Source: a virus
Lineage: Duplodnaviria > Caudoviricetes
Strand: one strand, 5' to 3'
Length of the DNA: 40,863 nt
Virus record (IMG/VR): IMGVR_UViG_3300017766_000521
Coordinates: 1-40,863 of that record
The notes beneath the pieces are model-generated. The model saw only the letters and a program-made list of their open reading frames with translations, did no database searches and was not told the origin of the DNA. A program made the translations under genes and the position numbers. This document shows, piece by piece, positions 1 to 40,863 of the stretch. Numbering within the stretch: the stretch's first letter is position 1; each line of letters begins with the position of its first letter.

Positions 1-1027
1 CACCCTTGAACCAAGGCGCACGCTTTCTTGCTGCTTCGCCATTGATGAAGCCGGGTTCAGACCCGCCAGCATCCATCATCATCTGAAAGATGCCAGACAG
101 TTCAAACCGGGAAGGCTTCTGCCAAAAGATAAGGGAGTTGTTGGACTGAGCGCGCTGAGCGTTGTCTACCCAGAACTCCTTCTTCGCCATGGCAAAGGCA
201 TGTGCTTCAGGGTCAGCGGCAGGGACCAGTGCGATCTCTGCGGCGCGGCGGCTAGACAAGGTTGTGCCAAGCCAGTTGACGAGATCAAGGATGTCGATAC
301 GGGAGAGAAGCTGACCAGCCCTCTTGTTGAGAAGCTCAGCGATGCCTACGAAAGCCTTGGAGATGGTTTCATCACCAGAGCTAATCCAGCCATAACCTTT
401 CAACCGCTCGCCAGCCGGTCTGATCTGGGTGAAGTCGAGGACGATCCGGTCAACCGGGGTCTTCATCGCCACAAGCTTTCCGACAGACTTTGCCCAGCTT
501 TCAGCCGAGTCACCAACTTGGAGAACCCAAGTTAGCGTGCCGTCTTCCTCATCCTTAAACCATTCTTGATTGGTCTCACGGCCTTTGTTGGTGCGGACGG
601 AGCGAACCACGTCAATCTTCACAGGCTTGGTGAAGCCGTTGAGGTTGCCAGTGATAGGCTCAAAGCCGACGCCACAGCCCTGAAGGAGAAGCCAGAAGGC
701 GTCCACCACGTCATGGACGGTTTCGACACGGCCAAACGAGCAGTTGAACTGGGAAGCCTCACGGTGCTTAGACACCTCAGTCCCGCCAAGCCACAAGGTG
801 CGGCCTGACATGGAAATCTTACGGTCAGTCATGAGGGTGCGGAGGTCTTCAAGCTCAGCGATCTGTTCGTTACCAAGCTCCTCGCCACGAGCGCGTTCCC
901 ACAGCCAACGCTGGTGGTCGATTACACGGTCAACAGTCTGTTCCCAAGATTCAAACTTGGTTCCTTCATGGTTGAGTGGGCGGTTGTAGGTACGTCGAGT
1001 GATGATGTTTGCACGAGCCGAGACCAT
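1..1027 (-). CDS. nrdJ: Class II (adenosylcobalamin-dependent) ribonucleoside-triphosphate reductase, N-terminal part, truncated by the window edge
   Basis: Missing from the ORF track. Manual translation from ATG at 1027: MVSARANIITRRTYNRPL...ESWEQTVDRVI...SGRTLWLGGT...SQFNCSF...FWLLLQGCGVGF. These are characteristic monomeric RTPR motifs; SD GAGGA upstream. Confidence 0.9.
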   Translation of the reverse strand, partial: MVSARANIITRRTYNRPLNHEGTKFESWEQTVDRVIDHQRWLWERARGEELGNEQIAELEDLRTLMTDRKISMSGRTLWLGGTEVSKHREASQFNCSFGRVETVHDVVDAFWLLLQGCGVGFEPITGNLNGFTKPVKIDVVRSVRTNKGRETNQEWFKDEEDGTLTWVLQVGDSAESWAKSVGKLVAMKTPVDRIVLDFTQIRPAGERLKGYGWISSGDETISKAFVGIAELLNKRAGQLLSRIDILDLVNWLGTTLSSRRAAEIALVPAADPEAHAFAMAKKEFWVDNAQRAQSNNSLIFWQKPSRFELSGIFQMMMDAGGSEPGFINGEAARKRAPWFKG

Positions 1028-1050
1028 AAGTCCTCAAGTTGGTTGGAGTG

Positions 1051-1374
1051 TTATCGATAGTCGCCGGAACCTGACAGAGCGTTGCGCTCAGATCGGTCCT
1101 CTAGTTTTGCTATGTTGTTCTCAGCGATGGTTGAGAGGTGAACTCCCAACTCTGTCGCTACAGCGGCGACGTACCAAAGCACGTCACCTAACTCTGCGAC
1201 TAAGGCGGTCTCTAGATCGCCATAGCTCATTCCATCTCGGATATATTTCTTCAGCTTTCCTGCAACCTCGCCAGCCTCGCTAGCCAGTCCCAGCACGGTG
1301 TACTCAAGACCATACTCTTCAGGGTAGATAGCGGTCTTAGACGCTCGCCCTTGGTACTCATCGAACTGGATCAA
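1051..1374 (-). CDS. mazG: MazG-like nucleoside triphosphate pyrophosphohydrolase
   Basis: LGLASEAGEVAGKLKK...ELGDVLWYVA and N-x-x-KL-x-DR motifs of the all-alpha NTP-PPase fold. Confidence 0.88.
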   Translation of the reverse strand: MIQFDEYQGRASKTAIYPEEYGLEYTVLGLASEAGEVAGKLKKYIRDGMSYGDLETALVAELGDVLWYVAAVATELGVHLSTIAENNIAKLEDRSERNALSGSGDYR

Positions 1375-1589
1375 TCGGTGTCTCCTGTGAGGATGGTGTT
1401 AAGGGTGTTTCGGAGGAAGTACGCCTGAAGCGGGGTGAGGGCGATGACGTTCACATCAACATCAGTTTGCTGACGGACGAACAGGAGGGGAGCACCCTCT
1501 TCAAACGAGACCTCGATGTCCTCACCCATCTCTTTGTCAGTGAGGATGGTTATGATGGCGGTGTTACCGCTGATCTCAGTCGTTACCAC
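1371..1589 (-). CDS. Hypothetical protein (~72 aa)
   Basis: 3' part of track ORF 1371..1751. A GTG at 1589 with a GGAGG-like SD avoids a long overlap with DUF3310; the stop overlaps the mazG start. Confidence 0.5.
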   Translation of the reverse strand: MVTTEISGNTAIITILTDKEMGEDIEVSFEEGAPLLFVRQQTDVDVNVIALTPLQAYFLRNTLNTILTGDTD

Positions 1590-1890
1590 CCTCAGCCTCC
1601 TTGATAAGCTGGTCGAGATACCAACGAGCTTTCTTGAGGTCTTTAAGCTGAGAGCCTTTGTAGGGAGCGCGCACAACGTACTTGATGACGTTGCCCTCAT
1701 CGAAGGACAAATCCCACGCTTTGATGAAGTCGTGTACTTCGATCTTACCAAGCGTGTAGTGGTCTGGATGGTTCACATCGTCTGCAACTCGATCTTTCAT
1801 AAAGTCGAACTCCAGTTGTTCCTGCACAGGACAGATGTCGCACTGCCCCTTACATTCACCCGGCTGCTTTACGCAGTAGTAGGTGTCCAA
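1576..1890 (-). CDS. DUF3310 family protein (T7 gp1.7-like nucleotide kinase domain)
   Basis: DDVNHPDHY...IEVHDFI...GNVIKYVVRA..K....DLKKARWYL signature. Confidence 0.82.
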   Translation of the reverse strand: MDTYYCVKQPGECKGQCDICPVQEQLEFDFMKDRVADDVNHPDHYTLGKIEVHDFIKAWDLSFDEGNVIKYVVRAPYKGSQLKDLKKARWYLDQLIKEAEGGND

Positions 1891-2600
1891 GGTTTCACCT
1901 CTTGTTTGTCGCTATCCCAATCGCAGGCTCGAAGGATGCGAGCGAGGCGAGCTTGGGTAAGCGCGTCTTCTTCTGATAAGCCTGCACTTGTGTAGGCATT
2001 GACGATAGCTTCCCACAGCTTGCCGTTTGCTTTGGTGAGGATTGAGTCAGCCTTCTTAGGACCGATGCCGGGACAGCCTTTGTAGTTGTCAGCCGTGTCA
2101 CCAATAAGTATCTGCGTGTAGAACCACCAGTCAGCTTCTTCTTCGCTGATCTCTTTAATCCCAGTGTCAGTCAGATGTTTGCCGGGGATTTGACGGAGGT
2201 CTTTGTCGGCTGACCAGATGACCATGTTATTCTTGGCGGTAGCTAGGATGCCAAGACAGTCATCAGCCTCAAGTGTAGGCTTCATCACTACACGGGGCTT
2301 GTTAGCCTCGATCACACGCTCTCTAATGACGCTGAACGCCATTGGCTTACGGGCTGTGCGGTTAGCTTTGTATTCCGGGTACAGTTCTTTTCTGAAGTTT
2401 TGCTTGTCAGAAAAGCAGAGAGCGTAGGCATCTGTTTCTGCCTGTTTGAGTAGGTAGCTAATGCTATCCTCAAACGCGCTTATTGCCTCTGTAACATCTG
2501 TAGCCAGAACCCACATGTCAGGTTCGTATTCTATCTCCCGTTCAACAGAGCAAGCCGCTCTGTACAGAACGATGTCTGCATCAACTAGCAGAGTTGTCAT
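1869..2600 (-). CDS. 5'-3' exonuclease (T7 gp6-like)
   Basis: LLVDAD, FRKELYPEYKANR, LEADD, SADKDLRQIPG, GDTADNYKGCPGIG motifs; synteny. Confidence 0.93.
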   Translation of the reverse strand: MTTLLVDADIVLYRAACSVEREIEYEPDMWVLATDVTEAISAFEDSISYLLKQAETDAYALCFSDKQNFRKELYPEYKANRTARKPMAFSVIRERVIEANKPRVVMKPTLEADDCLGILATAKNNMVIWSADKDLRQIPGKHLTDTGIKEISEEEADWWFYTQILIGDTADNYKGCPGIGPKKADSILTKANGKLWEAIVNAYTSAGLSEEDALTQARLARILRACDWDSDKQEVKPWTPTTA

Positions 2601-3234
2601 CCATTAAGGCCCTCCAGCTAACGGGGAATAGACCGCCCATATCACTGTCAATAATTGCAGCGACCTGTCGGGTCTCTTGTTGGGTATGTGGATCAAGTCT
2701 TAGCTTGCATACACGAGCAAACGCATAGAGAGACCCGGACCAAATCCATTCAGTCATGGTTGACTGGGGTAGGACCATGCGAGCCTGTTCTGGGCAGCAA
2801 CCCTCTGAGATCAGGCGCTCATAGAGCCTCTTGGCTTCTGCGGTGTACCCATCGAGGAGGATGCCCGTGTAGCTTGAAAGCTGAGCCGGGTAATCCTCTG
2901 ATCCCTGCTTCTTGTTTGCCGCACGGGCACGCATGAAAGGAGGTTCGTAGAACTCAGGTTCGCTATCCACGTACCGTCTAGACACCTCGTTCCATGCGAG
3001 ACCCACGGTGTGCTTCTGTAGCTGACGCGCTACGAAGATGGGGGCCTTAATGCGAAACTTGACGAAGCAGTGTGAGAACGGGGACCAGTGGTTGTGCTTA
3101 GCAAGGTAGAAGATGAGCTTTTCGTCTTGTGCTGTAAGCTCCTTGCTGTCCTTTGCGAAGCTGACCCTAGCAGCGTTCACCACGGCTAGATCGTCACCCA
3201 TGTGGTCGAGAAGCGACACGGAGATGTCAGTCAT
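2581..3234 (-). CDS. thyX: Flavin-dependent thymidylate synthase
   Basis: VVNAARVSF, HWSPF, APIFVARQLQKH...WNEVSRRY, EQARMVLPQS, HTQQE. Start placed at ATG 3234, coupled to the upstream stop. Confidence 0.93.
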   Translation of the reverse strand: MTDISVSLLDHMGDDLAVVNAARVSFAKDSKELTAQDEKLIFYLAKHNHWSPFSHCFVKFRIKAPIFVARQLQKHTVGLAWNEVSRRYVDSEPEFYEPPFMRARAANKKQGSEDYPAQLSSYTGILLDGYTAEAKRLYERLISEGCCPEQARMVLPQSTMTEWIWSGSLYAFARVCKLRLDPHTQQETRQVAAIIDSDMGGLFPVSWRALMDDNSAS

Positions 3235-3499
3235 TCGGTTCCTCAACTTGCTTAGCTGCGTTGGTGAGGATCGTGATGAGCCCGTGTTTAATCACAGCTT
3301 CAGCGACGTTCCTTCCAAGAACGAAATCACACATCATCGATCCATCAAAGTTCTCATGGATGCCGGTGATCTCAATCCTGTCTGGGTGTTCATCTCGTTG
3401 TCGGTAGGCGTTGAAGACATGTAGCAGTAGGTAAAGGTCCGCCTTTTTAACCGGGTATGTGGACCACGGGTCTTGCATAAGTTCTTCACGGGTAATCAT
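3227..3499 (-). CDS. Hypothetical protein
   Basis: 90-aa ORF tiling between its neighbours with translational coupling. Confidence 0.65.
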   Translation of the reverse strand: MITREELMQDPWSTYPVKKADLYLLLHVFNAYRQRDEHPDRIEITGIHENFDGSMMCDFVLGRNVAEAVIKHGLITILTNAAKQVEEPND

Positions 3500-3505
3500 G
3501 ACCGC

Positions 3506-3649
3506 TCACTTTGCTAGCATGTAGAGACCGATGTTTGAGAAGGCGTACCCAGCGAAGGCGATGCCGATGCCAGTGTTACCTTTCAGCGCAGAGTCGAGAG
3601 CCACGATGAAGTAGATGAGCCCAACCATCAGAATGAGGGGCGCGCTCAT
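3506..3649 (-). CDS. Small hydrophobic membrane protein (47 aa)
   Basis: Below the track cutoff: MSAPLILMVGLIYFIVALDSALKGNTGIGIAFAGYAFSNIGLYMLAK. Fills the gap exactly, with an ATGA overlap to the upstream gene. Confidence 0.7.
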   Translation of the reverse strand: MSAPLILMVGLIYFIVALDSALKGNTGIGIAFAGYAFSNIGLYMLAK

Positions 3650-3903
3650 ATCTTCACCGTCTTGCGCTTAACGATCCAACCCTTGGGGATACAGATGCGA
3701 GCATTGGTCTCTCGATCTGTCTTACCGAATGTGCCAGCGAGGGTGACGTGGGTCTTCGTGTCAGCCACGACTAGACCAACGCTAACAATGCTAGCCGGTT
3801 GAACACCCCCGTCAGCATGTTCCCAGCCGACGTGAGCAACCGCATCCATCCACTCAATAACGGTGATGGTGTCGTTAGTGGGTTTCTGCCCAGTTCCTGC
3901 CAA
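3646..3903 (-). CDS. Hypothetical protein
   Basis: 85-aa ORF overlapping the polymerase end; VIEWMDA...GW...SVG...IPKGWI pattern typical of small phage proteins. Confidence 0.7.
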   Translation of the reverse strand: MAGTGQKPTNDTITVIEWMDAVAHVGWEHADGGVQPASIVSVGLVVADTKTHVTLAGTFGKTDRETNARICIPKGWIVKRKTVKI

Positions 3904-5635
3904 TTTTGTATTCTCCGTTTAGAGGGACGTTGATCTTGAAGAACGCGCCAGCTTCCTTGATGCACTCAACAGCCTGCTTGCCGAACTCATCAGCAATGTC
4001 TTGGTCCACCTCGAATTGAACTTCGTCGTGAACCCATGCGAGTTGCTTGGCCTTTCCATGCCATTGCATTTGTGTAAGCATTAGATCAATCTCAACAAGC
4101 CATTGCTTACTGAGCAGACCAGCCGCACTTTGCAGAACGGTGTTTAACGCAGCGTGCTGACTGCGTATGTGCAGGCGGCGACCATCAAGGCCAATCAGGT
4201 ATCCACGACCTGAAGCCTTTTTGATTTTCTCTAGTAGGTCTTCCAGCGCAGGAACCCCCTTGAGAAAACGTCTCCGCAGCTTCTTGCCTACTTCAGCGCC
4301 CCTGCCAACGATGGACCCAATCTTCTCAGGACCAGCGCCGTATAAGAAGGCGTAGATAAAGGTCTTTGCTTGGTTACGTGTCTCCAAGCCTGCGGCCTTC
4401 TGGTTCACCGTATGGATGTCACCTGTGCAAACCTGTTCAGTGTACTCAGGGTCTCCCATAAAGTAAGCCAACATGCGTAGCTCGATGCCTGACATGTCAA
4501 CGCCGACAAGAACCTTGCCTTCAGGGACAACGAACAGGGATCGACATTCTTTACCGTAGGGTGCGCCTACGGCAGGCACCTGAGCCATGTTAGGATTTCT
4601 ATGCGTGGCCCTGCCTGTAACCGCACCGTTAGTAACGACCTCGCCATGTATGCGCTTGGTCTTCTTGTTGACCATCTTCTGCCAACTGTTGTCACCCTCG
4701 GCTAACATGCCTAGACGCTTTTGTACGAGGAAGTATTCGGCTAGGAACTTCGCCTCTGGGTACTCAAGTTTGGACAGGACGGTTTCATCGACCTTGGCAG
4801 ACCCGTCTGGTGTGAACTCAGTGGGATTCCAGTTGTATTTGTCGATGAGACGCTGAGCGATTTGCTTGCGTGATCCTGCGTTAAAGATAACCGTTTTCTT
4901 TCTGAGGATCGGTTGACCTTTAACGTACCCGTATTTCTTGTTGTTGACTTTAGGTACATACTCTTCTTCGATTTCGTAATCAGGGAACACGTCCTTCATT
5001 TTGGCTTCAATCTCAGCCTTGCGCCTTTGAAGCACAGCCGCCAGCTTGTAGGAAGCCTCCTCATCAAAGAGAAAGCCGTTCCTTTCTTGCTGGGCTACAA
5101 TGTGAGCTACTTGATGCTCAAGGACACTAGCCCGTTCAGAATAAGCTGGATGATTTATAAGCGCGTCATGAAGTCTATCAGTGACCTCCGTGTCCCTGAC
5201 GTTGTATTCTAACATCTCTGCCGAATAGGTTTCCCATCCGCCGTCGTAGTTAGCTTTGTGGAAACCGAGACGCTGACCCCACGCTTTCAACGAATGTGAC
5301 CCGATTAGTTTCGGATCGAGAGTTGAAGCCTCCTTGCTGCGATCTTGGTCACTAAGATCAGTGTGTATCAGCCGGGAAAGGATCAGCGTGTCTGTCACAC
5401 GGTTCCTATCAATGTGGAACCATGGATACAGCTTTGTTGCAACGGCGAGGTCATAGCCAATGATGTTATGACCGATGACCTCGCTTGCCTCCATAAGGAA
5501 GCGCAAGCCCTGTTCAACCTGAGAAGGTTCAAACTTGTGAGCCTGCTTTGTATCCTTATCTATCGCCACAATGCAGTGAATGACGCTTGCATCCCAATAC
5601 AGACCATTCGTTTCAATATCGAATACAAGCCTCAT
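3875..5635 (-). CDS. polA: Family A DNA polymerase (T7 gp5-like) with 3'-5' exonuclease
   Basis: ExoI FDIET, HNIIGYD, YNVRD; motif A VDMSGIELR, motif B RNQAKTFIYAFLYGAG, motif C WVHDE. Confidence 0.97.
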   Translation of the reverse strand: MRLVFDIETNGLYWDASVIHCIVAIDKDTKQAHKFEPSQVEQGLRFLMEASEVIGHNIIGYDLAVATKLYPWFHIDRNRVTDTLILSRLIHTDLSDQDRSKEASTLDPKLIGSHSLKAWGQRLGFHKANYDGGWETYSAEMLEYNVRDTEVTDRLHDALINHPAYSERASVLEHQVAHIVAQQERNGFLFDEEASYKLAAVLQRRKAEIEAKMKDVFPDYEIEEEYVPKVNNKKYGYVKGQPILRKKTVIFNAGSRKQIAQRLIDKYNWNPTEFTPDGSAKVDETVLSKLEYPEAKFLAEYFLVQKRLGMLAEGDNSWQKMVNKKTKRIHGEVVTNGAVTGRATHRNPNMAQVPAVGAPYGKECRSLFVVPEGKVLVGVDMSGIELRMLAYFMGDPEYTEQVCTGDIHTVNQKAAGLETRNQAKTFIYAFLYGAGPEKIGSIVGRGAEVGKKLRRRFLKGVPALEDLLEKIKKASGRGYLIGLDGRRLHIRSQHAALNTVLQSAAGLLSKQWLVEIDLMLTQMQWHGKAKQLAWVHDEVQFEVDQDIADEFGKQAVECIKEAGAFFKINVPLNGEYKIGRNWAETH

Positions 5636-5641
5636 GTCGCC

Positions 5642-5845
5642 TCACTGTTCGAATTGATGGAAGGAGCAGCTATTGAAGGTCTGAACCAGTCTGGACTTGT
5701 GGTGCATGTCCATCTGGAAGTGTGGAGGTGCCTTCAAACTGCAATAGATCAGGTCATTCCAAGGTTCAGCGAACTTGCAGTTGTTGCAGACCGCTGGAAA
5801 CTTCTTAGGAGCCTGTTCCTGATCCGTAGTAGGTTTCTTAGCCAT
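5642..5845 (-). CDS. Small Cys-rich, putative Zn-binding protein
   Basis: CNNCKF...C...C pattern in a 67-aa ORF; tiles between neighbours. Confidence 0.6.
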   Translation of the reverse strand: MAKKPTTDQEQAPKKFPAVCNNCKFAEPWNDLIYCSLKAPPHFQMDMHHKSRLVQTFNSCSFHQFEQ

Positions 5846-6200
5846 TGAGCGTATACCGGGTGTACACCTGACCAGTGATGGGGTGGGTACGCCGCAGCGA
5901 TACGATGTTCATGTGGTATTCGTTGCGAAGCTGAGAGATGTACTTGGTGAGAGCGCCACCGCTCATCTGGTAATCGTCCATCGCCTCACGGTGAGAGATG
6001 GAGCCAGTCTTCTTGAGGTGTTTAACGAGCTTCTGGATTTTCGTCATTCCGTTTGCCTTTTTCCAACCGTTGTGTTCACGAGCTACACACATTGTGAGGA
6101 GCCGTTTGTGGAACGGTCCCCAACCTTCGTCTTCCCAAGCGCGCACGCAGGCAACGTCAGCCATGTGGAACATGAGGTCTTCGCCATTAGAATCGGACAT
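5838..6200 (-). CDS. Putative winged helix-turn-helix DNA-binding protein
   Basis: C-terminal LVKHLKKTGSISHREAMDDY...LTKYISQLR...YTRYTL resembles small phage wHTH proteins; SD GGAGG. Confidence 0.6.
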   Translation of the reverse strand: MSDSNGEDLMFHMADVACVRAWEDEGWGPFHKRLLTMCVAREHNGWKKANGMTKIQKLVKHLKKTGSISHREAMDDYQMSGGALTKYISQLRNEYHMNIVSLRRTHPITGQVYTRYTLNG

Positions 6201-7827
6201 CTGTTTCCTCCGGTGTGAACGCTTGCTCTTTGAGACGGCCTGTCTCCTTTGAATACGTCAGTGCATTGGCTACACCTGTGTCACCGCTGAACCTATTTTT
6301 AAGGACACGAACAACCGTCTCGTTTGGATTGTCTCCCTGTTGATTGCGCTCAAGGCCCAACACCATGTCACTCAACTGAGCGATGGCATGTGAACCACGT
6401 AGCTGTGCGAGGGAGGTTTGAAGCCCCTGTTCATGACCTTTGTCAGACATGGACGGACGCTTCAGGTGCGACACGACGAACATGGCTACACCTGTCTCTT
6501 CAACGAGAGACCTGAGTTTAGTCATGATGACATCAAGCGCACGCCGCTCATCGATGTTCTCTAGACCGCTGATAGCTATGGACACATGGTCCAAAAACAG
6601 CGCATCACACTGCATACCTACTGCTAGGTATCGGAGACGTTCGATGAGGTTATCAGGGTCAACAGACCCAAAGCTGTCGAACAGGTATAGGTTCCTGCCG
6701 ATAGCTTGTTCAGCTTGGGCGAACTCCTCGTCATCAACTCCCTCACGAGAGATGTGAAGGGGTTTGTTCAAGTAGACACCCATCATGCCAAGCATGGTTC
6801 GCTCTGGGCTTTCCTCCAAAGCGATGTAACCAACCTTCCACCCTTTGTTGAGCATCAGGTCAGTAGCAATCTCACGACAGAAAAGGCTCTTGCCGATCCC
6901 TGATCCAGCCGTGATTGTCACGAGTTCACGCTTGCGTATACCACCTGTCTTCTGGGTCAGACCGATGTAGGGATAGTCAACGCCTGTGTTCTGACCATAG
7001 TCACGCAGTCTGTCGTGAAGGTCTAACGCGCTGATGATGCCATCAGGACGGTAGACAGTCGCTCCCCAGATTGCGTCAATGATGTCAGCGCCCCGGTTAC
7101 CCACGAGTAACTCGTTAGCGTCCTTGGCGTTGTTCAGGTTTGCTATCTTCGCCTTACCGGGTGCTAACAGTTTAGCGCACTCGATAGCAGCGGCGCGACC
7201 CGGCTCATCCATGTCAAACATGAAGACAACTGTTTCAAACTGGTTGATCCAGTTGAGATGCTTCCTGATCGATTTGGCTGCGCTGTTTGCACCATTCTCA
7301 ACAGAGACCACACTCCATTTGAGACCTTGGGTTTGCGAGATTGACAGGGCGTCTACCTCGCCTTCGCAAACGACAAGCAGCTTTCCCCCGTCACGGCATA
7401 ACCACTGACCGTAGAGAGGGGCCTTCTTGGGATCACCGATCCACTTGAAGGTCTTGTCAGCAAAGCGAACCTTCGCTGCCACGGGTTTACGGGTGATGGG
7501 ATCGAGGTAGTAGGCGAAGTGGGCGGGCTTATCGTCGTAGTGTCCTACACGGTAAGACCAATGCCGACACGTGTCCTCTCTGAGAGCACGCGCCGGTAAG
7601 TCTCTTGCTTCTCCCGTGAACGAGAGTGTCGCTTCTTGCTTTCCTTCTTCCGCTGACGGAATAAACGGTTTGCTAGAGATTTCGCCCATGCGTTCCTCAT
7701 CGCCTTTCTCCCAATAGCCGCAGCCAAAGCAAAACCCATGTCCATCAGAGTAGCGCCCGAGGTTGTCACGGGAGCCACAGGCTGGGCAGGGTTCTTTCCA
7801 GAGATGTTGTGACTCCCGTTCTTCCAT
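6187..7827 (-). CDS. DNA primase/helicase (T7 gp4-like)
   Basis: Zn ribbon CPACGSRD...CFGC, TOPRIM CEGEVDA/FDMD, Walker A AGSGIGKS, LDHVSI, VSHLKR, LRGS, KNRFSG. Start moved to ATG 7827. Confidence 0.96.
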   Translation of the reverse strand: MEERESQHLWKEPCPACGSRDNLGRYSDGHGFCFGCGYWEKGDEERMGEISSKPFIPSAEEGKQEATLSFTGEARDLPARALREDTCRHWSYRVGHYDDKPAHFAYYLDPITRKPVAAKVRFADKTFKWIGDPKKAPLYGQWLCRDGGKLLVVCEGEVDALSISQTQGLKWSVVSVENGANSAAKSIRKHLNWINQFETVVFMFDMDEPGRAAAIECAKLLAPGKAKIANLNNAKDANELLVGNRGADIIDAIWGATVYRPDGIISALDLHDRLRDYGQNTGVDYPYIGLTQKTGGIRKRELVTITAGSGIGKSLFCREIATDLMLNKGWKVGYIALEESPERTMLGMMGVYLNKPLHISREGVDDEEFAQAEQAIGRNLYLFDSFGSVDPDNLIERLRYLAVGMQCDALFLDHVSIAISGLENIDERRALDVIMTKLRSLVEETGVAMFVVSHLKRPSMSDKGHEQGLQTSLAQLRGSHAIAQLSDMVLGLERNQQGDNPNETVVRVLKNRFSGDTGVANALTYSKETGRLKEQAFTPEETDVRF

Positions 7828-7828
7828 G

Positions 7829-8065
7829 TCAGACGATGTTGTTTGCGGTGATGATGTCCTCACCGTTGTCGTCAAGGGCGGCAACATTCTCGACGTAGGT
7901 GAACGTCATGCCGTGTAGGAAGTATCGGAAGGTATCAAGAACGGTTGCGAGGCTCTCGGCGTTCTCGCCGTGTATTGAGCGTTCAACGTATGCATCTAGA
8001 TTGCCGTTGCTATCATATGACCGATAAGTAAAGGTCACAGAGTTTTTCAGCTCTTCATCCAACAT
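7829..8065 (-). CDS. Hypothetical acidic protein occupying the T7 gp3.5 position
   Basis: SD AAGGAG before ATG 8065; no amidase motifs seen. Confidence 0.65.
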   Translation of the reverse strand: MLDEELKNSVTFTYRSYDSNGNLDAYVERSIHGENAESLATVLDTFRYFLHGMTFTYVENVAALDDNGEDIITANNIV

Positions 8066-8067
8066 TG

Positions 8068-8484
8068 TCACTCCTTCAGCCAATCTTCAGGGATGCTTAC
8101 ATCAGCGTAAGGAAAGCCGTGTTTGTCACACCACATGCCATACGTAGTCTTTGACTTCTTTCCGATGCGATCTTTAGAGCGATTGAACACGAACCTGATG
8201 TCGAGGCTCGGGAACTGGTGTTTGACTAGGATCATCTTCTGCCGATCAGGGGTTAGGAATCGGCCCTTGGTTTCGACGATGATTTGTTTGCCACTCTGTG
8301 TGACGATCTGGAAATCAGGCGTATAGCGTGCCTGTCGTTCAGGCTTGATATACTTGATGACCAAATCTTCGTAGCTGAAGTCTACACCTTGCTCCAACAG
8401 TTCCTGTGCTATGCGTTCTTCTAGGCCAGAACGATAACCTTTAGAAATTGAAGTTCTCGTTGTTGGCGTTTTGTTTAGCTTCAT
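8068..8484 (-). CDS. Holliday junction resolvase / endonuclease I (T7 gp3-like)
   Basis: YRSGLEE, YTPDF, ETKGRF...DRQK, DIRFVF, TTYGMWCDKHGF. Start placed at ATG 8484. Confidence 0.94.
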   Translation of the reverse strand: MKLNKTPTTRTSISKGYRSGLEERIAQELLEQGVDFSYEDLVIKYIKPERQARYTPDFQIVTQSGKQIIVETKGRFLTPDRQKMILVKHQFPSLDIRFVFNRSKDRIGKKSKTTYGMWCDKHGFPYADVSIPEDWLKE

Positions 8485-9061
8485 TATTGTTCTTGTTATT
8501 GTTGTTATTTTCAGCTTCGTCTTCAATCTCGTCATCGAGTTCGCCGTCATACTCATAGCCCTCTTCAGGCTGGAAGGCTGACGCACGTTCAACAAGGTTG
8601 ATGACCTGTACAGACCGGATGTTCAGGCGAGCGCCCATGGCTGCAACGCTGATCCAACCATCGATCTTGATGGTGGACCCAGAGGTCAGCGCAAGGTTAG
8701 AGGGCATAGGCCGGGTCTTTGCATCGCAGAACGGGATGCGATTACGCTTGCCGCTGCGGTCTGCACCGTAGGCTTTGAACTTCACTTCGACATTGCCGGT
8801 CTCTTCGCCCGTGTCCTTGTCGATCTCCTTCTTGTAAGGGAGATGCTGGGGCTTGAAGCCTGACTTAGCGATGGCCTCGTCAATCGTCTGCTTAAAGGGT
8901 GCAAAGTCAGCTTTGCTCATGATGAGAGCGACCTCGTACTGACCTTTGGGGTCCGGCATAGAGCGGCCCACTGCGGTGTTATAGGTGTACGGCTGGTCGA
9001 GCTTTGGATACTTTGCGATACCCTTGGGTGACGTGAACTGAGTGTTTTTCTTATTGGACAT
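8441..9061 (-). CDS. Single-stranded DNA-binding protein (T7 gp2.5-like)
   Basis: FTSPKGIAKYPKL, VKFK, SVQVINLVE, acidic tail ending in Phe; synteny. Confidence 0.9.
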   Translation of the reverse strand: MSNKKNTQFTSPKGIAKYPKLDQPYTYNTAVGRSMPDPKGQYEVALIMSKADFAPFKQTIDEAIAKSGFKPQHLPYKKEIDKDTGEETGNVEVKFKAYGADRSGKRNRIPFCDAKTRPMPSNLALTSGSTIKIDGWISVAAMGARLNIRSVQVINLVERASAFQPEEGYEYDGELDDEIEDEAENNNNNKNNNEAKQNANNENFNF

Positions 9062-9251
9062 ACAGTTGCTCTTTTGGAATGAGTTTACCTTCGTCGCTCA
9101 TGTGCATCAGCACACAGTCAACGATGTTTCCCAGAAGGTCAGTATCGATCACGATGGTTTGATCCTCGTGAACCAGTGCGACCCTCTGTTCTTCGAATTG
9201 GATGAGGACGATGAGGTCATCGATGCGATAGCCAATACCGCCGCTCATCAC
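9051..9251 (-). CDS. Hypothetical protein
   Basis: 66-aa ORF coupled to both neighbours. Confidence 0.55.
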   Translation of the reverse strand: MMSGGIGYRIDDLIVLIQFEEQRVALVHEDQTIVIDTDLLGNIVDCVLMHMSDEGKLIPKEQLYVQ

Positions 9252-9433
9252 AGGTCATCCCAGAGACGCTGGAGGTAGTCTTCCAGTTCTGGACCGGTGA
9301 GCTTCGACACGTTGTAGTCAAACTCAGCCAAGGTCTCTGAGGCGATTAGCCCGTATTCGATTGCGTCCCTCACGATCTCTTTCAGTTCTGGCATTGGATC
9401 GTGCTGGTCCAGTCGGGGTGCGTTTGGGTTCAT
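9248..9433 (-). CDS. Hypothetical acidic protein
   Basis: 61-aa ORF directly downstream of a candidate phage promoter. Confidence 0.6.
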   Translation of the reverse strand: MNPNAPRLDQHDPMPELKEIVRDAIEYGLIASETLAEFDYNVSKLTGPELEDYLQRLWDDL

Positions 9434-9452
9434 CTTCGTATTTCCCGCTTCG

Positions 9453-9473
9453 CTGCTAGTCCGGGTTGTAGTG
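9453..9473 (-). promoter_or_regulatory. Candidate phage-RNAP promoter CACTACAACCCGGACTAGCAG
   Basis: 18/21 identical to 12234-12254; intergenic, just downstream of RNAP as for T7 phi1.1. Confidence 0.5.
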
Positions 9474-9504
9474 AAAGGTGTAGTGCCTTCACATATGTAA
9501 GCAT

Positions 9505-11955
9505 TTAGGAAAAGAAAAAGTCGGACTCCATCACCCCATCGAGGTCCAAGGAACCAGAGGCGGGGATCGGGTCTAGCTTTTCTTTTACTAGGTCTGGGAG
9601 ACGAGCTTCGAACAGGGCTAACTGGTTCTCCCTGTACATCTCGATGAAAGCGGGCTTAACGCACTCTTTCAGGAAGCGGCTCATGTCACAGGCGTGTACG
9701 CCAAAGCTGTCGTGGATCATCCCGAATGACGTGGTGATCCCGGCAGACATAGCTTTAACCACTGACAACCTAAGTAAGCAGGCGTCATAGCTATGGATGA
9801 AGTTAGGGGCGACGGCTGTAGCCATGTCCCTAGGTTCGAGTTTGTTAGTAGGTTCACGATAGGTTAGCCTGACTCGACCATCCAGATAGGTTGCTACACG
9901 TCCCTCCTTCTCGTTAGGACGATAGTGGATTGCTTCAAACCCGTCAGGCGTGATCCAAGACATGCGTTTGTCATGGGCCGAACCCTCGTTAGCCTTGTTG
10001 ATGTACTTGGTGTACTCGCTGGCTGCTTTGGACAACCACCGCATAGCCTCCTTACCTTTGATAACCGTGTCTTCGATTGCGTCCCAGATCAGTTTAGACA
10101 GGTAGACAATCCGCTCAGTCGGGTCTTCAGTCCCCCATGGACAGGGATGACCATCTTTGAGCTTATCGTTCACAGCCTCACGAGTGTATTCCATGCAGGA
10201 TGAGAAGGTGCCTGCATAAGGTACGACCATGACCTGTCTCTTGGTGGTCTTCCTGTCGATGCCAAAGGTGATCCATTCCTTGTCGAACTTGTGTTCACCC
10301 TTCATCAACACCTCGATCACCCGGTCAGCCACGTCTTGATAGATGTCTTGACGGGGTAAGCCGGGGACAAGATTGACTGACCTCCCCCCTACCTCATCTC
10401 TAAGAAGGGCAGAGTAGTGTTGCAGACCAGAGCAAGTTGCATCCACAGGTGTAACGAAATGGGAAACAAAGCCAAAGCCTGTATCCCAGAAGTCTTTCCA
10501 TTCCTTACAGAAGCGTAAGAATTGGAAAGGCTCAGACGCACTGGTCCAACGAAGGTCAGACCTAGGGTCAGCAGCAATCGAGAAGATCATTTCCTCGTTG
10601 TCTTGAACCCAGTCCACCCGGTCTTGAAGGGCTAGCTTGTCTTTACCGAAAGCGTTAGCCCCAGCTATCGCCAGCCACGCAGCGTCTTCCTCTGTTTGGA
10701 TTGGCTTACCCTCTGCGAACTCTAGCAGAGCCTTTGTGTAGTCCGGTCCTTGCGGGTTGAGGAAGGCTGGGACAGGGTATGCCCTGCCTCTACTGTCTAA
10801 CTGGTGTGGGAAGTAGATCGACTTAAAGTTCTTGAACTGTTTAGCCACGTTGACGGTGGCTAGCATCATCAACCGCTTCGAGATGATCTCTCGATTACGG
10901 CTGTGGATCAGGAAGCACAGACGATCATGGTTATCCCTGATAGCCTCGTCAGTCCTGTAACCCGGAGGTTCATCAGGGATACGCTCCTCGTCTGCACGAG
11001 GTAGACCAGCAAACCCTGCACCCCTCTCATAGATAGCCCAGTCCAAGACATCCAAGACATGTTTGTTCACCCGCCAGCCTGTCTCTTGCAGAGCGTTGAC
11101 GGCGGGAAGAACGGTAGACCAATCCATACCCATCAACCTAGGTATGTCCCGCTTACGGGAACCCTTGATGATGGGGTAACGCCGGATTGACTTGGTAGAC
11201 AGGTATCCACCTCTGAACAGCGTTGTAGTAGTCCAAGCCACAGGCTTAACCACCATTGGCATGTAGATCATGAAGTCGAGGACACGCTTCTCAATAGCCT
11301 CCTCAATCGCCTTCACAAGTGTAGGCACTGGGTCAACAAAGATTGACTGAGGGCCTGTCTGGATTAGCCCTGTGCTGTCCCTGAACAAGAGGAGGAGGGC
11401 GTAGCCCACATGGAGCTTGTCATGGGTTGACCATTGAGACCAATCAAGCTGCTCAGCGTGGAAGTAGTTCATGATGGTTCTGCGTCTCCAGTCCCTAGGG
11501 TAAGTCCTCTTGTCAAAGGTCTGGAACAGCTTCTTTAGGAGGGTCTTCCTCTCCTTGGTCTGGGAGAACGTCCTGATCCTCCACTCGTCATGAATCAGGT
11601 CAGCCGCTCGTATGCACAGGCTTACCCGTTTAACCCGTCTACGGTGGGTTAGCGGGATGAGGTTGTAGAGAGCCTTGGTGAACAGGTGAGCTATCACGGC
11701 AGGCTCTAGACCAGTCTGTCTGAGCTTCTCAGCCGCTCTGTTGTGTCTCCTGCCAAAGGTAGCTGGCTGGTTGAGAAAGGCGTCTACAGCCTCTGCAAAG
11801 GCTCCTGAGGCCTGCCTATGGAAGACAATCCCTAACTTACTCTCTGACCAAGCCTGACGCCTGTTAGCCTTCTCGTTATCCTTAGACACACGAGACTTGG
11901 CTTGCTCTAGGGTCTTTAACTCCAGTTCAAGTTGAGTAGACACAAGGTCTGTCAT
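9505..11955 (-). CDS. Single-subunit DNA-dependent RNA polymerase (T7 gp1-like)
   Basis: DSRGRAY, PVDATCSGLQHY, RKTTKRQVMVVPY, APNFIHSYDA, IHDSFG, C-terminal FFFS. Confidence 0.98.
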   Translation of the reverse strand: MTDLVSTQLELELKTLEQAKSRVSKDNEKANRRQAWSESKLGIVFHRQASGAFAEAVDAFLNQPATFGRRHNRAAEKLRQTGLEPAVIAHLFTKALYNLIPLTHRRRVKRVSLCIRAADLIHDEWRIRTFSQTKERKTLLKKLFQTFDKRTYPRDWRRRTIMNYFHAEQLDWSQWSTHDKLHVGYALLLLFRDSTGLIQTGPQSIFVDPVPTLVKAIEEAIEKRVLDFMIYMPMVVKPVAWTTTTLFRGGYLSTKSIRRYPIIKGSRKRDIPRLMGMDWSTVLPAVNALQETGWRVNKHVLDVLDWAIYERGAGFAGLPRADEERIPDEPPGYRTDEAIRDNHDRLCFLIHSRNREIISKRLMMLATVNVAKQFKNFKSIYFPHQLDSRGRAYPVPAFLNPQGPDYTKALLEFAEGKPIQTEEDAAWLAIAGANAFGKDKLALQDRVDWVQDNEEMIFSIAADPRSDLRWTSASEPFQFLRFCKEWKDFWDTGFGFVSHFVTPVDATCSGLQHYSALLRDEVGGRSVNLVPGLPRQDIYQDVADRVIEVLMKGEHKFDKEWITFGIDRKTTKRQVMVVPYAGTFSSCMEYTREAVNDKLKDGHPCPWGTEDPTERIVYLSKLIWDAIEDTVIKGKEAMRWLSKAASEYTKYINKANEGSAHDKRMSWITPDGFEAIHYRPNEKEGRVATYLDGRVRLTYREPTNKLEPRDMATAVAPNFIHSYDACLLRLSVVKAMSAGITTSFGMIHDSFGVHACDMSRFLKECVKPAFIEMYRENQLALFEARLPDLVKEKLDPIPASGSLDLDGVMESDFFFS

Positions 11956-11986
11956 GTTGACCTACTCCTTTAGACAAGGGTTGGAG

Positions 11987-12217
11987 TAGGTAGACACAGA
12001 TATACCTAGGTTAACTTAAGGTAGACATATATACATACTACATGTAATAGTTGTAGTATATACATAGGTTAACCTAGTTAGACATGGGTATACATTAGTG
12101 TATACATATGTATACATATACTACTACTACATGTTGTATGTAGTAAGGTATACATAAGGTATACATGGTATACATAGGTTAATATAGGTTAACCTAGGTA
12201 TATACTGTGTCTACCTA
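11987..12217. repeat. AT-rich imperfect ~230-bp palindrome built from GTATAC/GTTAAC/CCTAGG/TACAT units
   Basis: Arms 11987-12015 TAGGTAGACACAGATATACCTAGGTTAAC and 12188-12217 GTTAACCTAGGTATATACTGTGTCTACCTA are reverse complements apart from one extra A; inner segments are also roughly complementary. Confidence 0.85.
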
Positions 12218-12233
12218 TTTAAACGGGTGTGTT

Positions 12234-12254
12234 CTACTAGTACGGGCTGTAGTG
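12234..12254 (-). promoter_or_regulatory. Candidate phage-RNAP promoter CACTACAGCCCGTACTAGTAG
   Basis: 18/21 identical to 9453-9473; points into the palindrome and the RNAP gene. Confidence 0.5.
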
Positions 12255-12258
12255 TTAA

Positions 12259-12486
12259 CTAATTGATTTCACTTAGGTATGGACTAGACCATAACTCGGT
12301 TAACAGATCGTCTGCCCCGGTGAACAATGTTTCATGAGGTATGATCCGTTCACCCCTGATTTGGACCTGTCTTTCATCTGTCAAGTTGAAGATGAGAAGA
12401 TGGTCTGTCTTGGTTTTAACTAGGGTGACGACCTCTATCCTACGGTTTAGCATAAGTATTGGCAGAAGGTCGATCAGTGCTGCCAT
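12259..12486 (-). CDS. Hypothetical protein between attP and RNAP
   Basis: 75 aa; SD GAGGGGG; preceded by a sigma70-like promoter; an operator-like motif covers the ATG. Confidence 0.55.
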   Translation of the reverse strand: MAALIDLLPILMLNRRIEVVTLVKTKTDHLLIFNLTDERQVQIRGERIIPHETLFTGADDLLTELWSSPYLSEIN

Positions 12487-12537
12487 ATGTGTAACCCCCT
12501 CGGTAACGGTGTCTGCACTGCTGTAGTGACTACACCG

Positions 12538-12567
12538 ATGATACCCAGATTAGGAACATGTTAGCAA
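12538..12567 (-). promoter_or_regulatory. Host sigma70-like promoter TTGCTA-N18-TATCAT driving the RNAP operon
   Basis: -35 at 12562-12567 and -10 at 12538-12543; the -10 overlaps motif TACACCGATG at 12531-12540. Confidence 0.5.
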
Positions 12568-12617
12568 CTGTCTTTTTCAGTCAGTTACTTAGTTCCTACG
12601 CTGCTGATATTTATGAG

Positions 12618-12659
12618 GGTTTAGGAAACCGCTGCTCTATCCTGCTGAGCTACGGGACC
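12618..12659 (-). other. attP core: 5' half of tRNA-Arg (anticodon CCT)
   Basis: Minus strand GGTCCCG TA GCTC AGCAGGATA GAGC A GCGGT TTCCTAA ACC gives the acceptor 5' strand, full D arm and anticodon loop; then it diverges, with no T arm or CCA. Lies ~120 bp downstream of the integrase. Confidence 0.88.
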
Positions 12660-12781
12660 GACGCCTCTTCAATCAGTTAGCGCAATGAATGGCCTAGGCT
12701 AGTGCCAGTTCATGGCACAAGATTTGGCACAGGATTCACCCCTTGTCCACGCCTGTTGTGACTCGTTTTGACGATGTTTGC

Positions 12782-13735
12782 TCATTTTGAGTCCAAGGCT
12801 CTGGCTGCTTGTTCCAAGTCACCGGGAGCAAGGCGTGCATAGCGTAGCGTCGTAGTGATGTCGGCATGACCAAGCCAATCCTTCACTCGCCTCAAGTCGA
12901 TGCCTCGCTGCACTAGGCGGCAGGCACAGGTGTGTCGGAGGATGTGCGGGATAACCTGTTTGTCATGGGTGAACCCTGCGGCTTGCTTGGCGTGAGCCCA
13001 GCGTCTGCGAAGGATCGTATAGGTCATATCTGTGAAGGGACCGGCTTGATTGTGCTTATGCGCCCTAGCCCATGCGATAGCCTGTCTGACTGGGGCGGTC
13101 AGAGGGACTGTCCTAGGTTTGCCGCCCTTGGTGATCCAGAAGGTGACACCTTGGTCAGAGATGTCTTGCCAGTGTAGGCGGAAGGCTTCTCCATAGCGGC
13201 AACCTGTGTAGAGCAAGAAGCGGCAGAAGTGGTAAGCCTCCTCGTCCATCTGTGAGAACAGGCGTAGCTCCTCGTCTTCAGTGAGAAACCTGATGCGTCC
13301 TTCGTCCTTCTGCGGGTTCAGGATGATCTCAGGCAGAGAGGTGAGCAGGCGTTGACGCTTGGCTAGCTTGAGGAGCTTGGAAAGCCGGGTGAGCTTGTTG
13401 TTGATGGTCTGGTCAGCCTTACCTTCACGTCTGTAATCATTGACCAAATGATCTATCACTCGCTCGTCTATTTTATAGACAGGGAGGGAGTAGCCAATCC
13501 GGTTGATGAGGTCTTTAGTGATGGACCTAGCACCGTCGTAGTCTTTTGTGTTTGACCACAACTCAGCACACAGGTTAGGGAACAGCCTGCCTATGCTAGA
13601 CTCATCCCTAGCCTTCATGTGAGCAGCGTTCCGCTCAAAGGCTATCGCCTCTGCCTCGGTGTTGAACTGAGGTCTGATGCGTTTGCCATCGACAACGCAG
13701 TCAGCCTGCCACTTATCGCCTCTGCGTCTAGCCAT
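12782..13735 (-). CDS. int: Tyrosine recombinase / phage integrase
   Basis: YTGCRYGE (R), TKGGKPR (K), HILRHT (HxxR), LGHADITTTLRY (H,Y); N-terminal arm-binding-like domain. Start at ATG 13735. Confidence 0.96.
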   Translation of the reverse strand: MARRRGDKWQADCVVDGKRIRPQFNTEAEAIAFERNAAHMKARDESSIGRLFPNLCAELWSNTKDYDGARSITKDLINRIGYSLPVYKIDERVIDHLVNDYRREGKADQTINNKLTRLSKLLKLAKRQRLLTSLPEIILNPQKDEGRIRFLTEDEELRLFSQMDEEAYHFCRFLLYTGCRYGEAFRLHWQDISDQGVTFWITKGGKPRTVPLTAPVRQAIAWARAHKHNQAGPFTDMTYTILRRRWAHAKQAAGFTHDKQVIPHILRHTCACRLVQRGIDLRRVKDWLGHADITTTLRYARLAPGDLEQAARALDSK

Positions 13736-14081
13736 TGTTACGCTTGCCTCCCATAGCCTCACGCAAGCCATCCACGAAGGATCGACCTGTCTTGGTCAGG
13801 GTCAAGATACGGTATCGCCGGTCAGCCGGGTCTTCGACACGGGTCACGAAGTTCTTACCCGGCTTCTTGTCGAACCTGATGTCAGCCCAGTAGGAGATGT
13901 TTCTAGAGGCGCTGGCATTGGTTAGGCCCAAGCCATCCTCCAGTTCCTTCTGGGTACACGAGCCCCGAACAGCCACGAACAGGATTGCTCGCAGGGTTTG
14001 AATTGGTATCTCATTGTCAACAGTTTCACTGATGTAACCTAGGGCGCTCTCTAGCCCCACGATTGTACCTGAGTTGCTCAT
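13728..14081 (-). CDS. MarR-family winged-HTH regulator, probable repressor
   Basis: TQKELEDGLGLTNASASRNI helix-turn-helix and EDPADRRYRILTLTKTG wing; coupled to int. Confidence 0.85.
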   Translation of the reverse strand: MSNSGTIVGLESALGYISETVDNEIPIQTLRAILFVAVRGSCTQKELEDGLGLTNASASRNISYWADIRFDKKPGKNFVTRVEDPADRRYRILTLTKTGRSFVDGLREAMGGKRNNG

Positions 14082-14253
14082 TTGTGATGTGTCCCCGTCT
14101 CATGTCGTACAGTAGCCAAGAGATACACAGGGCGCTGATTAATGCACACAACAGCGCCTGAACGTACAAACCCTTGGTGATCCCGACGTAAACCCCGTAG
14201 ATACCCATAGCTGAAAACACGAGGCGACTAGTGCCGTATACAAGTGTCTTCAT
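14026..14253 (-). CDS. Small membrane protein with two TM segments, first gene of the repressor-integrase operon
   Basis: Two hydrophobic stretches; follows the promoter at 14272-14300. Confidence 0.55.
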   Translation of the reverse strand: MKTLVYGTSRLVFSAMGIYGVYVGITKGLYVQALLCALISALCISWLLYDMRRGHITNEQLRYNRGARERPRLHQ

Positions 14254-14271
14254 TGTTGCCCCCATGCTGTT

Positions 14272-14300
14272 TAATTAGCCTTACACACAGGTGTAGTCAA
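14272..14300 (-). promoter_or_regulatory. Host sigma70-like promoter TTGACT-N17-TAATTA with paired operator-like motifs
   Basis: -35 at 14295-14300 and -10 at 14272-14277; motifs at 14286-14295 and 14303-14312. Confidence 0.6.
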
Positions 14301-14323
14301 TGCACAAGTGTAGCCCCTGCGCT

Positions 14324-14497
14324 TTAAAAAAGGGGTAACTTGTAAACGCCAAGCTCATAAAGCTGCCTTAGCTGGGTCAGCTCCTGTTCCCATGCGATGA
14401 CGTGGGGTTGATCCTGTTCACCTGTCCACCATGCCAGATCAACCGCTTTCTTGAGGTCGAGCAGGCGTGAGGTAACGTCTAAGAAGCGGTCATCCAT
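14324..14497 (-). CDS. Hypothetical early protein (57 aa)
   Basis: Manual: MDDRFLDVTSRLLDLKKAVDLAWWTGEQDQPHVIAWEQELTQLRQLYELGVYKLPLF; SD AAGGA; coupled to the upstream stop. Confidence 0.6.
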   Translation of the reverse strand: MDDRFLDVTSRLLDLKKAVDLAWWTGEQDQPHVIAWEQELTQLRQLYELGVYKLPLF

Positions 14498-14693
14498 GGG
14501 TCTGATCCTTGAGGTTAGAGCAGTAAAGATCGGCTAGCTTAGCCATTCGCATGATCTCAATACGTGCTGCCTGTCTGCCCTGTTGTGACCCGTCCTCTAA
14601 GGCTAAGATCAGGATAGAAGCGGCAGACTGCCAGTTCATCTTGATCGGCTGGAAGACTAGCGTCGGGTGTTCTGTGGTCAGCGTGGTTTGCAT
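14490..14693 (-). CDS. Hypothetical early protein
   Basis: SD AGGAG; 67 aa. Confidence 0.65.
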   Translation of the reverse strand: MQTTLTTEHPTLVFQPIKMNWQSAASILILALEDGSQQGRQAARIEIMRMAKLADLYCSNLKDQTHG

Positions 14694-14793
14694 TGGTTAA
14701 GCTCCTGATGGTTAGAGGAAGGTCAAGCGGGTGAACCTCGTCAAAGCCTTCGATCATGATGGTATCACCTATGTAGGTATCACACAAGTGTAA

Positions 14794-14961
14794 CTAATGA
14801 CAATGTTCAGGATGGTCAGCCGGGGCTTGTACCCGTACCACCTCCCACCTGATGTCATCGCCTGCGTGTAGCTCAGCGAATGTCATGGCGTCATCCGTCG
14901 TAGTGAATGGTCCATAGATGGTTATCCCGTCGAACGGATTACCTTCTGCGATGATGTACAT
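14794..14961 (-). CDS. Hypothetical early protein (55 aa)
   Basis: SD GGAG before ATG 14961; MYIIAEGNPFDGITIYGPFTT... Confidence 0.6.
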   Translation of the reverse strand: MYIIAEGNPFDGITIYGPFTTTDDAMTFAELHAGDDIRWEVVRVQAPADHPEHCH

Positions 14962-14985
14962 GGTTAGCTCCATCAAGTTAGGTGA

Positions 14986-15006
14986 GAGAGAGGGCTTGCA
15001 CCCTCC
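14986..15006 (-). other. GCAA-tetraloop hairpin downstream of ardC (processing, stability or pause element)
   Basis: GAGGGT-GCAA-GCCCTC stem-loop, extendable with G-U pairs; no U-tract. Confidence 0.45.
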
Positions 15007-15010
15007 CTTG

Positions 15011-15874
15011 TTAGGCGGCGAGCTTCTCAGGCTCAGCAAGCGCAAGGCTGCGGAGATATTCAACCGCCGCGCTCGCTTTGCTAGCAGCGGTGACGAAAGC
15101 GCGTGGATCGTCACGCAACAGACTGATCCAGTTGTCTACATAGGCAGCGTGGCGAGTGGTTGCGTCATAACCAAACTCGGCACACATGAAGGCAGCGCCA
15201 AGCTCAGCGACTAGTTCTTCCGCTGCGTAGGCACGATCCCCGAACCGCTTACCAAACTGGCGATTGCAGCGGCTCTCAGCGCCTGACCAGTGAACCAATT
15301 CATGGAGGGCGGTTCCGTAGTAGCCGTCAGCCGATTGAAAAGAGTCGTAGTTAGGCAGCATGATGAAGTCGCCCGCCGTGGTGTAATAGGCACGCGCCTC
15401 GCCGTGCTTAATGACAGCGCCTGTTGATGCGAGGAAGGCGTCGCAATCCTCATTGCGCTGGTCCAAGTTAACCGGTGCTGGCTTGTCCTGAAGATGGTCA
15501 ATCCCATCACACTGCGCCACGTTAAAGACAGTGAACGACTTGAGGAAGGGTATGCGCTGCATCTCGCCTGTTTGTTCATCCTTCTTGTCGAAGGTGCTGG
15601 CGTATATAACCTGCGTCCCCTTCTCGCCTTTCCGCACGGTGCCGCCCGCTTCCTGAGCTTGCTTGAAGGTGAGCCACTTCGACGTGGTATAGCCACGCTC
15701 TTCAGCCGTGAGCCAAAGCAACACAACGTTTGCACCACTGTAAGCACGGCTTGAGACTGCATTGCGAGGCATACCGCCTGAGCCAATGGTAGACCAAGGC
15801 TTGGTCCAAGGCATGACGCCTTGTTCCATGGCGGCGAGGATACGATCGCTAACTTCTTTGTGAATGTTACGCAT
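15011..15874 (-). CDS. ardC: ArdC-like antirestriction protein (ssDNA-binding DUF1738 plus zincin-like domain)
   Basis: PWTKPW, YSGAN, WLTFKQA...VRKGEKG, FTVFNVAQCDG, HELVHW (HExxH), YAAEELVAELGAAF; SD GGAGG 8 nt before ATG 15874. Confidence 0.92.
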   Translation of the reverse strand: MRNIHKEVSDRILAAMEQGVMPWTKPWSTIGSGGMPRNAVSSRAYSGANVVLLWLTAEERGYTTSKWLTFKQAQEAGGTVRKGEKGTQVIYASTFDKKDEQTGEMQRIPFLKSFTVFNVAQCDGIDHLQDKPAPVNLDQRNEDCDAFLASTGAVIKHGEARAYYTTAGDFIMLPNYDSFQSADGYYGTALHELVHWSGAESRCNRQFGKRFGDRAYAAEELVAELGAAFMCAEFGYDATTRHAAYVDNWISLLRDDPRAFVTAASKASAAVEYLRSLALAEPEKLAA

Positions 15875-15900
15875 GGTCATTACCTCCATATGTGTAAGCG

Positions 15901-15999
15901 TTAGCTAAACAGCCATTCGGTAGCGTTAAACGCACAGTACATCAGCCAAACGATGCCAAGCCCTGCGGAGATGTGTTCGGTTAGCTCATTGGTGGACAT
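15901..15999 (-). CDS. Putative 32-aa membrane peptide, first early gene
   Basis: MSTNELTEHISAGLGIVWLMYCAFNATEWLFS; SD AGGTG; directly downstream of the early promoter. Confidence 0.4.
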   Translation of the reverse strand: MSTNELTEHISAGLGIVWLMYCAFNATEWLFS

Positions 16000-16052
16000 T
16001 GTTGCACCTATGTAAGCATGTTGACGCCGTGTTATCGATCAACCATGAAAAC

Positions 16053-16112
16053 AACTTACACACATGCAGGGATCAGGTCAATAGAAAAAATTCAGAAAAG
16101 CAAAAAATATTT
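16053..16112 (-). promoter_or_regulatory. Major early host promoter TTGACC-N17-(TG)TAAGTT with A/T-tract UP element
   Basis: -35 at 16076-16081, -10 at 16053-16058, T-tracts at 16082-16112; motif TACACACATGCA at 16057-16068 overlaps the spacer and -10. Confidence 0.72.
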
Positions 16113-16790
16113 CAGGCTCAGGCGTAACCGTGTTTGCCAGTGTGAACGTATATGAACGGGCGCGCGCGTATAGTCTATCCGTTACAGAGATGCAAGCATT
16201 ATTTCATAGCCAAGTTTAAAATACCATACTACAGACAAGCCCAAGCATATAAAGCTTCGCTTATGTCCGCCATGGTTCAGCCCGTGCCTACACGGTACAG
16301 CCTAAGCGACCCTCGGTTTCAAGAACCGTGCAAACAGGTGATAACGTGTTGATCTAATTGTAGAAACCCACCGTTGTGCCGTCTAGCCGTGCCATCCCAT
16401 GGTAAAGATCGTGTTAGCCCATGGTGTAGGCCAAGAAAAATCACGACCGGGACCATGGCATACGGGGGAAACTTGGCCTGCGCCGCTTAGCGCAAGGTTC
16501 TCAGATTTTTGCCAGAAATCTGTTCACCCCTCTCTAACCCCTCCTAACCCCCTCAAACCCTCCCTAACCCTCTCTAACCCCTCTCTAACCCCCTCAAACC
16601 CTCCCTAACCCCCTCAAACCCTCCCTAAGCCCCGTATAGCCCTATAGAGCCCCGTACAGCCCTGTCCTAACCCTATGGCACCCTAGGTAGCCCCAAGCCA
16701 ACAAAGGGCGTGTACGGGCTTCCTAGGGGCCTTAGCGTGGATTTAACTGGGTAGACGCTAGTTTGTCCATAGACGGACGCTAGTAGGTCT
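16113..16790. other. Non-coding genome-end junction (expected position of the direct terminal repeat and packaging signals)
   Basis: Lies between the last late gene (phoH) and the first early promoter, as in T7-like genomes. Only one copy is present, so repeat boundaries cannot be seen. Confidence 0.6.
16527..16694. repeat. Phased C-run array (CCCTCYCTAA/CCCCCTCAAA-like units, ~10-11 bp period)
   Basis: About 17 consecutive units each starting with a C3-5 run; no G on the plus strand from 16523 to 16628. Confidence 0.9.
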
Positions 16791-17567
16791 TCAGACAGAC
16801 GCTGTGAACCCCATGCTAGGCTGGTCTAACCCTGCCTCAACCGCATCCTCAAAGTCGGTGAACGCCTCTGCCCACAGCTTGCAGATGCCTGATCGCACCA
16901 CGTCTTCATTGGTGAACTCAATGACAGGCACTGGGAGGTCCAGATGTTCAACCATGGCTAGCACTGCGGCTAACCCGCATGAACCCTCGTCTTCCAGTTT
17001 AAGATCGGTCTGCCTGATGTCACCATTGACGATGACTTTTGAGCCTTCGCCAATACGGGTTAGGAACATCTTGATCTGGGAGTAGGTGGTGTTCTGAGCC
17101 TCGTCTAGAAAGATGAGAGCCCGGTCAAACGTGCGTCCCCTCATGTAGGCGATAGGGGCGATCTCGATCTGCCCTTCGCTCATCGCCTGTCTAAACCTGT
17201 CTTTACCCAGTCTCTTCTGCATGACCTCGGTGAACGGGACCACCCATGGGGCGATCTTTCTACCTATGTCACCCGGTAGAAACCCGTGTTCCTCGTCTAC
17301 GCCAATGGCAGGTCGGGTTAGAACGATCTTCTCGATCTTGCCTTCCAGTAGTAGGTCAGCAGCAACAGTAGCCGCTATGAACGTCTTGCCAGTACCGGCT
17401 GGACCTAGGGTGAACACTTGGTCTCCCTTGAGGATAGCCCGGATATACTCGGCTTGACGCTTGTTGAGGGCCTTTAGAGGCTCCCGTACTGGCTCCTCTC
17501 TGGGCCTCTTAGGGAGGTTAGAGAAGCGGTGTGGGGGACGTTTAGCCTTCTTGGAAGCCCTCGCCAT
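16791..17567 (-). CDS. phoH: PhoH-family ATPase
   Basis: GPAGTGKT, LTRPA, GFLPGD, YMRGRTF, DEAQN, KMFLTRIG, GDIRQTD, DVVRSG. Confidence 0.95.
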   Translation of the reverse strand: MARASKKAKRPPHRFSNLPKRPREEPVREPLKALNKRQAEYIRAILKGDQVFTLGPAGTGKTFIAATVAADLLLEGKIEKIVLTRPAIGVDEEHGFLPGDIGRKIAPWVVPFTEVMQKRLGKDRFRQAMSEGQIEIAPIAYMRGRTFDRALIFLDEAQNTTYSQIKMFLTRIGEGSKVIVNGDIRQTDLKLEDEGSCGLAAVLAMVEHLDLPVPVIEFTNEDVVRSGICKLWAEAFTDFEDAVEAGLDQPSMGFTASV

Positions 17568-17939
17568 TCACTTTGCTCCACGCTCGATGACGTAGAGGGT
17601 CACACTTTCAGGACCAAAGAACTCAGAGATGGTCTCCATGACCACACTGGTGTCAAAGGACTTGCAGGAGAAGACATCAATATAGGCTTCCCCAGTAACG
17701 TCTACGAAGTGAGCGCAGATATTCGAGGTCTCAATCAGTTGAACAAGGGTATACCCAGCCTTACCGGGGTCATGCTCAGCGAAATGGACAGCGGTAGGCT
17801 CTCCATATGCCTTCATGTCGATCCGTTTGACCAGTTCTTTGGAGAACGCTTTGATATGTTCACCATCAGTGATCTTGGTTTTGTCACAGCCAGCGCAGTC
17901 AAATGCAGCGTGGTATCCCCAAATGTATTTTTTAGACAT
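17568..17939 (-). CDS. speD: Pyruvoyl-dependent S-adenosylmethionine decarboxylase-family proenzyme
   Basis: GYHAAFDCAGCD, GYTLVQLIETSNICAHF (self-cleavage region), AYIDVFSCKSFD, FGP, IERG. Confidence 0.85.
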   Translation of the reverse strand: MSKKYIWGYHAAFDCAGCDKTKITDGEHIKAFSKELVKRIDMKAYGEPTAVHFAEHDPGKAGYTLVQLIETSNICAHFVDVTGEAYIDVFSCKSFDTSVVMETISEFFGPESVTLYVIERGAK

Positions 17940-17951
17940 GAATTAACTCTG

Positions 17952-19631
17952 TTAACGCCCGTAAACCGGGTTCCAATTACGGTTAGAACGACGTTTGCCA
18001 ATAGCGTGTTCTAGGAAAGCCTCCACCTCCCTCTGCATGGCGTCTTCTCGCTCTCTGGCGATGCCTCTGTCAGCATCTTGAGCCATGTTTTCGACCCAGT
18101 AACCCACGGCCATAGCCAGTGCGTCTATGCGGTCATCATGTTTGAGAGCCCCACGCTCATGGGAGATGCGGGTTAGCTGGTAAATGAGGGTCTTGGTGTA
18201 CTTGTTATCACCATCGTATTGCTGGGCAGTCCTGTAGTCATCCTCGATGACCATCCTGTCCACCAAGAGCTTGTGCCTGTTCATCACAGGTTCAAGCACG
18301 TCAATGATACGTCTCTCCTTCTGTGTGGAGTGTTTAACCTCCTCGATAGCGCAGGGGTGAACCTTGGAGATAACAGGGGTGAACAGGGAGGTGTACATGC
18401 CATCACCAAAGTTAGCCTCGATGATGACGTGGTTGACCTGTTCTTCCTTGGCTATCATGGCGAGCTTCTGGAGGGTGGGCATGTCGTATCCACCCGGTAG
18501 ACCCCCGCATCGCCTCACGTAGAGGAAGCCGTTGAGCATTTTAACCACGGCATAACCAGTTTCGTCCTTGCCTCGACCGCTAGGGTCTATGGACATGACT
18601 GTGCCTGTGTACTCAGCGAAGGTGTCAGCATGGCTAGCAAAGGTGTAGAACCTGTCTCCAGCCATGGCGAGGTTGGGTAGCTCCCTTAGCTCCCTCTTGC
18701 TGTCAGGCATCCAGTCAACCTTCATGGGAGCCTTGTCTACAGGCACATCCATGACGATCAGGTCTCTGATCTTGAGTGGGAACCTGTCAGCATCGCTAAG
18801 CTGGGTGTTCAACATGAACTGCAACTGGAAGCCAGAGCGTCCATACTCAGCTTCACGAGCGGCTAGATCGAGGTCTGTAAAGCGGTGAGGATCAGTTGTA
18901 GACCCTTCTTCACCTCTCTCCATGAGCTTCTTGATGTATGGGGCTAACGCCTCTCCATACTTGTCAGCCTCAGTCTTAGACGGGATACGAGCAGGCCAGA
19001 CCCTAAGCTCAAAGGTCTCTGGCAGCTTGTTGTAGATCGAGTCTTCAGTCTGAGGTGTGCCTAGGTAGATGATCTTAGACGTGTCTAACGGCTTCAGAAT
19101 GGCTGAGAACTCTTTAGTCCTCTCCAACAGCTTCTCACGCATGTCAGCCGTGGCTGAATTGTTTAGAACCTCCACGTCATCAGCGATGATCTCGTCAGCA
19201 CGGGAGCCAGTAAGCTGACCTGTGATGCCCACAGACTTAACTGAGGGTGACTGGTCAGCCTTGGCAGGCGCTACGTCAAACTCGATACGACTATTGCGTT
19301 GCTCCTCCCGTGGACGGAGGTGAGCAAGGATGTCCATCTCTTGGATCAGGCGCATCGTAAAGGTTGAAAAGGCGTCTGCACGGCTTTTAGAGGCTGACAC
19401 CACAAGGAACTTCAACTGGGGGTTACAATAGAGACGCCAGAGGACGTAAGCAGCCGTAATGAATGACTTGCCTACGCCTCGGAACGCCTCGATAGCAATC
19501 TTGTTAGGACCGTGTTGAAGGAAGTAAGCAATGTCGTACTGGATAGGGGTAGGATCAGGTAGACCTATGTGCTTCCAAACGACATACAGGAACTTACGGA
19601 AGTCCTGTTTAATAAGGTCTATCTCTGTCAA
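17952..19631 (-). CDS. Terminase large subunit (T7 gp19-like)
   Basis: AFRGVGKS, LTGSRADEIIADDVE, LGTPQT, IDPSGRGKDETG, HDDRIDAL. Confidence 0.97.
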   Translation of the reverse strand: MTEIDLIKQDFRKFLYVVWKHIGLPDPTPIQYDIAYFLQHGPNKIAIEAFRGVGKSFITAAYVLWRLYCNPQLKFLVVSASKSRADAFSTFTMRLIQEMDILAHLRPREEQRNSRIEFDVAPAKADQSPSVKSVGITGQLTGSRADEIIADDVEVLNNSATADMREKLLERTKEFSAILKPLDTSKIIYLGTPQTEDSIYNKLPETFELRVWPARIPSKTEADKYGEALAPYIKKLMERGEEGSTTDPHRFTDLDLAAREAEYGRSGFQLQFMLNTQLSDADRFPLKIRDLIVMDVPVDKAPMKVDWMPDSKRELRELPNLAMAGDRFYTFASHADTFAEYTGTVMSIDPSGRGKDETGYAVVKMLNGFLYVRRCGGLPGGYDMPTLQKLAMIAKEEQVNHVIIEANFGDGMYTSLFTPVISKVHPCAIEEVKHSTQKERRIIDVLEPVMNRHKLLVDRMVIEDDYRTAQQYDGDNKYTKTLIYQLTRISHERGALKHDDRIDALAMAVGYWVENMAQDADRGIAREREDAMQREVEAFLEHAIGKRRSNRNWNPVYGR

Positions 19632-19855
19632 TGAACGTGGTCTTCCTCGTCATCGAAGGTAGGCAATGCAGCCGCCAGTTTACCCAGAGGGCTATCCTCG
19701 CTAGCCACAGCCTCAATACCGTTGTTCTGAAGGAACTTGATTGCTGCGTTAATATCGGCTGGGGAGGCTTCACCCGTGGCTATACGCCGGGTTAGCTCTT
19801 CCGCAACCAGCTTGTGAAGCTCGCCCAGAGCCTCTTCTGTAGCTCTCTTCTTCAC
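19628..19855 (-). CDS. Terminase small subunit (T7 gp18-like)
   Basis: KRATEEALGELHKLVA...ASPADINAAIKFLQNNGI; GTG start at 19855 overlapping the upstream stop. Confidence 0.88.
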   Translation of the reverse strand: MKKRATEEALGELHKLVAEELTRRIATGEASPADINAAIKFLQNNGIEAVASEDSPLGKLAAALPTFDDEEDHVH

Positions 19856-20073
19856 TTGGGCAACACTCCAAACCAAGGTGCGAACTTGGCTATCATGGCT
19901 CCTACTGTTGAGGAGATGCCAGCCACCAGCATGAGGGTCTTCCACCCTCCTTTAGCCTCTTGCAGGGTCTCTTTAATCACCCGTACATCAGCTTTAACTT
20001 CGTCCATGTCCTTGCGAACGTGGTCTAGCTCAGTCTTCAGGATAGCGATCTGCACTTCGTGGTTCTCACTCAT
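19852..20073 (-). CDS. Putative holin (coiled coil plus C-terminal TM)
   Basis: Within the lysis cassette; one hydrophobic C-terminal helix. Confidence 0.5.
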   Translation of the reverse strand: MSENHEVQIAILKTELDHVRKDMDEVKADVRVIKETLQEAKGGWKTLMLVAGISSTVGAMIAKFAPWFGVLPK

Positions 20074-20273
20074 TGGCAGACCTCCTTGTAAGCAGCGTTA
20101 TGCTGTTTTACCTGTCGGACTGTCTCAGGGGTGTCTTTGTTAGACCATGTGATCGGCGGGAAAGACGTGCATACAAGGCTAGTTCCGCCTGAAGCCATCG
20201 TCTTCGAACAGCCGCCCACGGTCAGACTCAGAAGCAGAAACGCTCCTAGCGTGGTTAGCTTTGGATATTGCAT
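20070..20273 (-). CDS. Outer-membrane spanin (Rz1-like lipoprotein)
   Basis: Signal peptide with lipobox VGG-C; CTSFPPITWS.KDT.ET..QV..HNA...C; overlaps the i-spanin in another frame. Confidence 0.8.
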   Translation of the reverse strand: MQYPKLTTLGAFLLLSLTVGGCSKTMASGGTSLVCTSFPPITWSNKDTPETVRQVKQHNAAYKEVCQ

Positions 20274-20415
20274 TGTTGTTCTCTTCTAACGACTTCATGC
20301 GAGCGTTATCAGAGGCGTCCTTGCGTCCCTTTCCATACACAGAGGCTAGAATGGTGAACACGACGCCTAGCACTGCTAGCACTCGGTAAAATGGGTTAAG
20401 CAATAGTGAGAGCAT
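20179..20415 (-). CDS. Inner-membrane spanin (Rz-like)
   Basis: N-terminal TM, YGKGR, helical periplasmic part, DDGFRR end. Confidence 0.75.
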   Translation of the reverse strand: MLSLLLNPFYRVLAVLGVVFTILASVYGKGRKDASDNARMKSLEENNNAISKANHARSVSASESDRGRLFEDDGFRRN

Positions 20416-21119
20416 TACACGCCCTCCTGTTTAGACTTCTCAATCCGCTCTTTGATGATCCACACAGTGGCGGCAAGGCTGACCAAGGCTAGCCCTATGA
20501 GCAACCATGTAGGAGGGATAGAGCCAACGTCAGCGGCTATCTGTGCAGACGCAGAGGTAACAGCGGCTACACCTGACAGACCAGCAGCGACGTTAGTTGT
20601 GCTGTTAAAAGCAGACTTGCCAACACTAGGTTCAGCACCGCTGACCATGTGATCGTCATTTTCTACACCCTCTGTAAACAACTTGCCTTCCTCAGCTCGC
20701 CTCTTGACCAACCCTTTCATCACCTTGCCAGCGGCACGGTTATACATGGCTAGCTTTGCAGGAACGAGGTCGAACCGGCTGTCATTGACGGCCTTGAGGA
20801 CACTGGATTTAGAGAAGGTGTTAGGCCCCACGTTGTAGCAGAAGCTAACAAGGGATGAGAATTGGTTGTCTGTGATTGGCACTTTGACGGAGAACCTAAC
20901 GTGGTTCTCAAACTTCTTGAGGTCTCGTCTAAAGATTTCCTCTGCCTCATCCCTAGAGATGGTCATACCGAGGTAGACCTTGGGAGGACCGGCGGCAGAG
21001 GTGTGACCATACCCGATTGTGTACGGCTCACCCCTGCTACCGGGGTCAGGATAGGCTTTCAGACGTAGACCTTCGTGAGCCCTGATGAGATCAAAGCCCT
21101 CTTGGGTCAGCTTGTTCAT
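20415..21119 (-). CDS. Endolysin, GH24 (T4-like) muramidase with C-terminal hydrophobic segments
   Basis: HEGLRLKAYPD...TIGYGHT catalytic E/D/T, ALVSF.YNVG-like and GLVKRRAEE motifs; hydrophobic C-terminal tail. Confidence 0.92.
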   Translation of the reverse strand: MNKLTQEGFDLIRAHEGLRLKAYPDPGSRGEPYTIGYGHTSAAGPPKVYLGMTISRDEAEEIFRRDLKKFENHVRFSVKVPITDNQFSSLVSFCYNVGPNTFSKSSVLKAVNDSRFDLVPAKLAMYNRAAGKVMKGLVKRRAEEGKLFTEGVENDDHMVSGAEPSVGKSAFNSTTNVAAGLSGVAAVTSASAQIAADVGSIPPTWLLIGLALVSLAATVWIIKERIEKSKQEGV

Positions 21120-21574
21120 TCATTCGGCTCCATAGAGGGCCAAACGATGTTGAACGGGTCAGCCTGTAGGGTCACGTCTCGCAGTTGCTGACGATAGGTT
21201 GACCAGTCTGCCTTGTCGATGATTGACAGAGGCGAGTCAGGAAGCTGCGTCCAGTCACTATCGGCTAACAACTTGTTACGCTGGGTACGCACTTGTGACC
21301 ACTGGGTCTCAGTAGCCGCAGCAATGGTCTCCACGTCCCAATCAGAGACAAGCCATTTCTGAACCCAGTTACCCAGAGCGTCTTGCTCGACGCCATCAAG
21401 GTAAGCCGTTTGGAACCGGGTAGTCTCAGGTTGAGGAGAGGTTAGAACAGGGTCTACGCCAATGGCGTCACAGGTGGACGAGTCCCACACCGCAGGGAAC
21501 GAGATGTTAGAATGGAGTTTCCTAATCTCGCCCTGCGTGAGGACCGCACCCGTTTCACGGATACGGTAAAGCAT
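21116..21574 (-). CDS. Tail fibre assembly chaperone
   Basis: VRTQRNKLLADSDWTQLPD...W..YRQQLRDVT.Q..P.NI.WP motif; follows a fibre gene. Confidence 0.8.
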   Translation of the reverse strand: MLYRIRETGAVLTQGEIRKLHSNISFPAVWDSSTCDAIGVDPVLTSPQPETTRFQTAYLDGVEQDALGNWVQKWLVSDWDVETIAAATETQWSQVRTQRNKLLADSDWTQLPDSPLSIIDKADWSTYRQQLRDVTLQADPFNIVWPSMEPNE

Positions 21575-21603
21575 TTGGTTGAAATCCCTTTTCGCCTGTG
21601 AAA

Positions 21604-24222
21604 TTAGGCGATAGCTAGGTAGATATAAGAAGCACCGTTTGTATTGGTGTTTTTGCCGAGATCAGAAGCGCCACCACTAACTTGGTTGACAATGAACCCG
21701 GAAGAGGTCAGGTCAATCGAGTCGGTTGTAGTGGTCTGTGCAGCAGCACGGTTGAAAGCTAATGCGGGATCGCTTGCTGCTACAATACCTCTGGCTGTGT
21801 CAAAAACCATCCAATCGCCGGTGCTGTCAGAACGCTTTATGAGAACAAAGCGCGCGCCGTTAGAGAACCCACAGTCAATCGTCTGTGACGTTCCATTGCC
21901 TGTGTAGGAGCCAACCTTACTTACGCCTGCCACTGACGCAAATAGGTAAGCCACATAGTTAATCCCAGTAGCATTATTGATACCGTAGTCACCAGCAACA
22001 CCAACATAAAACGATGAAGAAGTTGCCGTCGAGTTGCCCCATATGCTCGACGTGTCTGATGCGTTTGAAAGGTTCAGGTACAGCGTTTTATTGTTTCCAA
22101 GCGCAGCGGAGTAAACAGGCCAGTTTGTAGCATCGTTCCTTGCTTTAACAATCAAAAGTTCTGGAGACGTGCCTAGGTTATGTGCTACAGCGCGCGCTGA
22201 TGTACTGTTTCCTGAGTAGCACACAACGTCAAAGAAGCCGGGGGAACGACGGAAGCTCCACGAAATATGTGGAGAACTTCCATCGTTTGTTGCACCTGCA
22301 TTGCTCGGACCAAGAATAAAACCGGTGTTGGAATAGCCGGTCACATCTCCGGTGCTTCCAACTGATGCGCTTGTAGAGTTTGTGTAGAGAACTTCTTTGC
22401 CACGTAGTTTATCTTGCGAAACAAGCCAGTCGCCGGAATTGGTACGACAAATAATCTGAGCATCGTTTGCAAAACCGGTCGTGATTGCGAGCGTGGTGTT
22501 AGTGCCAGTATAAGTTACCGGTGCAAACACACTCGTCCCGCTCGTCGGCGTCCGCATCGGGCCACGGCGGATGGCGATGTAAACCCAAGTGCCGGTCGTG
22601 CCATTCAACTGAAATCCGGTTGGAGATATATTGATATTGAAAGTTGTATTTGTCTCAGCCGTGGTACTGTTCCAGAGGATATATGGAGCGCCTGAAGCAG
22701 AGGACGACGAAGCGTCTGTGCCTACAACTCCTCTCATATTATCAATTACGAACCAGTTACCAGTAGTAGACGAAGGCTTCAAAAGGAGCCATTGCGGCTC
22801 ATAACCGAGCGTTACGGTTGGAGCGCCAGTAAACGACCCACACGTAATCACATTGTCGGAACCAGAGTTTCCAAAACCACCGGCATCGTGCGCAAACACA
22901 TAAGCGACGTAGTTAGTGCCGTTCTGGTTCAGCGTCGTCGTCGCAACATAGAAGTCTGTCGCGGTCGGAGACGTGCTTCCCCAAATAGTTGTGGTTGCCT
23001 GAGCGCCAGTGCCGGAAAGGCGCATGAATTGCGTGGCAGGCGTCGTCATTCCGCGATGGTACACGTACCAGTCGGAGCCACCCGGAGCAGTGCCGGAATA
23101 GTATTTAACAATGATGCAACCCGGCGTTGAGCCAAGGCTGTGGGGGATCGCACGAGCGCCTGCTGCACCGTTGCCTGTATACGTCACAACGTCAAAGAAC
23201 TTCGCCTGCTTGCGGAAGGTCCATGAGGCGTAAGTGTACGTGTTAGTGTTTACTGCACCGTCAACACCAACAGAAAACCCATTTCCATTAAATGCCGAAA
23301 GGTAGTCCGTTATGCTATATGCTTGGGAGGCTGTTGTGTCGCTTCTCAGCCTGTTTCCAGCGCCTCTAGCAGTGTCGTGCCACATAGGCTCAGAACCTAT
23401 GTTTCGACCTTTGATAACTACAAGACCACCTTTGCCAGAACCATCATTAAAAGGTCCAAAGGTGTCACTTGCTACCGTGCCTACCTTAGTTATCGTAAGG
23501 TTATTCCCTGAGTTATCTACAAAGGGAGTAGCGCCTTGTAGCGTTAAAAGGGAGGTTCCAGAAACTGCCGTTAAAGCGGCTGTTGGCGCAGTGAAATTGC
23601 CTGTGTAAAGCGCCGTGCCTTTAACAACACGGAAATTGGATATGTATGCGTGAGAGTTGTTACCGCCGTTAGCATAAGCCCCAATGATCATCGGAGAGGA
23701 TGTCACAAGGAAAGGGGCCTCGCTGGAGGTGACAGTCGTACCTACCTGAACGCCGTTCACAAAACAGCGAACGGAAGTACCAGATTTTGTGAGAGCGATG
23801 TGATACCAAGTGTTTAAAGCTAGGGTACAACTAAAATTGAACTGTGCTCCAGAACCCGGCTGATACTCAAAATTAGTTCCAGAACTGCGTGGGCCAAAAT
23901 AGTTATTTACACTCGTACTGCCAAACAAGTTGTTGAGACTGTTCCAAGCATTGAAATATGCGAAACATTCAACAGTCCAGTTAACAGAGTTGAGATCAAG
24001 AACAGACCCTGATGCTGCCGGTACGCTTACATAGCAGTTGTTGCTATTATCAAAGAGTGCCGATCCGCCCCCATTTGAGCCAAGAGCTATTCCGTTTTTG
24101 ATCGTCTGAGGAGTTCCGGTTCCAGTGTATAAGCTGGTAGCAAATACGTCCTCAATATAAGCACCGGGGGTTGCCGCAGTCACAGCACCGGCAGCACCCA
24201 TCAGAATGTCATGCGCTGCCAT
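21604..24222 (-). CDS. Tail fibre / receptor-binding protein with LamG-like domain and repeated YTGNG modules
   Basis: WTVECFAY...WYHIALTKSG...FVNG...YISNFRVVKG; repeated FFDVV.Y.GNG...HSLG..P modules; YIYLAIA end. Confidence 0.8.
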   Translation of the reverse strand: MAAHDILMGAAGAVTAATPGAYIEDVFATSLYTGTGTPQTIKNGIALGSNGGGSALFDNSNNCYVSVPAASGSVLDLNSVNWTVECFAYFNAWNSLNNLFGSTSVNNYFGPRSSGTNFEYQPGSGAQFNFSCTLALNTWYHIALTKSGTSVRCFVNGVQVGTTVTSSEAPFLVTSSPMIIGAYANGGNNSHAYISNFRVVKGTALYTGNFTAPTAALTAVSGTSLLTLQGATPFVDNSGNNLTITKVGTVASDTFGPFNDGSGKGGLVVIKGRNIGSEPMWHDTARGAGNRLRSDTTASQAYSITDYLSAFNGNGFSVGVDGAVNTNTYTYASWTFRKQAKFFDVVTYTGNGAAGARAIPHSLGSTPGCIIVKYYSGTAPGGSDWYVYHRGMTTPATQFMRLSGTGAQATTTIWGSTSPTATDFYVATTTLNQNGTNYVAYVFAHDAGGFGNSGSDNVITCGSFTGAPTVTLGYEPQWLLLKPSSTTGNWFVIDNMRGVVGTDASSSSASGAPYILWNSTTAETNTTFNINISPTGFQLNGTTGTWVYIAIRRGPMRTPTSGTSVFAPVTYTGTNTTLAITTGFANDAQIICRTNSGDWLVSQDKLRGKEVLYTNSTSASVGSTGDVTGYSNTGFILGPSNAGATNDGSSPHISWSFRRSPGFFDVVCYSGNSTSARAVAHNLGTSPELLIVKARNDATNWPVYSAALGNNKTLYLNLSNASDTSSIWGNSTATSSSFYVGVAGDYGINNATGINYVAYLFASVAGVSKVGSYTGNGTSQTIDCGFSNGARFVLIKRSDSTGDWMVFDTARGIVAASDPALAFNRAAAQTTTTDSIDLTSSGFIVNQVSGGASDLGKNTNTNGASYIYLAIA

Positions 24223-25670
24223 TACTTAACGTCCTTACCCAAGACCAACCCAGTCCACGTCGTGCCACCATCGTGTGTGAAGAAGCCCAACACGTCTCTA
24301 CCCGATGCAGTCAGGGTAGGAGCAGTGCCAGACGCCCACTTCATGCCTGACCACCAAGTGATCGTTGCCGATCCACCGTTGGTAAGATCAAGGATGAACG
24401 AGGCTGACGTGCCAGTAGATGGGACGTTAGACACGGTTAGCGTCGTTGCGCCTGAGATCGTCTTGGTGAAGTAATTGCCAGACGACAGGTTCACATCGTT
24501 AGCGCCCATGGCTACACGGGTCTCAAACAGGGCTACCGTGGTAAGCGTCTTGCCAGTGACCGTCTGCGTACCCGTAAGGGTCACAGTGGTCGAGATGGGA
24601 GCATAGGTAGACGCTGCGTTAGCCGTCGTAAGATACGAGGACATACCCGCTTGCGTCTGATAGGTGGAAGACGCTGTGGCTGACGTGAGGTAAGCCGACA
24701 TGCCAGCCTGTGTCTGATAGGTAGACGAGGCGCTAGCCGTAGTTAGGTAGGTAGACGAGGCGTCTGCCGTGGTCAGATACGAGGACATGCCTGAGATTGG
24801 CTGATAGGTAGACGAGGCGTTAGCCGTAGTCAGATACCCGGCAGAAGCGTGGTTGCCCCATCCATACGCTGTATCCCAGTTTGTGACCTTGGTAGACGTG
24901 ATGCCAGCCGCAGGGCTAGCCGAGAACACAGGGTCAGCCTCGGTGAACGAGGTGAGATAGGTGTTAGTATCGAGTGACCAAGTGTTGGCAGCGGTCTTCT
25001 TGAGTAGACCAGAGGTGCCAGCAAGGCCAGCAATAGCGGTTAGATCAGCGTCAGCATCCTGCTTACCAGACAGGAACGTGTCTACCTCAGTCTCAGTGTA
25101 GTACCGGCTGTCGTGGTCGTGGCCTACGTTGGCGAAGTCAGTAATGGACGCAAAGCTGTCCTTGATGAGCTTACCAGTGCTACCATCGAACAGCACAATG
25201 TTGCCATTGGTGGCTGAAGAGGGACCAGTAACGTCACCAGCGCCTGACCCGGATGCACCAGTCGGGCCTTTAATGTTAGCGATGGGTGAACCCCATGCGC
25301 CAGAAACTTTCTCATATACGTCACCAGTGGACGTATTCAGGTAGAGGTCGCCGTTGACCCCTGTACCGGCAGACGGAGCGCCTGAGCCGGTGTACCACTT
25401 CTCGCCGTTAGCCCCGGCAGGCCCTGTAGGCCCTTGTGGACCCTGTGGACCAGTAGCCCCAGTGGCACCCGCAGGACCAGTAGCCCCTGTAGGACCGGCA
25501 GGCCCCTGTGGACCTGTGCTACCGAGGATTTCAACCACAGAGCCAGCGGCGTTCTTCGTGTAAATCTTCTTATCGGTCAGGTTGACCGCAAGCTCGCCAA
25601 CATCAAGCTGACCGGCTGTAGGAGCCTTGCCAGCGACGGACGAACGCTTCAGTTGGATTTTGGTAGGCAT
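24222..25670 (-). CDS. Tail fibre protein with Mtd-like N-terminus, collagen-like region and YLTT repeats
   Basis: [13 protein letters not shown]...[13 protein letters not shown]; ~13 G-X-Y triplets; five YLTTA.ASSTY-like repeats. Confidence 0.8.
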
Positions 25671-25688
25671 TATGTAATCCCCTTAATG

Positions 25689-25714
25689 AAAAGGGGAGAG
25701 CTAATGCCCTCCCC
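25689..25714 (-). terminator. Intrinsic terminator
   Basis: GGGGAGGGC-ATTA-GCTCTCCCC-TTTT. Confidence 0.7.
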
Positions 25715-25720
25715 GTGTAT

Positions 25721-25942
25721 TTAATATTCACCACCGTCAACCGAGGTGATCGCCGCTGCTTCCAGCGTGTCCACTCGTGTGTCGAGGGTGTTAATCTGCG
25801 TCTGCAATCCAGACACAGCGCCTGCACCTGTATCCTCAAAGGCGAACGTGTTGTTACCTTTGAAGACCAGCGATTTATTGATGTCAGCCGTGGTAGGCTC
25901 AGGTATACCCTTGACTTGTGTAATGCGAACTTCGGTAGGCAT
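25721..25942 (-). CDS. Small virion-associated protein
   Basis: Coiled-coil LQTQINTLDTRVDTLE and DGGEY end, typical of fibre adaptors. Confidence 0.65.
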   Translation of the reverse strand: MPTEVRITQVKGIPEPTTADINKSLVFKGNNTFAFEDTGAGAVSGLQTQINTLDTRVDTLEAAAITSVDGGEY

Positions 25943-26259
25943 CAGGCACCTCCCTTCGGGTAAGCATCCTTGACGCTCTGAACCTCATCAAGCCAAGCGA
26001 GCGTATCCGCAGGGATAACGATCCCTTGGGAGTGGAGAGCCTTGGCTAGCTTGAAGATAGCATCAAGCTGATCCCCAGTCGGAGGATAGGCTTTCATGCG
26101 GTTGTAGGAGTAGTTGAACTCAGGTTCATCGACTGCCTGTTCAACAATGCCCTCAACCACGGTTTCATTCTGGTTAGCCTGTAGAGCAAGGGTTTCAGGG
26201 AGACAGGTTCCATATCGGACCACCTGTCCAGCCTGATTAAGGACGGTGAACTCGATCAT
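25942..26259 (-). CDS. Putative tail fibre chaperone
   Basis: Y..NR.KAYP..GDQLDAI...W......VK..YPK motif; follows the fibre gene. Confidence 0.65.
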   Translation of the reverse strand: MIEFTVLNQAGQVVRYGTCLPETLALQANQNETVVEGIVEQAVDEPEFNYSYNRMKAYPPTGDQLDAIFKLAKALHSQGIVIPADTLAWLDEVQSVKDAYPKGGA

Positions 26260-28268
26260 CGTTTCGTCTCCAAGAATACCATGTTAGCTGTGCGTACCCC
26301 GTTTTGACTGGTTGAGCGCAGTTGGAACGAGAGGGTCTGGTTACCGGATGAAACACCTGTGAACATGGCTACATACGAGTAACAGAGCGCACCGGAGTCG
26401 ATCAGGGTTAGACCTTCCAAGCTGGAAGACTGACCGCCTAGCGTGATGCGAACGTCCTGACCCGTGTAGTAATTGTTCACGTACCAGTATTGACCGTTTT
26501 CATAGATGTCATAGCCACTACTAGAGGCCAGACGCTGGTTAGGAGCAATCCATGTCACGATGACAATGACCGGCTGTGTGCCAGAGACGTTAACAGTGCC
26601 AGACAGGTAGGTGTTGTAGCTACCGTTCACCGCTTCAACAGCGGGGGTCTTGGTGAAGGACTGGGCCTGCGTGACCGCATTGCCAGCAATCTTCAACGTG
26701 GTGATGTTAGCGTCAGCGATCTGAGCCGTGCCAATGAGTACTTCGTTTGCAGCCAGCTTATCCGCTGTGATAGCCCCAGAGGCGATCTGAGAGGCTCCAA
26801 TAGCGCCTGCCTGAATCTTACCGGCAGTAATAGCGTTAGCAGCAATCTTATCGCTGGTGACGGCGTCTGAGGCGATCTTAGCAGCCGTTACGGCCAGTGC
26901 AGTGATCTTCTCAGAGGTGACAGAACCAGCGGCTAGCTTGTCTGTGCTAATGGCTCCAGAGGCGATCTCAGAGGCGCTAATAGCCCCCGCAGCGATCTTA
27001 CCAGCAATCACTGAGTTAGCAGCGAGGAGGTTAGCCCCAATCGTACCAGTTAAATCAGAGGTAGCTACGCCAGTGACGAAGTTAGTCCCGTCATACCGAT
27101 AGAGCTTATCGTCAGTGGTCAGGTAAACCAGTCTACCCTCCACGTTACCCGTGGTAGGCAGGGTGTTGACGATCTCTACCGGGCGGATACCCTGTGCGAA
27201 CTTGGCGGTCGTGATTGACCCGTCAGCAACAGTAGCCGCAGCGCCAGTAGCAGCCGCAACCTCTGTCCACGCACCGTTAACCCGCTTGTAGAGCTTGTTG
27301 TCAGCCTGATTGAACACCACGTCGCCATCGGTAGCCGTGGCAGGCAGGGTGTTGACGATCTGGATAGCATCAGGTGCAGCCGGGGTATACGCAGCGAAAA
27401 TGTCTACGTAAGACCCGTTCTCACAGATGTAGAGCTTGCCGTCAGTGGTGTTGTAGATCGGCTTACCAGAGATCGAGCAAGAGGTAGGCGTAGAGGTAAC
27501 GATGTCTATGCCAGAGGTGTTGCTTGTTCCACCCGTGCCACCAGTCGAGTTAACCCACTGTGTGCCGTTGTAGACGAGGGTTTGGCCGTTGGTTGGCGAG
27601 CTAATGGTGACATCATCAAGCTCGTTGAGGATAGTAGCACCAGTGCCAGACCCGCCTCCACCACTGCCACCACCGTATGCACCGTCATAGAAACGGATGA
27701 ACTGGAGTTTAGCATTGTCAGCCGCTCTAGGAGCCTCGACAAAGGTGATGTTAGCAATGCCGCTAGCAATGCCTATCGAGTAGTCAGTACCCGGTTCAAG
27801 GTCGATACCATTGAGGGACACGTTCCACAGCCCGGGGTCATAGATTTTAGTACCTAGGTTAGCCCCACCGCTATCCAGTCGGAACGTCTTAGTGACGCCG
27901 TTGAACAGCGATTCAATACTGGAGATGTCATAGATACGCGCATAGACGGTCCCAGTACGGTCAATGGCTTCCTGTACGGCATAACGAAGCTGATCGAGTG
28001 ATTTGTTAATGGCGTCTCCCGTGTAGGAAGAACCATTCTGAAACACGACAGCCGGGTTAGTGATGCTAGTGCGACGTTCAACGGTAAGCGTGTCGCCTAC
28101 GTCTACAGGCGCACTAACACGAACAATGTTAGGACTAAGGAAGACAAAGGAAACGGGACCATTCTGCCTCGTGACAACAACGTCTTCCTGCTTCAAATAA
28201 GAAAACGGGATGGCAAAGTCTGTAGTGCTGCCATCACCGTTATAAGTGATGTATGTGTTGTAAGACAT
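26256..28268 (-). CDS. Tail fibre (T7 gp17-like N-terminal anchor)
   Basis: YNGDGSTTDFAIPFSYL...V.V...RRT...F..GS...Q..YAVQE; later IV.TLP...KLY repeats and 10-aa AIT.DKIA repeats. Confidence 0.9.
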   Translation of the reverse strand: MSYNTYITYNGDGSTTDFAIPFSYLKQEDVVVTRQNGPVSFVFLSPNIVRVSAPVDVGDTLTVERRTSITNPAVVFQNGSSYTGDAINKSLDQLRYAVQEAIDRTGTVYARIYDISSIESLFNGVTKTFRLDSGGANLGTKIYDPGLWNVSLNGIDLEPGTDYSIGIASGIANITFVEAPRAADNAKLQFIRFYDGAYGGGSGGGGSGTGATILNELDDVTISSPTNGQTLVYNGTQWVNSTGGTGGTSNTSGIDIVTSTPTSCSISGKPIYNTTDGKLYICENGSYVDIFAAYTPAAPDAIQIVNTLPATATDGDVVFNQADNKLYKRVNGAWTEVAAATGAAATVADGSITTAKFAQGIRPVEIVNTLPTTGNVEGRLVYLTTDDKLYRYDGTNFVTGVATSDLTGTIGANLLAANSVIAGKIAAGAISASEIASGAISTDKLAAGSVTSEKITALAVTAAKIASDAVTSDKIAANAITAGKIQAGAIGASQIASGAITADKLAANEVLIGTAQIADANITTLKIAGNAVTQAQSFTKTPAVEAVNGSYNTYLSGTVNVSGTQPVIVIVTWIAPNQRLASSSGYDIYENGQYWYVNNYYTGQDVRITLGGQSSSLEGLTLIDSGALCYSYVAMFTGVSSGNQTLSFQLRSTSQNGVRTANMVFLETKR

Positions 28269-28298
28269 ATAATCCCTGTTTCTAATAATTATTGGGAC

Positions 28299-31200
28299 TT
28301 ATTGTGCGAATCCGGGGAACTCCATGGGAATAACTGGGTCGAACCGGGGATCACGGGACTTAACACCAAGGAGTTCTTCCTTGCTGATGTCCTCCATAAG
28401 CTGCGTACCCGGAGCGCCTTCGAGTATCTTGGTTTGCTCCCACGCCATCTTTTTGTAGGTGGCTATAGTGCTGGCAATGGCTTCTGTAAGCGGCCCATCC
28501 TTTTTACGATTTCCAATAGCTATAGGAGTAATCCCGTAGCTTATCATGTGCGTATATAGGTGATCCTCAATCGTCAGTCCGTTTGCGTCTTTGATTGTTC
28601 CATAGGTCTTAAAGTAGGTGTCAGCCACAGAGGCATTACCAATTCTCGACTTGTAGGCACGGAGGTCGAGGTCTTTGAAACCCGGTGGCGTAGGGGCCAT
28701 CGAGAAGGCTCGACCAGTCATCACCTCAATTCGATCAATGCTCTGGAAGATGTACTCTTCTCTGTTCATGGGATCGACATCGAGTGGTGCAAAGACACCA
28801 TAGATGGCACGGGTTGATCTTGGTACACTCAGAGGCTTACCAGTTAGACCATACATACGAGGGACTTCATCTCTGAAGCCAAACTCTGCCTTGAAGGTCT
28901 TTCCAAGTCGATCAAGAAGATCACCACCAGCCGTATCAATACGGGTTGGGTCAATAAGCTGGTTGACGCCACGGATAGGCGCAGGGATAAGCCCAGACGC
29001 TAACCTTGTTATAGCGTTCTCAAGAGCGCGTGTGCCTGCCTTTGGATCATCGTCAGCCCGGTTCCACTCGGTAATGAAGTCGCCGACCGACTTAGCAAGC
29101 TGGAAGGTAGGAACGTCTCTCAGCGTTGCAGCCAGAGCATAGGAGGCAGAGATCAGGTGATACTTAGACCACTTCTCCACAAAATCATCTTCCATGGAAT
29201 ACCAGCGCACAGACTGGTGATAGTTGGAGAAGAGTTTCATAATGGTAGATACAGGATCACCTCCTGTATATGAGTACCAATTAGCCCCTAATTGCACGTT
29301 ATAGCCACGGGTATCGTTTGCTGCTTGTGCGTTATTCCGCTGCCATTTGTTCTGGGGCTCTTCACCTGTCGTAAGACCGCTGGCTGCAAGTTCCCAAGCA
29401 GCGGCGGTAATGAGGGTTCCGATCACGACACGTCCCTGAGCCTCAATCTGACGGCGAGGACCATTCAGTCCCTTAAGGTCAGCATGGATACTCTGAGGGT
29501 CTTTAACGACGAGCTGCATGAGCGGTATCTGTTCAGCACTGCGAACCAATGCGTTGACAGGTACTCGCAGAACCGCTTGTGCAGTTCTGAGAAGTGGGTA
29601 CTTGGCAAACCCAGATTCAACATCCTTACCAAGACCACTTGAGAAGGGGTCTCTGAAGGCGAGGGCCGAGGTACTCTCAGAGATACGTGGGTCGATCAGG
29701 TTTCCATCTTTGTCAAAGGCGTTCCTGACACGGTGGTCAATGAACTCCTTTAGGGTCATCTTCACGTCTTCGTTAGTGGTGACTTGCACCTTAACGCCGT
29801 CTCTGACCTTGGTTTCGGTCTTGGGGACAGGAACGGTGATCGTTGGGTTAGCCTTGAGAGCCTTCAGTTCAGCCTGAAGAGAGGCTTTCTCAGCACCACT
29901 TGTCCCATCAATAAGAGCTTTGAGGTTAGTGATCTGTTCAGCCACGTTAACCTGAAAGTTAAACGCTGACTCAGCACCGATCTCAGCACGGGAGAACACG
30001 GCTCCCCAGCTTTCGTCCATGAGGGACAGGGGCCATGTCTGGGATCGAATAGCCTTACCAGCAATGTTAACTGCCATACCGGCCTTGCTTGAACTATCAA
30101 GCCCATAGTTCTCAGCCCGGATGAAACCAGACTCCTGCAAGCCAAAGCCTTCAGAGCCATAGACTTTAGACCGCTCGTTCCAGATAGCGTCCAGAACGTC
30201 TTTAACCATTGATCGCTTTGCTCGTATGCCGGCCATGATGCCAAGCATCTTTGCGCGTTGCTGGTTAAAGGCAAACACTGGACCTTTACGAACGGTCATC
30301 CCAAGTATCTCGCCAGCGTTTCTGAGGCTATAGGTAATAGGAGGGCCGATTACCGAAAGGATGAACGTAGGAAGACCTGATAGAAGGTTAGGGATGTAGA
30401 TGTCGTTGAAAGTCTTAACGACCCGGTTGAACATGCTATCCAGATCTTTACGAGCGGCCTTCTCCAGCTCCTGCATCGCCTTCTCAATCTGGTCATCGAG
30501 ACGCTCAACGAGCTTCAGATCGCCTGTTTTGAATGCTTCGTCACGCCGGGCGACAAGAGCGTCAACCCGGTTTGCTTTGTTTCCAGAACTGTCAACAGCG
30601 TCAGCGATCATGTTCACGATCTGACGATCTGTGACGCCCGCCTGTCGAAGCGGCTCAACACGTACCCTGACCGCAGCCGCTAGACGCAACTCGATCTGGC
30701 GACGGACCATGATCTGAGAGGCCATAGTAGCCATGGGGCTATCAACTTTGTCGAGCTTGCTCTTCAGGTTCAGAAGAGGTGTTCCCTCTTCCTTCATGAC
30801 GCGCGCTGCTTCAGCCTTGTTTCCAGCCTTCTCATACCCGTCAACACGGGCCTTCATGACGTTAATCTCGTCGGTGATCTGTTTAATGGTGGCGTTCATC
30901 AGGGCAGCGAACTTCTCAACCTCATCGACCGTGTTAGAACGGTTGAAGAAGCTAACGAGGTCGCTGGCATTAGTGTCCGCAACCTTGATTGCCTGTTCGA
31001 TGAACGGCTCAACGGCTTTAATAACCGCCTTGAACGAGGTGTCAGTAAGGCCAGTCACAAGCTGACCCAGTTCATTCCGGGTGAACGTCAGGTCAGGGAT
31101 TTGATCGATGATCTGTTGGATCGGGTTAGATGCACGGGGTTCAGGCTCGTCAATGAGGGCTTTAACCGCCTTTTCCTCGGGGGACTTAGGGGTTAGCCCG

Positions 31201-32549
31201 TCATCAATGGTCTCCTCACGGGTAGCCGTTTTGGAGGGCGGCTCTGTAGACTCATTAGAAGCCCGTACAGCGGGGTTAGCCTCGGTAGAATCAGCCCTAG
31301 CCGGAGGAGCCTCAAGGGCATCAGTGGGCTTCCTAGGCGCTTCTAGAGGCACTTCAGCCTTGGGGACCGCCTGGGCAGGGGTAGGAGCGGAGGCGGGGGT
31401 AGGAGCAGGGGCTTTGATCGTCTCAGCGATCTTCTCAGCCTCCTTGGGCTGACCACGGGCTACCTTGATGCCCCAAGCGATGCCTCGCAGCACGGGCTCA
31501 ATGACAGCGCCTAGGGCAGCGCCCTCGACAGCCCTCATCCCACGCTTCTGCCACTCGGTGTCAAAGTCGTTGACGGACCAGAGCCACGTCAGGTCTTGCT
31601 CAGGGATGCCTAGGGCCGTGGCTAGCTGCTTAGCTGCATCGCCTACCAGCTTGTCTTCCGGGGCGAACGCAAAGGCGTCCACGACTGCCCCTAGGCCCAT
31701 CTCTCTAAAGAAGGAACCAAGGACGGTTAGGTCACGCGCAGGCATAAGAGCGCCAAGAGCGGCTCGACCAGCGATGAACTGGGTTAGGTTGGTGACTATG
31801 GCTTCCGTAATGGGGTAGTCGGAAATGCCGACACCTTCCTGACGGTAGCTGGGGGAGTTCTTATCAAGAGCCCCGATAGACCGGGCAGTCTCCTGTACGA
31901 AATTGGCTGCACCAGTAAAGATGCTCTCACCAATCGTACCTAGGAGTGACGGCTTAGGAGCCTCCTCAACACCGTTCATGATGTTGGTTAGCTGTACAGC
32001 CGCCTGATAGCGTTCGTTGACGTTAGCCTTGGGGCTATAGAGGATGGCATAGAGGTTAGCCATGCCAGCCCCGTACATGCCGTTAAAGGCAGCGACAGCC
32101 TCTTCGTCATTCCTGTTCTTGAGAAGGGTTTCGATATGTTCCTTCTTTGCAAGCGACAGGTAACGAGCGGCTGCACCCTTGCCATACTTCATGTCAAAGG
32201 CTTCGACAGCCTCTGGGTCTGACTGGTTCTTACGGAGGGTATCGACGTGGGCATCCTTGGGGATGATCTCAAAAGCACCGATGCCCTTGTATCGACGGGT
32301 TTGATCGAGGGAAGCCGAGCGGGTCATCATCTGGGATGAACCAATCATTTGCTCTGGCTTGATACCTTCGACGCCCTGTTCGACTCGTGAAAGAGGGTCT
32401 AGGGGGTCAGCCGAGAACTGAGGAGCTTCTGCTACATCAGTTTCGGAAAGAGGTTGCGGAGAGGGTGTACCTAGCTCCGCATTGATCTCTTCGTTGGACA
32501 TGACCGCCGGTTGCTCTTCCGTATTAGGGAGCAACGGTTCTTCGTCCAT
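28299..32549 (-). CDS. Large internal virion / ejection protein (gp16-like)
   Basis: ~1416 aa, helical; synteny between gp15 and the fibre. Confidence 0.75.
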   Translation of the reverse strand: MDEEPLLPNTEEQPAVMSNEEINAELGTPSPQPLSETDVAEAPQFSADPLDPLSRVEQGVEGIKPEQMIGSSQMMTRSASLDQTRRYKGIGAFEIIPKDAHVDTLRKNQSDPEAVEAFDMKYGKGAAARYLSLAKKEHIETLLKNRNDEEAVAAFNGMYGAGMANLYAILYSPKANVNERYQAAVQLTNIMNGVEEAPKPSLLGTIGESIFTGAANFVQETARSIGALDKNSPSYRQEGVGISDYPITEAIVTNLTQFIAGRAALGALMPARDLTVLGSFFREMGLGAVVDAFAFAPEDKLVGDAAKQLATALGIPEQDLTWLWSVNDFDTEWQKRGMRAVEGAALGAVIEPVLRGIAWGIKVARGQPKEAEKIAETIKAPAPTPASAPTPAQAVPKAEVPLEAPRKPTDALEAPPARADSTEANPAVRASNESTEPPSKTATREETIDDGLTPKSPEEKAVKALIDEPEPRASNPIQQIIDQIPDLTFTRNELGQLVTGLTDTSFKAVIKAVEPFIEQAIKVADTNASDLVSFFNRSNTVDEVEKFAALMNATIKQITDEINVMKARVDGYEKAGNKAEAARVMKEEGTPLLNLKSKLDKVDSPMATMASQIMVRRQIELRLAAAVRVRVEPLRQAGVTDRQIVNMIADAVDSSGNKANRVDALVARRDEAFKTGDLKLVERLDDQIEKAMQELEKAARKDLDSMFNRVVKTFNDIYIPNLLSGLPTFILSVIGPPITYSLRNAGEILGMTVRKGPVFAFNQQRAKMLGIMAGIRAKRSMVKDVLDAIWNERSKVYGSEGFGLQESGFIRAENYGLDSSSKAGMAVNIAGKAIRSQTWPLSLMDESWGAVFSRAEIGAESAFNFQVNVAEQITNLKALIDGTSGAEKASLQAELKALKANPTITVPVPKTETKVRDGVKVQVTTNEDVKMTLKEFIDHRVRNAFDKDGNLIDPRISESTSALAFRDPFSSGLGKDVESGFAKYPLLRTAQAVLRVPVNALVRSAEQIPLMQLVVKDPQSIHADLKGLNGPRRQIEAQGRVVIGTLITAAAWELAASGLTTGEEPQNKWQRNNAQAANDTRGYNVQLGANWYSYTGGDPVSTIMKLFSNYHQSVRWYSMEDDFVEKWSKYHLISASYALAATLRDVPTFQLAKSVGDFITEWNRADDDPKAGTRALENAITRLASGLIPAPIRGVNQLIDPTRIDTAGGDLLDRLGKTFKAEFGFRDEVPRMYGLTGKPLSVPRSTRAIYGVFAPLDVDPMNREEYIFQSIDRIEVMTGRAFSMAPTPPGFKDLDLRAYKSRIGNASVADTYFKTYGTIKDANGLTIEDHLYTHMISYGITPIAIGNRKKDGPLTEAIASTIATYKKMAWEQTKILEGAPGTQLMEDISKEELLGVKSRDPRFDPVIPMEFPGFAQ

Positions 32550-32568
32550 CAATAAGTTCTCCTAAATG

Positions 32569-34692
32569 TTAATCTGGGTAAAGCTTCTTGCCCTTGTCAA
32601 TTACGGTTTGAGAAGCGTCAGACCGAGGTGTTGAGCCGTCTGAGCCAGCGATCATTCGGCGTGCATCAGCAGGAAGAGCGGCGTTACCAGAGCCAACCGA
32701 GGTTCGACCGGGTGGGGACTGGTTTCGGAGAGCCTCTGCTTGTTGTTGTTGCGGGGGCCAAACACTAAGCAACATTTCAATAGCACGGGTGTACACTTTA
32801 GACTTATCAAGCAGCGACACCGGGACATCATTTCCAGCCTGAACATGTTCGATCAGGGCTGTTGAGAGCAAGGCTTCAAAGTCATTTTGCCTTTCTCGTG
32901 CTGATGGATCGGTTTTAACTGCAATAGAGGGGTTTCCGAAAAGATATCCGTATAGGTTCTTTGAATCCTCAGACCAACGCTTTGTATAATAATCGTCAGT
33001 AAGAGCCCCACCAGTTTTAGACAGGTCATCAGCGTAGGCTCGTGCCTGTTGCTGCAACTTGGGATCAAGGATGCGCCATGCGCTGACACTCCGTGGGTCA
33101 CGGTTCTCAACAATGGCCTTACGCATCTCTGCGCGGACCTCATCGAATTTCCTTGTTTCCTCTTGAGGCTTAAGATCAGCAATCTGTTGCTTGCGAGTGG
33201 CAAGACCCGTCACTAGATCAGGGCTAACTCGATTTAAAAGTTCAAGGTCTTTTGAGGAAAGCTCACGGTTTTCGAGAAGGGCAGAGTTGACTAGCTGTTC
33301 AGCACCTCGCTTCTCCTCAGTCCTACGGCGTTCTTGCAGCGTCCATGCACGGTCGTCTTCAGCCTTTGCACGGTCTAGGACGTACTTTCGAGCAACTTCA
33401 ATCTTCTGTTCAACATCAGGAACGCCACGAAGCTCTTTAGGGATGCGATCCAAGACGTTTACATCAAGGCTAGATGTAGCTTGGTCAATCGCAGCACCAA
33501 CAATGAGTTCTCTGCGGCGGATAGCATTGATGCCTGAGACTTCTTTATCCAAGGCAGAAACAGCGTTGGACGATGAGCCTTTTAGGTCAAGAGCCGCCAT
33601 AAACTCTGCAACGCCTACTCCAGCCTTGTTCTTGCCGTCTGCATGGTAATGTGACTTACCAGCGTTAGGACCAGAGACTACAGGAAGACCGGCCCAAACC
33701 TTTGCTAGGTTGTTAGCAAAGACTTCCTTGCTACCGCCCTGTCTGTAGGCATCTAGACCAGCTTCCTTCATTAGTTGAACGCCGAGCTTGTCTTGAAGCT
33801 CAGGGTCAAACCTTTGGTTAGGATCGATGCGAAGATTTTTAACAAGACCCCGCAAGGTGTCATGAATAATCTGATAGCGACCAACTGGTGTTTCTCTACC
33901 AGCCGCAATTTCTCTGCGCTGCCATTCGAGAACCTGACCGACAGTCATGTCCGTAAAACGGATAGTGCTGTTATTAGCGTTCCTGTAATAGGCGTTGTAG
34001 TTACCGCCTGACTCAGCACGCTCAGCAATGAAATCTAGGATAGCCCCGTTTTCACCAGCGGCTGCACCTGCTTTCGGGTATTTAACGGCAGCACCGGCTC
34101 TACGCTTAAGATCTTCCTCTTCGTTCTTACGGAACTGCTCAGCACCTTCACGCTGGAAGCCACTTTCAAACTCGTTAATGACCCCTTCAAGACCACGGGA
34201 AGCACCAGCGCCATAAAAGGCTCTACCTTTGGTCCTCTCGTTCATCTCAGCGCGCATCGTGTCAAAGAACTGTTTGCGCTTGTCTGGATCGGTTCGAAGA
34301 GTGGCATCCTCTCGGAGGGCCTCTTCCATACGTCGGCGAGCCCAGTCTTCATACTGGCGCTGACCAATACCCTCAGTAACCTTGGCGACGATGATCTTAG
34401 AGGCGGTAGGCATACGCTTGCCAACCTGAACCTCATCGACCACACCGCTATCAAGCTCAGCGGCGAACTGGCTCACATAGTAGAGGATACGTTCATTATC
34501 GAGGCGGTCATTCTCGTTCTTATCCTTGCCAGCCCGGTCCTCAAGGGTGATACCGAGTTTAGACATCGATTTAGCCAGCTCTTCAAATGCGCTGGGACCA
34601 GTCTCAGACATAGGGCGAACATAAACGTCCGCGTTGTTAATTCTGGATCGACCAAGGTCAATCGAGGCTTGGTCAGGAGTGACAATAGCCAT
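32569..34692 (-). CDS. Internal virion protein (gp15-like) with central lysozyme-like domain
   Basis: AESGGNYNA...MTVGQV...GRYQIIHDTL...FDPELQDKL...WAGLP. Confidence 0.78.
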   Translation of the reverse strand: MAIVTPDQASIDLGRSRINNADVYVRPMSETGPSAFEELAKSMSKLGITLEDRAGKDKNENDRLDNERILYYVSQFAAELDSGVVDEVQVGKRMPTASKIIVAKVTEGIGQRQYEDWARRRMEEALREDATLRTDPDKRKQFFDTMRAEMNERTKGRAFYGAGASRGLEGVINEFESGFQREGAEQFRKNEEEDLKRRAGAAVKYPKAGAAAGENGAILDFIAERAESGGNYNAYYRNANNSTIRFTDMTVGQVLEWQRREIAAGRETPVGRYQIIHDTLRGLVKNLRIDPNQRFDPELQDKLGVQLMKEAGLDAYRQGGSKEVFANNLAKVWAGLPVVSGPNAGKSHYHADGKNKAGVGVAEFMAALDLKGSSSNAVSALDKEVSGINAIRRRELIVGAAIDQATSSLDVNVLDRIPKELRGVPDVEQKIEVARKYVLDRAKAEDDRAWTLQERRRTEEKRGAEQLVNSALLENRELSSKDLELLNRVSPDLVTGLATRKQQIADLKPQEETRKFDEVRAEMRKAIVENRDPRSVSAWRILDPKLQQQARAYADDLSKTGGALTDDYYTKRWSEDSKNLYGYLFGNPSIAVKTDPSARERQNDFEALLSTALIEHVQAGNDVPVSLLDKSKVYTRAIEMLLSVWPPQQQQAEALRNQSPPGRTSVGSGNAALPADARRMIAGSDGSTPRSDASQTVIDKGKKLYPD

Positions 34693-35279
34693 TAGGTAGT
34701 TCCCTCCCTCTTCTTGAACACGTCGCTAGCAATGTTGAGACCCAGAGCCAGCGGGCTAGGACCGCTTCTCATGGGTGCGGCAGCTTGTCGGCCAAGGGCC
34801 TCTGCCTCATAGGTGTCAACACGGCTCTGATAGGAGTTAAACAGGTCATCCTGCTTAGTGTTCACACGGGAGATATTCTCAGCGGTTTGCTGGCGAGCAG
34901 CGGCTAGAATGTTTTCAACAGAGATGCCAGAGACGCCAGACGAGCCAGCCGTGGCGACACCAGTGGCTACAGCCTCACGACCTTTGAGAGTGGCGTCATA
35001 GCCCTGTTGCTGGAGGGCTCTGGAGTCATAGATGTATTTGCGCTGTTCATCCTCATACTTACGCTGGGCTGCGATATTGGCAGACTGGGCGTTAGCAAGG
35101 GATGCAGTGTTAGCAGCGCCAGCGGCTTGCTGTTGACCAACAAAGCCAGCGACAGAACTGCCGATTGAGAGGGCCGTAGAGAGCGAACCGGCTGACGCGC
35201 CAATCGCCGTGGCGGCAGACGAGGCAGCGGAGCCTATAGCCGTCCCAGCGGCGGCAAGAGAAACCGGATCAATGCACAT
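34692..35279 (-). CDS. Internal virion protein (gp14-like)
   Basis: MCIDP start, Ala/Gly/Ser-rich, AGSSGVSGISV, PSPLALGL; synteny. Confidence 0.8.
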   Translation of the reverse strand: MCIDPVSLAAAGTAIGSAASSAATAIGASAGSLSTALSIGSSVAGFVGQQQAAGAANTASLANAQSANIAAQRKYEDEQRKYIYDSRALQQQGYDATLKGREAVATGVATAGSSGVSGISVENILAAARQQTAENISRVNTKQDDLFNSYQSRVDTYEAEALGRQAAAPMRSGPSPLALGLNIASDVFKKREGTT

Positions 35280-35280
35280 A

Positions 35281-35748
35281 TTAAGTCCTTAATCTAACGA
35301 ACTCGACAAAATCTTTGTCGTGAGGAGGTAGGTTCACCGTCCTGATAAACTTGAAGCCTAGCCACCTGAGCCATTTCAAATGGAGATCATTCTCAGCGTA
35401 GGCGAAATTGTGAAACACGGTGCGACCTGTTTCTTCGTAGAGGAGGTCAAGCACCGGAATAGAATTGCGTAGAAACGTCTTAGGAAACTTCTCAATCCCG
35501 CCTGTGCCGAGTAGCCATATGGCTCCCCACACATCCCCCATTGAGCTTGGGGAGACGCCTGTGATTGCGATAGGCTCACCGTCAGGCGAGATCAGGGTAT
35601 AGGATTTGATTGCGTGGTGATGACTGAGCATCAGCGCATCAAGGGGCGAGAGCCCTAAAGCCCCCGCCTCCTCTATGTCTGCTTGCCTCATGTTAGCCGC
35701 TATGAACCTAACGTCATCCTCCGTTGCCGGGTGGATATATTGGTTCAC
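35281..35748 (-). CDS. gp13-like protein (acetyltransferase-like fold)
   Basis: MRQADIEE, IWLLGT, N...N..HLKWLRWLGF; synteny. Confidence 0.8.
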   Translation of the reverse strand: MNQYIHPATEDDVRFIAANMRQADIEEAGALGLSPLDALMLSHHHAIKSYTLISPDGEPIAITGVSPSSMGDVWGAIWLLGTGGIEKFPKTFLRNSIPVLDLLYEETGRTVFHNFAYAENDLHLKWLRWLGFKFIRTVNLPPHDKDFVEFVRLRT

Positions 35749-38093
35749 ATGCGCTTCCTTGATCTGAGGGTAAGTTCACCCTGCCATTCCGCTGCGCCAA
35801 ACGCTGACGGGAAGGGGGTGTCATTGGTTATCCAGATTTTAGCGTTGGTGTTCCTAGCCATGACCGGCACACGGTACACACCAGAGTCAAACGCCTGTTT
35901 GCCTAGGGGCTCATTCACGTCACCCACGGTCTTGGCGCTAAACCCTACTGAGATCAGGTCTCGACCGGGTGACTGGAGGTACACCTTGAAATAAGCGGTA
36001 TCATGATACTCCAGAGACAGGTAACGCAACTGTAGACGAGCGTCCAAGATGACAACCTCTCCCTGACCTTTTGCTTGCCGGGGATACAGGGTCGAGAACT
36101 CGTGTAGCAGCGTATACGGGATTCCCACTTTGATGGTGTGGGTAGTCACGTCACCAGACACACGTACCTGAGTGCTAGACAGGCTAGACACTGAGTGCCT
36201 AATGCCAGACACAGTGCCATAACTGGAGATAACCTCCGGTGTGACTGTGGTGGAATAGGGTAGCGTGATGGTCGTGTAGTCAGTGGCTGGATTGTACGTC
36301 TTGACAGTGGCGGTAGCCAGCCGGTCAAGCAGGATACGATAGTTCTCAGCCGTGTCGAACACGTCTTCGTCAAACCTGATGCTCTCCAAGAACATCCCGC
36401 TTGGACGCTGGATAATCAGGTAGAGTGATGAGCCTGAGAAAGCTGCCCAGTGTATCTTGGTGCAGTCAGCAAAGGTCCACTTGTTCCAAGAGGTTTGAAC
36501 CTTGCGTTCACCGGCCCAGAAGAACCTGTAGTAGTATAGGCTGGTAGGGTCATTGACGCTGGACAGGAGCACACTGTTAGCCCTGTTTGAACCAGCCATG
36601 AACGAGATGTCAGACGGTACATACTCAGGTACAGGCGACGTAACCTCTTCAGCCTCGTCAGCCGCTACGTTCTCCTTGGGGAAATATTCGAACAGCTTGG
36701 TGTAATTGTAGTCCTCACGGTCATCCACGAAGTAAAGACTGTTGCCCATGTTAAGCGGGCGAACGCGGGAGGACACGTTGAAGGACGTGGTGTACTTGAT
36801 CTGAATGGTCTTAGCAGCAAGGTAATTCTGATAGCTAAGCCTGAATTGATTGTTGTTGGACATAAGCAGCAAGTCCCTGTTGTAAGGAACTGCGTGCTGG
36901 AGGATGTCAACATTGTTATGGAGGACGGCTATGTCGATGCGCTCAGAGTCAAGCGTCTGCGTCGTAGTGGTCCGATAGAAGTTTTCGAACTTGTCAGCCT
37001 CAGACAGGATGACGTTCTCGTCAGCCAAGAAGCCTAGGCGAGCATTGTAGACAAAGATGTCGTTGATCTTGACGCCTACAAAGGAGGGGGACTGGTTGCT
37101 ATCAGCATCACCGCAGACCCTCTTTTCCCATACGTGCTTCTTAAAGGTCCACGTCCCGTTAGTCTCACGAACGAGGACATGTGGCATGGTAGCCGTGTCC
37201 AACTGTTCACCTTGGTTCCAACCCACGGTCTCAACCCAGACGCCCTTGCGGTAGACCACGTAGTAGTCATCGCCAGCCTCGTCTACATCGCCCTGAACAG
37301 TGACAATCAAGCCTTCAGGAGCGTTAGGAGGGAGGTCAGAAAAGGATTGGACCTTGTTTCGAAACCCCTTGAGCGACTTGTCACCACTGCCAGCCTGTAG
37401 CTGAATAATGTCAGACGCTGCTAGGTTGGTGATCGTCAGGGTAGAGCCTGTCTTGACCACGGTATAACCAGCGGCTTCCAAGTCAGTCTTAAGTTCGCCA
37501 GCGATGACGCCAGTGTCTGGAACAGAGCTAGCAGCGTCAACACCCTTTGGCGTCAGGTATTCAGCCTTGAGGACATTGTTGATGTAGATGCTGTAGTAGG
37601 TGTTGGCGTTAGCCTGTGCGACATAGATCGTGCCACGGGTAGACGGGTCAAGCCGGGTTTCAGCATTGAATGGCTCAGCGACAGCCGTCTTTCCAACCGT
37701 GATGTTACGGTTAGCTATGAACGTGTAGTCACCAAAGGTCACAAAGCGAAACGTGTCTACCGGGGAGCTAGCAGCGAGGTACGCCTTGCCATCAGGGAAG
37801 TTCACCGTGGCGAACGAGCCTGTGTTCAGGTCTAGAACCTTGAGATCACCTTCAGCTATAAACGAGATGTACCGATAGGCAGCGTTGCGCTCGATCAGGT
37901 AGCCAGCCGCACCGTTAGGCAGGGTAAGCGAGAGGCTAGCAATGTGTTCAGTGCTAGGCCGTTTGAGGAGGCCAGACACCACGGAGGGCATGGCGTTCTC
38001 AGTGCGCTCACTGGTGGTAGCCAGTCGCAGGGCAGGGGGCTGTTGGGATACGCCGCCTACAAGGTTAGGGATCGAGCCAGAGATTAGGGCCAT
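35745..38093 (-). CDS. Tail tubular protein B (gp12-like)
   Basis: SIPNLVGGVSQQP, GLLKRP, TMPHVLVR, PSFVG, RLGFL, QTSWNKW. Confidence 0.95.
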   Translation of the reverse strand: MALISGSIPNLVGGVSQQPPALRLATTSERTENAMPSVVSGLLKRPSTEHIASLSLTLPNGAAGYLIERNAAYRYISFIAEGDLKVLDLNTGSFATVNFPDGKAYLAASSPVDTFRFVTFGDYTFIANRNITVGKTAVAEPFNAETRLDPSTRGTIYVAQANANTYYSIYINNVLKAEYLTPKGVDAASSVPDTGVIAGELKTDLEAAGYTVVKTGSTLTITNLAASDIIQLQAGSGDKSLKGFRNKVQSFSDLPPNAPEGLIVTVQGDVDEAGDDYYVVYRKGVWVETVGWNQGEQLDTATMPHVLVRETNGTWTFKKHVWEKRVCGDADSNQSPSFVGVKINDIFVYNARLGFLADENVILSEADKFENFYRTTTTQTLDSERIDIAVLHNNVDILQHAVPYNRDLLLMSNNNQFRLSYQNYLAAKTIQIKYTTSFNVSSRVRPLNMGNSLYFVDDREDYNYTKLFEYFPKENVAADEAEEVTSPVPEYVPSDISFMAGSNRANSVLLSSVNDPTSLYYYRFFWAGERKVQTSWNKWTFADCTKIHWAAFSGSSLYLIIQRPSGMFLESIRFDEDVFDTAENYRILLDRLATATVKTYNPATDYTTITLPYSTTVTPEVISSYGTVSGIRHSVSSLSSTQVRVSGDVTTHTIKVGIPYTLLHEFSTLYPRQAKGQGEVVILDARLQLRYLSLEYHDTAYFKVYLQSPGRDLISVGFSAKTVGDVNEPLGKQAFDSGVYRVPVMARNTNAKIWITNDTPFPSAFGAAEWQGELTLRSRKRM

Positions 38094-38689
38094 TAGTAGC
38101 CTCCTCTAGCGAAATGCCCTCTTGAGAGAATTGAATAGGTCTGCCACGAGTCCGTGAGCATGTTGTAGTCGCCAGTGTCAGCCTCTGCTTGGAGCAGGGT
38201 GAGCCATGCACGACCTTCTTCTTCTTTGTTGAACTTGGAGATTGTTTCTGAGCCAAGCACCCGCTGTTGAAATAGGCGTGCGGCTTTATACGTCACGTAA
38301 TTCTTGGCTGCCAGAGGTAAGTCCTCGAATGGCAACAGGACGTAGATACGGAGTTTGAGAGGTTTCTCAAAGGAATAAGAATTGTCAGTCCGGTTAAACA
38401 GGCGACCGCCACGTTGGATAACGTCGGTATAACGATCATCCTCGATGGTATCGATGCGAGCCGTGTTAGCGGGCAGTAAGATTTCTTTGTTTGCGTTTGG
38501 GCTAAGGACGTGGCGTTCACGGTTCCAGTGCCAGCCTTCAGCCTGAACTGACCTCGATACCTCGTCAACAATGTCAGAGGCGATCTGGGCGTCTACGGAC
38601 GCGCCATCGAGGGTGTTGATGACTGGTTCGCCCATCGATGACAAACAGATGTTCACGGCGTCCAGTTTGGTCATTGGCGTGTTAGCCAT
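38093..38689 (-). CDS. Tail tubular protein A (gp11-like)
   Basis: TKLDAVNICLSSMGE.P, VQAEGWHWN, FEDLP...Y.T..AAR.FQ; start ATG 38689. Confidence 0.95.
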   Translation of the reverse strand: MANTPMTKLDAVNICLSSMGEPVINTLDGASVDAQIASDIVDEVSRSVQAEGWHWNRERHVLSPNANKEILLPANTARIDTIEDDRYTDVIQRGGRLFNRTDNSYSFEKPLKLRIYVLLPFEDLPLAAKNYVTYKAARLFQQRVLGSETISKFNKEEEGRAWLTLLQAEADTGDYNMLTDSWQTYSILSRGHFARGGY

Positions 38690-38711
38690 CGACGGTCTCC
38701 ACACAATGGAT

Positions 38712-38748
38712 AAAAAGGAAAAAGGGAGAGCCGGTTAAGGCCCTCCCC
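38712..38748 (-). terminator. T-phi-like intrinsic terminator after the capsid gene
   Basis: GGGAGGGCC-TTAACC-GGCTCTCCC-TTTTTCCTTTTT. Confidence 0.85.
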
Positions 38749-38759
38749 AGAAAGAAGGA

Positions 38760-39722
38760 TCACGCCTTCTTGATTTCGTAGATGCACTCGGGGCGAAGCA
38801 CGCCGTGACCCACGAGCATCTTCGACAGCATGAGCGTGGTCTGACGACGCACGTCCCACTCCATCTCAGAAGCGAGGTCCATCAGCTTCACGGTGCCAAG
38901 AGCCTGCGGGTGCATGACCAGCGCAAGGGTCTTGGACGCATCAACAGCGTACTTGGACGAGTAGTCCGGGTACGTGCCGGTGGCAGCCGTGTGATCGACA
39001 GCGAGGTTGTTCGTCTTGACGATCTTCATGCCAGCCACGTTGATGACCGTGCCATCCGAGTAGACGCCGTTCGAGCCGCCAAAGTCCTTGTTCAGGATTT
39101 TGTCGTTCGTCACGATGCCCCAGTAGACGGCGGGGGACACGAACACGTAGCGGTCAGAGTCGGGGATGTTGTTCTCATCCATCTTCTGAGCGGCGGCGTA
39201 GATCGCAGCAATGGTGTCAGCAACGGTCGGAGCAGCGCCGAGGGTGGCCGAGTAGGCGTTCGCCTGACCGACAGCACCAACGCCGAGACCACCAGCACCC
39301 GTGTCACGAGCGGCCTTCACAGCCAGCGAGAACAGGTTGCGGTCATAGGTCTGGGCGAGCGCGTCACCGATCTGACGGCTGTACTCAGAGCGGACTTCGA
39401 AGTGCGACATCGCCTCGTCAACGTCGGAGATCGACGCATGGGCGATGAGCTTGTCATCAATGGTGATGACCTTCTCATCCGTCTGGATAGCGTTACCGAG
39501 GATTTCAGCACCCGGCGTGTGGTACTCAGCAACAGTGCGACCGATGGCCGGGAACTGAGCGGACTTACCGGACGAGATGTTGCGAACACGGGTCTTGTCC
39601 GCCATTACAGTCTTGTTGTTGAACGTGGTGAGGACTTCGCCGCTAAACACCTTCAAAAAGAGTTCACGCTTGTCAGCACCGCCCTTAACTGCGCCAAAGC
39701 GCGACGGGGTAGAGTTAGCCAT
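38760..39722 (-). CDS. Major capsid protein (gp10-like)
   Basis: LFLKVFSGEV, GKSAQFP, ITIDD, RSEYS.Q.G.ALA..YD, GHGVLRPEC; strongly optimised codons. Confidence 0.97.
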   Translation of the reverse strand: MANSTPSRFGAVKGGADKRELFLKVFSGEVLTTFNNKTVMADKTRVRNISSGKSAQFPAIGRTVAEYHTPGAEILGNAIQTDEKVITIDDKLIAHASISDVDEAMSHFEVRSEYSRQIGDALAQTYDRNLFSLAVKAARDTGAGGLGVGAVGQANAYSATLGAAPTVADTIAAIYAAAQKMDENNIPDSDRYVFVSPAVYWGIVTNDKILNKDFGGSNGVYSDGTVINVAGMKIVKTNNLAVDHTAATGTYPDYSSKYAVDASKTLALVMHPQALGTVKLMDLASEMEWDVRRQTTLMLSKMLVGHGVLRPECIYEIKKA

Positions 39723-39883
39723 AATAAAATGCCTTCCGAATAATAATTGTGGGTTTGAAAAGTGAGTTGTTAGGAGGGCCTAAGAAATGAGGCCCTAGAA
39801 TCGAACTCGTCCCACCTAAACGCGGTTATCCTATCGTTGCTCCCTCAAGAGCTATTGTTGGGCCGGAAGGTTAGTCCTTGTTC

Positions 39884-40096
39884 TTACTTTTTAGAGCGGT
39901 TCACGCTCTTGGAGACGATCCGCAAGTTCGACATCCGGTTATCTTTGGGATTGCCGTTCTTGTGGTCTACGTCTTTACCTTTTAGAGCCGCTGCGCCGTG
40001 CTTCTTAATCATAAGTCTGCGAGCGCGGTGTCTTGCAGCATCTTCGGCACGGTGCGCTCTACGGTATGCTTTGTCGTAGGTGTAATCACGCGCCAT
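39884..40096 (-). CDS. Small basic HNH endonuclease-like protein
   Basis: GKDVDHKNGNPKDNRMSNLRIVSKSVNRS. Confidence 0.8.
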   Translation of the reverse strand: MARDYTYDKAYRRAHRAEDAARHRARRLMIKKHGAAALKGKDVDHKNGNPKDNRMSNLRIVSKSVNRSKK

Positions 40097-40125
40097 AATA
40101 AAGGTCCAAATGAAAGACGGGTGGT

Positions 40126-40863
40126 TTACATAATGTCAGACCGTTCCAGCTTCCGTTCGACGTCTCGACGGAACGCAGGGTCTTTCTGATAACGAGGGTC
40201 AGACATGTCTTTCTGAAGTTCCGCCAATGAGCGATAGACTTCAGCAGTCGCAGAGACGTTCTCGCCCTTAACGGATCGAGACGGCTCAAATCCGGCTTCG
40301 GCTTTAAACCGGGCCTGTAGACCCTTGGTAGCCATGTTAGCCATGTTGATGTCGCCAGAGTTGACAGCGCGATTATATGCGTCGATTTCGCTCTGGGAGA
40401 GGTTGTCAGATGCCCACGAGATCATCTCAGTGTAAGCATCTCGTCCACCAACTGTGGACATAACGGTGTTCTCGAATTGAGAAGTCTTTAGGGCGATGTA
40501 CTCATCAACGAGAGCCTTGGGGATGCCCTTGGTCTCTAGTGCGGTATAGTCCTCCGCATCAAGTTCACCCTTATCCCAAAACTTCTGAGACAAGACCTGA
40601 AGATCAAGGCCAGCATCTTCAACCGCCTTCTCAGCGGCGTCATCAGCTTCTTGGACGGTCTCTTCCGTCTTAGCCTCTTCAGTGGGGGTGGGCTCTTCTT
40701 TATTCTGAGAGCCCATTTTCTTTTCAAGTTCAGAGTATGCCTTTGCTAGGTCTTCAACGCTCTTGAACTTTTCAGGGAGCCATTCTGGACGTTCTTCTTC
40801 ACCAGCATCGCTAGCCTCATTAGTTTCTTCTGTCTGAGGTTCGTCGTACTTAGCTGCTTCCTC
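40126..40863 (-). CDS. Capsid scaffolding protein (gp9-like), 5' truncated
   Basis: Frame open to the window end: RPEWLPEKFKSVEDLAKAYSELEKKMG...VGG..AY....WA...MSDPRY.KDPAFR..VE.KL. Confidence 0.92.
   Translation of the reverse strand, partial: EEAAKYDEPQTEETNEASDAGEEERPEWLPEKFKSVEDLAKAYSELEKKMGSQNKEEPTPTEEAKTEETVQEADDAAEKAVEDAGLDLQVLSQKFWDKGELDAEDYTALETKGIPKALVDEYIALKTSQFENTVMSTVGGRDAYTEMISWASDNLSQSEIDAYNRAVNSGDINMANMATKGLQARFKAEAGFEPSRSVKGENVSATAEVYRSLAELQKDMSDPRYQKDPAFRRDVERKLERSDIM

What the first reader, a model, noticed from the sequence alone, without database searches (positions are those of the whole stretch)
12538..12781. Reverse-type attP: phage carries the 5' half of tRNA-Arg(CCT), so integration would swap promoters
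Seen: 42 nt matching tRNA positions 1 through the anticodon arm, co-directional with int and RNAP; the match stops just after the symmetric GGTT-TCCTA-AACC anticodon region. Known: tyrosine integrases often cross over in the anticodon loop but usually restore the 3' half; 5'-half restoration is uncommon (E. coli DLP12 at argU is the case I recall). Inference: after integration the intact tRNA would sit downstream of int and be transcribed from phage DNA (the repressor-int operon, or a weak CTAGCC-N17-TAACTG candidate at ~12675-12703). The host tRNA promoter would then fire through a half-tRNA toward the lytic RNAP gene. Integration would also detach RNAP from the major early promoter at 16053-16081.
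Basis: partly seen in the sequence, partly recalled or inferred. Interest (0 to 1): 0.8.

Follow-up and report, generated by a model that had tools for sequence, protein, structure and literature searches.

The report
Phage attachment site repairing host tRNA
This freshwater T7-like phage carries an exact copy of the first 42 bases of a bacterial arginine tRNA gene between its integrase and RNA polymerase genes, likely the site it uses to insert into that gene and repair it; this kind of site is already described in T7-like marine phages and is probably not a new switch.

Summary
Observation confirmed: window 12618-12659 (-) is identical to nt 1-42 of a Hyphomicrobiales tRNA-Arg(CCT) (116 of 120 metagenome matches are whole tRNAs), placed between an intact tyrosine integrase and the RNAP of a MarR-int-RNAP T7-like phage. 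No junction of this phage was found. A related prophage (G526, tRNA-Tyr) shows the predicted layout: host side + 5' half + RNAP at one end, int + intact tRNA at the other. The layout is published: pelagiphage attP sites lie between int and RNAP and several restore the tRNA 5' end, tRNA-Arg included, with PCR-confirmed junctions (bioRxiv 10.1101/410191). It is common in this clade (15 of 49 spacers), though rare among integrases overall. The DLP12 precedent is wrong (ordinary 3' type). The host promoter probably does not drive RNAP: 3 of 3 tRNA-type attL junctions carry a hairpin plus U-tract about 70 nt past the core, and a close relative uses the opposite orientation. The window's hairpin sits at that position but lacks the U-tract, so leak is not excluded. 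The proposed weak promoter is unsupported and overlaps an IHF-like site. This scan reported the same thing before on other DNA (e1-8235422). New member of a known kind.

The parts
16053..16081 (-). Candidate early sigma-70 promoter (TTGACC-17-TAAGTT, T-rich upstream); untested
   Evidence: Sequence; 8 of 12 consensus matches, below the scan threshold
15011..15889 (-). ArdC-like anti-restriction early gene
   Evidence: PHROG 7245; PF08401 + PF18818
14272..14300 (-). Candidate promoter for the marR-int transcript (TTGACT-17-TAATTA); shares TGTGTGTAAG with the 16081 candidate; inferred
   Evidence: not found by the consensus scan
13728..14081 (-). MarR-type HTH regulator, likely repressor
   Evidence: PF12802 28.7 bits over cut-off 27; PHROG 9665
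12782..13771 (-). Tyrosine integrase (aligned start at Met13, about 13735), catalytic R192, K215, H276, R279, H302, Y311 present
   Evidence: PHROG 1 E 1e-53; PF00589; alignment of 35 homologues
12702..12731 (-). Likely arm-type Int sites: two direct TGTGCCA repeats (12725-12731, 12713-12719) and an inverted copy at 12702-12707
   Evidence: kept in L002; similar repeats beside cores of L084, L087, L089; role inferred
12667..12679 (+).
   Evidence: (D13); kept in L002
12618..12659 (-). attP core region: nt 1-42 of tRNA-Arg(CCT); 7-nt anticodon loop at 12621-12627 is the likely crossover
   Evidence: shared sequence narrows to the loop plus 1 nt in prophage G408
12551..12598 (-). Hairpin ending 67 nt past the core, no U-tract; contains a second IHF-like site (12576-12587)
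   Evidence: -18.5 kcal/mol, z -5.4 on 12548-12600; terminator scans negative; weaker in L002 (z -0.9)
12259..12486 (-). 75-aa ORF of unknown function between attP and RNAP
   Evidence: homologues in L002 (55%), L084, L086; no Pfam/PHROG hit; no usable Atlas hit
11971..12224 (.). AT-rich array of short palindromes directly upstream of RNAP; operator array or origin, untested
   Evidence: similar arrays in L002, L084, L086, L107, G526
9505..11955 (-). T7-like RNA polymerase
   Evidence: PHROG 414 E 1e-206; best named hits 35-39%

Best explanation
The 42 bases are an exact copy of the 5' half of a Hyphomicrobiales tRNA-Arg(CCT) gene and likely form the core of this T7-like phage's attP, where the integrase would cross over in the anticodon loop and the copied half would rebuild the host tRNA downstream of int. 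Shown here: the match, the intact integrase, the int-core-RNAP order, and the same layout in related prophages. Inferred: crossover in the 7-nt loop; the rebuilt tRNA is cut from the marR-int transcript, which already runs across the core in the free phage; the host tRNA promoter is left in front of a dead half-tRNA and is mostly stopped or stalled by the hairpin about 70 nt further on; RNAP is held off by the MarR-type repressor at its own upstream region, and integration also moves it about a genome length from the early promoters. The 5' half is a repair piece, not a regulatory device.
For: Exact match to whole host tRNAs that stops 3 nt past the loop; neighbours name Methylocystis, Rhodoblastus, Phreatobacter. 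Core invariant in relative L002 while flanks drift. 15 of 49 distinct int-RNAP spacers carry a sense 5' half, of Arg, Trp, Gln, Tyr or Leu tRNAs, ending at nt 36-43. Prophage G526 (RNAP 53% identical): host + 5' half tRNA-Tyr + terminator + RNAP, and int + intact tRNA-Tyr, each across a 95-nt contig overlap. G392 and G408 have the same orientation but replace the tRNA with a whole phage copy. The same tRNA-Arg(CCT) is entered this way by an unrelated 15-kb element in G634. Hairpin + U-tract 69-74 nt past the core in 3 of 3 tRNA-type attL. LUZ100: most marR-int transcripts end at T4 (PMC10134795 passages), and a loop-sized tRNA-Leu core lies between int and T4. Pelagiphage junctions PCR-confirmed; int and attP both required in S-TIP37.
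Against: No attL or attR of this phage in contigs of 4 of 13 holding runs, and no T7-like prophage at tRNA-Arg(CCT) among the genomes searched. The window's hairpin has no U-tract; 11 of 21 regions scanned have no terminator, and shuffles gave one in 28 of 168 (5 of 8 for G392), so single calls are weak. 28 of 49 spacers show no tRNA fragment against a 98-gene library. No RNA data. T7-like cyanophages integrate without stable lysogeny.
Confidence: 0.78

Rival explanations
1. Promoter-swap switch: after integration the host tRNA promoter reads through the half-tRNA, the hairpin and the 75-aa ORF into RNAP, tying induction to host tRNA-promoter activity.
For: Orientation is right (G526, G392, G408). 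Host tRNA-Arg genes have a strong -10 motif 10-12 nt upstream in 45 of 109 distinct upstream regions. The window's hairpin lacks a U-tract. A host tRNA promoter drives int in integrated ICEKp1, attenuated by stem-loops (PMC13023037 abstract). Some LUZ100 transcripts read through T4.
Against: U-tract hairpins follow the core in 3 of 3 tRNA-type attL. L086 (RNAP 59% identical, shares the 75-aa ORF and the array) carries the 3' half in antisense, so no tRNA promoter would face its RNAP. G773 is integrated with no tRNA fragment detected upstream of RNAP. About 660 nt with a hairpin, an ORF and a palindrome array separate core and RNAP.
Confidence: 0.1
2. The site is a working attP but integration is rare and transient, without stable lysogeny, so neither promoter rearrangement matters for regulation.
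For: S-TIP37 and P-SSP7 integrate at low frequency with no stable lysogens (PMC8776855 passages); no stable LUZ100 lysogen; no junction in 4 runs.
Against: Related prophages sit in assembled genomes of the family that also has this tRNA (G526, G408, G773) and in G392; a MarR gene is present.
Confidence: 0.2
3. The phage supplies a dedicated promoter for the rebuilt tRNA at 12675-12703.
For: The element is there and its -10 part is kept in L002.
Against: 2 of 6 matches in each hexamer; 1.8 bits on the host matrix against a host median of 8.4, with 31% of random windows as high; the kept part is an IHF-like motif repeated on the other arm.
Confidence: 0.12
4. The fragment is not an att site but a relic of a phage tRNA gene or an expressed tRNA-half RNA with its own role.
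For: Some relatives carry whole tRNAs at this place (4 of 49).
Against: 100% identity to bacterial tRNA ending just past the loop, flanking arm- and IHF-like repeats, halves of five different tRNAs ending at about the same place in relatives, and real junctions in G526.
Confidence: 0.03

Closest known systems
HTVC019P-type pelagiphage attP sites (Zhao et al., bioRxiv 10.1101/410191; section 11 read whole, other passages; supplement Fig. S2 not seen)
   Same: attP in the non-coding region between integrase and RNAP; attB in tRNA genes; phage supplies the tRNA 5' end (HTVC021P, 022P, 109P; HTVC120P at tRNA-Arg); others carry a whole replacement tRNA; MarR gene in the figure key.
   Different: Junctions there were sequenced; here none. 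Host here is a high-GC Hyphomicrobiales bacterium, not SAR11; int about 32% identical to HTVC200P/119P. The preprint has no occurrence of 'promoter', so it does not discuss the transcriptional consequence.
T7-like cyanophage attP (P-SSP7, S-TIP37; PMC8776855, passages)
   Same: Perfect match to part of a host tRNA gene downstream of int (42 bp in P-SSP7); int and attP needed for integration.
   Different: tRNA-Leu target; integration without stable lysogeny; the passages seen do not say which tRNA half.
Pseudomonas phage LUZ100 lysogeny module (PMC10134795, passages; record OP329100)
   Same: MarR-int operon followed by terminator T4 and RNAP; a loop-sized tRNA core lies between int and T4 (my reading).
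   Different: Carries a whole antisense tRNA-Leu between marR and int instead of a 5' half; T4 has a U-tract; a phage promoter precedes RNAP; no AT-rich palindrome array seen.
ICEKp1 promoter switching (PMC13023037, abstract only)
   Same: Integration places element DNA under a host tRNA promoter, damped by stem-loops.
   Different: There int follows the tRNA and is the gene driven; here int is at the far end and RNAP faces the host promoter.
E. coli DLP12 at argU (record NC_000913.3; PMC2951348 section 11)
   Same: Tyrosine integrase at a rare-codon tRNA-Arg, prophage edge inside the tRNA gene.
   Different: argU is intact under its own upstream DNA with intD convergent: ordinary 3' type, not a precedent.

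Membership tests
attP of temperate T7-like (Autographiviridae) phages, pelagiphage/cyanophage type | T7-like genome with single-subunit RNAP and T7-like replication and virion genes | tested here: met
   (RNAP, SSB, endonuclease, primase/helicase, DNA polymerase, tail tubular, capsid)
attP of temperate T7-like (Autographiviridae) phages, pelagiphage/cyanophage type | Intact tyrosine integrase, with a MarR-type gene upstream | tested here: met
attP of temperate T7-like (Autographiviridae) phages, pelagiphage/cyanophage type | Core lies in the non-coding region between int and RNAP and is identical to part of a host tRNA gene | tested here: met
attP of temperate T7-like (Autographiviridae) phages, pelagiphage/cyanophage type | attL/attR junctions of this phage at the core | tested here: inconclusive
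   none in contigs of 4 runs or in the genomes searched; seen only for relatives at other tRNAs
attP of temperate T7-like (Autographiviridae) phages, pelagiphage/cyanophage type | Int- and attP-dependent recombination; stable lysogeny | not testable with these tools
   needs host and phage in culture
Lambda-type attP anatomy (recalled) | Arm-type repeats and IHF sites flanking a 7-bp overlap | tested here: inconclusive
   repeats on the int side and 7-of-9 IHF-like sites on both arms, 3 hits in 350 nt against 0.6 expected from the window's rate; RNAP-side arm repeats not pinned down; binding untested
tRNA-promoter switching (ICEKp1 type) | Host tRNA promoter transcribes an element gene after integration | not testable with these tools
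   no RNA reads available; sequence evidence in relatives points against
Intrinsic terminator after the core (LUZ100 T4 type) | Hairpin followed by a U-tract | tested here: not met
   hairpin present but no U-tract in the window; met in G526, G392, G408
DLP12/argU type | Same geometry as DLP12 | tested here: not met
   DLP12 is convergent 3' type

The most novel reading that the evidence does not exclude
In this sub-lineage (window and L002) the post-core terminator has lost its U-tract and become an attenuator, so that in the lysogen the host tRNA-Arg promoter feeds the 75-aa ORF and RNAP at a level set by host growth state, while the host's AGG-reading tRNA depends on the prophage's repressor-integrase operon: a two-way promoter exchange that couples induction to host physiology.
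Probability: 0.08. Interest if true: 0.65.

Novelty: new member of a known kind. Interest (0 to 1): 0.22.

Why it matters
As it stands it is an ordinary member of a published class and mainly gives a host hint (Hyphomicrobiales; Methylocystis-type methanotrophs are among the bacteria with this exact tRNA, but so are several other genera). The comparison adds one small point: these phages use three ways to replace the tRNA they break (5' half in attP, whole tRNA after int, whole antisense tRNA before int), and the prophage junctions seen put a terminator-like hairpin between the orphaned host promoter and RNAP. Who transcribes the rebuilt tRNA was not addressed in the papers seen and is testable. 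If the host promoter did drive RNAP it would be a new induction input for T7-like prophages.

Tried and rejected
Megablast of window 1-25000 against phage records: no match; blastn of the att region found only unrelated tRNA fragments. The integrase scan of genome contigs returned 80 loci of another element, mostly Mesorhizobium, none with RNAP; these were not used. RNAP scan of viral contigs gave only 3 already-known records. No RNA holder listed. Read laying on 4 of 13 holding runs, contigs only: no joint; loose ends at the core came from other bacteria's tRNA genes matching the core alone; contigs show presence, not absence. The Rfam mir-306 and sR3 hits are chance. My first terminator script found 4 of 22 short regions and missed G392 and G408 because it stepped lengths by two; I loosened it. 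G153 (2 RNAP hits without int or tRNA nearby), G711 (two integrases, unclear element), G375 (partial RNAP, not examined) and G515 (whole contig in free-phage order) were left out of the attL count; G773 has no tRNA fragment and was read by eye only. No repeated phage-promoter consensus was found by 12-mer counting. The 75-aa ORF as an excisionase: no support from PHROGs, Pfam or the Atlas. Two literature searches worded for 5'-end or reverse integration and the tRNA promoter returned 0 papers; some searches gave the papers cited. Williams 2002 was not held. An earlier count said 114 of 120 whole tRNAs; the correct reading is 116 of 120.

Full report
Observation. The window is a near-complete virus record with a T7-like gene set on the minus strand. 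In order: ArdC-like early gene, MarR-type regulator 13728-14081 (PF12802 over cut-off), tyrosine integrase 12782-13771 with all six catalytic positions present, an 826-nt spacer, RNAP 9505-11955. The 42-nt fragment lies at 12618-12659, co-directional. ARAGORN finds no whole tRNA in the window. The exact 42-mer was found in 120 fetched metagenome loci; 116 of 120 are whole tRNA-Arg(CCT) genes, 3 are cut by the locus end, 1 is a half, and all 120 continue with G where the phage has C. Identity thus covers the acceptor 5' strand, D arm, anticodon 5' strand, the 7-nt loop (12621-12627) and 3 nt more. A close relative, L002 (int 72%, RNAP 83%), has the same 42 nt with drifting flanks.

Host. The tRNA is not general in Alphaproteobacteria (2 of 401 sampled genomes within 2 mismatches) but common in one family (117 of 401 within 1 mismatch of the first 39 nt). 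Neighbouring proteins of 7 of 10 queried ORFs were found; named clusters are Methylocystis, Rhodoblastus, Phreatobacter and unassigned Hyphomicrobiales. The phage DNA is held by freshwater metagenomes (5 runs with half the words or more, one possibly the source). The host is therefore probably a Hyphomicrobiales bacterium; the tRNA cannot narrow it further.

Anatomy. On the int side are two direct TGTGCCA repeats and an inverted copy (12702-12731), and both arms hold a 12-nt repeat that fits the IHF consensus (recalled) at 7 of 9 positions. A matrix built from 109 distinct host upstream regions (consensus TGTGCTAAAT, 10-12 nt before the tRNA in 45 of 109) scores the phage's upstream region 1.8 bits against a host median of 8.4; 31% of random windows score as high. 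On the RNAP side a hairpin (12551-12598, z -5.4) ends 67 nt after the core and has no U-tract. Then come a conserved 75-aa ORF and an AT-rich palindrome array directly before RNAP.

Relatives. Of 90 phage loci examined, 60 have int followed by RNAP, giving 49 loosely distinct spacers. 15 carry a clear sense 5' half (Arg, Trp, Gln, Tyr, Leu; 10 of the 15 are similar tRNA-Leu loci of one more distant group), 1 more is weak, 4 carry a whole tRNA, 1 (L086) carries a 3' half in antisense, and 28 show nothing against a 98-gene library. So the 5'-half form is the usual tRNA fragment in this clade, and a close relative uses the other orientation.

Natural prophages. RNAP searches hit 5 of 401 genomes of the host family and 3 of 401 of the class. 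G526 (RNAP 53%, int 38%): host DNA, 5' half of tRNA-Tyr, hairpin with U-tract, ORF, RNAP; and int followed by an intact tRNA-Tyr and host DNA; each junction spans a 95-nt contig overlap. G392: host promoter, 5' half of tRNA-Leu(CAA), terminator, RNAP; at the far end int, a whole phage tRNA-Leu(CAA), the core and the orphan host 3' half. G408: the same left end; the shared sequence is only the loop plus 1 nt, which pins the crossover to the anticodon loop; a whole antisense tRNA-Leu lies between regulator and int. In G392 and G408 RNAP and int are about 37-39 kb apart on one contig. G773 is integrated with no tRNA fragment detected. An unrelated 15-kb element in G634 enters tRNA-Arg(CCT) itself in the same reverse way, and four metagenome loci show integrase-like ORFs just upstream of an intact copy. 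No T7-like prophage at tRNA-Arg(CCT) and no junction of this phage was found.

Does the host promoter reach RNAP? A hairpin plus U-tract ends 69-74 nt past the core in 3 of 3 tRNA-type attL junctions and is found in 10 of 21 regions scanned; it is missing in the window and in 10 distant tRNA-Leu loci, and shuffles gave a call in 28 of 168, so the common position carries more weight than any single call (an earlier stricter script found fewer). In LUZ100 most marR-int transcripts end at T4 just after int, with some read-through (PMC10134795 passages); I find a loop-sized tRNA-Leu core between int and T4. That supports both inferred steps: the phage operon transcript crosses the core, so it would supply the rebuilt tRNA, and a stop signal lies between core and RNAP. 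The position recalls lambda's tI/sib beyond att (recalled, not tested). L086 and G773 show that the RNAP layout does not need a tRNA promoter. The window's missing U-tract leaves leak possible.

What is known. Zhao et al. (bioRxiv 10.1101/410191, section 11 read whole) report 12 pelagiphage attP sites, all between int and RNAP, several complementing the tRNA with a phage-derived 5' end, including tRNA-Arg (HTVC120P), with junctions confirmed by sequencing and PCR; their Fig. S2 could not be seen. Cyanophage attP sites are tRNA-Leu matches downstream of int, required for integration but without stable lysogeny (PMC8776855 passages). DLP12 is not a precedent: argU 564723-564799 is intact, the prophage begins inside it and runs downstream, intD is convergent (classed as convergent). 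Promoter capture at tRNA genes is known for ICEKp1 (abstract). MarR repression of RNAP is a published hypothesis cited in the LUZ100 paper (its ref. 14, not read). The pelagiphage preprint never uses the word promoter and two searches for the promoter consequence returned nothing; subscription papers are not covered. Earlier notes of this scan describe the same kind of site on other DNA.

Verdict. Real, correctly located, very likely a working attP (about 0.93 for that step alone), and a new member of a published kind. The promoter exchange follows from the geometry but most likely has no regulatory role for RNAP. Interest 0.22.

Noticed in passing
window 11971-12224: Dense AT-rich array of 6-12-nt palindromes just upstream of RNAP, also in L002, L084, L086, L107 and G526 but not seen in L085 or L089; L107 keeps it with no tRNA core. 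Operator array or replication origin.
   Followed up: partly
window 12259-12486 (-): 75-aa ORF between attP and RNAP, homologues in L002, L084, L086; no family; would sit first in the prophage after attL.
   Followed up: partly
window 14280-14289 and 16055-16064 (-): The 10-mer TGTGTGTAAG occurs only in the two early promoter candidates; TTACACATATG precedes the ArdC gene and the 75-aa ORF and occurs twice in L084. Possible regulator site.
   Followed up: partly
L086 spacer (after int stop at 4084): Close relative (RNAP 59%) with the 3' half of tRNA-Leu(TAA) in antisense: the same integrase clade uses both orientations.
   Followed up: partly
G408:C13 114900-156800, G392:C9 33200-74300, L325: Three ways of replacing the broken tRNA: 5' half in attP, whole tRNA after int, whole antisense tRNA between marR and int (G408 and LUZ100).
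   Followed up: yes
G634:C1 337438-352565; L257, L263, L179, L243, L265, L421, L423: tRNA-Arg(CCT) of Hyphomicrobiales is a frequent target of unrelated elements, several in the 5'-restoring orientation.
   Followed up: partly
L102 spacer: Two copies of the tRNA-Leu(TAA) 5' half about 890 nt apart between int and RNAP, as if a cassette were inserted at attP.
   Followed up: no
L004-L083: A related integrase (about 40%) is widespread in Mesorhizobium about 2.8 kb from tRNA-Ser(GCT), with no RNAP nearby.
   Followed up: no
window 16540-16660; 16791-17939; 21604-28268: Short tandem repeats near the probable genome ends; PhoH and SAM decarboxylase genes after terminase; three large tail-fibre-like genes.
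   Followed up: no
G711:C30 37800-47400: Small element with an integrase-like gene, RNAP and a second integrase followed by the 3' part of tRNA-Arg(TCT); possibly an RNAP-carrying satellite.
   Followed up: no
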